A DNA stretch of 63,823 nucleotides, filler included, from Licmophora abbreviata (taxonomy: Eukaryota), in assembly GCA_900291995.1 (NCBI GenBank). It is 8 parts of 8 records of this genome, joined end to end, with 100 filler letters (N's around TTAATTAATTAA, not from the genome) between each part and the next. Parts side by side here need not be neighbours in the genome. Positions count along the whole stretch, not along the records: positions 33,283 to 43,946 come from OLMU01000238.1; 7 more parts are not named here. One strand, 5' to 3'. A model generated the notes under the pieces. The model saw nothing but the letters and a program-made list of their open reading frames with translations, ran no database searches and had not been told where the DNA came from. Position numbers and translations under genes: made by a program. The first letter of the stretch is position 1. Every line of letters starts with the position of its first letter. Below are positions 1 through 63,823 of the stretch, in pieces.

Positions 1-156
1 ACTAGAGCGATCCACGTTTCACGACAAGCAACAACAACATATAATGCGCTACTCTTACATGACCGAGTACATCGACGCGTCAGGCAATATGGAGTATAAC
101 GTGCGATGACGACTCTCACACAGGTTTCAGGTCATGCTCAACAGGTGAAACGATGG

Positions 157-477
157 CTACTTGGCCTTTCCAAAGAGCCCGAAGAACCTCTTTTTCGCCT
201 GGGTGTTCATCTCGATCTTCTTTTCGTCACCCTGGGGCTGCTCGGGCTCATCAACAGGCTCCGGTGGGACTGTGACCTTGCGCTCGTGCTCAGAAAGAGC
301 TGAGTCCTTCACATTGTCTGGTCCCCTGAACAACTGGTTGAAGAATCCTTTCTTCTTCTTCTTATTGGCCTCCTTCATTGCGTTGTTCGCCTCTGTTCCG
401 ACTTCGTTGGTCTTGTCAGTGATTTCCTCTTTCACTTCCTCTGCCTTGTCCTTCACGTCTTGCATAGCGTCACTCAT
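157..477 (-). CDS. Small hydrophilic orphan protein (~106 aa), paralog of 822-1139
   Basis: ORF 157..582; likely start MSDAMQD at 477. Shares KKG(F/L)(F/L)NQ..GPD.V.DS.L...E.KVTV.P.P and a C-terminal LFGK with the neighbouring ORF. Confidence 0.6.
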   Translation of the reverse strand: MSDAMQDVKDKAEEVKEEITDKTNEVGTEANNAMKEANKKKKKGFFNQLFRGPDNVKDSALSEHERKVTVPPEPVDEPEQPQGDEKKIEMNTQAKKRFFGLFGKAK

Positions 478-821
478 GATCTCTCTGAAGCTTGGATCGT
501 TCTGAATGTCACTTTGATTTGTGACACCAAATTGTGAGATCTGTTGACACGTTGACATGTTGTGGTCATAAAACAGTTTCAAAATGAGAACACTATCATG
601 GGTTCTAAACCTAGCATTCTTGCCATTCTTAATTTTAACAAAGATAGATTTTATGATGCCTTCTTAAACGCTGGAGAGTCTCACCATGTTAAAAATCCGT
701 GTCGAGCGGACATGCTAGCTAGTACTCCAGTACAAATTACTGTCCTTCTCCTGGACTGCCCGCATCCTTAACCAGACTTGTCGTGTCGCTACAACATCAT
801 CGAATAATGGTGGTGATAAAT

Positions 822-1139
822 CTACTGGACCTTGCCAAACAACTGTCGCTCGAGCTGAGTGTCCTTGACAATGTCTTGTTTGACGAGACGCGTGCCTGGC
901 TTGTGAGGGGTTGGCTCAACGGTAACCTTGGCCTCCCTCGTTTCCAGCTGACTGTTCCTGACAATGTCCGGCTTGACAATGCGTGTACCTTCCTTGTGGG
1001 GGGTTGGCGCAACAGTGACCTTCGCCTCCCTCGTCTCGAGCAATGAGTCCCTGACAATGTCGGGACCGAATAAGATCTGATTCAATAGTCCCTTCTTGGT
1101 GTTGGCTTCCGGCACAACGTTTCCCTGGACGTCCGTCAT
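822..1139 (-). CDS. Small orphan protein (105 aa) with ~2.4 internal 31-aa repeats
   Basis: Unit PDIVRDSLLETREAKVTVAPTPHKEGTRIVK. TGACAATGT recurs at 866, 959 and 1052, a 93-nt period. Confidence 0.65.
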   Translation of the reverse strand: MTDVQGNVVPEANTKKGLLNQILFGPDIVRDSLLETREAKVTVAPTPHKEGTRIVKPDIVRNSQLETREAKVTVEPTPHKPGTRLVKQDIVKDTQLERQLFGKVQ

Positions 1140-1559
1140 GTTTGTTGTATCTATGATTGATGTTGATTCAGCGTTCTTGTCGTGTGTATCGTGTCATGAT
1201 TTGTGATTGCATGGACAGAACCGTCGTATCAGTATGAGTCGTTCCTGGATCCTGGAAGAGCTCCAAATTGTGACACCAGATTCCCGAAGAATGAGAACTC
1301 GGACGTCACGTTGCGGAGAAACGTCATGACAGAACTGGCTACACAAAGTTTCAGTATTAATCATGCATTCGTTAAAAACATTTGATACTGATTGGCACAA
1401 TTCAAATTTCATCCATCAAGCCGGCGCGACCTAGACTCCATCATCGACCTGGACCATGAACCGACGGACTTTGATGAGACGAGCCCTTGCGTGTTGAGAT
1501 CGCCTTTTCCTTCTCTTCTTCGTCCCGTTATTACAGTTCGTCCATTCTAGATCGCAACG

Positions 1560-3508
1560 ATGTCGATGTCTTCGAGGCAATGTGTCCTAACGACCCCGAG
1601 CTCCATCCTGTCGGTCAAGAGACCACACTCCAACCAGCAGGAGGCCCTGCACTCGGTCAAGAAAGCCGCGGTCTTTCCAGTGGATCCTTCCAAGCCGAAA
1701 GTGACACGTCCTATGATCAACGATCGCATTCGAAACTTGTTTTCTGATCAGAACCTACTCTCGATGGTACGTTGAAGGAATCTCGATCAGTCTGGACGCA
1801 GCACCGCGACCCATCAGAATCGAACCCATTCGACTGCACTGACGTACAAGCACGTAGTACGCACTTTTACTGTCTCACAATTCCTCGCTTCTTTTCTTTA
1901 CAGCCCTGCGTGTCAGCACGCCTATTTGCTTGCTTCACATTAGTAGCTGAGCAGTCATCGGCGATTTCGACTCCTGGAGGACGGCCCACCCGTCACGGAC
2001 GGCAGTCGGCCGAACGACAGCCTTTGCTGGCGTTGCTCAAGGCGCTGGTGCATGTCGAGCAAACCTCGTTGGGTCACATTCCGCAGAAACGCAGAGTGCA
2101 TTTCTCTGGCTTCGATTGCTCCTCCACGAGACCTCCCGTCGATTCCATTCTCGGCTCGCAACATCACTGGGAATCCAGCATTGGCGCATTGGAGACGGCG
2201 GTAGACGAGCTTCACACGCTCTTTTCTGCAACTGAGAACCGTTCTACCCATGCCGTCGTCGCCTCCTTGGAGTCATTGGTCTCGTTTCTACTTGACATGG
2301 AGACCGATACCGGTGGACTCATGAGACAAGAATGTTCGCGGGTGAGAACACGAGGTCGGAGAGGCGCTTGTCCTGTTCATCCCAATTCTCATCGCTCACC
2401 CGCTTGCTTTCTCATCTCGCCCTTTCGACGGACACAGTCTATGCCTGACTATTGGCCATCGGATCGTTTCATCACTGTCGCTGCTATGTATCGAGAAGAC
2501 TTTGAGGACATCAAGGCCCATCTGATGCTGAGTCCCGATGCGCCGATCAGTGACCTGCCTCTCATGACGGTCGAGAAGCACCTTGCGGACATGCTGGGCC
2601 AGGCGATTCGTTTTTATCTACGCATGTTCTTCAATCCAGAACCTTTACGAGTAACGTCTACCCCACCCGGCGAAGTAGCGGGGTCCACTGCCAATCTCAT
2701 CAAACGTCGATCCCGGGTCAGCGAGCTTTTGACCATGTCGCTACCGGATGGACTTACCGCGGCAGATTCAGCAATCGCGATGGCTCCATCTCTTCCGTGT
2801 TCAGTAAGGCGCTGCAGTGCTTATACTCTCACGTCGGGCCTGAAGTACTCTTGGCGTCGTTGTTTGAGCCGGTTTCACTCACTCCCGAAGGGTTTTGCAG
2901 AAGCGTTGCTTCGCAGAGAGGACTTCCAACAAGAGGGTCGCCTGAGCCGATTTCCGAGAATGACGTTAACGATATTGTCTCAGACATCCGCCAAGCGTTT
3001 GTCTTTCTCGAGACGGCTCATGCATGTCGCTTTCTCTGTGAGCTCGTGAACTGGCCCGGAGTCGAGGAGGAAATTGCGAAAGTTGGCGGCTGGACGCCTG
3101 TGGAAGGCTATGCCACGAAGATGCAGCAGCACGACCTTGTCCACGATCGATCAGCCGATGCTCATTTGGCGCTCCTTGGCAACGTACCTCAGCTATTTTC
3201 CAGAGCAGAACAGTGCTATCAGTGTATGCGACCTTCTGTCAAGGAGTGTACAGCAAGTTTGAATAGTCTCTCGGCGAGTTTCAAATGTGGTGAGTCCCGT
3301 ACTGTTCGGCGAGCTTTTCACCTACGCGATCGTCAAGGTACAACTAACTCCTGTACGCTGATCTTGCTGTACTGTCATAGGGACAAATAAGAAAGCAAAG
3401 GTTCGAACTGTTCACCCTGTCATCAACACATTGTCGGCTGTCCTCCAAGAAGAATCACAATTCGTGTTTCCTACCATTTCTAATCCGCAAAGAAATGACT
3501 ACGAATAA
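1560..3508 (+). CDS. Hypothetical multi-exon protein
   Basis: GT-AG introns at 1767-1903, 2342-2437 and 3290-3380 join ORFs 1560, 1772 and 2797; stop at 3506-3508. One frameshift is needed, probably near 2795. No family recognised. Confidence 0.5.
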
Positions 3509-3988
3509 GGAAGGAGAACATGAAGTTTATCAGGGGGGCTCTATCAAGTATGTGAAAGAAAGCTACTTACTAAATAGTGATACGAAAGCGAGACTCGCGG
3601 ATCGTTCTGCCCTGAACTCTGCCATTCGATTCCAAGCTATGAGACGACTTTCGGTACGCTTTGTTTCGCCTAGGTGTACGTACCATCGGACCTCTTGGGT
3701 TAGCGGGAAAATGTTATGAAGCGGTATACTCTCTAGTAGCTTGAACGAAGCAAACCAGTATATAATATCGTTCGCACGACAATCGTTCATGAGGCCGTCG
3801 CAGTTATATCGGTACATGGTACAGGTCTACGGAGTACTCGAGTAGTTTATACCTGTACGACGTCGAAAGTCGTGATGGAACGCGCGCGGTGAGCTTTCGC
3901 GAACAGGCGGGTCATCTCGAGAAATGACACAAAAAGTGTGCCGCCAATATAGATTGCAAGCCGCCACCAAGGATGACCGCTTCGTACC

Positions 3989-5191
3989 ATGGCCAGGATT
4001 CGCTGCAGGTGTGGTGGCGTTGCTGCCTGTGTTTTTGCAGCGTGGCTGATCGTGACAGCTCGACTTTTTGTCTTGAAAGAAGGCGCGATCGATGAAACAC
4101 CACCGCGTTTCGAATTCCCCACGCGAAACCTCGTTGTCGGACGACTCCATTCAGTGAGCGATGGCAAAGTTTCCGCATTGCCTGAGCGGCGGCTCTTACT
4201 TCACACTTGCAGCCTCAAGAATGAAACGATAACAATTCCTGAAGTTCCATCGTTTGTCATAATTGGAGCTCAAAAGTCGGGTACGACCGCGATTGCCCGG
4301 TATTTGGCCGCTCACCCCTACGTTCTCGATACCAGAAAGGCGGGACGAGAGCCTCACTTTTTTGATAACGCCTTTCGTGGAATGAAAGATTGGTATAGGA
4401 TGGGAAAGTATGCTTCTGTCGACGAGTTCTATTGTCACGCTCGACAACGCTATGCAAACTTGTTCTTCGATACCGAAACACTGTTGGAACCAGCATCCGC
4501 GAACAATGGAACACGGTTGATGTCGTTTGACAAAACGCCCAGCTACATACATTTGCCCGATGCTGCCCACGACCTTGGTCGCACTTGTCCTTGGCTGGAG
4601 AAAATCGTGGTTATCCTGCGGAACCCTGTCGACCGAGCCTACAGCCACTATCGTATGAATCTGGGTGACCGTACTAACAAACGAGAATGGGGGACGTTTG
4701 AGCATCATATCAACGATGAACTAAACCAGATGCACAAGGCTGGGCTCATTATAAAGCCATCTCTTTTGCCAGACGCATCCTTGTCGCCAAAAGAGGAAGA
4801 AAATCGCTTCGCAAAGCTGAATGGCCCTCCTCTGTTGCGAAAGGGGCTTTACTCAATACAACTGCTACAGTGGCTCGAGAGTTTTCCGGACCCCGACATG
4901 TTGTTGGTTGTCAATTTTGACGACTTGGAAGCGGATTCTCGCGGTGTCTACCAACAAATTTTGCGACACGTTGGTCTTCCCGCTTATGACTTGCCTGAGG
5001 GATACAAGCCGCTCTATGCAGGTAGCTATGAGCCGATGCGAAATGATACACGGCACCTCCTTGAAGACTTCTTTGCTCCATACAATAGTCGACTCGAAGC
5101 CTTACTCGGAGACAACTGGCATAGCGTGTGGGAGCGGGAGCGAAATCGGACGCAGAGAAAGGAAGAAGCTCAGGAATCAATACACGAATAG
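3989..5191 (+). CDS. Type II membrane sulfotransferase (heparan sulfate 3-O-sulfotransferase-like)
   Basis: N-terminal TM anchor, 5'-PSB motif IIGAQKSGTT, EPHFF, DKTPSY, 3'-PB motif LRNPVDRAYSHY. Confidence 0.9.
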   Translation: MARIRCRCGGVAACVFAAWLIVTARLFVLKEGAIDETPPRFEFPTRNLVVGRLHSVSDGKVSALPERRLLLHTCSLKNETITIPEVPSFVIIGAQKSGTTAIARYLAAHPYVLDTRKAGREPHFFDNAFRGMKDWYRMGKYASVDEFYCHARQRYANLFFDTETLLEPASANNGTRLMSFDKTPSYIHLPDAAHDLGRTCPWLEKIVVILRNPVDRAYSHYRMNLGDRTNKREWGTFEHHINDELNQMHKAGLIIKPSLLPDASLSPKEEENRFAKLNGPPLLRKGLYSIQLLQWLESFPDPDMLLVVNFDDLEADSRGVYQQILRHVGLPAYDLPEGYKPLYAGSYEPMRNDTRHLLEDFFAPYNSRLEALLGDNWHSVWERERNRTQRKEEAQESIHE

Positions 5192-5241
5192 CCAAGTGGA
5201 CAGCATCAGCCGCAACACTGTGCTGTAACTAATACTTCGTA

Positions 5242-6960
5242 CTAGCTAGCTTTCTTTTCTGCAGAACGCACGCGCAGATTGCTAATGAACTTTCCACCCC
5301 AGATACGTCCGACAAAGCATGTGGCTCGAAATAGTTGGAACACCGCAAAGCAAGACCAGACATCCACCACGGTACCGCCGACACGCTTGATGCGAAGCAA
5401 GGCCGGTGGCAGCAGCATTGTACTGGCCAGATACACGGATGCCAAAAATTTGAGTTCTCGGCGTGCCAGCAAGACACCCTCCGCAACGGCCACGGGTGCT
5501 GTCAAGAAGGCACCGGCAAACAAATACTTGGCGAGAGGTTTCACGGCCGCTTGCACCTTCCCATCAGAGGTGAGTGCATTGCCAAAGAAGGCGGGAATCA
5601 ATGACGCCAGTGTAGCGATCACAGATGCAACTCCTAACCCGATCGCCATCAATCTCGATGCCACCTGAAAGGCAGTCGACAACCATTCTCTCGCCTTCGT
5701 ATCCAAATCTACTTTGTAGTTAATATCGTTTTCTTTCATCCCATCCATGTAATCGTTGACGGGCGCCACGAAAGCAGGAAGGAACGTCTGTGCTGTCTGA
5801 CTTATCACTTCCATGAATGGACTCACAAAAAAGAAGAGCGACAAAATAATTTGGTGTGACGCCAGTGTTGTGGGCTGGCCAGGAAGTGCTGCCGCCGAGT
5901 GGGTCATGAATCCAAACGCAGCAATCTTCCCCAGGATGAGCGTAAGGACGGGTGCTGCAAAAGCGAGAAAGCTGCGTCCACTCACGCCACCTTCTACATG
6001 CACTTTTTTCATTAACCCCAACTTATGATCTGTCACCAACTCGCGTCGCGCAGGGGCGATCAAGGCAGCTGTCGCAGCCCATTGAGCCAATAGTGTGGCG
6101 ATAGCCGCTCCCTGCAACCCCATGTTCATTCGCTTCACGAGCAAGAAATCACCCGCTACATTCACAATGGTAGAGTACAGAATCGCAATGAGCGGTGTCA
6201 CTGAATCTTTGGCGCCTAGGAGCGCCGCCTGCAATACTCCAAGCAGCAACGACGTTGGCATAGAGAAGGATCGAATCTTGACATAGTCGACAGCAGCATC
6301 GAGCAAGCCAGGCGATGCCGCTGCTTCCGGTCCAATGTAGAGTGCCAGTAAAGGCCGACAGAAAAGCAAAAGGAATACCAGCAGTCCGATTCCTGAATTC
6401 AACGCGACACGCGCCGCCGTTCGCACTACAGATTCTGCTTTGGGTGAGTGTTCCCCTGCCTGCGCTCTGGCACTGGAATAGAGGTTTGTCGTGGCGACAT
6501 TCAAGAAAGCAAAGAGGTAGGTGGCACCATCGAAGAAGGTTGTGGCTGGTCCAAGTGCTGCGAGCTGCTGTGCCGATGTCTCCGCGGCTCCGCTCAACCC
6601 GACAAAGCTGGTGTCAACCAACGATAGCAGCGGTCCCGACACCCACAATCCGAGACAGGGCAAAGCGAATCTACGATAGTCGGACATGGTAGGAAGCGCC
6701 GGTAGTTTCGACGGTAGCCTGTTCGCCGCGGCCCCTCCACGAGGAACCAAGTTCTTGGAGTCTGGAGTATCGCTCGGGACACCGTTGGTGAGGCTAGCAT
6801 CAAGTGGATCAAAGTCATCGACTGGAACTGATGCCGGATTCGACGATAAAGTTGCAGCTGGTCTGGAACGTCGCGAGCCCGATTGGGGTGCAAACGCATT
6901 GCTCTGCACAGACACCGCGGATGATAGAATCGCCCCAAAGAGCAGTAGCGACGACCTCAT
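5242..6960 (-). CDS. MATE efflux transporter, plastid-targeted
   Basis: MATE motifs [20 protein letters not shown] and [12 protein letters not shown]. Presequence [25 protein letters not shown] is a signal peptide plus AFAP motif. Confidence 0.9.
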
Positions 6961-7260
6961 GGCTTCGAATTTGGTGTCGAATGGAAGTTTTGTTTGGAAG
7001 CCAGGATGAAACTTCGAAACTTCATCATGGCGTCGGTCTCGACCGCGAATGACGTACTCGCACATGGAATCTGGAGTTTGGATATTCTTTGAGCAAGCAA
7101 TCCCTTTAGAGAGTATGGAATCAGGAGGTTTCAAAATTTGGATCTTGTGGATCTTTTCTACGCGTGTTTCTACGGTGACACTTTTCCCGCCGACGCGCCG
7201 ATGCGAACGGAGCAAACAGAAGGCATTTCCGCAGTTTCACCTCACGTTGTGTCTCTCGTG

Positions 7261-7279
7261 GTGTGTGTGTGTGTGTGTG
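7261..7279. repeat. (GT)9 microsatellite between the divergent MATE and ACADS genes
   Basis: gtgtgtgtgtgtgtgtgtg. Confidence 0.9.
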
Positions 7280-7308
7280 CACTTTTTCTTGGTTGTTCCG
7301 TTGCTGCC

Positions 7309-8700
7309 ATGTCGCTTCTGTCCTCTGCTGCGAGACGCAGTAGCCGCTCGTTCTCTGCGGCCGTTCGCCGGTCGTCATCTCCGTTCCTGAAGAACGCGAA
7401 GCACTACACGACCCACTCGCAGCTGCCGGAAGAACACCGCATGATCTATGAAATGTGTCGCAAGTTTGCAGACGAAGAACTCTCTCCGAACGCCGGCTCA
7501 TGGGATAAGAAACACGAGTTCCCAAAGCAGGCCATTGCGCAGCTCGCAGAACTCGGGCTGATGGGGCTAAATGTCAGCGACAACTTCGGTGGCACTGGAC
7601 TCGATGCCATGAGTTATGCCATTGCCATGGAGGAGATCAGTCGAGGATGTGCCAGTGTTGGAGTCATCATGTCGGCACATAACTCTTTGTATCTCTATCC
7701 CATTGATACTTTCGGTACTGACGCGCAGCGTGAACAGTGGGTCGCTCCCTATGCCCAGTGTGCGGCCGAGGACGGATCGCTCAAGATTGGTTGCTTTGGC
7801 TTGTCGGAACCGGGAAATGGCAGCGACGCAGGAGCGGCATCAACTACCGCCACGCTCGATGGTGGCGAGTGGATCATCAATGGTACCAAGGCCTGGATTA
7901 CCAACGCACACGAGTCGGGTGCCACAGTCATCTTCGCCACTACCGATAAGAGTCTACAGTGAGTGCTGATGTTTTTCTGTGTGCTCACGGTGCACTCCGC
8001 GAGACTCTTCCAGGCTAGAGAGACAATCTCACCGACACGTATTTATTTTCATTGTGTCGCTTCTCAACACAGACACAAGGGAATCTCGGCCTTTGTCGTT
8101 CCTCTTGACGCTGACGGATTCTCGTTGGGTGCGAAGGAGGACAAGCTCGGTATTCGCGCATCGTCAACCTCCAACTTGATTTTCGATAATGTCCGTATTC
8201 CGAAGGACTGTCTACTTGGTGAACCCGGCCAGGGCTTTAAAATTGCCATGCAGACACTGGACGGTGGTCGCATTGGAGTTGCGGGGCAGGGACTTGGCAT
8301 TGCGTCCGCCTCGATTGATGTCGCCACCAAGTACGCCTTGGAACGAAACGCCTTCGGCAAGCCCATTGCGCAGTTGCAGACGATTCAGAACAAAATCAGC
8401 AAAATGGTCTGTGCAAGGGACGCAGCACGTCTCTTGACGTGGCGTGCGGCACAGATGAAAGATGCCGGACAACGCTATACGCGCGAAGCGGCCATGGCCA
8501 AACTGGCAGCGAGTGAAGCGGCGACCATGTGCAGTCATCAGGCCATTCAGATTCTTGGTGGAATGGGCTACGTCAGTGACATGCCCGCCGAGCGGCACTA
8601 TCGCGATGCACGCATTACCGAAATCTACGAGGGTACGTCAGAGATTCAGCACTTGGTGATTGCCGGCGACGTCATCAAGGAATACAAGAATTCCATGTGA
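7309..8700 (+). CDS. ACADS: Short-chain acyl-CoA dehydrogenase, mitochondrial
   Basis: Motifs [50 protein letters not shown]. Arg/Ser-rich transit peptide. Intron 7959-8072. Confidence 0.93.
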
Positions 8701-8823
8701 GCGCGTGAGTTGACACTAGTATGAAGACACTAGTATAAAAGGCGAGATGAGTGGTCAGACGATCGTAATCACAAGGTTTATGAGTATGGGTCCTACAGGT
8801 TATTTGAATTAATATTTGATAGA

Positions 8824-9636
8824 TCAAGCGACCGTAGCATGGTCTTTCCAGTAGCTGTAAGCTTCCATGTACGCCTGGCGATCAATGGGAATGCCAGATC
8901 CTCCGTGCTCCTTGCCAAGAGCGTTTCGCATGGATGTAATTGGTGTCATGGGTAGTTCGTAGTCAACATCTTGTGCTTTAATACTTACAATACCCCAAGG
9001 CGAGGTATCGTCGTTGTCAGTTTTGCCCATGGATTCGCTTTCCTAATGGGCGCGACGATGAAGTGGGCGGGTGAGTGACATAGAAGTTGCGACAGGGAAG
9101 GCAGATGCAACTCACGGACAGCAACGCACCTTGTTGATCTGTTCGCGTGAATAGAGAATTAGATCGAGATACTTTGCCACAGGAAGCGGGTTATCTGGAC
9201 TTGTTGTCACCAGCTCTTTTGGAAACCATCGTGTCAAGACGGGGAGCTGTGGGAAGACGAACGAGAGCGCAAGATGCGGATGAGACTTACGCAATCTTCA
9301 CGTCACAAAGCATGAGCACACCCTAAAACTCTTCACCTCCTGTTCATTCCGGGCTTCGTATCTAGTTCTAAGATGAATCTCGTTGTCTTTGGTAATCGGA
9401 AGTACATTGACCTGGGCTTCGGTAAAGTCATTGACGACAAACAAGTGCTTGCAAAAGGGCGCATAGCCGTTCTGAAGCGCAGATTCTGAGTAGCGTTCAT
9501 TGACAATCTTGGTGAAGTCCCCAATCGATATATCAAAGACTGTTCCACCATATCCCTTGCTCGTTTCTTGCTCCGAGAACTGGCGAAAGCAGAACGGATC
9601 CACGACGAGAGCTCGCTGGTCCTCTTGCCGCGACAT
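8824..9636 (-). CDS. DUF3228 family protein
   Basis: GYAPFCKHLFV, YEARNEQELPVLTRWF, YLDLILYSREQI, PMTPITSMRNALG..GGSG. Introns 9247-9336 and 9043-9129. Confidence 0.88.
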
Positions 9637-10723
9637 GGTGAGGCTAAAGCAGCGACTAGACGATACGGAACTGACGCGAAGCTTGGAGCGGAGATACAGG
9701 AAGGACTCAACAAAGAAACAAGCACCAGCGATCTCATTTGGTCTCTCTCTACAAGGAAAGATGTCTTCAGACGCATGAAGCGGCGGCCGAAATTGCAACC
9801 ACATCAGAAGAAGCGTCGTTGCGCACCAGAGGCTTGTCGTCGCGTCTTCGCGTCATGGTCATCACTTTCAAGACATAGGAGAACCCGGACTTCTTCCAAC
9901 TATTGGCAGAGCGAGCCAGAACAGGAAGACGGACCGGAGACTCGGAGCTTGATAATAAGTGAAGAACGTCACTACTCCATGTCGATTTCGTTTCATGTAC
10001 GTCGCGTCCCATTCCCTTTCGTCCGTGTCCATGTTGTCCACAAGTCAAGAAGCCATGAGCCTCATGTCGGTTCCAAGTCTAAGATAATCGTCTCGTCCCC
10101 TTTCCCAAACTTCTTCAAGTAAACTAGTGTCGAAACTCAACTCAAGCCGTTACGACTGCATAAGATTACGCCACTCCAATGACGCAAGCACATCTCGCGT
10201 CCAAGACTGATTGATGCTAGGCAGAAATCGTTAACACTATAAGCTTGTAGGTACTCCATTGTCATTCTAACTTGTACTGTATACTGTACTCGCTTGTTGT
10301 TTGTGCTTGACTTTTTCCAGACGAGTGTCGGAGGTAGGACGCACCACTACCTATTGACCTGCCTACTCCCTCTCTAGACGACTGTTCTCCCCACTCATAT
10401 TATAGGTTGTCCTCTATGTTGACAATCATTACAGCCTATGGTACCGACAAGCCCATGGAGTTGGGGGATGAGTGATGTGCCGTGCCGTGCTAGCTCGCAT
10501 TGAACTTAGCCCTATCCAGACCGGACCTTAAGCTGTACGAGTAAACTGGAAACTCAGAACCCGAATTCGCGCGCTTTCTGATGTGATATCGGACCTCGAC
10601 AATGACGGAGCGACGGCGGCCGCCGGTGCACCTCTGAAGAGAACTCACTGTGCCGCGCATCTTCTCCCCAAGCTTAATTGCCACGCTTGACATTCTTTGA
10701 CAAGCTCTGCGTAGATCAGCACT

Positions 10724-12187
10724 ATGCCGCGTGAGATTGTGACTCTGCAAGTGGGACAGTGCGGAAATCAGATCGGAGGCGAGTTCTGGAAGCAGCTGTG
10801 CTTGGAACACGGTATACGTCCGGATGGGACTTTGGTCGACCCTCCGACTGCTGCTTCCGGTCACAATCAATCCTACACACCCATGATGGCAGGAATCGAC
10901 GATCGCAAGGATGTGTTTTTCTATCAGTCAGACGACGATCGATACGTGCCGCGGGCACTCTTGATTGACTTGGAACCTCGCGTCGTGCACAAACTGGCTC
11001 ATTTCGGCACGTACAAGAACCTGTTCAATCCTGAGAACGTCTTTGTGGCGCAAGAGGGTGGAGGCGCGGGAAATAATTGGGCAAGTGGATTCCGGCAGGG
11101 CGAAGAGCACCATGAACAGGTCCTGGACATGATTGACCGTGAAAGCGACAATTCCGACAGTCTCGAAGGCTTCGTCTTGTGCCACTCCATTGCGGGAGGG
11201 ACAGGGAGCGGTATGGGCAGCTACTTATTGGAGAGATTGCACGATCATTATCCGAAGAAACTCATTCAAACCTACAGCGTCTTCCCGAATTGGGATTCGG
11301 CACAGTCAGACGTGGTCGTCCAGCCCTACAACTCCATCTTGACACTCAAGCGCCTTACCCTCAACGCAGACGCCGTCGTTGTTCTCGACAATACGGCACT
11401 CAATCGCATTGCGGTCGACAAGCTCCGAATTGACAATCCCACCGTCGATCACTTGAATAGCCTGGTGGCAACGATCATGGCGGCGTCAACCACTACTTTG
11501 CGATATCCAGGATACATGAACAACGACCTCATTGGCTTGCTCGCATCGTTGATTCCAACACCACGCTGTCACTTTCTCATGACGGGATACACGCCGCTCA
11601 CACTACAAGATGCCAGCAACAAGAGTCTCAGTCTCCAACGCAAGACGACTGTCCTCGATGTCATGCGTCGTTTGACTCAACCTCAGAATATCATGGTTTC
11701 GGCCAATACTCGTAGCGGTTGTTACATCTCCATGCTTCACATGATTCAAGGTAACGACGTGGATCCCACGCACATTCACAAGGCACTCCAACGCATTCGC
11801 GATCGTCAGTTGTTACCATTCATTCCGTGGGGACCCGCCTCGATTCAAGTGGCGCTGGCACGCAAGTCTCCCTATGTCGACAGTCCTCATAAAGTGAGCG
11901 GCTTCATGCTTGCCAACCATACAAGCATGGCAGAGCTTTTCGATCGTTTGCTTTCTCAATATGACCGAATTCGATCACGGAATGCGTTTTTGGATAACTA
12001 CCGCAAAGAGCCCTTGTTTCAAGACTCACTGGACGAGTTTGACCATTCGCGGGAGACTGTTCAAAACTTGGTTGACGAATATCGTGCGTGCGAACGACCT
12101 GACTATGTGAACTTTGGGTTGGAACCACGTGCTAATACAGGGAACGTTACCTCGGGGATTGAACGCGATCGAATGACGACCGTGTAG
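10724..12187 (+). CDS. TUBG1: Gamma-tubulin
   Basis: [42 protein letters not shown]. Intronless, 487 aa. Confidence 0.98.
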
Positions 12188-12430
12188 AATAGTTGTGCTA
12201 AGGGTTCGCAGCGCAGGTTACTAGTTCTTGTTTCCGTACTCTCTCTAGGGCTACACCTTGAGATTGGCATGGCTGCTTACCGTGGTGCAGTGCCAACAAT
12301 CGGTCTTGTTTATTGTTTTGCTCTACCTGACTGTCGAGTGAAGGTCTCTTTCCCTGCACGTTACAACTGAGCTCAAAGCGAAACTACTTATGATTCTGAA
12401 TATAGTGTTACAAATAATGGTAGCCAACTT

Positions 12431-13978
12431 TCAAAGAGAACGAATCCATCCAGCAACGCCAGGTCCAGCAGTACTTGCACCAATTGATGTGTCGCCGTAC
12501 GTGGTATCTCCTAGACTAAACGATGAGTCTGATGAGCTCCGCGAGTCTGATGAACCTTCCGAGTCAGACGAATACTCCTCGAAGTCAATGCTTCGGTTTT
12601 GTTCGATTTCATCGACTGACGAATCTTCGGCTACCTTGTTGGCGTTTCCGCTGGTGGGAGATTTTGTCTGTCCCTTCTCCTCGTCTTCAATGGGTTCGAT
12701 ATCTCCAAATGACTGAAAGAAAGTTAACCACATGGTCCCTCCCTCATCAGTGGCGGAAGGCTCCTCGTTTTGCGTCTGAGAGGCGCTCCCCCGATGGACT
12801 CCCACGTCATTGGAAGCAGCAGACTTTTGCTTTTCCATCTTGAGCGAACCTTTTCCATTCGCAGCAGCTTCGGTTGCTTCTGACGAAAAAGTCTCGGTTT
12901 TAGCGATTTCTTCGTCTTCAGTTTCCCAGGGCTGCCACAATGAGCAACAGAGAGCCTCGCCATCTTGACTCTCTTTTGGCGAGATTTCTGGTTCGGGAAG
13001 AGCTGTCGACTTAGCTTCAGTCTCGTGGGGAATTTCCTTCTTCATTGCAGAACGGACGACGAGGGAATCAACAATACGGCGGGCCTCAGAAAGGAAGAAG
13101 GAAGCAGTCTCTCCTTTATCGCTGTCAAGAGAATTCAGCAGATGCTTCGTTTCTGTACTCGTCAAGAGTTTTGTTTCTTTCTCCTTTTGCTGGCGGTACT
13201 TCTGTTCCAGTCGAGAGCTGAAAGTCGTATCCATACTAGCGACGGAATCATTGTCGTCCTCTTCAGCGGTTGAGCTCATGGTGAGGTGTGATCGCCATTT
13301 TCCAAAGACTTTAGGGAGAGACAGATGTTTTAGCCTGCTTCCTTCTTTTCGTTCGGAGCGATTCTCGCTCTCATGGAGACGACGAGCTTCAGCCGCATAC
13401 TCGTAGGCTTTCCTAGCACGCCTATCAATATCCCACCTCTCCTCAAGGTGCTCGTTTGACTTGAACATAGTTTTGCTCTGCTTCAACCGAGACTCGATGG
13501 AAATAGATTGGAGAAGCAGGATCGCCTGGTTTCGGTAACACTTGACCTTCTCAGCTTTGGACCGCGTGTCTCGCGACTTAACGTCCTGTTCTGTCGTAAC
13601 TGGGATTTGGGTGGGCTCGCCAAAGCTCACGACCGTCGCTTTTGGAGTTTCAACTTTCCTAACTTCTTCGGGTTTCTGTTGTTCTTTTTTGCTACGACCG
13701 AACACACGGGCAATTCTCTTGCGCTTCGGCTCTTCCGTTACTTTTCTCTTGTCCTGACCCGGCGTACTGCTCGACGCAAGGGTGGTCCCCGTGGTTGTCG
13801 AGGCTACCTCATCAGTGTGCGAGCTTGGACTGTGTTGAGAATCCACACCTTTCACAACGACCACTTTGTCGTCGTTCACAACATTCGATTTTCGGAAGCG
13901 CGACCAACCGGTCCCACGCCCTCCAGCCTTCTTCCTCGTGGCTGCGGGCGTAGCAGACTTGATCTGTGGTCCACTCAT
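12431..13978 (-). CDS. Hypothetical low-complexity charged protein
   Basis: 515-aa ORF rich in S/E/K; no domain recognised. Confidence 0.65.
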   Translation of the reverse strand: MSGPQIKSATPAATRKKAGGRGTGWSRFRKSNVVNDDKVVVVKGVDSQHSPSSHTDEVASTTTGTTLASSSTPGQDKRKVTEEPKRKRIARVFGRSKKEQQKPEEVRKVETPKATVVSFGEPTQIPVTTEQDVKSRDTRSKAEKVKCYRNQAILLLQSISIESRLKQSKTMFKSNEHLEERWDIDRRARKAYEYAAEARRLHESENRSERKEGSRLKHLSLPKVFGKWRSHLTMSSTAEEDDNDSVASMDTTFSSRLEQKYRQQKEKETKLLTSTETKHLLNSLDSDKGETASFFLSEARRIVDSLVVRSAMKKEIPHETEAKSTALPEPEISPKESQDGEALCCSLWQPWETEDEEIAKTETFSSEATEAAANGKGSLKMEKQKSAASNDVGVHRGSASQTQNEEPSATDEGGTMWLTFFQSFGDIEPIEDEEKGQTKSPTSGNANKVAEDSSVDEIEQNRSIDFEEYSSDSEGSSDSRSSSDSSFSLGDTTYGDTSIGASTAGPGVAGWIRSL

Positions 13979-14326
13979 GGCTTGACGAGATCACAACCAA
14001 ACAAGTTGTAGCAAGTGTGTTCATTGTCGTGCCTAGCGACTCCTCCTCATGCAACGGATGCTGGAAGCGTTCAACGCCTCAACGCATCCCGAACTGTATG
14101 AATAGAGCGCAGATTTCAATGTATTTATCATGTCTGAATAAAAACATACCGAGTTTTTGAAAGGTGAAAGTCCTGCCGCCGGCCGCTACCCGGTACTAGA
14201 AAAATGGCGTGCGTCGATCACAGCCACCGAATTCTCCCGCCGAAATCAGAAACAGTGTGTGCCACAATGAACTTCCAACGCTCGCTTTCCTGTGCCCACT
14301 TGAGGAAAACCTGCTGTGCTGTTTCC

Positions 14327-16018
14327 ATGGAATCTCGTCAGAAGCTTGCTGTGTGTGTCTCGACATCGAATCCCTCCTCGTCGCTGACCGCAGGAGGTGG
14401 CGGTGGGTCAGTCGTCGTTCTGTGTCCACACACAGGGTCTATTCTTTCATCACTTCGGGCTACCGGCGATAATGCGAGTCGACATGCTTTGGGGATGTCT
14501 TCGCTCTCCTTATTTCCTAGGAACGGGCTCGGAGGTGGAATATCCATACCTCAACTCGTTCTGGCATACGGCGGCACTCCCTCGAAACGCGACGACACGT
14601 ACGGAATGCTGCTTTCACTGCGCTCAGCAGCTTCAGCCCCATTGATGCACTGGAAGTGTCGATTACCCGAGACTCAATTATCCGCAGGACTGATTGTGTC
14701 CCCCTGTGGGAGCTATGTAGTAGGAGGAGGGTCGTCAGGGGTCTGTCATGTCTGGAAGGCTCTTGGAGGCAATTTGCTGGGTACAGTCAAGGCACACTAC
14801 CGGTCGGTTGGCGCAATGGCATGGAGCGACTGTGGAAGCTATCTGGTTACCGGTGGTGCTGATGGCATGGTGCACGCTTTCTCGCTATTAGATTTGGTGG
14901 ATTACGACACGTCAGTCACTGTAGCCCCGGTGCGAACATGGACCGTTCATCACTTGCCCGTGACGGCTCTTCTAACGCTGGCCAGCGGCCGTGTCGTCTC
15001 GGCGTCACTAGACGGGCAGATCGTCATACTGGAACTCTTTTCCGAAAAGGTCATTGCCAAAATTGACATGTCTCAGGCGATATCAAGTTTGGCGTTTCAT
15101 GGCGGTCGCTTGTATGCTGGTTCTATTCAAGGAAATATCTGCTGTCTAGACCTGGATGTGTATGCCATGCATCAAACAGCTCGACTGGGTGTAACTGTGA
15201 AGAGACGGCATGCCGACAGGACACAAGAAGAAGCTTTATTTTCCATTGACAGCAGTGAGTCGTATAAATCAGAGTTGCGGGGACACGAAAAGTCAGTTAC
15301 GTCGCTGGCAGTAGTAGACGATTGTGACCAGGTCTTGTTGGTGAGTGGAGACGCGGCTGGAGTCGTCCGAGTATGGGACTTGAAGTCTCGCGGGTGCATA
15401 CGAGTGATTCGACCGTGGTCACATTCCGTCAGTGCAGCTACCTCAGTCAGCGCTCCTGCTCCTGGCAGTGGCAAAGCTGCATCGTTGCCCAAGGTAGCAT
15501 CGCATCCGGTCACTGCCATTTCAGTGGTCTCTCATAGCGACAGCGTTGAACAGCAGCAGTCGTCCCTTGGAGACTTCACAACGGCGCCCTCTAAGGAAAA
15601 GAAAGGAAAGACAAGTGCCATCAACCTTTATTCGCCTCTTCAGAGATATTCCGATCGCGCAGGATCCGACGATGCTGGCTGGATCTCAATACCGATTCTC
15701 CGACCGAATGGCAATTGTGCCTCGGTGGAATTGAATAGTCCATCGAGCGAGATTTTTGTTGGACGAGGGAAACGGCCGCGTATATCTGAATCGGAATTGA
15801 AGGAGGCGTCGGCCAATTCGACAGAGACAGCAAAAGTGGCTCAAGGTGACCTGCACGTCGACAATACCGAACGCGGGGGGAAGGAACTCGACGAACAAGA
15901 AGTAGGCCGACTGCAGCAAGATCTTGCTAAAGCAAAATTGACGATTCAGCGATGGGAGTCTGTCAACAACCAACTCCTCGCGAAACTAAAAGAGCAGCAA
16001 GCCGATCATTCCGCTTAA
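14327..16018 (+). CDS. WDR18: WD40 protein, Ipi3/WDR18-like (Rix1 complex)
   Basis: WD repeats (AHYRSVGAMAWSDCGSYLVTGGADG, HHLPVTAL, LRGHEKSV..VRVWD) and a C-terminal coiled coil. Start codon uncertain. Confidence 0.8.
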   Translation: MESRQKLAVCVSTSNPSSSLTAGGGGGSVVVLCPHTGSILSSLRATGDNASRHALGMSSLSLFPRNGLGGGISIPQLVLAYGGTPSKRDDTYGMLLSLRSAASAPLMHWKCRLPETQLSAGLIVSPCGSYVVGGGSSGVCHVWKALGGNLLGTVKAHYRSVGAMAWSDCGSYLVTGGADGMVHAFSLLDLVDYDTSVTVAPVRTWTVHHLPVTALLTLASGRVVSASLDGQIVILELFSEKVIAKIDMSQAISSLAFHGGRLYAGSIQGNICCLDLDVYAMHQTARLGVTVKRRHADRTQEEALFSIDSSESYKSELRGHEKSVTSLAVVDDCDQVLLVSGDAAGVVRVWDLKSRGCIRVIRPWSHSVSAATSVSAPAPGSGKAASLPKVASHPVTAISVVSHSDSVEQQQSSLGDFTTAPSKEKKGKTSAINLYSPLQRYSDRAGSDDAGWISIPILRPNGNCASVELNSPSSEIFVGRGKRPRISESELKEASANSTETAKVAQGDLHVDNTERGGKELDEQEVGRLQQDLAKAKLTIQRWESVNNQLLAKLKEQQADHSA

Positions 16019-16081
16019 ATACGTATACTAACAAACCATCGCCCAGCCAGTCACTATTTATACTCGAAGGCAGACATCACT

Positions 16082-17185
16082 CTATAGGCCTTTCGAATGG
16101 TCTTCGCCTAGTTTGCTTCCGGCGGACGCACGTCTCCAGTATCGAATCTTAGACATCAACAAGTCATAGGACCATTTCAAGTTCAGCAAACAGAAGATGC
16201 CATGCAATGGTAGGGCAATAGTAAAAATGCCCCAGTACGTGCCTAGCTTTTCCGTTCTAATCTTGAACATCCTGATATATTCCAGCATCAAGTAGGGATA
16301 CAAGACACATCGTATCAAGATCCATGTGATATAAAAGAATATGGAAATCAGCTTGACGCGGATCGATATGAGAGGGGGTAGGTCAATGACCCATGGCGAA
16401 AAGCCTTGCTTGTTGAAGACTCGCCGAGCGATCAAGAACCATGTGTTGATCTCTACTGACATGCATGCCCCCATAAAACAGTAGAACTCAGGTAAGCTGT
16501 AGGGAACATACAAGTAGAATAAAGTCGCAATGTGATGCTGAACAATGGTAGTGGGACTCCTGACGCACCGCGGTACCGCCAATACCCATGTCATGTCGAC
16601 CAGGAAATACACGATCGTGGCCAAAAGAAACATGGTTTGCCATTCCCCCGTCCACGCATCAGCTACGCCCTTGTTCTTCGGAAAGTTGAGAAGCATGTCC
16701 CAGTCCCAGTTCATTATGTTCAAAACAATAACTGGAACCTGGGGAAAGAAGACACCAAAGCTTGAGCTGTCAATGCAATCTCGACATCTCGACGTTATAC
16801 ACTGCATTTGATCGAGACTCACCAGAGCAATGAGGTTAAAAAAGTCGTGAAGGTCACGGGCCCAGTCGTCCCCATACGTGGGAACCCCTGGAAGCACGAC
16901 GCCCTTGTTGTTGGCGCCGGTGCGATCAACGCGATAGTAGTCCTCAATAATTCGTTTCCTTGGGCTCGGCGGTTCTGATGACGATCGTCGACGGCGTGGA
17001 GTGGTTCCACGAGAACGAGAGGAATCTAGAGAAGCATTCACTTCGTCTTGCAGGTGAGTCGCTTTCTTCGCTGAGCTCCTGGTCATCATGGTCCGAGGAG
17101 TGCTGGTAGTTCTGCTGTTCGTACGTCCAGGGCCTTGAGACGAGGTGCCTCGCAGAATTTTTCGCTGAGATGAAAGTACGTCCAT
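16082..17185 (-). CDS. TLC (TRAM/LAG1/CLN8) domain membrane protein, paralog 1
   Basis: ARDLHDFFNL, YFLVD, IVQHH, VEINTWFLIARR, FYITWILIR, LNLKW. In-frame intron 16739-16822. Start uncertain (17185 or 17089). Confidence 0.82.
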   Translation of the reverse strand: MDVLSSQRKILRGTSSQGPGRTNSRTTSTPRTMMTRSSAKKATHLQDEVNASLDSSRSRGTTPRRRRSSSEPPSPRKRIIEDYYRVDRTGANNKGVVLPGVPTYGDDWARDLHDFFNLIALVSLDQMQCITSRCRDCIDSSSFGVFFPQVPVIVLNIMNWDWDMLLNFPKNKGVADAWTGEWQTMFLLATIVYFLVDMTWVLAVPRCVRSPTTIVQHHIATLFYLYVPYSLPEFYCFMGACMSVEINTWFLIARRVFNKQGFSPWVIDLPPLISIRVKLISIFFYITWILIRCVLYPYLMLEYIRMFKIRTEKLGTYWGIFTIALPLHGIFCLLNLKWSYDLLMSKIRYWRRASAGSKLGEDHSKGL

Positions 17186-17882
17186 GCGAGAGGACGATCG
17201 CACGAATAAGACTGAACGTTCAGTCGTGAAACCAGAAATAGAGCTGTGAGAGACACTCAGTGCAAACTCAATGTGTACCAGTAGTCTGAAAGTCTTGTTG
17301 AGGAACGTGAAGAAAAGATTCGCACTTTGCGCGCGGATATCCTACACTCGAAAACTAATACTTCGCCGAGTCTAGCTCCCAAACTTATCGAACGGCTCGT
17401 CGCTACATACCGTTGTTAAGAAAACGAAACGCCCCGACGTTGTTCGGCCCACTAGATTGTAAGGCAGTCGACGGCGGCCGCTGTCAAGTGCCATTGCACT
17501 CAAATTGGACGGCAAGATGTGACCAACAGCGGGCGCGTCGTCGATGAAAGCACGCAGTGCAAAACTATGTGTAGATTGGGTGAATTTTTGTACGTAGATT
17601 CGGTACTGATTTCAACGAGTAGTAGACTCATTCGACTCACTCTGCTCGAGTCTGTGCGTCATCCCGGCGTGTTCTCGGGTCGGAAGGAGATGAAAGGAAT
17701 CTGGAATTTGCAAGCGAGCTGAGCAGCAACAGAACTGCGCAGCCTGCCACAAAAGCCACTTTCTCGTCGTGATGTCGCGTCGTCCTGAAGTTTTTCAAAG
17801 CCGATCACACACCGGCGCATCGCCCGATTGCATTCACTTCAACCATCATAGCACACGAAAAAGTCTCCCAGGACTACCAGAA

Positions 17883-18617
17883 ATGCTCTCATTGTATAGC
17901 GCTATCCTTTGTTTGGTTCTCGTTGGTCCTTCATCCGCCTTTTGTTCCAGAAGTCCGGGACGAAGTGACAAACTGGCAACAACATTTTTTCATTCATCGT
18001 TCATCGTGCTTCCCATGACGTCTGACGATGATAACTTGGCTGGGTCCTTCTTTAATCCTGTGCCAGACGACGATGCTGATCGGGATGCCGAGGACGACAA
18101 ACCAAGCTTTGACGAGAGCATCAGCGAACTTATAAAAAACAGAATGTCCCCACCGCTTGCTGCGACACCCTCCACCATTGAGGGCCAGCCGACCAAGGGC
18201 TTTGGCAAGAAACAACAGAAGTCTGACAGCACCAACAACAAGAAGCCATTTGTCGGTATTGGGCCTCCTGATAGACCTGTCAATGATGTTACGAAACCAG
18301 AATACGACGACCAGGGTTATACTGTGTACACAAACGAACAAACCGGAGAAAAGAGTCGCGTATTTGAGGCGCTCGTTGAGTATCCGTGTGAATTTACCAT
18401 GAAAATTGTCGGAGCCAACGAGGGGACGTTTGTTGAAGACATGGTTGCTATTGTCGCCGACTCCTGTGGCAAAGACCGGGCTAGTATATCGTACACGACA
18501 AGGGCCATGGGCAAGTGGACTAGTGTGACAGTTAAGGCTCCAGTCGAAAATGCTGAGATGCTCTACATGCTGTACGAAAACGTCGATCGAGATCCGCGAG
18601 TCAAATTTAAGTTTTGA
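17883..18617 (+). CDS. Plastid-targeted DUF493/YbeD-like (ACT-like) protein
   Basis: Signal peptide ending SSAF. C-terminal EYPCEFTMKIVG...GKWTSVTV...DPRVKF matches YbeD/DUF493. Confidence 0.8.
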   Translation: MLSLYSAILCLVLVGPSSAFCSRSPGRSDKLATTFFHSSFIVLPMTSDDDNLAGSFFNPVPDDDADRDAEDDKPSFDESISELIKNRMSPPLAATPSTIEGQPTKGFGKKQQKSDSTNNKKPFVGIGPPDRPVNDVTKPEYDDQGYTVYTNEQTGEKSRVFEALVEYPCEFTMKIVGANEGTFVEDMVAIVADSCGKDRASISYTTRAMGKWTSVTVKAPVENAEMLYMLYENVDRDPRVKFKF

Positions 18618-18620
18618 CGT

Positions 18621-18720
18621 NNNNNNNNNNNNNNNNNNNNNNNNNNNNNNNNNNNNNNNNNNNNTTAATTAATTAANNNNNNNNNNNNNNNNNNNNNNNN
18701 NNNNNNNNNNNNNNNNNNNN
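18621..18720. other. Artificial scaffold linker
   Basis: N44-TTAATTAATTAA-N44, giving stops in all six frames. Confidence 0.98.
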
Positions 18721-19801
18721 CGTTCCCGTGACCACGCCTGCACCGCCATCTGCAGCGATCGGTGCGAAGCCGGCATCAACGTCAGAAAGACCATTAACGG
18801 ATGATGAAGTTGTGGCGGCCGCGATACGACGAAACCAGGCGGCGGCAGCAAAACTAGCTGCAAGCAAGTCGACTAGCACCGCTAGTACCAGTACTGTCGA
18901 GGACGACAGACATGTAGTGCAAGTCGATGTGGACCCTTTGAAACAGGTTCGAAGAGGCGAGGCGATCTCTTTGGGAGGACAGTGGTTTCGTGTGTCATCT
19001 GCGGTCAAGGAAGGCGCACCTTTATCTGAACAACCGGTGCGGGCGCAGGCGCCCTTGTCAGTAACGTCACTGCATGATTTGAGTCAGAGAAATTTGGTCG
19101 ATGGATATATTCGACCCTTCACCCAAATGCTATTGCCGCTGGACTCTGCGTTGTCAAAGTCTGCGATGGAAAACATCAAGAAATCAAAAGGAGCAAGGGA
19201 TAAGCTACACAAGCTTGCCGGTGGACGTGGACTGTCGGGCGGTGCATCGGCACAACTCTTATCGTCTACGGCTCATAGCACCAATCCATCCACTCTCGCA
19301 TCGTCGGTTGTATCTAGTCTCAGCGGCGGTGCAATAGGAGGGTTGACTGCTCATCGGAAGCGTCCGACGATGATATCCAAGTCGGTGGCTTCAAATACAA
19401 AAAGCGAACAAGTAAAAAAGGACACTCAAGCGCTCACCGACGCTGCCTCTGACCCATCGCTCATGTTGTACTCGCATGTTCGTCGGCACGGATGTACTCG
19501 AGACGTACGAGACTTGTATTTGCAGTCGCGCGAGATGGTACCCGACGACGAAACAGAACTGTACAATCTCATGCTGGATTATCAACTGCTGCAGCCAGGT
19601 GAACCGATGAAGCGCCCTCGGCTGGTGCACAAAAACTCCAACGTTGATAACGATGGCAAGCCCAAGAAGAGGCGGTATTACGAACGGAAGAACCAGCGAA
19701 TGACCAATGTGCACCTTGTAGGCACGGAGATCGGCGCTGCTCTAGCGCGCGCGACTGAAAAGCAGAAACAAGGCAAAGCCGTTGGCGATGGCGGAATGTA
19801 A
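18721..19801 (+). CDS. Hypothetical protein, 5'-truncated by the gap
   Basis: Open frame from the gap, about 360 aa; basic NLS-like KPKKRRYYERK near the C-terminus. Confidence 0.7.
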
Positions 19802-19843
19802 ACTAGGCTAGTGGTCGATCGTCTCGCCACAATCAAGAGCGAT

Positions 19844-21974
19844 TTACGAATTCATTAGGTCTGCGAGCTCCTTGTCGGCATCTCTCAGCATGGCGTCTAG
19901 GTCGGCAATCGCATCGTCGCCGGCGGCACCAGATTCCTCTAATGCATCATCGATGGCATCACTATCGCTGTTGAGATTCTCTAGATCTTCCTGGGCCTCT
20001 TTCAGAATGCTCTCCATCTTGCCTTCAAACTTCTTGTCTTCTTCTTTTGATTCCGCGGGCTCGACTGTCGCGTCGTCGTCTCCAGCGAGTTGTTCTGGAG
20101 TGCGCGCTATCACTTCGCCTTCCGGCACAGCAGATGGAGTCGATGGTGCGGGTTTCTCTGGCTCCGCGCTACTGGGTGCAACATAAGTTCCGTCCAATAT
20201 GCTAACCACCAGCGGAAGGGCCAAAAAGTTTCGCATGTGCTCGACGACTTCCTCATGCCGCGCGTCGCCAGCCCCTTCGAACCGCTCCGCAGCTTGTCTA
20301 TACAGATCCATGATCTCGTTTACTCTTTCGGTGGACGGCGAATATTCCAACGCCCGTTCCTTGGTACTAATCTCTTGCACAATCTGTAACGCATCGTGAA
20401 TAGCTCGATTCGTGGCCGCGTTTGTGTGCTTGCCTTTGACTCCGTGCTTCGACTGCAAGACCGTCTGGATCTGCCGAACAGCATCAGCGCTATCAGGACA
20501 CATGTAAATGAGCGGATCGTCCGGTGCCGGTTTGAAAAAGAGCGATATAGACTCTTCTCGACGAAACTTGAGCTTGGCCATCATGTCAATGGCAATAACA
20601 AACGAGACTGCAAGACCGACCGATGGAAACGAGTAACAGAGATTGAGAAGCCGTCGTACTTTGCATTGTGAGAGATTGACATGAATAGATTGTAAAACGT
20701 ACCAGTGCCGGTACTTAGATTCAGCTTGCTGGACCGCAACTCGACAATGTGTGTATCCGTAATCATGACGAAAGATTCCTCCAGTACGCTCTTGGCCGAC
20801 TTGGTGAACGATCGAAACATTGCACCAGCACCTGACAAACCTGCTCCTGCGACCTATAAGGGCGGCAATTCAAACAACGGATGTAAATAGCACGTCGACG
20901 CAACAATTATCACTCGGATCCAAGAAAGCAATCCTCGTCGCATAAGCTTGCATTCTTCCCGTTAAGGGCAAGGAGAAGTGTCTGTCGACCCACCTGGCCA
21001 ATGCTCCCAGCATGCAGCGCCATGTACGACCCCAAGTCTTCTGGAATGGGACCGTCATCGACTGCCTCGATCAGCACACTACTACTAACCTGCCGAGATT
21101 GGTTGCCCAGTGTCATGGCATCTTCGATAAAACCTGGTCTTCGAATCGCCTTACAGGAGTAGACACCACGGCAGTCCACCCATGGAGATTCTAACAAGTC
21201 AATTTCATCTCCAATCGCAACATCTGCGATCGACGTAACTGTCGTTTTTGGTGGCCTTTTCGTCTTGCTGGAAGCTGCCGCAGCGCTTTGCTTCTGTCCA
21301 CCCGACTGCGTTGGCACCCAGTTCTGAGCGCTCTTGGATAAAAAATTGCCGATCCGTCTCGCTCCCTTTTTCATTTCCTCCACCGGATCATCCGACAGTG
21401 GTTCAACCGGCTTCTTGTGATAGGCTTCGCCCTGCAAAATACTTTCTTTGACCAGGAGTCCGACATTCAAGACCGCGTCTGTCAAGTGCATGCTGGGAGT
21501 CCAGTCGCAGTCCAACGAGAGTTCATCGCCATTCTCCACGGTACTCCCCGACGGAAACTGAGCTGCGCCCGACTTTAACATGACGTGCGGTTTGACAAAG
21601 GGGTACGCAGTTTTCGATAGATCGACCGCTTCATGCTGCTTGCCCTTGTGAGGCATAGACGCATCCAGTACAAGGACGATGTCTTCCGACGGAATCGCTT
21701 CATCTGTATCGTCAGCGCCAGCTTCTGTCACTGCAGCTGTATCGTCAGCGCCAGCTTCTATTTTTGGCCTGGGAACAGTCAGCAGAAACGCGACTGTCGC
21801 TATTCCATGTTCAATGTCGAGCTGGTGATCCTGCAGAGTCAAAAAGGGCGGCAAGACGGCCTTGACGTCCTGCGTGTCGTCGGCACCGCCTGCCGTGAGG
21901 GCCAGCAACTCTCGCTGCAGTCGCGTTGACCAAATTTCTGCATTTCGTTGCTCTGTCATTGACGAAGAGGACAT
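19844..21974 (-). CDS. Hypothetical protein with N-terminal UBC/UEV-like segment, possible PH-like middle domain and acidic tail
   Basis: RLQRELLAL, AYPFVKPHV and DWTPSMHL resemble E2-fold hallmarks. Introns 20854-20993 and 20608-20702 join three ORFs in frame. Confidence 0.7.
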
Positions 21975-22829
21975 GGTGTATGAATCTGCGTGGGAGGGGG
22001 GTGGAGATGGCGGTGATGAGAAGTAAGTCACAAGCACAGTCGACAACGACGCGTCATGAGATATATGGATCATAGTAGTCAAGCAGGCTGACGCGTTGTT
22101 TACAGAAAAGTTAGCTAATTTCGTCGATTGCAGTTCGGAACTGAGATCCAGAAACCGAGGAGTCGTGGGAGCCATTCTGACGTCCATCTTACGTCTCTTC
22201 AACAGGCTCGGGTCAGAAAACGGTCTCTCCAGCCTACTCTTACCGCAAAGTAACGTATCGCGTTCAACAGTACGAGGTCAGCTCTTCCACGACAATGCCC
22301 GGCCAAAGATCCAACGCGACCGCAACAGGATTCATTCGAGAAATTTGCAAACAAGTTTTGGAGGGAGAGTTTGCTTCCTACGAGAACTCTACATACGATC
22401 ATTCTACGTTGAAACTGTCCTAGTGACACTTGTGATTTGAGTTCGCCACAAGCGAACACACCGCGCCAGCATTCTTGGAGCCGAAAGTCTCCCAGAAAAA
22501 AGTCACATGCATTCGATACGAGGAACGCGTTGTGGTGTCGGTGTTCGATGCCTTGCTTCTTCACAACGAAAGCAGAGGTGCTCCAGTCCAGTAGAGCCTT
22601 TCCAGAAGAATGCAGACGCCGACTCCGAGCGTCGAATCTGCTCTGAAAGCGGCGGTCTCTCCGATTGCCTCTGAAGTGAGTAAAAGCCTCTTGCATACGG
22701 AGGAGCTTTGGTCACGGAGCATCGCACAGTGGCAGAGTCTACTCGTATAGAATTGCGCAGTGACTCTTGGTGGGATAGGCCGCATGCATTGCGCAGTCTG
22801 TAAAGCAAGCACTTTTGTATTGAACCGTC

Positions 22830-23636
22830 ATGAAGGATCGCGTGGTCCAGAGAATGATCCTGGACTGTCTATCTCCGTCTTCGAGAAGGTCGTCGTCGGC
22901 TGTATCTCCTCTGTCTTCCGATACGCCTACTCCCGCTTCTCCGCCGTCTCACACCATTACGCCGCCTCCTCTCCCTCCTGTTTCACCTTTCCAGGAAGAA
23001 CGCGAACAGGCACTGCGTGATTACAAGGTCACGATTGAGTACAAGCACTTGAAGCAACATGCTCCCGGTGGCGTCTACCTTGTACCCAGCCTCACAGATC
23101 TGCGACACTTTTTCGGAGTCATTTTCATCCGACGCGGGCCCTACGCCAATGGCATCTTCAAATTTCAGATTCGCTTGCCCCCACAGTACAATGACCACAA
23201 CACCTATCCGTCCATTACCTTCTCCAGTTATGTCTATCACCCCTACGTCCACCCGTCGGAAGGAACGCTCGATCTCACTGAGGCCTATCCGACATGGGAT
23301 CCGCATCGCCACTATCTCGTCACAGTCTTGACCTATCTCAAGAAAATTTTCTATCTCAAGCAGTTTGGGGCGACCGATCCTGCGGTGGCTCACTCGGAAG
23401 CACATCAGCTGGCCTTGCACAATCCGGACGCCTATCAAAAACAAGTCGAACACTGTGTACTTGTTTCGCAGAAGGAAGTCTTTGTCAACGATCCGGGTTG
23501 TACGGCGCGTTTCACACAAGAGAGTTTACAACATCAAGTACTGCGAGATTTGGTGAAACAACAGCTGCATGGGGATCCAAATCAAGTTACTCAGAATGCC
23601 ATTCTTGATCTTGTCGACAAGGCGAGCAAGGTGTAG
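22830..23636 (+). CDS. AKTIP: AKTIP/FTS/crossbronx-like ubiquitin E2 variant
   Basis: EYKHL..PGGVYLVPS..FFGVIFIRRGPYANGIFKF..YHPYV..GTLDL..YLKKIFY; Asp in place of the catalytic Cys. Confidence 0.88.
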   Translation: MKDRVVQRMILDCLSPSSRRSSSAVSPLSSDTPTPASPPSHTITPPPLPPVSPFQEEREQALRDYKVTIEYKHLKQHAPGGVYLVPSLTDLRHFFGVIFIRRGPYANGIFKFQIRLPPQYNDHNTYPSITFSSYVYHPYVHPSEGTLDLTEAYPTWDPHRHYLVTVLTYLKKIFYLKQFGATDPAVAHSEAHQLALHNPDAYQKQVEHCVLVSQKEVFVNDPGCTARFTQESLQHQVLRDLVKQQLHGDPNQVTQNAILDLVDKASKV

Positions 23637-23953
23637 TCTACAAATCGAGGAACGAGACGACATTATTCTGACTTCCGCCTTTGGAGTGGACGAAGGAGTA
23701 GTTGAGTAAAAGGCACGTTAACATTTGACTCTATAATAATGGAAATGGAAGCGCATGGCATTAGTCTATCGTGGTACATGTACAAAAAGTGGTGAATCGC
23801 ACAAGATCACTTTTCGCGGCCCCGCAACGCGCGCACATCACAGTCATCACAGCCATCAGCGTGATCACATCCTCACATGACAGGATCTTGATGCCGTGTA
23901 CGGTCATCATTTGCTACCACTCCGAACCATTGACAGGGCTCACACTTACTCGC

Positions 23954-26289
23954 ATGTCCACTTTTGAGTCCGACGGTCCCCCGGACCCCATTGTTTATCT
24001 GCGTCCGCACAACAGCAGCGAAGTTGACCTCGAGACGCTGCGGAAGCTCGATTCGGAGGATGTTCATGACTACTTCGAAAAGCGGCGACGGAACTCATCC
24101 CAGGGATCTGCAACGAGCGCCGCCGGCGACAAGCAGTCTCGTCACCAGGATCCCCCTGCGCGAGCGCGTCCGGACGAGGGAGAGCCATGGCCGCATCGTG
24201 ACACGCTTTCCTTTACGAGGAGTTTGATCTTTTACGGAGCTGGTGCCGTGACCGACGAACACGTCAGGGCGTGTTTGTTCATTCAAGAGGCTCGCCAATT
24301 GAGGCAAAAGTACTTTGGAGGCGCCAACAATCAGCTCGCAAATGTTGAGTTACTACAGGACCTCGCCTTGACCTTTCAGTTTGGCTCCGACGGTGTCGTC
24401 GAACTGCAGCATCCGATGCATCCGGATCGACCATGTGTCGTGGTTCCAAACATCGACGAGTTTCATGCTGAATACAAGCGCCTGGTGGAGATGGTCTCCG
24501 ATGGGGCAATGCGGTCATTTTGCTTTCAACGACTCCAGCTCTTGTCGAGTGCCTTCAAGATGCACGTTACCATGAATGGCGCCAGTGAATCCGCGGAACA
24601 ACAAACCTTGCTTGGGACTGACTTTTATCGCACCATGAAGGTAGACAATCATATTCATGCCGCTGCAGCACCGTCTGCTAAACAGTTTGTCAACTTTGTA
24701 CGGAACAAACTCGAAACGGAAAGTCATGTGGAAGTGGCTCCGGGCAAAACGTTGTCGCAAGTGTTTGAGGAGGCAGGACTCGACATGGAACATCTTACAA
24801 TTGACGCATTCGATGTGTTGGCCGACTACTCGGTTTATCAGCGCTTTGACAACTTCAACACAAAGTACAGTCCGTTCCGCATGGCAGACATGCGACGCAT
24901 ATTCTTAAAGACCACCAATCACATGGGCGGACGCTATTTTGCCGAGCTGCTGAAGATTGTATTGGCCCGCCACGAAACGTCCAAGGGACATAACTCGGCC
25001 GCTGAGATGCGTCTCAGCATTTACGGCATGGAACGTCACGAGTGGTTCGACCTTGCCAAATGGGTATTGCACGACTGGTCGGAAGGTGATTTTCCAGGGC
25101 CCATGCTTTCTACTCACAATCGATGGTTGATACAAGTGCCTCGCCTATGGCGTATCTATCGCAACAAGCCCGGGTGCTCCGAGGACAGGTCGTTCCAGGA
25201 AATGTTGGACAACCTGTTCATACCTTTGTTCGAAGCTACGCTCTATCCAATCGAGCATCCTGAAGTAGCAGAACTCCTGAAGCATATCGTAGGATTCGAT
25301 TCAGTCGACGACGAGGGAACTCACGAGGTGCGGCTCGTTCTCATTGCCAGTCATCTTGCTTTCTGCCCCTTTCGCTGCTCATCGCTGTGTCTTCGCATTG
25401 CATCTCCACCATCTCAACAGGAATCATGTCAAAACCAAAGACCTATGGAATGGAAGGATGAACACAACCCGTCATACTGGTGGCAGCTTTACTTTCTTTG
25501 GGCCAACTTGGAAGTTCTAAATCAGCTTCGCGCGGCTCGCGGGCTCAATACATTCGCCTTTAGGCCACATTCCGGAGAAACTGGCAACCCGATGCACCTA
25601 GCAGCGACATATCTATTGTGTCCTTCAATTAACCATGGCGTCAACTTGGATAAGCAAGTCTCTCTTCAGTACCTTTACTATCTCGATCAGGTAAATTCAG
25701 TCATGTCGGAGTGTACCGCAAGCCGACGATGTGAAGCCTCAACTATTTCGACTCTCCCTCCGACCGAACAGATTGGTTTGTCTGCAGTCCGCTATCGAAC
25801 AACTTTCTCTTTCGCAAAATCGCACAGAATCCATTCCGTAAGTTATTCAATCGCGGCTTGAACATTACCCTATCAACCGACGACCCGCTCTTGTTTCACA
25901 TGTCGGACGATGCGCTACTGGAAGAATACTCTGTGGCTCGCGCTTCGTTCGATCTTTCCATGACCGATGCTTCAGAGATTGCACGCAACTCTGTTCTGCA
26001 GTCGGGCTTTGAAGAAGACCTTAAGAAGGAATGGCTTGGCGACGATTATAGAAGAGGGGTCACGTTCTGTGATGAGAAGAAGACGCATGTGCCTCTGATA
26101 CGAGCCAAGTTTCGGGCAGAGCATCTTGCTATTGAGCACATGATTGTCGAACTCTATTCTGCGGGCAAGGGCGACGCTGTGCTGCAAGAAATGAAGGTTC
26201 AGTTCGGACTGGCGCGCGACGCACACCGCCGTGTCTTACTCGACAACTTTGACGAGGTGCCGTCGTTTCCAGAACAGAACCAACTCTAA
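23954..26289 (+). CDS. AMPD: AMP deaminase
   Basis: KVDNHIHAA, FDNFNTKYSP, GFDSVDDE, FRPHSGE, INHG, SPLSNN, LSTDDPL. Introns 25328-25420 and 25691-25771. Apparent 1-nt deletion at about 25785. Confidence 0.93.
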
Positions 26290-26432
26290 TAACTTGACAC
26301 AAGAAGGGGGAAGAGTTGTAAAAACGAATTAACTAGCAATGCTTAGATCATTACTTTTATTACGATCGTAAATGCCGCCATGAGTTTGTCCGCTGCAAGT
26401 GGATCGCTGTGCGAATCATGGCCAGCAGATTC

Positions 26433-29158
26433 TTAGCGCTTCTGTCCCGACAGGAGCGTGTTTAGGATCTCCTTGGAGTACTTGAGTCGCTTCGCTAGCT
26501 CGGCGTTGGATCCAACTAACTCGTCGGTGAGAAAGTATGTACCCCGGTTGCGATTCTTGTCGACGTAGGTCAAGTAGCGTTCGTCTGGTGTGAGCAGAAC
26601 CTCGGTTTGATCGTGGAAGACGATTTGGACCGTTTGGTCGCTAAGACGGAGGAGAACAGCATGCTTCGCGCGCACCCATTTCTTCAAGTAGATGAGCGGG
26701 AGCGAAGGGCCGTCTTTGACACTGTTGTTGGAGGAGCACTCGTCTGCTTCCTTCTTTTGCTGTTCGATCAAGTAGTTATGGAAGTGCTTCAGTAGAGTGA
26801 CCTTCTTCTGAAGCGTGTCAGGGTATGATGCGAGCGAATGAGTCTCGACGAAAGGCTCGGAACGTTTCACATTCTCGGCTGAGTTTGCCGTTGGCTGTCG
26901 TCGTTCAATGTACTGGAAGGAGTCACCGCCCTTGTCCAGGACCGATTTCGTCGAGTCGTTAAAGTACACGCCGGAGCTGTCCATACGAAAAGACGACGCG
27001 AGAAGGTTAGACACGATCACAGCGATAGGGTATCGAAAGTAGGCTTGATCCGAATGGTCTTATGGCACATACCTTCCGTCATTCAACAAAAATCCCATGC
27101 CGTACTTGGTCGTGTAGTCCACGTAGCGAGTCACCCATACCTTTGGACCTCCGCGAGACACTGGCTGAGGTTTGGACCCGAAGAGTTCGTTCCGCGTTTC
27201 CGCGACATCCAGAACTGCGGACACTCGATCCAACATCTTAAAGAGAATCTCTTCGTCGGTGTCGGTAGATGCTACATTCCCCATCGCATCATGCTCCATG
27301 GTCAAACGCTCTGACTCCAGAATCAATGCAGCAGCTTTGGAAGTAAGCTGTTCGATACTGCCCGGGGCCAGGTCTGTCGGCGAACTGGACTGGCGAGAGT
27401 GAGACCGTCGCGCATCTCGGGACGACGAATGTGTATCGGACTCGTCATATATCTGAAAAGCTTGTCCACCCTGGGATGCAGTTCCAGAGGTTGCCGTGCC
27501 TCGAGCGTGTCCATCCTGACCACGATTGTCGGCATTCGGATCCTTCTCCGTGAGCGGTTTGCGACGCGTCGATCGGGGCAGTCGTTGCTGCAGTGTCTGT
27601 TTCTGGGACGGCCGAAAAGAGTTTTCGTCGTCCTGGAAAGCCACAAGTTCTCCGTACTTACTCAAACGCCACTCGGGTGCAACGCGAGTCGCATTTGCTG
27701 GCAATGCAGAAGGAATCTGGGCATCGTGAGCTGTGAAAAAGGCGTGCGACTGGATTATGTCAAGGGACGGACTGAAGTACGACAGGAAAGGAGATGAGCA
27801 AACTGCGGCAAAACCTAGAATCATGGATCATAAACAAACACGTACCGCATCCGAGGATTCGACTGCAACATGGACTCTACAAGGTCCTTTGCATGAACCG
27901 AGATTGGTACGTGGCTAGGAAAGCTGTACTCGTTCGCGATGATTCGCTGGTAAGTCGCCTTGACGTCTTTGGCCTCGTACGGGGGCTTTCCAACTAGAAT
28001 CGTGTACAGGATGACTCCCATTGACCAGATGTCTACTTCGAAGGAGTGCCCTCGGGTTTCCTTGGTGCCTTGAATCACTTCCGGAGCAATGTAGTTGGGC
28101 GTCCCACAAATCGTCTTCCGTTTCTCATCCGTGGTCTCCAGCCGTGTCGCAAGTCCCAAGTCCCCGACCTTGATCTGGAGATTCCTATCAAGGAACAAGT
28201 TTCCGAGCTTTAGATCGCGGTGGATGACGCAGTTTTGGTGCATGTAGTCGACGGCCTCGATCAACTGCTGCATAAAGTAGGTGGCCTCCGGTTCCGTGAG
28301 ACGCTTCCGACGCTTGATCATTTCGTTCATGCTTTGGTTGTGACACAGTTCAAGTAGAATGTAGCAGTTCACCTTGTCTTCGAAAAAATGCTTGTAAGCG
28401 CAAACGTGTTTGTGGTTCAGCGTGCGATGAATCCTGATCTCCGTTTGCAGCTGCGGTTCAATGATGACAAGGTGGAAACATGAGCGAGAGAAAGAGTTAG
28501 CACGCATATTGTAGAATATATCGTTCGAGAGCACGGCATACTTCAATCACATTCACAAACGCACCTTCTGACGCGCTCTGGCCTTAACAAGGTTCGCTTT
28601 GGGCACAATCTTGACCGCATAGTTTTTGTTGGTGTCGAGAGCCGTGCACATGTAGACTTTCGCAAAGCCGCCCTTGCCGAGCATTTTCCCGCGGATGTAT
28701 TGATGGTATGTGAAGCCGTCACCGTCGACCTTCCGACGCTTCTCTTCAATCATGATCTCCCCTTCCGCAGCATTCGAAGTCTTTCCAGAGGACGTCATCT
28801 TGAAGGAATCGCCGGTCGCCGAAGACGTCGACGGTGTCGTCCTAGGAAACGTCGATCTGGAACGCGTTGTTGACTTGGAACGAGAACCTGTGCTGTTCGC
28901 CAAGCTGGCTTCAGGATCGACACCAAGCGAACTGCTACTAGATCCTCTTCGAAACGTTTTGGAAGAGGAGCCATTGATGGAAGCGAGACGCTTGTTGTTT
29001 TCATTGTTGGAAGACTCCAGAGTGGAGAGGCGGCTCGCGTAGTTTTTGGACGCTACGTCATCAGACGAAGAGGCAGAAACCGAAGACTTCATGCTGTTCA
29101 AGACGTTTGTGTTCCGCGGCTGCAGCGGCATCCTCGCGGAGGATCCGGAACGTGCCAT
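26433..29158 (-). CDS. PLK1: Polo-like kinase
   Basis: GKGGFAKV, HRDLKLGN, DLGLA, TICGTPNYIAPE. Polo boxes WVTRYVDYTTKYGMG, GVYFND, QIVFHD. Introns 28451-28564, 27772-27845 and 26977-27072. Confidence 0.96.
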
Positions 29159-29828
29159 GACGCAGTGAGAAGTCGATAGTGACCAAAGACGGCGAAGCCC
29201 GACGAATACAAGCACTCCAGCAACGAGCAACGAAAACCGTGTCTGTCCTGCAAATCCAATCAGACCAGCTACTCCAAAACGAACTGAGGCTACGCTAGAA
29301 AGGCTTCCTTCCGTCTCTTCTAAAGCGATAAGCAAGACGTCCAATGCCAATGCCGACGCGATGTTCTTCACAGACGAGGATGGATGTGCACGAAAGCACC
29401 TCCAGCTTGATGATGTTGTGAATGCTCGCTTGCCGGACATCAAGGGTTGATTGGCGTTAACGTGCATTTCATACTGAGAGCTACGTAGATTTGAATTCAA
29501 AAGGAAACGTCTGCCTGCAACAATATCCAACACACAGACTTGTATATGTCATTTATTTTGTGACATTCTCGATGTCCCAATCCATAAATAACAACTGTGG
29601 AACACGATGCGTGACAGGCCCAATGCGACATCTCGATACAGCGCGCTGTGCTCTGAGTCGAGTGTGTCGTTTGTCTTTACTCGCGAACCGCAAAGACAAT
29701 CGAAATCGCGACTCGACCACATGGAGGCATGTTTGATCGAGATGGACATGGTGTTCCTTTGTCTCCCGCTCCATTAGCGTCAGAGTGTCCTTTTCATTAA
29801 TCGATTCTCTATTGACCCAAAAGAAAGT

Positions 29829-30346
29829 ATGAATAACGCTCGAGAACAGCTTGATCGGCTCTTTGCTTTTGACGCCATTGCGTCGGTCATCTTTGGCGTG
29901 CTGTCGCTGCTTGCGCCTCACGGAGTGCTGCAATCCCTTAATGGTGGGTCCTACGATCACAACGTGCACGAGGTCTTTCGGTATGTACCTACTTGCGGTG
30001 TAACAGCGGCGGCAAGCTGATGGAAGAGCTCATCCTTGCTCTCACTTCCAATTTGTGTAGCTTGTACGGGTGTCTCCGTGTGGCGTGCGGCTGGATTCTG
30101 TGGCATGTGCGTGCCGTCGACGATGGCAAGTTCCGACGGTCTGTCTGTGAAGCCCTGTGCTTCTGCTATTCACTGCAGGCTTTAGCGGTAGGACGTGCTC
30201 AGCTCACAGACCGACATGTATGGTTCAACTGGCTGGCCATTTCTATCTTGCTGATCCTGGCGGCGGCGTACGGATCCTTTCGCTTTCGCAGAGGTGGGAA
30301 TCTCATCAAGATATACGAATTGCCGACAGCATCGACCTTGCAGTGA
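29829..30346 (+). CDS. Small 4-TM protein, TP53I11/PIG11-like
   Basis: Intron 29981-30060 creates the motif FRLYG. Four hydrophobic segments. Resemblance to TP53I11 is from memory. Confidence 0.6.
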
Positions 30347-30778
30347 GGCTTGCCGCTATCGTACCCGATGGAGCGATACAGAGTCTACTGTACCTCCTTT
30401 TGAATCGGGAACGCAGCGTCGGAGCCCGCGTTCGTGTGGCCATGAGAACGACGGATCGACGCGCCCTCTTTACTCCTTACGCGAGATTGCCATGTATGAG
30501 TCAAGTCTGACAACGCGATACGTCTATTGTCGCATGCGACATGTCTCCTCTGTGGTTCTAGCGAAACCATGAGGTCAAAGCAAAGTGCGCAGACTGCAAA
30601 ATACCAAAACGTTGTTCGACCTCTCTCTAGCTAATTTAGCAACGTAAAAAGAGTTATGAATCATACGGATACCTTCATCAGTGTCGATCGTAAAACCATG
30701 CCGATCCAAACGACATGATCACACTCGCACTGCATAAAACGCTGGCAGGCTTGGTGAAGAACAAATTAGAGGAACCCG

Positions 30779-33545
30779 TCAATCGAGAGGGTAGATGGTG
30801 TTGTCAGAAAACACGATAAGTCCCTCATTTTCCAATTCCTTCACAGTCGACAGGATTTCATCGCGATCCTCGACGTCTGTGCAAGCGTCTTCCAGTCCGA
30901 GTTCGCCAGAAGTAGTGACTTGTTCCCAGATACGAGTCTTGAGCGTCTTTGAGCTCCCTGCTTCGTCAAGGCGCATCCGCTTGTTACTTTGTTCCCCCGA
31001 GTCGGATTCCCCGTCATCCGATGCATCGGCCGACTCCCCGTCGTCGGATACATCGACAGTCTTCGCGTTCTCTTTGGCAGTTTGATGCGCGATATCTTCA
31101 TTGTTCTCGTGGTAAAGGGCAAAACTGAGAATATCCATCGCAGCCTTTACGTCAGGCTCGGCTTCGACCACATGGCTCAATCGCGCCTAGGAGAAGAGCG
31201 AAGACACATGTGTGAGTGGATTAAGGCATCATATTCACTCCAGGACCAACTATCTCACACTTACTTTTGCGTGCGCACTAGCGAGACGAATAACAGTTTC
31301 CAAGCTACGAGCGGTCACAGGTAGCGTACGCTCGTCTTGACGGCTTCGCATTTCAGCATATCGGTTCGCGATGCACTCCCGGGCCTCTTCCGTCAATACG
31401 GGCTTGATCCTTGCCTTGGCAAAATGCAAGTACTTTCGTAGAAAGTCATGCTGTAGCACGTCGTTAGCGTGAGAATCAGAATCTTCCTTCGTATTCAAGT
31501 GCGTGTAGGAGGAGGACTGTGAATTTTGGGCGCGAGATCGCTGCCACACAGAGTGCACCCGCTCTGAGCCCCCACTCTCTCCGACTACCTCCGCAACAGA
31601 ATCTTCGTCGTCGTCATCGTAATCGCTATCATGTCCCGTTTGCCCGTTCCCTGGACGATAACGGTGACCGCGAATCACATGCGCGGCAATGCGACGGTCA
31701 GTCTCGGGGTCAAGCTGATCAAGTACAACAAACAGCAAGTCAAAACGACTCAAGAGCGAATCTGGCAGTCCAATGTTTTCTTGAATACGACGCTTCCTAT
31801 CGTACTGTCCATACACAGGGTTAGCAGCCGCCAGAACAGAGCATCGTGCGTTCAGACTCGCGTGGATGCCGGCCTTGGCAATAGTGACGGTCTGCTGTTC
31901 CATTGCTTCATGAATTGCCACGCGATCGTTCTCTCCCATCTTGTCGAACTCATCGACGCAAACCAGTCCACGGTCAGCAAGAACCATGGCGCCCGCTTCG
32001 AGCCGACGCTCCCTTGTTTCCGGATCAGATGTGACGGCAGCTGTGAGACCTACACCGGAAGAACCCTTTCCTGTAGTCGACACTGCCAGTGGTGCAATCG
32101 TCATGGCAGATCGAAGGAGCTGACTCTTGGCAGTCGAGGGATCGCCAACCATGAGTACGTTTATGTCTCCACGTAGATGAGTACCATTTTCAAGATTCTT
32201 CTCGCAGCCTGACAAGAGTTGCAGGGCAAGCGCCTTTTTAATGACAGCGTGTCCATGAATAGACGGAGCCATGCTGCGTCCAAGAATGGAAAGAATGTCA
32301 TCGCGCTTGGCGAGCGATCGAATAGTGCGGATGTCTTGAGGTGAAAAGGTCAAGTGACTGACGTCGCGTCCCAGAATCTGTATATTGTTAGTGAGGACTA
32401 CCGTCTTGAAGACGCCGGTAGAGGTCAATACGCCCGATGTCGAATTTGCAAGAGCACGGTAAACGCCGACGACCTGGACGCGGTCGCCAGGCTTGATGCG
32501 ATCGACGAGATCGTGATCGAGAACGAGTTCGATGGATCGAGGAAGCTGCCCCATCGGTGCACGTTCTGGCATCTCTTGTAGAGTGATGGTTTGGTGATCC
32601 TTGAATGTCGAGAGTCCAAACTCAGTCTCCATTGGATTCCCTTCGCTATCCTTGGTTGGATACACAGAAGATGTGATGTTGATGATGCGGTCAGGTTGCT
32701 CGCGTCCGGACGAGTCTACTGCCTGAAGTCCAAGATGAGGATCCGTGGCGTCAACATAATCACGCGAATGATGCGTGTCGGTCGTAGGAACGTAGTGGAC
32801 CGACTTGACGACCTTCGGTTTGATGGCCGACACCTACGGGATTCAAGCAAGATGAAATGACATCGTAAGCGACAGCGACGACAAAGAATACGAATACCAA
32901 TCACTCTTCTTTTCACTCGAGTACGATCGTACCTTCGTTGCAACTCCCTCCACGCAAACAAGTTGTCGAAGCGAAGACGACGTGAGTTCGCGAGGGCTAG
33001 ATGGGACCGCTCCAACAGGACCAGTCAGGGCCACTTTGATCTGGACATTGTCCTTGTCATAGCCAGGGCGCTCCTCGCTAGCAATCGCATGACACGCTGC
33101 CTCAAGTGCTCTCAAATGACGAAGCGGGTCCAATCGCAAGCGTTGCGACAAGCGAGCATCTTCCGAGCGGATCTCCGCCATGNNNNNNNNNNNNNNNNNN
33201 NNNNNNNNNNNNNNNNNNNNNNNNNNTTAATTAATTAANNNNNNNNNNNNNNNNNNNNNNNNNNNNNNNNNNNNNNNNNNNNTGCTTCCCTGCTCCACTA
33301 TTAGACGACGCTCTGTGGACGTAGTCATCGATTGCCGTTGCTATCCGGTCTATGTGATTGAAACGCTGTATAGACAAGAGAGGAAGAGATGTCAGCGACA
33401 CCGGACAGCCCATCATTGTTTCCCATGTAAAGTCCCAAGCAAAACATATCGTTCGCTCGTCTCTCACCTCACTGCGAAGGAAGTCCTCGAACCTAGCGCG
33501 CAGCTCGTTGAGACTGTTCATTCCTGTATCCATTTCCGCCGCCAT
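30779..33545 (-). CDS. MCM3: DNA replication licensing factor MCM3
   Basis: QEMPERAPMGQLPRS, GDPSTAKSQLLR, VDEFDKM, LLSRFDLLF, PVTARSLET. Introns 33366-33467, 32834-32932 and 31187-31264. Spans the linker at 33183-33282. Confidence 0.96.
33183..33282. other. Artificial scaffold linker (inside MCM3)
   Basis: N44-TTAATTAATTAA-N44. Confidence 0.98.
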
Positions 33546-34307
33546 GGTCTCCTCCGAATGACCAAAATCCTTCACAAAGAACCAGTCAACAATGCCACGC
33601 TGCTGCCGAGCTGTGTCCTCTCGATGTCGGCGATGCCATTTCAAAAGGATCGTTGCTCTGCAGGGCGCGCGCTCCGATTCAAATCGAACCAATTTGTCAG
33701 ATCGTAGACATCTACCGGATACCACAAACCGTACAGATGGCGTAGCAATCCACAGAGCTCTCCGTTGAAGAGAGCCTGTCAAATTCGAATATACCATGTA
33801 TTAAGCTATGAAGGACAGCAATTATGGCTTGCGTCATGTAAGAACAGGCATCTCACATTTTCCATGATGACACGATGACGACTTTGGCGTGACCATCTTA
33901 TTTTTGAGGCCTTCTTCTCTGTGCCTTCGATATGTACGCGTACTCGCGCTTGCATGCAGTCTCTGGAGGACACTGCCCCTGGAAGAAGACTGCCACTGAA
34001 CTCTAATGTTCACGCGTATGACGTGAACTGCGTACCTCGTACGTGTAGACCTACCGAACGTTTCGCGCGTAGAAGTGGCACTGAAATTTGGAACGTGAAC
34101 CTTCGAGGTTGAAAGATCTTGAAACCTAAACACTGAATCTTGTCGAGCACAATTCTTCAGCGGAGTTCACGGTAAGGCTTGTGCTGATGTCGAACATGGA
34201 CGTGTGCTATTGTTTGGGTTATTCAAGCGCTCACTCATCGCTCCTCACTCGATGTCTCTTGCATCCTCATTCTCAAGAAATCGCTATTCTCAACTACGGA
34301 CGGCAGC

Positions 34308-35228
34308 ATGCCTTTTCCAAGTTCTTTGATCAAGGGCCTTGTCAGCTTTCTCGCCATCTCCGCGCTCGCCAGAAACAACGACGTCGAGGCGAAGGGCGAC
34401 AAGAAGTGCGGCGCCTCTCCACTCCCTATTTTCGACGATGATGGATTCAAGTCCTACGATGGCATTACGTACGCCTCGGCGCTTGAGGGCTGGTGGAAGT
34501 TCATCGATTCGGTGGATCCGGAAACGTCCTTCGCAGATGCGCAAAAAAATCAGGACAACGGCGAGATCTTCTACCTCCTTACCACGCCTGATGGAACCCT
34601 CCATGTTCCTCGAGAGGTCAAGTACATCTTCGCCAACGTTGGACGGGCCAGGATCTGGGGAAGTGAGTGGGACGATGACCCGGATTTCGTGCCGGAGGTA
34701 ATCGAGGGCGATTTCCTGAAGTACATCCTTCAACTTCCCGATGATCTCTATTATCAGAGCGAGGAATTGACCGTCCTGGGAGCATCGATTCTAGGAAGCA
34801 TCGAGATGACCATGTTCACCAAGATCCGTAACGAGTGCTACATTGATGGCTGTGAAGTCCGTCGTTGCCGCGACTACATCGCCACCTCCGATATCTTTCA
34901 GTTCGAAGACCTCAACTGGTGGGAAGATGCTCCTAACGACTTTGTCAGGTCGCATGGATTCTTCTTGCTCATCTCCACGGACGACCTAGGAGATGGTCTA
35001 CACACAATTGAGTCTGAAGGTTTCACGAAGAAGTTCAACTACCCTTACCCGACGACCGGTGACAGGGACTGGACCGAATACTACAAGTTGTGCATCGGCA
35101 ATCGAAAGAATTGCAAGGAAGATGGCAAAGGAAAGGGGCGCCACCTTGACATCGGCGTTGAGAAGGAGAGTGATCGCCGCATTCTCAAGAGCGGCAATGC
35201 GCGTGTGGTCTCTGCGGACTACGCCTAA
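34308..35228 (+). CDS. Intronless secreted protein of unknown function (306 aa)
   Basis: Signal peptide MPFPSSLIKGLVSFLAISALA, C-ending codon bias, several Cys residues. Confidence 0.8.
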   Translation: MPFPSSLIKGLVSFLAISALARNNDVEAKGDKKCGASPLPIFDDDGFKSYDGITYASALEGWWKFIDSVDPETSFADAQKNQDNGEIFYLLTTPDGTLHVPREVKYIFANVGRARIWGSEWDDDPDFVPEVIEGDFLKYILQLPDDLYYQSEELTVLGASILGSIEMTMFTKIRNECYIDGCEVRRCRDYIATSDIFQFEDLNWWEDAPNDFVRSHGFFLLISTDDLGDGLHTIESEGFTKKFNYPYPTTGDRDWTEYYKLCIGNRKNCKEDGKGKGRHLDIGVEKESDRRILKSGNARVVSADYA

Positions 35229-35408
35229 CCGTTCACCGGCAAACATCCAGCCCCCGGACCCATCATGAGATGGTTACCAACTCGCAGATAAGGATGCACT
35301 CCAGCGAGCTAGCCAGCATTTCAATAAGGCAATAAAAAGGACAATCCTACACCGATATCTATGGCTTACATTGACATTTAGCTCACGCTATGTATTCAAC
35401 ACCACGTT

Positions 35409-35409
<1 letters not shown>

Positions 35410-35454
<45 letters not shown>
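35410..35454. repeat. (TTG)15 microsatellite
   Basis: Perfect run, 13 bp beyond the stop codon of TLC paralog 2. Confidence 0.95.
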
Positions 35455-35455
<1 letters not shown>

Positions 35456-35467
35456 CGCATCGCTTGG

Positions 35468-36464
35468 TCACAACCCGCTGGATACGCCTGTCGCACCCGA
35501 GTTAGAATCAATCCGAAACCACTGCCTCGTTATCGGCAGAAACAAGTCGTAGGTCCACTTCAGATTCAGCAAGACCAGTACAGCGTGAAGGGGCACAAAC
35601 AAGAGTTGAATGTGCATGATGCTTTGTGTTCGGATGATCCCCTCGTGGGCCATTCGCAGATAGACGACAAGTACACCTGGATAGATTATACAGCGGATCA
35701 CAATCCACGAAGCGTAGAAGGCGCCGGTGATGACATCCGACAGGGGCTTCCGGAAGTCGCGGCGATAGATAAACACTCGCCGTGCGATGAGGAACCAAGT
35801 ATTGATCTCGACGGAAATGATGAGGCCCATGATCCATTCAAACTCTCGAAACTTTAAGGGTCCCAGCAAATACACAATGGCAATAATATGATGCTGCATG
35901 AATATAAGCAGGTGAAGCAGCAGTCGTTGTGAGTTGAATCGGTGAAGACATGCAGACAGCAGGTCAAACGCCCCACAGTAGCTAGCAATGGTGTACCTTG
36001 ATAATCATGCCGGGACTCTTGACACATATTGGGGTTCGGTATACCCACCACAAATCCATTGCAAAGTATGCAAACGTCGCCCCCCACAAGTGAAGAAAGA
36101 ACTGACCATGCCAAGACTCTTCAATTTCGCCTCGGACAAACTGGGCATAATCCCAGTTGGAGAGCGTCAAGACGACGACAGGAATCTACGAATTGAGGAA
36201 AAGAGCAGTAAAAAAGTTGATTGCCGTGAGATTTCTCCGTACGACTCTAACAAAGTACATGGGTTTCACGAGCCAAGGATGCGCCGGCAAATCTGGTACT
36301 GGAATCAAGAGACGACGTACCAGGGCGAATAGATTGAAGATATCATGCTGGTCTCTCGCCAGATCCGCGGGAGAGTCTATCTTCTCAGCATTCCCTTTAC
36401 CCTTTTCGACCACCGCAGTCGGAGAGACAGATTCCACGTTTATGTCACGCTGTCGCGGAGCCAT
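35468..36464 (-). CDS. TLC domain membrane protein, paralog 2
   Basis: ARDQHDIFNLFAL, YFAMD, IIKHH, VEINTWFLIARR, LNLKW. Introns 36186-36320 and 35894-35996. Confidence 0.85.
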
Positions 36465-37071
36465 TCTAGAACTAACGGTATTCGGTATTCGGTTCGATGA
36501 GAAAGGCAAGAAAAGGCACAACACTTTCCGCTTTCAGTCGTTGCACGCAGAGTTCAGAAGCGGCTGTTCTAGTGCAAAGCAAGAAACAGTCAGTCGTATT
36601 CTCTTCACTCGTATGAACAGAGAGAGACCCCAATCGCGAGACGAGTGAAATGATGACCAGCTTCTCTTGCTTGTTTCGCGTCGTCGCATGCTTGCTGGCT
36701 CGTGAGATCTCCGGCTGGAGGACCGACCGTCCAAGTTCAAAGTGTGGAGGTACAGGCTTGCATTTCTACGTAGGAACAAGTAAGGCTTCTACATGCTTAC
36801 CCTTCTATGCATACACAGCGTTGAACAATTCGGGGAGTTCTCATCTGTCCGTCACGCGTGATCGAATCAATCAAATCGAATGAATCAAACATCTGTCGAA
36901 CAACAATCGACGTGTGCAAAAGGCAACTCCGAAAGACCCTCTCGGTCGTACCAGCATAGATACCGGTATCACCAAACTGTTATCCTACAATCCGGCATTC
37001 CGTAATGTAGTATCCACTAAACGAGATCGGAATCGCTGACACTTCAATCGCGCTTAGTTTCAAACGCTAGT

Positions 37072-38004
37072 CTAGCTACTACCGATCGTAGTCTTGCCCA
37101 TCCAACGTTTGATATGCGGTCCAAACAAATCGACGCTCCACTTGAAGTTCAGCCCGACGAGACAAAATTGCAGTGGCAAGAAAAGGAGCTGTGGATGCAT
37201 CCACGTTCCGGATCTTTCGATCTCCACGTATGCCATGTGCAAGAACAGCATCAGCATGAACGGAAACACAATCACCCGAATGGAAATCCAAGTAATGTAG
37301 AACATCGTCGAAATGATATTGACAAGCCACTGGTCCATTTTTCTCTTCAATACAACCCGACGAGCAATCAAAAACCATGTGTTGACTTCAGAGGACAACA
37401 AGGCACCCATGCACCAACGCAGTTCGGGCCACAGGAATGGTGCCACCACATAGACCACGGCAAAGAAGTGATGCTGCAAGATGAAGAAAAACACAAGATG
37501 AGCGTATTCCTTAACTTCATATCGACCGTCGTTCCCAGTAGTACATACCAGAATAAGGACAGTTGGACTCTTGACGCAATGCGGGACGATAAGCAACCAC
37601 GCAATGTCGACAACAAAGTAGGCAACGACGGAGACCCACAAGTGTATAAAGTAGTAGTCTGTCCAGGCGGCCTCAGGGCCAATAGCCAATTTTGTGTAGT
37701 CCCAGTTGGCAAGAGTGAACGTAATAGTGGGGAGCTGCGACGAGAAGGCGGTAGGAGCGACTGTGTGAGGCGAGGGGTGGTTCCGTAAACGTTCGAGAAG
37801 ATTCGATGCCGAAAGCATTGAGCTTCTTACCAACGCCGCAAGATTGAACAAGTCGTGCAGGTCACGAGCTGCACTGGCTTCGGCTTCGAGATCGGAGCGT
37901 AGTCCGGTCAAGTTTTGGGGCCCAGATTTCTTTTCGACAAGGGGCGCCATGTCCGACAGGGACCTGTCGTCGGAAGGGGTCGGACTGCATTGTCGAGGCG
38001 GCAT
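37072..38004 (-). CDS. TLC domain membrane protein, paralog 3
   Basis: ARDLHDLFNLAAL, YFVVD, LILHH, SEVNTWFLIARR, LNFKW. In-frame introns 37735-37830 and 37474-37548. Confidence 0.85.
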   Translation of the reverse strand: MPPRQCSPTPSDDRSLSDMAPLVEKKSGPQNLTGLRSDLEAEASAARDLHDLFNLAALVRSSMLSASNLLERLRNHPSPHTVAPTAFSSQLPTITFTLANWDYTKLAIGPEAAWTDYYFIHLWVSVVAYFVVDIAWLLIVPHCVKSPTVLILVCTTGNDGRYEVKEYAHLVFFFILQHHFFAVVYVVAPFLWPELRWCMGALLSSEVNTWFLIARRVVLKRKMDQWLVNIISTMFYITWISIRVIVFPFMLMLFLHMAYVEIERSGTWMHPQLLFLPLQFCLVGLNFKWSVDLFGPHIKRWMGKTTIGSS

Positions 38005-38594
38005 CGCTGATGGATCTCGTGCGTAGCTGCAAAAGTTCAAACCCTTCAATGCATCGAAGGGTGCTCAATGGAAAGAGTAGAGCCTTCCTGATCGTTCTTG
38101 GTCGCGTATTATGGTCGAGTTCTCACTGCAACAGGCAAGAGTGTGAACGGACCAAGATCGAAAGTTACACACAAACCGGAAACCAAGACACTAGCGCGAG
38201 GCGCCTGCGTGGCACAAGAGCCAGACACGTCACACGCATGATGAAAGCCAGCCATCCCATAGCTCCGGGTGCCCATCTACCGGATTGGTTGTTGCACAGT
38301 AGCTCCTCATCTCTCTGCAAGCCGATTGGAGGTTTGGGCTACGTTAGGTGATTCGCGTCCCGGTCTACTATGGTCGCCTTCCATCTTCCGAAAATGTAGG
38401 TTGAACCGGGCGGCCATGAGAGTGTGGTCGTGTTGGGTATGTCGAAGGAGGAAGCCATGATCGTTCTCGACGAATGCATGTGTGCCGACAGTACAGGGAA
38501 GCATCTCCATTAAAACGATACCTCGTACAAAAGTTGTAAGTAATCAGTTCGGTCTATAGTTTCATATGAAAGTTTCTGTTTTACAACTCTTGCG

Positions 38595-41060
38595 CTACAC
38601 ATACTCCGGGAACTGGGCTTGCAGGTGCTTCGCCAAAGCGTCTTTACCAGCACCCGGATGAGTCATCATCCAATTTTCTTGCTCGTCCATTACCTCTCGG
38701 AATCCGGGACCTTTCGGTATTCTATGAAACATCTTCTTCATTTCTCCGCCATCCAGCAGAGGTTTTTGTCCCCATACGCCGATAAGTCCCAGCTGTTGTA
38801 CAGCCGCGGCGAAGGCGTCATAACGATCGATGATACCCTGTCGTGTTTCTTCTTGACTTTCGCCAACCTGAAATTTCACGTGGAAGATAGGACATGAGTG
38901 AGAGCCAAATCTTCAAGCAGAAGACTCGGAGATTGATCGTAATCAGAAACTTACCACATCGCCTTCGATGAAGATATCGTCGCTCAGAGAAACAAGCTGT
39001 TCACTCAGAGACAACACCAGCGCAGCGCGCCACAGAGGACCAACTCGGTCGATAACCTTCGACGTGAGCAAACGGAATTCCATTGCATGCGCCCACATGG
39101 GGTCATCTTCCGTCTCGCTGTCAACCTCAGATGATTTCATGCGGCATTTGAGAGTGCCACTTGCTTCGTCACCTTGAAATCTCACTTCGATTCCGCTCAA
39201 CAGAACGGACACGGCCGACAAGTCGCAACCGCTATTAATCAGATTGGTAATGTCATCTGCAGCATTCATGATTTTCCTGACGGCGTCAGCGTCTCGTATT
39301 GGCCGCTTGAGCTCGTTTGTCAGCAAGTTGCAGACGGCAGATCGGCGAGTTTTCTTCCCCGCGCGTCGACCTTGAGTCTTCGCCTGCTCAACCTTCAATG
39401 CATAATCTCGAAATGGCTTGAGGAAGGCAGCGTACCACAAGAGCCGTCGCGCTTCCTCGTCTTCTAAGAGAGACAGCTCTCGAGCTCCATAGGTGCGTGC
39501 GATTTCAGACCGCCTCTTCTCACACCACATGGGCAAATTCACCTTGCAGTCGCAAAGATAATCGTGTGCGGCAGACAAAGACGCCAATCCTTTGGAAAAG
39601 ATGACATCAGGATTCAAGACTTCGTCGGTGCATCTTCCCACTGGAAGTACTGTTTCAATCAAGTGCAGGTTTCGAAGCAACCGCATAGCTCCCACTGGGT
39701 CCGGCGACCGGAGCATCAGGTCGACCTCACCGCCGACTCGTTCTCGCGAAACTTTCTGTGCCAACGCATTGCGTACGCGAATGTCTTGAGCGGCCTCGAC
39801 CAGCGCATCATCCATGGTGAAGCGCAGTCGGGCCGCAAAACGGATCGATCTTAATACTCGAAGTGGATCGTCCAACAGAGTTGTCAGAGGGGCTAATGGT
39901 GTAGCAATTATACCGCGCTGCAGGTCGTCCAGGCCCCTTCCTGTCCAATCTTCAATCTGTCCCGTATTGATGTTGTAAAACAAGGCATTGATCGTCAGAT
40001 CTCTTCGAAATGCATCTTCAGAAGGAGTGCCGATACGCATCAAGTCGGGAATGCGACTATCCTGCGTGTACTCTTCTGCTCGCAAGTTCACAAAATCAAT
40101 CCAGAAGCTATTCACTTTCATCGTCGCCGTCTCGAGATGCTTCGACTTCTCTGGATTCTTTAGAACGACTCCTACCGACACTGTCTTCTTTCCCTGTTGC
40201 TGCAAGTACTCGTTCAGGTGATCTGCAAATTCTCGACCAAGCATGTCGTTGAGGGCAATATCAATGTCGACCGGCTGATTCTGTTCAGCATCGTTATTTG
40301 ATGCATTCATGAGAGCATCCCTCCTCTTAATCACCTTTGTCCCTTGTCGCCCCATTGACGGCTGGTGTTGCTTCTGATGACCGTGCTTCTGCGCAAATTT
40401 TGACGTCAGTCTCTGTGCTACGCCCTTCTTCCAATGATCCGTCTGGCTCAAAGACAGATCCCGCAAATGTGCGTACTCAGGTGTCGCCAAGAGCTTGTCA
40501 CGCACCCATCCACCGGCGACTCGGAGCGTCGTGCCGTCAATCCCAGTGTCTTTTACCACGTGGCGCAGCAATAGAAAGAGTTCGCGCTCCTCCTCCGTCA
40601 GCATAAGAGATGTCGACTCCTGAGACTTGGGAGGTTCCATTTTGTTATTGTTGTGGGTAGAGTACACATTACTAGAGCCACTCGAGAAGGTCGAAGAGCA
40701 TGCACCGTTGAAAGGCTTGGCACTGTCATCCTTCCTGCCATAACTGCTTCGCGGTAGGTCCGACAGGGTGCTCATAGTCGGGACAGGCAATTCGAGAGTT
40801 GCGCCGCCGCCGAAGAATCTCAATTCGCGAGACGAGAGAGTCATAGTCACACTCTTTCGCGCAATTCTCTCGTGCATCGCTGATAACGAAGTCGGTGCAT
40901 GCGAATTTCGGGGAATCTTGACGGCGGCCCGGCCGACCCGTCTGGGAGTCTCTAGAAACGCTCGGCTCTTGCAGGCGAGCCAACCGCAACATGCGGTCAT
41001 CAGTATCCGACCGCAACTGCGCCGCCGACGACGAGAATACGGTTGACCGGCGCTGCTCAT
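38595..41060 (-). CDS. CCA1: CCA tRNA nucleotidyltransferase (class II)
   Basis: LRVAGGWVRDKLL, DIDIAL, KSKHLETAT, DFVNLRAEEY, RRDLTINALFYN, DDPLRVLRSIRF. Intron 38868-38954. Start uncertain. Confidence 0.93.
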
Positions 41061-41844
41061 GAAGAGAACTGTTCGTATTTCTCAGGCTCGATACCTTTAT
41101 GGCCTCTCTCCGTGCTGACTTCAGTTGCGCGCCAGGAAGAACTTGTCCCGCGCGTTTCCGGGTTATGGCGAATCTTGTTGCGATCTGGAGTTCAACAAAG
41201 CACCCACAAAAACGTGTTTCCCAGCTGGAAGTAGGATCAACCGGACTATTCTTTACTTCGGTCGATAGGTGGAGAGACGAGGAACAGTTCGGTGTGATTT
41301 GATCCGATGGAGTCTCCCAGAAATGCCAAAAAGTGTGATGTTTGATGTGCCCATCCTGTTCGGCGGCTGATGTGTGTGAGCCAATTCTCTCCTCTGGCGC
41401 GAACACATCAGCAGAATATCATCGCCATCAGTGCCACGGTACCAGGCGCTACGTCAGTTCTACGGGACCGATCGGACATATGGACAGAAATTCGCACGTC
41501 ATGGCTTCGTTTCATCCGAGAGCGACTGACAGACGATATTGAACATGAGTGACGAAATGGACTCCTTGGAGCTACAAACGTGCTCAATCCCAAGGAGTAA
41601 TTTATCGACGAGAAGGCAGTTACACTGCCCGCTTCAAACCAGAATGTGAATGATCTGTCGACGAGTTTTCGTCGTTCTAGCTAGAGAGATACCAAGAACA
41701 CTCCAGGCAGCTACTAGTAGCTCTCTATCTAGCTAGCTACATCGTTCTTTACACGAATAATTTGTTTGCTTGTCATTTCGATACTTAAGCTCATTGCTGC
41801 TCCCAAACTTATAGTGCAAAATGTATTGGTGGGCATTGCTGAGG

Positions 41845-41850
41845 AAAAAA
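41845..41850 (-). terminator. RNA Pol III terminator (T6) of the permuted tRNA gene
   Basis: TTTTTT on the minus strand, 7 nt after tRNA position 37. Confidence 0.85.
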
Positions 41851-41857
41851 GAACGCA

Positions 41858-41941
41858 CATAAGACCACCACTCTGACCACTGAGTTACACGAGCTTCGAA
41901 AGAAGTGCTCGAGGCGAGGGTCGAACTCGCGACCAGTGGCT
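41858..41941 (-). tRNA. trnI-UAU: Circularly permuted tRNA-Ile(UAU) gene: 3' half 41941-41906, 11-nt spacer, 5' half 41894-41858
   Basis: Minus strand reads AGCCACTGGTCGCGAGTTCGACCCTCGCCTCGAGCA (nt 38-73), cttctttcgaa, then GCTCGTGTAACTCAGTGGTCAGAGTGGTGGTCTTATG (nt 1-37). Swapping the halves gives a 73-nt cloverleaf: acceptor GCTCGTG/CTCGAGC, D stem ACTC/GAGT, anticodon stem GTGGT/GCCAC with loop CTTATGA, T stem GCGAG/CTCGC with loop TTCGACC. Confidence 0.93.
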
Positions 41942-41975
41942 ATTTCAGCGTCCGTACTACAGACAGAAGGGCAAA

Positions 41976-41989
41976 TTTATGTATATAAA
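41976..41989 (-). promoter_or_regulatory. TATA box upstream of the permuted tRNA
   Basis: TTTATATACATAAA on the minus strand; TATATA starts 34 nt upstream of the leader helix at 41953. Confidence 0.65.
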
Positions 41990-42364
41990 GACAAGAGTAC
42001 GACCCAATTCCACTCGCTTTCTCTAGAGGAGATCCACCCTCGCATTACTCCTTCTTAAGAAACAAACTACTCAGGATTCGAAAGAAACTGGACAGTCAAT
42101 TTGCTTATATCGTTCGAATCCAGAACCGGTAGAACGGCCTACTCAGACTGTCCTGAATCTATCTAAAACCGCGGCCGGTACGACCGAATAGTTCACGAAA
42201 GCAAAGGGGTACACCGCATTCACGACATGTAAAATTCCGGATTCCTCTCGCGCTTCTCCAGCAGCGTCTCCACCGCCGCGAGACAAAAGAGGAGACACGA
42301 GACACTGCAGACACAGCCACGATAAGCCATCGATCGTCGACCGCTTTGCCCGTAGCTTCTACCA

Positions 42365-42843
42365 ATGGTAAGTCGCTTTTGCTGTTATGCCAGTGCTCAG
42401 TCCATGTACTAGCGGCGCTGTGGTGGACGACATGTTTCAGATGTTGCCGAATGACGATCTGTCCGACTCTGCACCAGGTGGACTGCCGCCTTGCCCAGGC
42501 GCCCTCTTGCATACCGGTAGACCTGACTCAACGTACCCCGTTTTTGCCACTGCAGATTTTCTATTCCTTCTTCAAGACACTCGTGGGGAAAGAAATTGCC
42601 GTCGAGCTGAAGAATGACGTAGTTTTGACGGGTACCTTACATAGTGTTGACCAGTATCTGAATGTCAAGTTGCTGAATGTTAAAGTGGTGAATCCAGAGA
42701 AATACCCGCAGCTGTGCTCTCTTCAGAACTGTTTTGTTCGTGGTAGCGTTGTACGGTATATTCAAATACCTCCTGAACACGTCGATACGGAACTCTTGCA
42801 AGACGCAGCGCGGAAGGAGAATGCACCTGCGAAAAAGAAATGA
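42365..42843 (+). CDS. LSM2: U6 snRNA-associated Sm-like protein LSm2
   Basis: First exon is only ATG, then intron 42368-42555, then IFYSFFKTLVGKEIAVELKND..GTLHSVDQYLN..CFVRGSVVRY. Confidence 0.95.
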
Positions 42844-43138
42844 GCGGAGTGTCATTGATGAGGCGATTGCGGAAGAGAATGTCATTCAAGACCTTCATGG
42901 GTGGCTGCTGGGGGTTCTCTTTTTGATAGTTGCACGGGGCTTGGTGAGACTGCTTCTCGAACGTCGCTGATGAAGATGACACATTTTATTCGTGATGGCT
43001 TAATGTTCGCAACACAGACGTGTCATAAGACGCTACGAGCAACGATCGCGTCCTTGTTCACGACGAACATAATCATTATGCAGATCTATTGTTATTCTTT
43101 ATGTTGCTAGTTTGGGTATGAACCAAAAGTCTCGCTCA

Positions 43139-43946
43139 TCATGGAGCATTCAAGACTTCGACCGTCAACACCCAAAACTTAGTCCCTACGTGAAGGCCGT
43201 AGGGATTGGCATCCGTGCCCACTTCGCCCGCCAACAGCTCCTCTTGGTACACAATTCGTCCCAGCACATAGTCAGGCGTGCCTTTGATACTGTCCGTTGA
43301 CAAATAACGATTCGGGCAGTTGGAATGGAAGGCCAGATATGTGCGCTTTCCTCCTGAGCCGCGTCCCGTCGGCATAAACAGACCGACGTCGCCAACCTCA
43401 AAGCTCGAGTGGCTAATCTTATCGTTCTGTCTTGGGTCCTCTTTCTTTGCGGCTACCAGAGCGGTTTTCGACTTTCGCGACTCAGCCTTGGCGTCGGCGA
43501 GATCCTTGCGCAGCCTCACAACTTCCGACTCTAGGTCTTCCTTGTCAGAGTCCGTAGTTGCGCCGGTCTTGGATTCTTCAATGTAGGCCCTGGGAGTCTT
43601 GCCTCCCATGCGCTCGAGAGCTTGGCGAAGGACAGCGTTCTCGTAGGCGAGCGTCTTTCGTTCCGCTTCGTCCGCGGTGCCTCCCGACGACGGCTCTACG
43701 ATAATATCGTTTCCGCTGTGCTCGTCGGCACTCACAATAAGTCGCTCCAGTGTTTGTCCTTCTTCTGGTATCGTGCCCGTTCCGACCATGGGTTCTGCTT
43801 CTTGATCACCTCCACTTGACTGATTAGGTGGCTGACTTGCTGCCGTGAGGGAAGACGCACTGCTCAATGCGCTAGCCGGGGCATCGGCGAGAGCATTGCC
43901 CTGCATGTGCGCATCAGACGACCCTTCACTTGTGCGGTTGGTATCC
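43139..43946 (-). CDS. ATG11: Autophagy protein ATG11/RB1CC1, C-terminal fragment
   Basis: Coiled coil followed by the claw domain KISHSSFEVGDVGLFMP..YLAF..YVLGRIV..NPYGL..GTKFW. 5' end lost in the gap. Confidence 0.85.
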
Positions 43947-44046
43947 NNNNNNNNNNNNNNNNNNNNNNNNNNNNNNNNNNNNNNNNNNNNTTAATTAATT
44001 AANNNNNNNNNNNNNNNNNNNNNNNNNNNNNNNNNNNNNNNNNNNN
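43947..44046. other. Artificial scaffold linker
   Basis: N44-TTAATTAATTAA-N44. Confidence 0.98.
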
Positions 44047-44606
44047 CGAGGGAAGAAAAGTAGCGGAGACGTTGGAGGGACCGCCCAGAGTCGTTGACAA
44101 GAAGGCGAGCGCAAGCACGAGAGCGATGAAGCGAGGCTGACAAGAGCATTCTTGGAACAGACAAGCTCGAGGGAGTAAAAAGGAAGATTGCGAGTGTTAA
44201 TCAGGCGAAGCGAGGCGCAGGTAAATCGAAAGAGCCGCAGTAGGACTGATTGCCATGGTCAAGTGAGCGCATCAGCAGCGAAGGAAAAAGAACAGAGCTG
44301 GCTATACGTATCGTACATACATATCTCCAACAAGCCAAGCTCATCCACACCGGAGCCTGCGTCACTGTGGTTGAAACTATACGGAATCCTACGTGAGAAG
44401 GTCAAAATCACTCCGGGTTTTCCCTATCGCCTGGCCGACGTCAGTATGAAATACGATATCGGCCCGTCGCAGACCACACCATGACGACGACGACGACCAC
44501 ATTGCATAGAAAAAGGCGCTGCTGCATCGGTGACGCTCGCTTGACCTCGACTTGTGTTTCTCTTCATTCCATACCAAAGAGCTCGACAGCACCAGACAGT
44601 ACCATC

Positions 44607-46057
44607 ATGCCTCGATCAACGCGAGTCAAGAAGGAACCGGACGAAGAGCCTGCGGTCACGTCGGCAACAGACTCAGACTACGCTTCAGCCAACACCATCA
44701 GTACTACTCGTACTCGTACTCGTACTCGTACTGTTGATGCTGATCATCCGCACGAGACGCCCGATGAGGAGGCAGACGAAGTGGTGCGAGAGATCGAGGT
44801 CTTTCTATCTCCTGCTCTTCAATCGCAACTTCACTTGATTCAGTTTCCACTGCAGCATCACCATGTACCGCTCCCCGACGCCGCGCGCGTGAGGCCACGC
44901 CACGGCATGTTGGAACTGGATCAGCGCATACCGCCCAACGCAGGCACCGACGGGGATACGACCTCACGCACCGAACTCACGTCAGTCACACCATTCCCGT
45001 ATCGACCCACATGGCGCTGGGAAAGTTCGAGTACAGCAGCAATGCGACGACTGCTGCCCTGCATTTGATCCCTCTCTCGCACATTACCCAAATGCGGCCG
45101 ACTTTTGATCACGTCAATGACGGTGACACTACCACGGCACCTACCTCTGTATCAGCAGCAGTATCGGAAGAAGAGGGGGAGGATCAATCCAAACGTAGAC
45201 CGCTCATGTTTCAAAAGAAAGAAACAGAACGAGCCGCCATGGCACGCAAATCTAGCTATGCTTACAAGCGAAACAGTGAAGAGTCGGAAGAGTGGCAAGA
45301 ACTATCCGTTCAAGATAGAGAGAGCCTGGCGTACCGACAAGTGCAGGCGAACATTACGTGTCCTGCACCAAACAATGAGCTGGTGCGATTAGAGAGCGCG
45401 ACGAGTAACCAAGGGGATGCAGACGGCAGCTTTGTGCACAGTCTGGACTATCTGCCGGACGCGGACCCCGAGACAACGGGCCACGAAGTGTTCGACGTCG
45501 ACCAGCCCATGCCCTCCGCATCCGTGGGTGAGGATGCAGATCACCCAATGGGGCCCTTCAGCTCGACTCTTGTCCAGATTAGTATCAAACTGACGGAGCT
45601 GCTTCATCGTGGATGGCCGGTTCCGTATTCTGTGATACGAGCACAATTTCCATCATCGGTCGACGATGTCGACATTATATCGGCGCTCTCCAGCTGCGCC
45701 GTCTTGGTGCGCGGCAACTTTGTGCTACAATCCCGCCTCTTGTCATTGCCGTCAACAACCATGACGCAGGTGCGAACCTTTCTCCTGTACCTGTTGCAGA
45801 CGTTCGGCTACGTACAAAGGACTCGCCTGGACTATGCCTATCGAGAGGATGTTGCTGTTACCTCGGAAGTTCTGTTCGTGTTGCTCGAGCAAGTCGCTAT
45901 CAAAGTGACTAATGGATGGAAACTCAAAGTGGAAGACGATGTGGAGTTCCCCGATCGCTTTCCGGAACAGGCGCAACTGCACGCACAATATTGGGAACGA
46001 CAGGCTACACGGTTCGCGGAGTATGCCAAGGACTACACTGCGGCTCCCGTAAGTTAG
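44607..46057 (+). CDS. POLR3E: RNA polymerase III subunit RPC5 (Sin-like)
   Basis: DEVVREIEVFLS..LHLIQFPL, LHLIPLSHITQMRPTFDH, AVLVRGNFV. Apparent 1-nt deletion in the G-run at 44952-44955. (TACTCG)4 at 44705-44728 encodes a TR repeat. Confidence 0.85.
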
Positions 46058-46370
46058 TGTCTCTTTTGCTTTAGGTATATCGAGGATATGAATAGGCTCG
46101 TAGCGACATTGCGTCTACCTACCTCATCGAGGTTGGGATATGGATGATGGTGGTCCGGGAGGCGAGCGCGATATTGAATATGGTTGCGTAGTAAGATGAG
46201 TCCCGAGTCAGCAATGCTAGTCGTAATCCCGAGTCAGTCCGCATCGGCGAATCTTCGAACGAATCAATCTTTTTCATTGCATCACTCTTTCTTGGCTTCA
46301 CTCTTCTCTCTCGTCGCCGGTCATGACCTTCACTTGGTGGTTCTGTTCGACCTCTAGATTACACTTCAGC

Positions 46371-47677
46371 ATGAATTCTTCCCTCAGGTCTCTTCTAGTT
46401 CTCCTCGCATTCACTGTTGCTTCATCGTTACCTTCGAGCAAAGATGCATGCAACGAGGAGCAGCGACAAGACCATCCCGTGTTCTGTCGCATGATGGATC
46501 GAGTCATTCACGACCCGAAGCTGGTCGCTACCGAAATGAAGCAGTGGGCTGAATCCCACGGACTCTTGATTGACTTTCCCGCGGCCTCAGAAGGCACTGT
46601 CTCTTCAGCTAGTATCTCCACAGAGCGTCGTCGGTTAGGTCAACTCGTCAATGACAACACAACTGCTACGCCCGTCGTCTTCGCGCACGGCATGGGAGAT
46701 TCCTGTTTCAACGACGGGATGCAGCGCCTTGCGGCACGTACCTCCGACTCCTTGGGCGGTGTGCACTCGAATTGTATCGCGACGGGCAAGTCGCAGCATG
46801 AGGATACTGTGAATGGATACTTCATGAGCATGGATGCCAATGTCGAAATCTTCGCCGAGGGGGTCCGGGCAGATTCTAAATTGCAGGGAGGATTCCATGC
46901 GATTGGACTATCGCAAGGTAACAATGTCATTCGGGGATACATTCAGAAGTACAACGACCCTCCTGTCAAGACTTTCCTTTCAATCAATGGCCCGATTGCT
47001 GGTATCGGGGCCGTCCCTTACTGTCGACCCAAGGATGACCTGAAGACCGACAGCGGAGAGTCGTTAACATTCGACATGTGCGAGCTACTACAGGACGCAG
47101 CGTCGAACCGAGCTTACACTGAGTACATTCAAGAGCATAACTTCCAAGCGAACTATTGGCGTGATCCGCGACCATCAGAGGCGGATGCCTACAAACAGTT
47201 TGGACAATTGGCGAACTGGAATAACGAGGGATACACGGTCAATGCGACTCTCAAAGAAAACTTTGCCAGGACGGAGAAGTTTGTGTGGGTCATGGCGGAA
47301 CAGGATCAAATGGTATGGCCCAAGGAAGGGGAACAGTGGGGTGCTCCTGACCCAGAAGATCCATTCAGCTCGATCTTGCCCATGAAGGACACAGACTGGT
47401 ACAAGCAAGATCTGTTTGGCTTGCGCACGGCAGAGGAAGACGGCAAAAACAACTATGAATCCTTTCAGGGAGATCATCTGCAGTTTTCCATGCAGCAGTA
47501 TGANNNNNNNNNNNNNNNNNNNNNNNNNNNNNNNNNNNNNNNNNNNNTTAATTAATTAANNNNNNNNNNNNNNNNNNNNNNNNNNNNNNNNNNNNNNNNN
47601 NNNAATCCTTTCAGGGAGATCATCTGCAGTTTTCCATGCAGCAGTATGACGATTGGATTACAAAATACCTCATGTGA
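46371..47677 (+). CDS. PPT1: Palmitoyl-protein thioesterase 1 (secreted/lysosomal)
   Basis: Signal peptide, PVVFAHGMGDSC, GLSQG, QANYWRDP, GDHLQFS. C-terminus DDWITKYLM* lies after the linker. Confidence 0.92.
47504..47603. other. Artificial scaffold linker over a spurious gap
   Basis: 47458-47503 is identical to 47604-47649. Confidence 0.97.
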
Positions 47678-47745
47678 CGCGACCCTGAAGCACCATTATA
47701 GAGATTAAGACTTCCCCACAGTCGTTTGTAGTGTACAAAACGAAC

Positions 47746-50700
47746 CTACTTCTTTTTCGCGCCCTTTCCGCCAGAGGCCTTTTTCTTGGCCTTGCCGCGC
47801 TTCTTTAGAAACTTTTCTCGAATCTTCTCGGCTTCCTTGTCGTCACTGTCATCTTCGTCGCCCGATTCCTGCTCGACGTCGTCGTTGATAGCATCGGGAT
47901 CCACAATGTCGGCCGAGCCACCTGCATTGGACTTGGCTTTCCGAGTCTTGCCAACACCCTGCTCGGCGACAAGCGCTTGGCTCTTGTGAATGCCCTGGTT
48001 GTACTCGCGCGTAAAGGCGGCCTTTTGCTTGCTGTCAAGACTTGCGGTAAGCTTTTCTGCCTTGGGATCCATCTTGAACTCGTCGAGGTTTTCAAAGATA
48101 TCGTCTCGGTCCAACCCATATTCGTCCATGAGTGCAATAGCCTCTGCCGTATGCGCGCCGTCTCGAGATGTTAGAAGAGACAGAAAGCGATTGCGGAGCA
48201 CGGGAAGATAACACATGCGTAGCTCGGACAGGTCGCCACCCACGCGGTAGTTCATGTGATGGCGAAGCTCTTGAAGGAGACGATTCTTTTTGCCTCGTGT
48301 GGAGTTCTTTCCCATCCAAGCCGGAAACTCAGGAAAGCCCGGAAAGAAGCCACCACGCTCGCCACCAGCATGGTAACCCGTCTTGACGGCCATTATCGCG
48401 CATAAAGGGAGCAACCCCCAATTCTGATCGCCGCTACGGACGGCATGCTCTGCGAGTGCGTATTCCGACATGCTATTCGTCGCATCATACATTCGATCAA
48501 GAAAATCCTTCGTCTTGGATTCGTCTCCGCTCCTCTTGGCTTCACCATACTGTGGCCCCATCACCTTGAGATAGTTCTGGTGCACGTTCAATCCCATCAA
48601 ACTATAGTCCACGAAGAATGCATCGCTGCGCATCATAAGACTATCACGCTCTGTCTTGGCGTCCGCGCCTGAAAGACCCTTCCGGCCTTCGACAATCATT
48701 TTCGCTGCGTCGAACATGCTGATACGGAGGATTTCGTCCTTGTTGATTGAACGTTCTCGCTGTTTGACGTCTTTGTACGTCATGGCACCTCCTGTGCCCT
48801 TTTTGTTGGCCCACATTTGCAAGCAGTTCAGAACCTGGCGAATGTCGTTACCGCATGACTCGACGATAGCCTCCGCTGCGTTCAGCTCGATCGCCAGACC
48901 TTCGCCCTTGCCGATCGAGACAGCACGGCGTGAAATAACAGATTTGGTCGGGCGGCGGCAGCGCAAATCAAGACAATACTGAACGAGACTCCGGATCTTC
49001 TGGCTCTGACGGTCGTTACAGATACAAATAATAGGGACCTTGGATGACTTGATCATCTTGATAAGCTCAGCTATGCCACTTCGATCCCCCGCTCCCATTC
49101 CGTCGACTTCGTCCATGATGATGCATCGTTTCGTTACGGGCCCCTTCTTACCAGAGCCCGCTCGCAAATTGAGCACTTGCGACCCCGTTACGTCGCCGAG
49201 GCCCTGTGCCATTGCTTTCTTGCTTCTCACATCAGACGCATTGAACTCTAGAAGATCCCTCCCAGCCTCCTTGGCAACCAACGTTGCCATTGTCGTCTTG
49301 CCAATCCCCGGACTCCCGCTGATGAGGGCTGCCTTCCAAGGTCCGTTCGGAGAAGAGAAGGTCTTGTTGGACGCTTTCGGATTGTTAAACTTGGTCTCCC
49401 AGCTACTGAGCCCTGCGGGAATAGGAAAAAAGGGGACAAGCGAGAGTTAGGACAAGCCCACTGGGAAGTCCAGCTATCGTTACGTCAACACAACTTACAA
49501 GACTGTAGCTTCTTGACGGCGTCTTGGTTTCCGAGAATATCCCTCGTACTCCGTGGCGCATACCTGTCCGCCCACAAGCTCGCTGGATCGGATACGGCGG
49601 GAGGGGCGCTTGCGGCCTCCGACTTGACACCCACACTCGCATTTTTGGACGCATAGGGATTGGCCGAAACACCAGCCGCTGGCTTAGCATACGGATTTGC
49701 TGATTTGGCGTATGGGTTTGCGGGTCGCTTGGCGTACGGATTGGCCAGCGGAGCCGACGCCGCCGGTTTTGACGTCGCTGGGGCTTGTGCCGCGGCAAGC
49801 TTAGTCGGCTCCATAATGACAGATCTATTCTTGAGGGCCTTGTCATTGTATTGTTTTGCGAGTCCGTACAGCTCCTCTTCTCCCTTGACCAAGAGGACGT
49901 TCAGGTCCGACGCCTTCCGGTACTTGGATCCGTCCGTATAAGGGCGACCATCTTCCAGTTGTTCTCCCACAACCAAATAATCAGTCTTGCTGGATACACC
50001 CGTCGTTACACGGCCGCCAAGAATCTTGACAAAGTCTTGCGCGGCGTCGCGACTCAAAGTGTCCAGGACTCCCGAAAAAACAAACGTGCGCCCCTCTAGA
50101 CATTCCGAGACAGCCTTCTCTGAATCGAAGGCAGTCAGCCGCTCTGCTGGTTTTAAAGGGAGTTCCTTCTTCGGCTTCTTTGCAGACGAGCCTTTTTTCT
50201 TGGGAGGAGCTTTCGATTGCGGCGGTGTCGCCATGATATGGCCTTCGGCAGTCTTCTCCTCGGTCGGTCCAACTTCCTTGGACTCAACTGGAGGAGAAGC
50301 CGTCTTGAGTCGCTTCGACGCGGAGTGAGGTTTGGAGTCTGGCACAAACTCTTTTTCAGGGGCAGGCGTGTTCATCGCTTGAACAGTATCGTCTGCGTCG
50401 TCAGAATCGTCGCTGTCAATGGCAAGACGTCGTCCTCGCTTTCGATCTGCAGTCGGCTTGACAATCTCAATTTCGTCCTGAATATCGTCATCGTCTGTCA
50501 GCTCTGACTTGACACATTTCTTCTCTTCTCTAGTAGTAGGTTTGGACGTGCTCGACTTGCCGAAGATATCTTTCGCCGACACTTCTGCACGCTGTTCCTC
50601 CCTGCGACGCTTGTTGGAGGGAGTCACCGCATTTGCCGGCGGCAGCGGGGATCGTTTCTTTTCTTCGCGAGAAGCAGGATCGTGTTGGGAAGTCAGAGAG

Positions 50701-50903
50701 TTATCTTTCATCACCATTGTATCCTTTTTCAGTGGCTTGGGCACTGGAACGGGAGATTCGTCCGAGTTGGCGTCGTCATTTCTAGAGGGACGACGAGTGG
50801 GAGCCTCGCCGTGCGCAATATCATTGCTCGATGAATCTTTCGGCTTGATCTTTGCCTTTTTGGAAGCCTTTCCTGGATTTCCGAAGAAATTCCGAATATC
50901 CAT
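47746..50903 (-). CDS. RFC1: Replication factor C subunit 1
   Basis: MDIRNFF, BRCT domain (CLEGRTFVFSG..GGRVTTGVSSKTDYLVVG), LWADRYAP, SGSPGIGKTT, EFNASDVRS, MDEVDGM, KAAFTREYN. Intron 49413-49498. Confidence 0.96.
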
Positions 50904-51212
50904 ACTAGCCGGAAGTAATAATTAGAGCAAGAAATGCAGCAAAGTGGTTCAGTGAGACGGAAACGCTTCGATAAGGCTTCCAACTTGGCACCGCCGTCAT
51001 TTCACTTGGCGTTGCATCACAGTTTTGGAGTTCCAAATCTTCGTAGATTGGGCGCATGACTGCAAGACGCTGTCGGAGGGAAGTTTAGAGGTTGTGTAGA
51101 ACTCAGTACACTTTCTACAGCTGAAAATTTCCCGTGATGTCAACACATCAAAAGCAAGCGAATTCCAAATCTCAGATCTGAAGATGACCATGATGAAGAG
51201 TCGACTAATCTG

Positions 51213-52482
51213 ATGACCATGGCGATTGTGAACACAGTCTTCAGTGTCCTAAGCCTGCTGGGCTGCAGTGGAGATAGCTTGGCCTTTTCGACACATTCGG
51301 CGTCCCGCGTTATAAGTCGACCCGCGCCGCGACTTTCGAATCGCCATGCCGATCTTTCGATGATGTCTGACGCCGGTGATGGTAGCGACGGTGTATCCAG
51401 CAGCCCCTCGCAACTAGAATCGATCGTTCGCANNNNNNNNNNNNNNNNNNNNNNNNNNNNNNNNNNNNNNNNNNNNTTAATTAATTAANNNNNNNNNNNN
51501 NNNNNNNNNNNNNNNNNNNNNNNNNNNNNNNNAGACGTTTGCTGGAGGGTGGTCGGTCTTGCCCAAGTTTGGATTGCCGTCCGTGCCTTTCTCTTTGGAA
51601 TCACTCCAAATTGTTTTGCCGTATGCCATGACTATGGCAGCTGTTGGAGCCATTGAATCGCTGCTGACACTGCAGCTAGTGGATGGAATGGTGGACGATG
51701 GTACTCGGGGATCTACGAGCAAGGAATGCATCGGTCAAGGCGCCGGGAACATTGTGAGCGGTCTAACGGGAGGGATTGGTGGATGCGCCTTGGTTGGGCA
51801 AAGTGTTATTAATGTTCAGAGCGGAGGAGGGGTCTCTCGGTGGTCTGGCATGAGCATGGCACTCTTTTTGGCTACAGGTATTGTTGCGGCAGCACCTTTG
51901 CTGGGGTCGGTGCCGGTCGCGTCGCTTGTTGGCGTTATGCTGTTGGTGTGCCAATCCACATTTTCATGGTCGTCACTGCGAATACTGCGTCGTATCCCGA
52001 AAGTCGATGCTCTTGTCATTGCGCTTGTGTCCATACTGACAGTCAAGAAGGACCTGGCAGTTGCAGTTGTTGCTGGAACGATTGCGAGTGCCTTGGGATT
52101 CGCCTGGAAGCAGTCGACGAGACTGACCGGTACATCCGAATTGGACGGAGACACCAAGATTTATCACTTGTATGGACCGCTATTCTTTGGATCGACCGGT
52201 CAGTTCTCAGCGCTTTTTGACAGCAAGTCAGACCCGAAGGAAGTTGTGCTTGATTTCTCCTACAGCCGTGTCATGGACCACTCCGCACTCAAGGCCATTC
52301 ATACACTCTCAGACCAGTATGGTGCTGCAGGAACGACCGTGTACCTTCGCCATTTGTCGAAGGACTGTGCGTCTTTACTAGAACGACTCTACAAGAATCG
52401 CAACGAGGTTATCAAGGCTGATCCGGAGACTGATCCTGTGTATGGAGTGGCCGTCAGATATGGCAGCGATATGCCCTTGTAG
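51213..52482 (+). CDS. SulP/SLC26 anion transporter with STAS domain, probably plastid-targeted; middle lost in the gap
   Basis: AAVGAIESLLT, ECIGQG.GNI..GGIGGCALVGQSVIN; STAS motifs YGPLFFGS, LDFS..DHSAL. 5' piece has a signal peptide plus LAF. Joining across the gap is inferred. Confidence 0.85.
51433..51532. other. Artificial scaffold linker
   Basis: N44-TTAATTAATTAA-N44. Confidence 0.98.
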
Positions 52483-52847
52483 CGTTCCGGCGATTATCAT
52501 ATGATCTTGGATACTTGAAGTCAGAGAAGAAGACTTCGAATCTATATTGAATTTACATGAAGCATCTCGAAAGGAACGGCGGGAGAACACGTTAAAGTTT
52601 GTATAGATGAAGTATAGTCCAGGGCTACTCGTAAGGAAAAAAGGGAGGGGACGCTTAGACCTTATAACGTGTCGAGCTTCGTGTGCGCGCGTCGAACTCT
52701 CTTCATTGCGCGGTCACGACGAGATGATGGGATCACCGCGACACATTCAACATGACACACAATAACCGTGTCGTATGAGTAATTGAGGCCTTGTAGCTTG
52801 TTGCGGTCCTCCACTTGCTCGTAGCTTCACGCGGATTATAGACAGTC

Positions 52848-53398
52848 ATGCCCTCACGAGGATATCGTCGCGTTTCATCAGCAGAGGAGGAAGCGCCGTC
52901 TGGACAAAGATTCGGTGGCCGAACTCGCTCAGAGCGACTTGTTGACAAGCTCTATGCTCGTGAGTCTCGTGGGACTAGCTGACTCTCGCGCTTCAATTTT
53001 TCTTTTTCTAATGTATCTTCTCTCCCTTTGCAATTTCAGTGGCGTGGATTGTCGTGGCGATCGTTGTGGCGCGTTGGACCTTCTTCTTTCGTGTCATCTT
53101 GTCGGACGACCGAGTGAACCGCCCTGTATTACACACTGCTTTCGTATGCTTGGGAATCAACACGGTACTCCTCTTATATCTGACTGTCTATTTGCCGAGA
53201 GTGAAGAATTTGACAGACGCGTCCGCGTGGGATGTGTATTGCCCCCGCGTGGTGCCCACCATGACATTAGTTGGTATCATATGTGCGATTTTGCTAGTTC
53301 GAGCTACTTGGCCCGTGTGGGGGTTCCTGGCGCCAATGGTGTTGGGACTGGAAGCGATGGGTGCACTGTTTTCTCTGCACTTCATTCCTTGGTTCTAG
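52848..53398 (+). CDS. TMEM128-like membrane protein
   Basis: Intron 52960-53039; four TM segments; WDVYCP and WPVWGFLAP resemble TMEM128. Confidence 0.72.
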
Positions 53399-53475
53399 AT
53401 AGCTTTATCTAATCACCTTAGCTCTATTTTGAATACGCGCTAATAGCTACTGAGTGTATTTCTACCGCAGTCAAC

Positions 53476-55649
53476 TTATCGAACCCAAAATCTCGGAACG
53501 ATCTTCATGACTTGGTTGTTGACGGCAATGCCAGCTTTGAATTGAGCTTCATCCTCACGCACAGGCAAGACTGAATGTGATTTGAAGCTACTCTCGCCTG
53601 TCACGTCTTGAAGAAGCGCATTCGCAGCCTCCAAGCCAGAGACGAATGCCCGCTCTTGGCAGAGGCCCTTGGCTCCGTGTTCTCTATCTCCCATTCGAAC
53701 CCAGTCACCGGCGCATTTAACATTGGGGAGCAGCGTTCGCCCAGCACCTTCGAGCGGCGGACGTTTCGTGTAACTTCCTGGAGCAAACCAACTGACTGTC
53801 CCCGCGTACTTGCCTACCCAGGAATCGACGACTGTGGCATCGGCGAACTTGGGGACGGCGCTGGGAAGTTCGGGTACAGAAGAAATTGAGCGAGAGAATA
53901 AATATGGCGAACGTAATCCGTTCAAGTCGCACCACTTACCTTGGCAGCAGATCTTCCATCAAAATGCGCACAATGTCCTCGTCACTAAGAGTTAACAAGG
54001 CACCGGCGTTGTAAAAGTCGCACGCGACGACCGAGCCGCGAGTTTCTCCTTCCTTCGGCTCCTGGTCACCCCATAGTTCAGGATTATTCTCTTGCAGTTG
54101 ATCAAGCATGAAGAAAGTCCCGCCTGCGCCACGCAGCGATTCGAATCGAGAAAACACGTTGGCGGGTGTCCGAGTAGGAACGATGCGATCAAGCCACAGA
54201 CGACATGAGATCACATCAATGCCCTTTAGCGACGCGGCGTTACTGAAGACAGGCAACCGAGCCAAATCAGGACTGGCCCTCACGACCGCTTCCATCCCCT
54301 TGCAACCCAAAGCCATAACGATACCATCCACATTGGTGATCGTCTTGGTGTCACCCGACATGTTAGTGTACTCGACTGTGGTTGCTTCAAGGTGATTCTC
54401 GGTGGCCTCGAGCGAGATCTTGCCGACGCGCGCGCCACCCAATACCTTCAACCCATGTTCGTCTTGCAGTTTCGTCGCCATCGGCGCCACAAGCGAATCG
54501 CTGACCGTCCCATTTTTGATCCATCGTACGTCGAAACTATCTTGATGGGCGAGCGCATAGTAGTACAAGAGTTCCATTACAACAAGCGCACTCAGCTCCT
54601 CGGGCGGTTTGAACAAACCCACCAGCCTACATGATACGATTAGCACGTAGTGCGTGAGACAGCATTCCCGCGCAGCACAAGAGAGCGCCAAATATTTCCA
54701 CTTACAGCGTTGGCTTGACGAAGTCGTCCACAAGTCTCTTCGACAACCCGAATCTCACGAAAAGGTCGTGCGCCGTCATACGGTCGTACTGCTCCTGAAC
54801 CTTCTCGTCGCTGCCCAAACAGTCGATCGTCGCCAGTAGAAGCCCTGCCATAGATGCTCGATCCTCGAGCGGGATTCGCTCAAACAATGGAAAGGTCGCA
54901 ACAATTTGGCCCAAAGGACTCGGAAGCGCGGGAAACTGCTGTCCAGACAACTCGCGTAGAAACGGAATGTCTGGAAAGTCAGGGAACTTTGCTTCCGAAA
55001 AAACTGGGGCAGTTGCTTCGAGACCATCGGGAGAGTAAAATGACGAGTTGGTAAAGGGAGAGAAAACATCGTTCTCGGCTAACCCTAGCTCTTCACAGAG
55101 CTTGTTGATGTTGGGATAGTCCTTCCAGAAGCCCCTGGTTCCAGCCTCGACCGGTTTCCCGCTCTCTGACAGATACGGCGTGACCTGTGAAACGAGGCGA
55201 GAAACAACTCATTAGCAAACGATCCTTATCGACTCGTTGATCCATCTCTATTGTCAAACACGTACACCAGTCGGATCTGGCAAGGCATCTAGCAGTGTAA
55301 TGTCAGCATTGACACCGCTCTCGCACAGACTCTTCGCCGCTCCCCAACCACCCCATCCTCCACCGATGATCAGGAATTTCTTTCGCGGCTGGTCGTTCTT
55401 TTCTTGCTCTTGTAGCTTGGCCCACTCCATCGCTGCAGATCGGACTGGTTGCTTTTCGGTGTCTGCTTCTGCCTCGAACTGGATGCTGTCATCATTCTCC
55501 TTGGATGGGTTATCACTCATCTTTCTTTGCGTCCACGATGAGCGTTGGTGGAGGCGCATACTAGGAGGACTCGATGGCTGATGAACTGTAAAACACGCAA
55601 CATACGGGGCCAACAGTAGGTAGAAGGAAGCTATCAGAAGTTTCAACAT
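53476..55649 (-). CDS. Plastid-targeted FAD-dependent oxidoreductase (amine oxidase / carotene desaturase superfamily)
   Basis: Signal peptide plus ACF; IIGGGWGG, EAGTRGFWKDYPNI, CAGDWV, QERAFVSGLEAAN. Introns 55185-55265, 54627-54705 and 53861-53939. Confidence 0.88.
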
Positions 55650-56277
55650 GATTACAATTCGAGCGGAGTGCAAGTCAAGCGCCCTTTTGTGGGTGAATGT
55701 AGTGCCCCGAGTGCCCGCCCAGCAATCGGATGATTCAGTACTCGCCAGCGAAGACAGTGATGGAGCCAGGTTGGTCCGCTGACCACACTTTTTTATCTGC
55801 TGGATTTTCCGGTGGCAAGGACAAGCGGGACCAGTATACGAACAACGGTACTATAGAGCAATCACAAAGGCTGATGCCAGCGCAGTAGAAAAGCTGGTCT
55901 GCAATGTGGCATGTGGCGTGTTCAATGTGAGAAAGCTGTGATGTGCTGACGACGACGCGACGCTGCACCGCATCAGCAGGAAGACGCGGGAAAACCCCAA
56001 CCCTCTCATCTCATTGCATTCTCGAATCCTCGCTCATCTTTCTTCACGCGACATGCACTGCACAACGCACACACCACATCATGATTCAGCGCTGCGAGGC
56101 CTTGCAACAAACCATTGTATTGACACGAAGATATACCCACACCCCCTACAATTGAAGGTGGCCCTACTGAGAAGCCTGAAAGAGTGACACTTTGCTCGAG
56201 TAGACCGAGAGATGAGTAGATTCGCCTTCTGAACACGGGACTCTCGACCGGCGTTTTCCGCCAAAGTTTCACAGGTC

Positions 56278-56679
56278 ATGGAAGAACACGAACAGATTGA
56301 CGACGCCAAAGCTGGGGACGAAGTTCTGTGGACGGCGCCGAAGATTCTCCAGGCTATCGCCGTGTTCTGTCTTGCGGGGTTGGCTGAAATTATGGGCGGT
56401 TGGCTGGTTTGGATGGCCATGCGCGGTAACTCCAGCGGTAAGAGGCCGTGGTGGTACGCGGTTCTTGGGTCGATGGTGCTGGTTGCGTATGGTTTCATTC
56501 CAACGTTACAGCCAACCGACAGTTTTGGACGTGTCTATGCCGTGTATGGCGGTTTCTTTATCATGTTGTCGTTTCTGTTTGGGTGGTGGCTAGACGGCGA
56601 CAAACCCGATGCTGGGGATTTCATCGGCGGATCGATTGCTCTTGCCGGAGTTTTGGTTGTCCTCTTTTGGCCGCGATAA
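56278..56679 (+). CDS. ynfA: YnfA/UPF0060 small membrane protein
   Basis: AGLAEIMGGWLVW, SFGRVYAVYGGFFI, DGDKPD..DFIG. Intronless. Confidence 0.9.
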   Translation: MEEHEQIDDAKAGDEVLWTAPKILQAIAVFCLAGLAEIMGGWLVWMAMRGNSSGKRPWWYAVLGSMVLVAYGFIPTLQPTDSFGRVYAVYGGFFIMLSFLFGWWLDGDKPDAGDFIGGSIALAGVLVVLFWPR

Positions 56680-57159
56680 ACCGAAAATATGATATGCAAT
56701 GTATTCATCAAATGATCAGGTGGAGCAAGAACAGGAAGGAAGTGACCAAACTTCGGGCAGCAGCCCGATGCAAGCTTCTTGTCCCGTTCCAAAGTCTCGC
56801 GCTTTTTACAGTGTCGTGGGTAGGTAGGTCTAGTTTGTTTTACGTCACATGAACTCTTGCATCATTCCGGTTCTTCTAGTGTAGCTAGATTATATGATGT
56901 TTGTTTGATGAGCTACTAGTACTTCCTCATACATGAGAGTCTTAGAATCAGAACGAAGGCTGCGAGCTAAATTTCATCCTTTTTGATGAAAGTGAAACGT
57001 TTGAGCTCTGGCATTCCCTACGAGCTCCTTTACGTAGAGTAATACTAATTCCTCCGTAGGGATATTTGCCATCAATCAGAATAGAATAGTCGCGCGTTTG
57101 CTGCCAGAGAATAGAAACCAAGGGTTGGCAGCGCTGCCCTCAACTCGCCGTTAAGCAGC

Positions 57160-59227
57160 ATGGCGGAGAGCGCTCCTCCGCCCTCTTCCGGTGGGGGTTG
57201 GGCTTACTCACAGAGGTAAGAAAATGACATGCGTAGAAACAATGGCAAATAAATGGCTTGGCAGGTGGCAAATCTTGAATGCCACTTGATGGACGAGACA
57301 TGCGCGTTCAATCTACGTAGGATTCTACGTGATCTATACTCAATTCAGATGCTTCACAAAAGGTGACACTGCTGGAAGAGCTTGTTCATGCCAGTCTTCT
57401 TTATGCGACTCCCGCTGGAGGCCTTGAGTATCGTGGTGTGCATGCGTGGGAACACCGACTTCACGACATTTGTTGGTGGAGGCACATCCTCCAGATAATC
57501 GAAGGATCGCTTGAAGGCGTCCGATATTTTCTAGTCTACATTTCGCTGGAGTGCATTTTGTTGTACTTATGGGAAGTCCTGTGGCTCAACGGACATTGCT
57601 TATGGCCATCAAGCGCCCTTTCTGGTCACTATCTTTCTTCGCGAGTTTTTTATCTTTCAAATTTCTCCAGAGGAAGTCTTGTATGCCCGTCGTCAACACA
57701 CACTCACATCATGCTTTGCGCCTTTCGGTCCCACTGCAGCACGTCCAACGCGCCCGGAGACATGAATACGAAAGGAATTGAGATAGGAATGGCCGGGATG
57801 GATCTCGTGTCCGGAATGAGCCGTCCGCCAGCACTTTCTGGGTCATCTGCGTCGACTGGAGGCGACCATTCGCGCCAGCATTCGTTCAGTTCATTTCCAG
57901 GGAGTTTAGACCCTGTCGGAGGTCATCGAGGGTCTCCTCCGCAGTCCCCGCTACAGCGCACAAACTCACAACAATCATCATCGTATAATCAGAATGCATC
58001 GAGGCCACCGGGACTTGGTGGCGTCTCCTTGCCGTCGCCGATTGGAAAGAGTGGCTCCGCCAACAACACAGCTACATCGTCTCCAATGTTGTCTACTTCT
58101 CCGTCATCTTTCGTGGACGGAAATGCCGAGCAATATGGGCTGGGCCGCCAACAAAATTTACTCTTTGGCGACGCAGGTGTGATCCACTCTCTACCGCTCG
58201 ACGTGGGTGGCGATGCCGGTGGCTATCTTCACCACGGGGCCTCGCCTTGGGGTGAACTCCGACAGCCACCCAGAAATCCTCCATCTGACGCTAGTTCCTG
58301 GGCGTCTGCAGCAGGAGTGTCTGGAACAAACAGCTTCGACACCAATGATCTCGAGGACGATGGTTTGCACGGGCTAGGCGCTCTGCGGGAGCGAGCACAG
58401 TCGTCGCCCGGACCTGTCATGGGGCACAAGGGACACATTGCGTCGTCCCCACCAGTAGGAGAGATGTATCCGAATCTCAAGGCAGTTTCCCCGTTGTACA
58501 CAGAGGATTACATGGGAAATCGTGGCTTTCAAGCGGATCTGCGACGCTCGCGTGCTGTGTCGCGTGAGAGCGGTGCAAAGTCTGGTAACCGTCCCCCAAG
58601 AGGCGCGGTGGGCTCGAGCGGCACTCAATTTGGGGATTCCAGCTTTGCTTCAAGCCAGGGAGATCGTAGCTTCACGGGTGGCGGACTGTCCCCGGCATAT
58701 AGCCACGACGGAATCACCGATATGGGTTCACTGCCGGCGTACACGCTTTCGAGTGATATGGGGCATCGTGGTAGGTCGATCTCGCTGGAAACGATGCATC
58801 AGCAAGTGCATTCGCCACAAGACATGCGAAGAGCCAGCGAAAGCTATATGGCGCAATCACAGATAGAAAACTCGCATACACAGAAATTTGGCTCTCTTCC
58901 AAGTCTTGGTTCTTATGTCCAACAGCAACGTTTTCCTTCCCAAGGACTTCCATATCAGCAGCAGCAGTATGCTTCTCAGGGTGGAGGGCACGTTCGTTCA
59001 TACTCGGATCCGCGTCTCGTTCAGCAACAGTTTAATTATGCTCCGACACGTGACTTTCGCGAGGATCCTAATGGTTACGGCCGTACAGCAGATGGAGGAA
59101 TACTGCGTGTGGAGGGAGAATCTGTGCGCTCTGGGTCGAATCTATCCTCCGAAATGCGCTTCGTTCAACAAAGCAGTCTTTCCCGTTCAATATCTGCCGG
59201 ACCAACTCTTTCGCAGCCTCGACAGGG
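57160..59227 (+). CDS. Large S/G/Q/P-rich disordered protein, N-terminal part (3' lost in the gap)
   Basis: Exon 1 MAESAPPPSSGGGWAYSQ; phase-compatible GT-AG intron 57216-57739; long open exon running to the gap. Confidence 0.7.
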
Positions 59228-59327
59228 NNNNNNNNNNNNNNNNNNNNNNNNNNNNNNNNNNNNNNNNNNNNTTAATTAATTAANNNNNNNNNNNNNNNNN
59301 NNNNNNNNNNNNNNNNNNNNNNNNNNN
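59228..59327. other. Artificial scaffold linker
   Basis: N44-TTAATTAATTAA-N44. Confidence 0.98.
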
Positions 59328-59368
59328 ATTGGGTTTATCCCGCGTAGGTTCGAGTCCTACCAGTGTCG
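59328..59368 (+). tRNA. 3' part of a class II tRNA, probably tRNA-Ser (5' part in the gap)
   Basis: Long variable arm GGG-TTTAT-CCC, T arm GTAGG-TTCGAGT-CCTAC, acceptor strand CAGTGTC, discriminator G, TTTT at 59375-59378. Confidence 0.8.
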
Positions 59369-59657
59369 CTTTCCTTTTATAAATGGGTGTGCATAAGTCT
59401 GACTAGTCTACCAAGGTACGAGGCTAACTTGTGGCACCTTGTGACTTCATGAATGAAAAAAAAATGGCACCTAGCAACAGGGTGGTTTACAACTTTAATT
59501 GTATAATCAGTTAGAGCACTAGAATGGTGGCATGCCCTGAACTAATTTTGATGTGGTTGTTCGGCAGGGTGGCGTTAGTCTAAACGACGCAATGCAATGG
59601 ATGCATGATATCTGAATATGATCTCTATCGAGACATGTTCGTCCAGTGAAAGTGGTC

Positions 59658-59705
59658 ATCAAGCTATGAAAGGATCAAGCTATGAAAGGATCAAGCTATG
59701 AAAGG
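59658..59705. repeat. Three perfect copies of a 16-bp tandem repeat
   Basis: (ATCAAGCTATGAAAGG)3. Confidence 0.95.
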
Positions 59706-59861
59706 ACCCCTACTGGATACTCGCATTTCAAAAATATAGCTAAAACAGGATTGTCATGGAGACGAACGCTTCGAATACCGCTACTCCACTCTAGTGATAC
59801 CCAACAAACCACGTACCGGTACGATCAAGCCCACTCACATTCTACGATTATATGTAATATT

Positions 59862-61576
59862 TTAAAGCTCATCGCGGTTGTGAGGCATTTCCAGGAGCTC
59901 CATGAATCCTAACCCTCGGGGGACGATGGAGAATTTATTCCATTCTGCGTGAGATGTGAAGAAGTGCGCCTTAATGTGCTCCATGTTGCACGTCTTGGAC
60001 ACTCCGTCTATCTGATAAATTTCGCGGCAGTAGTTGAGTAGTGACGGTGTCAACATGACAAGTCTCGTGTTGGCTCTGAAATAGAATGCAAACACCTCAT
60101 CGAAACGCAACAGTGATACGAAGAGGCGGATATCAGCGTCGGTCAGAGTGTCTCCAGTCAAGAATCGCTGCGTCTGCAGAAGTTCGTCTGCCTTGTCGAA
60201 TGCTTCTGTAAGTTCCGCAATGGCTTCGTTGTAAGCGTCTTGCGTCTTAGCAAAGCCGCAACGGTAGACGCCGTGGATCATCATGGGAGCAATCAAGTCG
60301 ATAGCCTGGTGAAGTGTCTCCGGGTCATCTTCAGTGTAGAGATCCAAATCGGGATTCTTCGCAAAATCGTTGAAGCGGGAATTGAACATATATGAGATAT
60401 CTGAAGACTCGTTATTAACGATGGTGTTCAACTTCTTGTCCCAGAGAATCGGGACCGTGTACTTTCGAGCCGTATCACCGGCTGTTTCGTAAACATCTCG
60501 AACGCTCGACAATCCAAAAAGAGGATCTGGTTGGCTACCAGGGAACGCGGACGGGAACGGGCCTCCTTTTCCGGCTGTGTTGGGACATGGCTCGCCGTCA
60601 GGGTCCGAAAAGACCCATCCTCGTTGGTCCTTCTTGTCTGTCTCTTTGGTTGTCAAGCGCCAGGTCGGATGAACAATCGTAATTTCTATGCACTCTTCGA
60701 GTCCCTTCAGGGATCGAACAATCAAGGCGCGGTGGGATCCCGGACACGCGAAGGAGGCATAGAGATGGTATCTTCCACTTTCTGGCTGGAACTGACTTTC
60801 GGGATCGGAGCTCACGAAATCGCGCCAAGCGGTCTCGTCGGGTTCCATTGTTGTGATGGGAGTGCCCATGTGGCGGCTTTTGCGACGAGAGCCACTCGGT
60901 TTGGGAGACACGCAATCTTCACTCAGAGCCGCTTGCGTCACTCGTTTAGCCATTCTGTTTTCCACATCAGCAGCTGAGGCATCTCTCGTTCCATCGAGGA
61001 ATGACTTGTCAATGTCCAGTCGTCCAACCGTGATCTCCGACCTCTTCTCGTGTGCGTCACTATCGGGATCTTCAAGAGCCTCAGAGATGGAATTCATACC
61101 ATTCTCAAACAAGCGTCCCTGAACAGGGGACAAAGTACCTTTTCCATCGCTCATCGAAAGCGACTTGTGCTGCGACATAGTCATGCGATAGCCTCGCAGC
61201 AACGCTTCCGCCTCCTGGCGCCGCTGGCGCATTTCCTTCTCGCGTTGCCGTTGTTGAAAGTACCACGCATCCATTCCATCCGCAGACAGATTTGGCGGGG
61301 GCTTCGGTCCGGCCTCAAACTTTTTCTTATCACGCATGCTGGTTAAAAAGGCCTGTGCCTCTTCAGGCGTTGTCAGAGGCGAAGTTACTGTGTTCAGTGA
61401 TGGAGGTACGTGCGAGTGAGTGGAGTCGACCTGGTCAATTTGACGAAAAAGCGCGACGGAAATCATCAAAATGACTTACAATCTTTCAGTTTATCCCTCT
61501 GATGGGTCGCTAGATGTCTCTGGCGGAGCTCATTGAGCTCGCGTTGGACGCGGCTCGAGCCTTTCTCTTCCGTCAT
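59862..61576 (-). CDS. Glutathionyl-hydroquinone reductase-like GST (Xi class, YqjG/ECM4) with long N-terminal extension
   Basis: GRYHLYASFACPGSHR, YTVPILWDKK..IVNNESSDI, GVYRCGFA, ADIRLFVSLLRFD, EHIKAHF. Intron 61388-61479. Confidence 0.88.
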
Positions 61577-61908
61577 TGCAGTCAGACTCTCCGGCGGTGT
61601 GTGAATTGTGTCGATGTTCAATGTGTTCGGTCTTCGCCATTTTGTGGCCGCACGGCAGTCGAAAAGAGCGCGCTGCCCCAGAGAAGAAATGCCAGTCAAC
61701 GTATCTTCTACTAATGATCTATGAGTATAATTTTACATAGATAAAATAATCCTAAATAAATAATATATATAATAGCGGATACAAGTTCCCTAAAGAACGT
61801 AATCGTGTGATTGTACATAGAATGCCTATATGATTTTAAATAATATATATATATACACAAGCGCATCTCGCTTCCCGCCAAAATCAAAATAGAAATCTTC
61901 AGGGCGCG

Positions 61909-62008
61909 NNNNNNNNNNNNNNNNNNNNNNNNNNNNNNNNNNNNNNNNNNNNTTAATTAATTAANNNNNNNNNNNNNNNNNNNNNNNNNNNNNNNNNNNN
62001 NNNNNNNN
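61909..62008. other. Artificial scaffold linker
   Basis: N44-TTAATTAATTAA-N44. Confidence 0.98.
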
Positions 62009-62066
62009 ATGACACACCACTCTCAGTACAGCATGCTAACGCTGCTCGTAACTTTCTCTACCTTAG

Positions 62067-63823
62067 AACACAAACCCCCCAGCACCCCTGTGGTCAGAGA
62101 CTTCGCGATGGCGCCAAAACATTCAGGTCGGAGATACGGTGGAGATACGAGAGTCCAGTTCAGCAGCTGTCCGACCGAAGTGGTATCGTGGTACCATCCG
62201 GAAGACAGCCGGAGAGAAAGACGAAATTCGGGAAATTGTTGGTGGTGCTGAGCTCGAATATCTTGAAAAGGATAAGTCGCGTAAAAATGGGAAGAATATG
62301 CCTCTCCTTTTGCTCTATCGATCGCGGCAGGTACTGGTCGATGTCCCACAAGAATACTTAGGGGATGGTACCGAGCTGAGCTATGAATCTTCCAAAGAAC
62401 TTGTGGCGCACCCACCATTCCTTCGCTGGGCCAACCTTTACGGCGAAGAGATTTGTCTCCCTGGTACGCACTTGAAGCAAGAGTACACAGATGGACCGGC
62501 GACAGTGGATTATGCCTTCGATTCTCGTCGGCCGCCGGTCGAGATCATGAAGTCTTTCAACAACAGGCACGGCGCAGGGTTTGTTCGAGAGTCTCTCCGA
62601 GGTGTTCCTCCCGCGCCCGGGTCTGTTGGATTTCAGAATTTGGGCAATTCATGGTGCGTTATGTCCGCTCTCATGTGCTGTTATTACGTTATCCGCTTCT
62701 TACCTAACTGCCGTCCACCCCTCTTCAGCTTTCTGAACTCGGTTGTTCAATGTTTGAATCACATTGAAATTCTCACCAATTTTTTTGTCCAGGGCACATA
62801 TATGACGGACTTGAATAGAAGAAATCCTCTTGGGAGCGCGGGGAGAGTTGCCACCGCTTACGCTGCTCTTCTTATTGAAATTTGGAGCGGTCAGTACTCG
62901 ATATTGGCACCACGAACGTTAAAGCAAACCGTGGCCAGCTTCGCCCCACAATTCAACAACCTCTATCAACATGATAGTCATGAGTTCTGCTCCTTCCTCA
63001 TGGATGGTATCCATGAGGTGAGTCTCCTTCTTATTATATTGTGCTAATTGCGTTTTTACCGTGATCTAAATCCTGTAATACATCTGTCTACAGGACCTGA
63101 ACCGAGTCAAGATGAAGCCTTACGTAGAAGAATTGGAAGGATTTGGGATGGAGGACGACAAGGCTGCGATTGAATCTTGGCGAAAGCATCTGCTGCGACA
63201 CGACAGTATCGTTGTTGATCACTGTCAGGGCATGCACCGAAGTCACGTCACGTGTCCACTCTGTGGCAAGGAGAGCATCAAGTTTGACGTGTATTCCTCC
63301 ATATCGCTCCCCGTCCAGCGTGAAAAGGAGGTCACTTCGATCAAGCTTTCGGACTGCTTCGAAAGGTTCACAGAAGGCGAACAGCTGGATGAACGCAACG
63401 CATGGTACTGTCAGGGTTGCAAAAAGCACGTGTGTGCTCTCAAGATGATTGCTCTGTGGTCTGTCCCCGACATTTTGATTCTCCACTTGAAGCGCTTCAC
63501 TTTTTGCAATCGGAACGGGAAGGTCGTTCGGAGTAAGGTCGAAGATCGTGTGGATTTCCCAATTGATGGCCTTGATATGTCCAGCTACATCCTCGGTCCA
63601 ACCGACGAAAACGCGCCCCCGGTGTACAACGTAAGTAATGGACAACCTGCTGCTGCACCCGACACGATCATTGTCGATATCTGGGCTCACACCAACGGTT
63701 TCAACCACGTTATCCTGCTCTAGCTATTTGGTGTTAGCGAACACAGCGGATCCGCTGCAAATAGCGGCCATTACACTGCGACGGTGAGAAACTCCAAGGA
63801 CGGCAAGTGGTACCGCTACAACG
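62067..63823 (+). CDS. Ubiquitin-specific protease (USP/C19 family), partial at both ends
   Basis: Cys box GFQNLGNSCFLNS after splicing 62654-62728; QHDSHEF, HEDLNRV, LHLKRF; His box SGHYTA. Further introns 63018-63093 and 63631-63723. Confidence 0.92.

Follow-up and report, generated by a model that had tools for sequence, protein, structure and literature searches.

Permuted tRNA genes have been recorded for Cyanidioschyzon merolae, four prasinophytes, the nucleomorph of Bigelowiella natans and Thermofilum pendens (PMC3978253; PMC4033280; PMC13578239) and, in a preprint, for the trebouxiophyte Auxenochlorella (PMC12633428), as far as the available text of these sources goes. According to the accessible sections of the Soma 2014 review (PMC3978253), most eukaryotes are without such genes, and type II genes, with the junction at 37/38, belong to Ostreococcus, Micromonas and the B. 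natans nucleomorph (Maruyama et al. 2010, via PMC3978253). For C. merolae (Soma et al. 2007, via PMC3978253), the same sections describe RT-PCR evidence for all three expected RNAs, namely, the linear permuted precursor, a circle that keeps the intervening sequence and the mature, CCA-tailed tRNA.

An earlier note on the DNA described here could cite no permuted tRNA gene from diatoms or other stramenopiles. Our literature search, which covered article texts, likewise found no report from these lineages, and none of a permuted Ile gene. In the available text of the Soma 2014 review, Ile is absent from Table 1 and the term 'Ile' occurs once, in reference to C. merolae tRNA-Ile(GAU) (PMC3978253). 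The accessible part of the PlantRNA 2.0 article covers two annotated heterokontophytes and mentions permuted genes for rhodophytes only, and the corresponding part of the first PlantRNA paper makes no remark on permuted genes. Against this background, we present a locus that is very likely, judging from its sequence, to be a functional circularly permuted nuclear tRNA-Ile(UAU) gene of type II (37/38) in a diatom-affiliated alga. The supporting evidence that was computed directly comprises gene order, the cloverleaf, the geometry of a bulge-helix-bulge (BHB) motif, conservation and covariation.

Layout of the locus and identity of its host

The locus lies on the minus strand of the window, by which we mean the whole 63.8-kb stretch of DNA that was analysed. 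It consists, in this order, of a tRNA 3' half of 36 nt (A38 to the discriminator A73; 41906..41941), a spacer, or intervening sequence, of 11 nt (41895..41905) and a tRNA 5' half of 37 nt (G1 to G37; 41858..41894). The two halves are defined by sequence, ARAGORN, covariation and a covariance model, and the spacer by sequence. The 3' half contains the 3' strand of the anticodon stem, the variable loop, the T arm and the 3' strand of the acceptor stem, with no CCA encoded after A73, and the 5' half contains the 5' strand of the acceptor stem, the D arm, the 5' strand of the anticodon stem and the anticodon UAU, so that the spacer closes the acceptor stem as a loop. Upstream, a TATA-like element, TTTATATA, can be read in the sequence at 41982..41989 (positions -48..-41 relative to the 3' half) and, by analogy with C. 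merolae as described in the available text of PMC3978253, may be a promoter element. Between this element and the 3' half lies a putative leader (41942..41965), delineated by a pairing script together with a cognate/non-cognate control. The 5' half is followed by a 7-nt trailer (41851..41857), delineated by the same script, and by a run of six T residues (41845..41850), which starts 7 nt past G37 and is likely to be an RNA polymerase III terminator. The arrangement of TATA box, leader, 3' half, spacer, 5' half, trailer and T6 that the earlier note had proposed for 41845-41989 proved exact to the base. Equally sound was its assertion that swapping the halves restores a 73-nt tRNA free of gaps and duplications: once the 5' half is moved in front of the 3' half, ARAGORN recognises tRNA-Ile(tat), 73 nt long, with zero bases lost or repeated.

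The consensus elements U8, G18G19, U33 and the T-loop TTCGA are all readable in the sequence, and the four stems are intact except for one flaw in the acceptor stem, a U6.U67 mismatch that is family-wide. Position 37 is occupied by G, which is unexpected in a tRNA reading A-starting codons. Of the Ile codons that 14 long window ORFs contain, 12.4% are AUA, so that a decoder is needed. Thermodynamic folding is uninformative and lends no support to the proposed fold (z-score -0.25; -26.9 kcal/mol for the proposed structure versus -34.2 kcal/mol for the MFE structure, which is not a cloverleaf), as is common for tRNAs.

In its native order, the gene escapes the scanners. ARAGORN calls zero tRNAs, whether in the entire window, which is also devoid of a second tRNA by this program, or in the native 201 nt of the locus, and Rfam gives zero matches at gathering thresholds. 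The conventional tRNA model (RF00005) reaches 16.7 bits, versus a gathering score of 29, on the 5' half plus unrelated downstream sequence. This invisibility, anticipated in the earlier note, is shared with the genes of Auxenochlorella (PMC12633428) and T. pendens (PMC3218864; PMC3978253), the reversed halves of which are missed by tRNAscan-SE according to the available text of these sources. Unlike the window gene, however, those of Auxenochlorella are green algal and those of T. pendens are archaeal, with junctions at 59/60 and an encoded CCA.

As a chance control, the identical swap was applied to 5000 random 84-nt segments and produced two ARAGORN calls, indicating that ARAGORN on its own is permissive. 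An exhaustive scan of the window tested each position of either strand, allowed a spacer length of 0-30 nt and applied a four-stem prefilter ahead of ARAGORN. Two candidates passed the prefilter, and only the 41858-41941 locus was called as a tRNA.

The genes encoded in the window include those for MCM, RFC1, gamma-tubulin, RPC5, ATG11 and AMP deaminase, a content that marks it as eukaryotic and nuclear. The named matches to gamma-tubulin are ten diatoms (74-79% identity), one member of the Parmales (78%) and one entry labelled Camelus, and the top matches (86-87%) carry no taxon name. Among the best 120 matches to a CCA-enzyme-like protein, all seven named ones are diatoms (53-61%), with the best match lacking a taxon name at 71%. 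The gamma-tubulin tree is weakly supported, with 8 of its 13 inner forks below support, and the window groups only with two sequences lacking taxon names. Judged by these neighbouring proteins, the host is a diatom-affiliated ochrophyte, not a prasinophyte or a red alga, and the diatom nuclear genome suggested earlier agrees with the prevalence of diatoms among the named matches. The gene downstream of the tRNA locus (38943-41060, minus strand), the start of which is about 800 nt off, encodes a 705-aa protein with a PolyA_pol head and RNA-binding domains, relatives of which are named as CCA-adding tRNA nucleotidyltransferase. That a gene for a tRNA-finishing enzyme adjoins a tRNA locus is probably a coincidence.

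The candidate gene has much in common with the type II genes of prasinophytes and B. natans, as far as the available text describes them, including the position of the 3' half upstream of the 5' half, the 37/38 junction, a leader-trailer motif of the BHB type, an AT-rich upstream region, the lack of an encoded CCA and a presumed circular intermediate. It differs from them in its diatom-affiliated stramenopile host and in its isoacceptor, Ile. With the permuted genes of C. merolae, it shares a TATA-like sequence less than 50 bp upstream, a downstream T-stretch, an intervening sequence free of signals and a BHB at the junction, whereas the C. merolae junctions occur at four different positions and several of the genes have extra introns (available text of PMC3978253). 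The Ile(UAU) gene of C. merolae, unlike the permuted gene of the window, is collinear and has three introns (accessible part of PMC9602550).

An environmental family of permuted Ile(UAU) genes

A scan of metagenome contigs with a degenerate 5'-half pattern recovered at least 119 stretches. The 121 pattern matches listed were reduced by a stem filter to 32 candidates, window included, and six of these (L004, L037, L042, L044, L048 and L086) were dropped as ordinary A37 tRNAs located behind another tRNA. The permuted layout is shared by at least 25 genes on at least 24 metagenome loci, the window being extra, and at least 22 distinct cores exist besides that of the window. All listed family genes carry G37 and are called as Ile(tat) by ARAGORN once swapped. 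Among the matches listed, the 3' half measures 36 nt (38 nt in L100), the spacer 4-14 nt and the 5' half 37 nt, and the anticodon loop C-U-U-A-U-G, which includes G37, is invariant together with A38. The spacers of the listed family genes are shorter than those of green-algal genes, which measure 11-64 nt in the available text of PMC3978253.

The cloverleaf drawn across the swapped halves was assessed in an alignment of 23 cores in native order. Of its 483 cells, 93.0% are paired, as opposed to 32.5-49.7% in a control with slid partners. Nine of the 21 pairs are altered on both sides, and none of 500 shuffles of this alignment reaches any of five measures. Covariation is seen in all variable stems, and the compensatory changes extend to the anticodon stem, the strands of which are located at the two ends of the gene, and to the acceptor stem, the strands of which flank the spacer. 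A covariance model (R1), built from 22 metagenome genes with the window left out, has a single match in the window, at 41858-41941 on the minus strand (94.6 bits, E 1.6e-24). On the listed loci, full-length members score 81-103 bits and non-members at most 54 bits, with two members clipped by contig ends at 63 bits (L071) and 45 bits (L002).

These results bear on the concern that the locus might be an assembly artefact, might represent ordinary tRNA-Ile genes with introns whose tandem array was collapsed, or might have come about by chance. A permuted gene can indeed be mimicked where the 3' half of a gene stands before the 5' half of its neighbour, and tRNA-tRNA junctions in arrays account for R1 scores of up to 54 bits. 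Yet each half is present once in the window in a search allowing up to three mismatches, so that the locus does not belong to a tandem array, and a check for the collapsed array considered in the earlier note accordingly turned up no second copy of either half. The exhaustive scan of the window yields this locus alone, and the identical order recurs on at least 24 metagenome loci that were assembled independently and that show T-runs right behind the 5' half as well as pairing of leader and trailer. An origin by artefact, array or chance is barely credible in the light of these observations.

Among Rfam models, the gene in its native order is matched best by YrlA (RF02553; 28 bits, E 0.0022; 41847-41958, minus strand), a resemblance explained by a tRNA-like module in which T arm, acceptor and D arm follow one another as they do here, with nothing further in common. 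It raises the question of whether the locus specifies a tRNA-like RNA without a decoding role, one that serves in the permuted linear form, like the bacterial YrlA module, and is never rearranged. However, the match is far under the gathering score of 69, YrlA is bacterial whereas the window is eukaryotic and nuclear, and the invariant anticodon loop with A38 is split exactly at 37/38 inside a BHB, which is sensible only if the ends are cut and joined. We consider an RNA of this kind highly unlikely and favour a tRNA gene. Sub-threshold YrlA matches could serve as an inexpensive pointer to permuted tRNAs when eukaryotic genomes are screened.

Two members of the family, L025 and L115, have a divergent LSM-domain ORF in common with the window (42157-42840, plus strand), with 88-90% amino-acid identity, and their leaders are recognisably similar to that of the window. 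On this shared gene neighbourhood, the two loci are identified as syntenic orthologues of the window locus, and it is their synteny only that ties family loci to the lineage of the window. Nine flank ORFs of family loci yielded zero Pfam families.

Among the matches listed, the U6.U67 mismatch occurs in 18 of the 23 family cores and C3.A70 in 10 of the 23, and U6.U67 is also present in the collinear relative L119. Possible explanations for these acceptor mismatches are easier opening of the spacer-closed stem, tRNA identity or C-to-U editing at position 3. The 120 Ile(UAU) pattern matches listed comprise 46 with G37 and 74 with A37, and G37 is found in collinear eukaryote-like genes as well (L015, L019, L090, L024, L039, L033, L104, L114 and L119). 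Two of the latter, L114 and L119, have a canonical 37/38 intron and resemble the window gene in the D arm, the anticodon loop with G37 and the cut site, but their halves are in the normal order and their intron is in one piece (31 and 24 nt, respectively), with no split into trailer and leader. Under the model in which permuted genes originate when a gene is duplicated in tandem and the outer halves are then lost (available text of PMC3978253), collinear genes of this type plausibly represent the ancestral layout.

Several loci show further peculiarities. On one 2.2-kb contig, two permuted Ile(UAU) genes (L047:400-479 and L047:558-639, minus strand) are located about 160 nt apart, each with a separate leader, trailer and T-run. 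L006 and L020, which are the same in sequence, carry a degenerate permuted copy upstream of the 5' half, with an apparent short duplication in the T-arm region; R1 matches this copy at two places, with 46 and 53 bits, and either a pseudogene or a variant form with an additional insert may be at hand. A 35-kb contig bears a collinear Ile(UAU)-like gene (L029:350-456, minus strand) that ARAGORN leaves uncalled; this gene has, within the T arm, an A/T-rich insert that may be a non-canonical T-loop intron, as in red algae and cryptophyte nucleomorphs. Finally, a look through sequencing runs listed six entries from three studies, all with small shares and none of them RNA, and among contigs from four runs, none of the window's organism spans 41804-42540. 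In one of these runs (X6), from a separate marine metagenome study, only 31 nt of the window 5' half were matched on a 400-nt contig, which, by eye, runs on into a spacer and the end of a 3' half that both differ from those of the window, and looks like a further permuted copy from another organism.

Leader, trailer and predicted processing

Pairing between the leader and the trailer was checked with a coordinate script, all positions being on the minus strand. In the window, the anticodon stem (5 of 5 bp) is surmounted by a 3-nt bulge composed of leader AU (41943-41942) and A38, a central helix with 3 of 4 bp, a second 3-nt bulge composed of U36, G37 and the trailer U (41857), and an outer helix with 6 of 6 bp between trailer GCGUUC (41856-41851) and leader GGACGC (41953-41948). 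Within the central helix, nt 32-35 are opposite leader UGAA (41947-41944), with C32.A unpaired. The usual cut in a BHB falls between the second and third bulge nucleotides. Applied to both bulges, this geometry would place the cuts after G37 and before A38, exactly at the junction required. The cut position is thus an independent prediction from the pairing, one that goes beyond the earlier note and coincides with the 37/38 break claimed there.

Flank statistics were obtained for 25 loci with distinct flanks, window included, among the matches listed. The leader has the consensus Y-A-A-G at positions -6..-3, complementary to C32-U33-U34-A35, and the central helix has 3-4 of its 4 pairs in 24 of the 25 loci. 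A strict outer helix, with at least four contiguous pairs straight after the 5' bulge, is found in 12 of the 25, with offset helices elsewhere, a pattern to be set against the hBH motif of green algae in the available text of PMC3978253. The six contiguous pairs of the window make the longest strict outer helix among the listed loci, tied with L058. Within the same set, cognate leader-trailer duplexes have a mean energy of -9.59 kcal/mol versus -6.27 kcal/mol for non-cognate ones, with 0 of 5000 random assignments equalling the cognate pairing, and the cognate trailer ranks at the top for 8 of 24 leaders, including that of the window (first of 24). These comparisons indicate that leader-trailer pairing is under selection. 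A run of at least four T residues is located 5-46 nt downstream in 24 of the 25 listed loci, no such run occurs within the 23 listed cores, spacers included, and a TATA-type hexamer is present at most 80 nt upstream in 11 of the 25.

In one respect, the window departs from its relatives: leader position -3 is A, whereas it is G in the other 24 of the 25 distinct family loci among the matches listed, and it is this A that puts C32.A in place of the anticodon-intron pair. This pair, in which nt 32 is matched with the base that precedes the 3' splice site by 3 nt, is needed by eukaryal endonucleases for the 3' cut; in the window, C32 faces A. Loss of the G would impair the 3' cut, and the family could accordingly be real and functional with the window copy being a decaying or weakly processed paralogue, the tRNA being supplied by another copy in the genome. 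Several copies per genome do occur, as in the case of L047. Decay is, however, difficult to reconcile with stems that are intact apart from the family-wide 6.67 mismatch, an intact TATA box and T6, an outer BHB helix as long as any strict one among the listed loci and an R1 score typical of members. Furthermore, pair 28-42 is U-A in the window versus G-C in the syntenic orthologue L025, with both sides changed (pair 27-43 is G-C versus G.U), indicating that the halves stayed complementary since the lineages split. We regard a decaying paralogue as unlikely and retain the functional permuted gene as the preferred reading.

For such a gene, RNA polymerase III would start about 25-30 nt downstream of TTTATATA and stop at T6. 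The resulting transcript of about 105-120 nt would fold into a tRNA body with the acceptor stem closed by the 11-nt spacer, and the leader and trailer would pair as a BHB on top of the anticodon stem. The tRNA splicing endonuclease would then cut both bulges, after G37 and before A38, and tRNA ligase would join G37 to A38, generating an 84-nt circle from which RNase P and tRNase Z would remove the spacer, followed by CCA addition. We infer that the gene is transcribed, that the circle forms, which enzymes take part and that the tRNA reads AUA, and the identity of the processing path is proposed by analogy, from the feature-by-feature match to known permuted genes as described in the available text of PMC3978253. 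Trl1-type ligase homologues have been reported from diatoms (accessible part of PMC4090602), which makes a 5'-phosphate ligation route plausible. Because the leader pairs with the anticodon much like a canonical intron, the Ile(UAU) anticodon could, by analogy with yeast, still receive a modification that depends on an intron.

Meaning for diatom tRNA gene sets

What appears to be new here, on our literature search, is a permuted tRNA gene in a stramenopile lineage and the Ile isoacceptor, the kind of gene itself being already known. Permutation thereby gains both a new isoacceptor and a new group, the stramenopiles, which count among the foremost primary producers of the sea. The finding also bears on the question of repeated origins of permutation versus its spread along with endosymbionts. 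Given that ARAGORN and Rfam miss the gene, diatom genomes may be credited with no tRNA-Ile(UAU), an error that may also pass into codon-usage or tRNA-adaptation models. The family, moreover, offers a natural series of BHB variants for the question of how eukaryal endonucleases handle permuted substrates.

A bolder proposition, which we put forward tentatively and with slightly more doubt than conviction, is that diatoms, and perhaps other ochrophytes, depend on the permuted gene alone for the tRNA that reads AUA, the gene having become fixed at an early stage and persisted while the lineage radiated widely. If so, it would stand as the first case of an essential permuted tRNA maintained throughout a major lineage of eukaryotes, and it would have either arisen separately from those of red and green algae or been acquired by way of an algal endosymbiont. 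An apparent lack of tRNA-Ile(UAU) in diatom annotations would then be explained, and the U6.U67 and C3.A70 mismatches would mark a special processing or editing need of the circular intermediate.

What the first reader, a model, noticed from the sequence alone, without database searches (positions are those of the whole stretch)
41851..41953. Leader and trailer of the permuted tRNA form a bulge-helix-bulge-like splice motif at 37/38
The leader is GGACGC-UGAA-AU|A38 (41953-41941) and the trailer is G37|U-GCGUUC (41858-41851). GGACGC pairs with GCGUUC over 6 bp (one G-U). U36-G37-U forms one 3-nt bulge and A-U-A38 forms the other. The central helix C32-U33-U34-A35 / UGAA has 3 of 4 pairs, with a C-A mismatch at position 32. 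This is BHB geometry with both cut sites after the second bulge base. Complementarity between flanks about 90 nt apart argues for a functional gene over an assembly artefact. It also fits an origin by tandem duplication of an intron-containing tRNA followed by loss of the outer halves (inference).
Basis: partly seen in the sequence, partly recalled or inferred. Interest (0 to 1): 0.8.

Follow-up and report, generated by a model that had tools for sequence, protein, structure and literature searches.

The report
Back-to-front isoleucine tRNA gene, diatom-like alga
This is a real isoleucine tRNA gene written back to front, whose two flanks pair to form the cut-and-rejoin signal, and it appears to be the first such gene seen in diatom-like algae.

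Summary
On the minus strand lie a TATA-like box, a leader, the 3' half (A38-A73), an 11-nt spacer, the 5' half (G1-G37), a trailer and T6. GGACGC pairs with GCGUUC (6 bp, one G-U). UGAA pairs with A35-U34-U33 and mismatches C32. Rejoined at 37/38, the halves give a 73-nt tRNA-Ile(UAU) (ARAGORN 115.3); in native order nothing is found.

One metagenome scan found 16 more permuted copies in 15 loci, two of them syntenic. The leader-trailer helix is kept through changes on both sides at 6 of 6 pairs (covariation 0.453 against 0.150 in shuffles, 0 of 500). TATA boxes and T-runs sit at conserved distances.

Best reading (0.85): a type II circularly permuted tRNA gene, matured as in Cyanidioschyzon merolae. 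The splicing endonuclease cuts in the two bulges, a ligase joins G37 to A38 into an 84-nt circle, RNase P and tRNase Z remove the spacer, and CCA is added. None of this processing is shown; no RNA data were available.

The contig's CCA-adding enzyme best matches diatoms. My literature searches found no permuted tRNA in stramenopiles and no permuted Ile(UAU). It is a new member of a known kind.

The parts
41973..41987 (-). TATA-like upstream element (TATATACATAAATTT), 46 to 32 nt upstream of A38; presumed TFIIIB/Pol III promoter element
   Evidence: A TATA tetramer lies at -65..-31 in 14 of 16 distinct family rows, against 3/16, 6/15, 0/14 and 2/14 in control windows. PlantRNA 2012 reports an AT-rich region at -30 to -40 of diatom tRNA genes (PMC3531208, passage).
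41948..41953 (-). Leader strand of the outer helix h' (GGACGC)
   Evidence: Pairs with 41851-41856 over 6 of 6 positions, one G-U. The homologous columns covary in the family.
41944..41947 (-). Leader strand of the central helix H (UGAA), opposite A35-U34-U33-C32
   Evidence: 3 of 4 pairs; A41944 mismatches C32. In 14 of 15 family copies this last position is G and pairs with C32.
41941..41943 (-). 3' bulge A-U-A38; inferred 3' cut between 41942 and 41941
   Evidence: The geometry follows. A38 is invariant in 15 of 15. The cut itself is inferred.
41906..41941 (-). 3' half of tRNA-Ile(UAU), positions 38-73: anticodon-stem 3' strand, variable loop, T arm, acceptor 3' strand, discriminator A73
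   Evidence: A73 is invariant while the spacer behind it varies.
41895..41905 (-). [quoted passage not shown]
   Evidence: Spacers of 5-14 nt with unrelated sequence in relatives. There is no T4 run between 30 nt upstream of A38 and G37 in 15 of 16 rows.
41858..41894 (-). 5' half of tRNA-Ile(UAU), positions 1-37: acceptor 5' strand, D arm, anticodon-stem 5' strand, C32 U33 U34 A35 U36 G37
   Evidence: a single copy in the window, 0 chance matches in 100 shuffles.
41857..41859 (-). 5' bulge U36-G37-U; inferred 5' cut between 41858 and 41857
   Evidence: G37 is invariant in 15 of 15. Collinear relatives carry the loop CUUAUGA, which confirms that G37 and A38 adjoin in the mature tRNA.
41851..41856 (-). 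Trailer strand of the outer helix h' (GCGUUC)
41845..41850 (-). T6 run, presumed Pol III terminator directly behind the helix
   Evidence: A T4 run lies within +1..+30 of G37 in 12 of 14 family rows, against 3/14 and 1/14 in control windows.

Best explanation
A nuclear, circularly permuted (type II, junction 37/38) gene for tRNA-Ile(UAU) in a diatom-like alga.

Inferred pathway: RNA polymerase III starts downstream of the TATA-like box and stops at the T6 run. The roughly 110-nt precursor folds into a cloverleaf whose acceptor stem is closed by the 11-nt spacer. Leader and trailer pair over 6 bp. This holds the two open ends of the anticodon loop together and presents G37|U and U|A38 in two 3-nt bulges on either side of a weak 4-bp helix made with C32-A35.

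The tRNA splicing endonuclease then cuts both bulges. As this is a eukaryote, it is probably guided by the mature domain and the anticodon-intron pair as well. The tRNA ligase joins G37 to A38, which gives an 84-nt circle (36 + 11 + 37). RNase P and tRNase Z open the acceptor loop and CCA is added, giving a 76-nt tRNA that reads AUA.

Shown here: the gene order, the cloverleaf, the helix and its covariation, and the conserved promoter and terminator positions. Inferred by analogy with Cyanidioschyzon merolae and green algae: transcription, both cuts, the circle, end processing and charging.
For: (1) Anatomy. Searches confirm the coordinates and the pairs. ARAGORN calls the script-rejoined halves tRNA-Ile(tat) in 17 of 17 rows (window 115.3; range 106.3-115.9) and finds 0 of 17 in native order. 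It also finds nothing in the window as it stands.

(2) Family. One metagenome scan gave 16 further permuted copies in 15 of 119 loci. All have G37, A38 and A73, and spacers of 5-14 nt. There is also one copy cut by a contig end (L004). Two run contigs carry the same order: X1 record 3 spans the T arm, acceptor, a spacer 3 nt shorter, and the 5' acceptor and D arm; X3 record 7 has a 6-nt spacer.

(3) Orthology. L046 and L018 share the LSm-domain ORF next to the gene (92% and 83% amino-acid identity). L046 also shares ATG11 (77%).

(4) Covariation of the motif. The paired run in h' averages 3.47 for cognate pairs against 1.01 for non-cognate pairs. Leader-trailer duplex energy is -8.27 against -5.48 kcal/mol, 0 of 5000 permutations. 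For the two BHB helices alone, 74.7% of cells pair against 57.7% in shuffles (0/500) and 24.7-48.7% in slid registers; all 6 h' pairs changed on both sides. RNAalifold independently predicts the outer helix in this register together with the anticodon, T and D arms.

(5) The leader positions opposite U34-U33-C32 are A, A, G in most copies (10, 13 and 14 of 15 standard pairs), although they are discarded.

(6) TATA and T-run enrichment at fixed distances.

(7) AUA is used: 42 of 8965 codons in 19 ORFs.

(8) The published pathway for such genes is in PMC3978253, sections 4, 6 and 8.
Against: No RNA evidence of any kind was available, so expression, the cuts and the circle are all untested.

The central helix is weak. 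ViennaRNA and RNAalifold both leave it open. The 116-nt precursor is not more stable than shuffles (z = -0.83).

The window copy has A opposite C32 where 14 of 15 copies have G. The anticodon-intron pair that eukaryotic endonucleases use is therefore missing here.

The acceptor stem has a U6.U67 mismatch (6:67 is paired in only 4 of 15 copies). G37 is unusual for a tRNA that reads an A-starting codon (recalled: A37/t6A is the rule).

The search pattern fixed the D arm and CTTAT, so their conservation is not independent.

Several family rows are close relatives of each other, so the shuffle counts overstate independence.

Whether the genome also has a collinear Ile(UAU) gene could not be checked, because no genome is held.
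Confidence: 0.85

Rival explanations
1. A Y-RNA-like or tRNA-like non-coding RNA. The roughly 110-nt transcript stays linear. The leader-trailer helix is part of the mature RNA, and the T-arm, closed acceptor hairpin and D-arm module serves as a tRNA mimic, as in bacterial YrlA.
For: The best Rfam match to the locus is YrlA RF02553, full length, E = 2.7e-4. YrlA RNAs are described as resembling circularly permuted tRNAs with closed acceptor loops (bioRxiv 10.1101/312249, passages). Covariation of the outer helix fits this reading as well as it fits a splice motif. An upstream TATA box and a T-run are also typical of eukaryotic Y RNA genes (recalled).
Against: The score is 28 bits against a gathering score of 69. 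YrlA lacks an anticodon loop. Here both halves of a 7-nt loop are kept, with G37 and A38 invariant and matching the CUUAUGA loop of collinear relatives. The 7-bp acceptor stem is followed by an invariant A73 while the loop behind it varies freely. The helix is only 3-6 bp long. None of 22 ORFs scanned has a TROVE (Ro) domain, though those ORFs lie on several contigs of a fragmented assembly.
Confidence: 0.05
2. A dead relic: the inner halves left over from a tandem pair of tRNA-Ile genes, no longer expressed, with flank complementarity inherited from a former intron.
For: Tandem duplication followed by loss of the outer halves is the published origin model. L015/L041 show a degenerate tandem array with an incomplete 3' half. 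The window copy has the A.C32 and U6.U67 mismatches.
Against: 16 further copies keep every tRNA feature. The halves, TATA box and T-run are conserved while the flanks and spacers diverge. The helix is kept by compensatory changes. Synteny with LSm across three loci at 77-92% protein identity shows long-term retention. U6.U67 is shared with a collinear relative that has the same acceptor stem (L067).
Confidence: 0.04
3. An assembly or binning artefact: two tRNA fragments wrongly joined in a fragmented metagenome-type assembly.
For: The window is a chain of short contigs joined by N44-TTAATTAATTAA-N44 linkers at seven places.
Against: The locus lies 2 kb or more inside its contig (33283-43946). 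The same order occurs on 15 independent metagenome loci and on 2 run contigs.
Confidence: 0.01

Closest known systems
[quoted passage not shown] 2007; review PMC3978253, Table 1 and sections 4, 6, 8 read)
   Same: The 3' half lies upstream of the 5' half on one strand. A short intervening sequence (7-74 nt there, 11 nt here) carries no promoter or terminator. There is a TATA-like box within about 50 bp upstream and a T-stretch downstream. Leader and trailer form a BHB-type motif at the junction, and CCA is not encoded.
   Different: None of the 34 listed permuted genes is Ile(UAU). The host here is diatom-like (stramenopile) and not a red alga. The circular intermediate is shown there by RT-PCR and only inferred here.
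Permuted tRNA genes of prasinophyte green algae (Ostreococcus, Micromonas), the Bigelowiella natans nucleomorph (Maruyama et al. 2010, seen only as cited in PMC3978253) and Auxenochlorella (PMC12633428, passages)
   Same: Almost all have their junction at 37/38 with an hBH-type motif, the arrangement expected for a eukaryotic endonuclease that measures from the mature domain.
   Different: Other isoacceptors (Ser, Leu, Cys, Arg, Asn, iMet) and a green lineage. Here an outer helix h' of 3-6 bp is also conserved, which makes the motif closer to hBHBh'.
tRNA-Ile(UAU) gene of C. merolae with three introns (PMC9602550, abstract and passages)
   Same: The same isoacceptor, also encoded in disrupted form and dependent on the splicing machinery.
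   Different: [quoted passage not shown] The paper suggests t6A37 from a reverse-transcription pause at position 37, whereas this family has G37.
YrlA (Rfam RF02553), bacterial Y-RNA-like tRNA mimic
   Same: The same topology: basal stem, T arm, closed acceptor hairpin, D arm.
   Different: Bacterial, linked to the Rsr/Ro gene, and without an anticodon loop. The score here is far below the family threshold.
Permuted tRNA-iMet and tRNA-Tyr of the archaeon Thermofilum pendens (PMC3218864, passages)
   Same: A permuted order joined through a BHB motif.
   Different: The junction is at 59/60, CCA is encoded, and the organism is an archaeon.

Membership tests
Circularly permuted tRNA gene (sense of Soma et al. 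2007) | 3' half encoded upstream of the 5' half on the same strand, separated by a short intervening sequence | tested here: met
   41941-41906, then 11 nt, then 41894-41858, all on the minus strand.
Circularly permuted tRNA gene (sense of Soma et al. 2007) | The rejoined halves give a canonical cloverleaf with the universal tRNA elements | tested here: met
   ARAGORN calls tRNA-Ile(tat) at 115.3 on the rejoined halves and finds nothing in native order. U8, G18G19, U33, U54U55C56 and A73 are read directly. There is one acceptor mismatch, U6.U67.
Circularly permuted tRNA gene (sense of Soma et al. 2007) | Leader and trailer can form a BHB-type motif at the junction | tested here: met
   a relaxed form with covariation in h'.
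Circularly permuted tRNA gene (sense of Soma et al. 2007) | One transcription unit: upstream TATA-like element, downstream T-stretch, no signal in between | tested here: met
   (sequence signals only; transcription itself was not observed).
Circularly permuted tRNA gene (sense of Soma et al. 2007) | Circular RNA intermediate and a mature tRNA with the 37/38 junction detected in RNA | not testable with these tools
   No RNA holder was listed and no joints were seen in the four runs laid, all of which were contigs.
Strict hBHBh' bulge-helix-bulge motif | Two 3-nt bulges on opposite strands separated by a 4-bp helix | tested here: inconclusive
   The register allows exactly this, with a 7x7 internal loop between the anticodon stem and h'. 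However, H has only 3 of 4 pairs in the window and in 12 of 15 copies, and it is not predicted thermodynamically.
Strict hBHBh' bulge-helix-bulge motif | Flanking helices h and h' | tested here: met
   h is the 5-bp anticodon stem and h' is 6 bp. In the family, the four h' pairs nearest the bulge are paired in 14, 14, 11 and 11 of 15 copies.
Strict hBHBh' bulge-helix-bulge motif | Cleavage after the second base of each bulge | not testable with these tools
   Inferred from the exon ends, which collinear relatives confirm as G37-A38.
Eukaryotic canonical 37/38 splice substrate | Anticodon-intron pair: position 32 pairs with the base 3 nt before the 3' cut (recalled; A.I pairs are mentioned in PMC3978253, section 8) | tested here: not met
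   The window has A41944 opposite C32. 14 of 15 family copies have G:C there.
YrlA (RF02553) | Score at or above Rfam's gathering threshold | tested here: not met
   28 bits against 69. Nothing appeared in the gathering-threshold scan.

The most novel reading that the evidence does not exclude
A large group of diatoms or diatom-like algae encode their AUA-reading tRNA-Ile(UAU) only as this permuted gene. Circular-RNA tRNA maturation would then be an old, conserved part of translation in one of the ocean's main groups of primary producers, and the first case outside red and green algal lineages and archaea. In addition, the giant viruses that carry collinear copies of the same G37-type tRNA (6 of 6 viral hits) would have acquired it from the already rejoined RNA, or would supply a version that needs no host splicing.
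Probability: 0.2. Interest if true: 0.78.

Novelty: new member of a known kind. Interest (0 to 1): 0.62.

Why it matters
Permuted tRNA genes are known from only a handful of lineages: one red alga, prasinophytes, Auxenochlorella, a chlorarachniophyte nucleomorph and one archaeon. Their physiological point is still unknown.

A conserved, syntenic family in diatom-like algae would extend the phenomenon to stramenopiles. It would show that standard tRNA finders miss an essential decoder there: ARAGORN and Rfam report nothing at this locus.

It would also give a natural data set for the rules of the splice motif, because 15 distinct leader/trailer pairs keep the geometry with unrelated sequences.

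If model diatoms carry the gene, the role of the circular intermediate becomes testable by genetics.

Tried and rejected
- **Own genome:** not held, so I could not look for a second Ile(UAU) gene, further permuted tRNAs, or TSEN, ligase or Ro60 genes.
- **Sequencing runs:** no RNA holder was listed.
- **Laid runs:** X1, X3, X7 and X8 were all contigs. There were no joints and no starts or ends, so this says nothing about expression.
- **Free-energy folding of 41845-41960**: the MFE is not the cloverleaf and z = -0.83. This is uninformative, as is usual for tRNAs.
- **My first structure string** had wrong acceptor and D-arm coordinates. I corrected it.
- **Taxonomy of the other loci:** Pfam on 8 flank ORFs named only LSM and ATG11. 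The protein atlas on the L043 ORF gave a weak HTTM-like lead only. Except for L046 and L018, the loci remain unplaced.
- **Other T arms in the window:** a regular-expression scan found, besides this locus, only a truncated tRNA 3' part at 59328 and chance hits.
- **Papers not held:** Maruyama et al. 2010 and Marck and Grosjean 2003. Their content is cited only through the review or from recall. Supplements were not consulted.
- **Earlier notes of this scan:** nothing on this genome or sequence.
- **A SINE or repeat reading** was rejected. There is a single copy in the window, and the flanks covary instead of being unrelated.

Full report
**Observation.**
- Leader GGACGC-UGAA-AU is 41953-41942 and A38 is 41941.
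- G37 is 41858, followed by U (41857), GCGUUC (41856-41851) and T6 (41850-41845).
- GGACGC pairs with GCGUUC at 6 of 6 positions, with one G-U.
- UGAA pairs with A35 and U33, wobbles with U34, and mismatches C32.

Among 210 non-cognate leader/trailer combinations of the family found later, a run of 6 or more pairs in this exact register occurred twice. Taken alone, the helix is therefore about a 1% event.

**The gene.**
The 3' half (A38-A73, 41941-41906) is followed by an 11-nt spacer (41905-41895) and the 5' half (G1-G37, 41894-41858).
- ARAGORN and Rfam at gathering thresholds see nothing in the window.
- When a script rejoins the halves at 37/38, ARAGORN calls a 73-nt tRNA-Ile(tat) with score 115.3. 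In native order it calls none.
- The 5' half occurs once in the window. No outer halves flank the locus, so it is not a slice of a tandem array.

**Relatives.**
No genome is held for this window. Most hits are ordinary collinear tRNAs with A37: position 37 is A in 88, G in 32 and T in 2 of 122 matches.
- Fifteen loci carry 16 copies with the same permuted order. All have G37, A38 and A73, and spacers of 5-14 nt with unrelated sequence.
- L004 is a further copy cut by a contig end. L015/L041 are a degenerate tandem array.
- Two contigs from public runs show the same order. X1 record 3 spans T arm, acceptor, spacer (3 nt shorter), acceptor and D arm. X3 record 7 has a 6-nt spacer.
- L046 and L018 are orthologous places. 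They share the LSm-domain ORF beside the gene (92% and 83% amino-acid identity), and L046 also shares ATG11 (77%).

**Covariation of the motif.**

| Test | Cognate or observed | Control |
|---|---|---|
| Leader-trailer duplex energy | -8.27 kcal/mol | -5.48; 0 of 5000 permutations as low |
| Cells paired, two BHB helices alone (alignment A1, 15 distinct copies) | 74.7% | 57.7% in shuffles (0/500); 24.7-48.7% in slid registers |
| Covariation score, same helices | 0.453 | 0.150 (0/500) |

- All six outer-helix pairs show changes on both sides.
- RNAalifold was given no structure. It predicts the outer helix at the same columns together with the anticodon, T and D arms and part of the acceptor stem.
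- The central helix cannot covary, because its tRNA side was fixed by my pattern. Its leader side, which is discarded, is nevertheless conserved: standard pairs with U34, U33 and C32 occur in 12, 14 and 14 of 15 copies.
- Neither ViennaRNA nor RNAalifold forms this weak helix. The motif is therefore a relaxed BHB.
- Some rows are close kin, so the shuffle counts overstate independence.

**Transcription signals.**
- A TATA tetramer lies 65-31 nt upstream of A38 in 14 of 16 distinct rows, against 3/16, 6/15, 0/14 and 2/14 in control windows.
- A T4 run lies within 30 nt after G37 in 12 of 14 rows, against 3/14 and 1/14 in controls.
- Only 1 of 16 rows has a T4 run between 30 nt upstream of A38 and G37 (all).
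- In the window the box is 41987-41973.
- PlantRNA 2012 describes an AT-rich region at -30 to -40 of diatom tRNA genes (PMC3531208, passage).
- Covariation of the helix implies that transcription starts upstream of 41953.

**Host and assembly.**
The window is a chain of contigs joined by N44-TTAATTAATTAA-N44 linkers. The tRNA contig is 33283-43946.
- It also encodes a CCA-adding enzyme, an LSm protein, ATG11 and a TLC-domain protein.
- All named best matches of the CCA enzyme are diatoms, among them Seminavis (61% identity), Fistulifera and Cylindrotheca.
- The same holds for an AMP deaminase on another contig.
- I therefore call the host diatom-like. This rests on best hits, not on a tree.
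- AUA makes up 42 of 8965 codons in 19 ORFs.

**Mechanism.**
By analogy with C. merolae and green algae (PMC3978253, sections 6 and 8), the splicing endonuclease cuts at G37|U and U|A38. A ligase then closes an 84-nt circle, RNase P and tRNase Z remove the spacer, and CCA is added.

In a permuted precursor no intron loop ties the two ends together. The outer helix is therefore what holds them for the enzyme, which explains why it is kept by compensatory change.

None of these steps is shown here.

**Rivals.**
- The best Rfam match is YrlA, a bacterial tRNA mimic with the same topology. It scores 28 bits against a threshold of 69, and YrlA lacks an anticodon loop. Here both loop halves, G37, A38 and A73 are invariant. 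Collinear relatives carry the loop CUUAUGA.
- A dead relic is contradicted by conservation, synteny and covariation.
- An assembly artefact is contradicted by independent contigs.

**Known or new.**
Table 1 of the 2014 review lists 34 permuted genes. None is Ile(UAU) and none is from a stramenopile. Auxenochlorella was added in 2025.

Searches for 'permuted tRNA' together with diatom, stramenopile, heterokont, haptophyte, Phaeodactylum, Thalassiosira or PlantRNA returned no such report. Nor did a listing of 40 of the 46 papers since 2015 that hold the term. The library lacks most subscription journals, and Maruyama et al. 2010 could not be read.

**Oddities left open.**
- G37 in a tRNA for an A-starting codon.
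- Recurrent acceptor mismatches: U.U at 6:67 (paired in 4 of 15 copies) and C.A at 3:70 (paired in 6 of 15).
- A opposite C32 in the window copy only.
- Collinear copies of this tRNA type in 6 of 6 viral-contig hits, three of them on contigs labelled GVMAG, which I take to mean giant-virus genome bins.

Noticed in passing
window 18621-18720, 33183-33282, 43947-44046, 47504-47603, 51433-51532, 59228-59327, 61909-62008: Seven N44-TTAATTAATTAA-N44 linkers. The window is a chain of short contigs from a fragmented assembly, so genes on either side of a linker are not true neighbours.
   Followed up: yes
window 59328-59370 (+): A contig starts in the middle of a tRNA. It shows a long variable arm, a T arm (GTAGG TTCGAGT CCTAC), an acceptor 3' strand and G73, which looks like the 3' part of a class II (Ser-like) tRNA. 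No matching 5' strand lies in the roughly 130 nt read downstream (to 59500), so the gene is probably collinear and cut by the contig end.
   Followed up: partly
window 38943-41060 (-): A CCA-adding tRNA nucleotidyltransferase gene lies 0.8 kb downstream of the permuted tRNA on the same contig. The tRNA needs this enzyme, but the adjacency is probably coincidence.
   Followed up: partly
alignment A1, columns 44/70 and 47/67 (tRNA pairs 6:67 and 3:70): Two acceptor-stem positions are mismatched in most family members: U.U (or C.U) at 6:67 is paired in 4 of 15 copies, and C.A at 3:70 is paired in 6 of 15. This could be an identity element, editing or simple tolerance; it remains unexplained.
   Followed up: no
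window 41858; all family loci: G37 is invariant in this Ile(UAU) family, in both permuted and collinear copies with the CUUAUGA loop. A37 (t6A) is the rule for tRNAs that read A-starting codons (recalled).
   Followed up: partly
L120-L125 (viral contigs); low-GC metagenome loci L028, L040, L045, L057, L067, L068, L097, L115: Collinear, intron-less tRNA-Ile(UAU) genes share the unusual A10-U25 D stem and G37. They make up 6 of 6 viral hits, three of them on contigs labelled GVMAG, which I take to mean giant-virus genome bins. L067 is 64 of 73 identical to the window's rejoined tRNA and has the same acceptor stem, including U6.U67.
   Followed up: partly
L082:288-553: Two complete permuted copies in tandem, 158 nt apart, each with its own TATA-like box, leader/trailer helix and T-run. 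The permuted unit itself was duplicated.
   Followed up: partly
L015 and L041 (same sequence): A tandem array with a period of about 240 nt. Each unit holds a 5' half and a trailer, and one unit has only the end of a 3' half in front. It may be a degenerate or intermediate form.
   Followed up: no
L066 and L106: A 5' tRNA portion ending in CTTATG runs into unrelated sequence that holds the start of another tRNA. This resembles the nested tRNA-Ile genes noted earlier in this scan for bacteria (e1-2038646).
   Followed up: no
window 41847-41958 (-): The best Rfam match below threshold is YrlA (28 bits, E = 2.7e-4). A covariance model of a bacterial tRNA mimic picks up eukaryotic permuted tRNA genes, which could serve as a crude screen for them.
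   Followed up: partly
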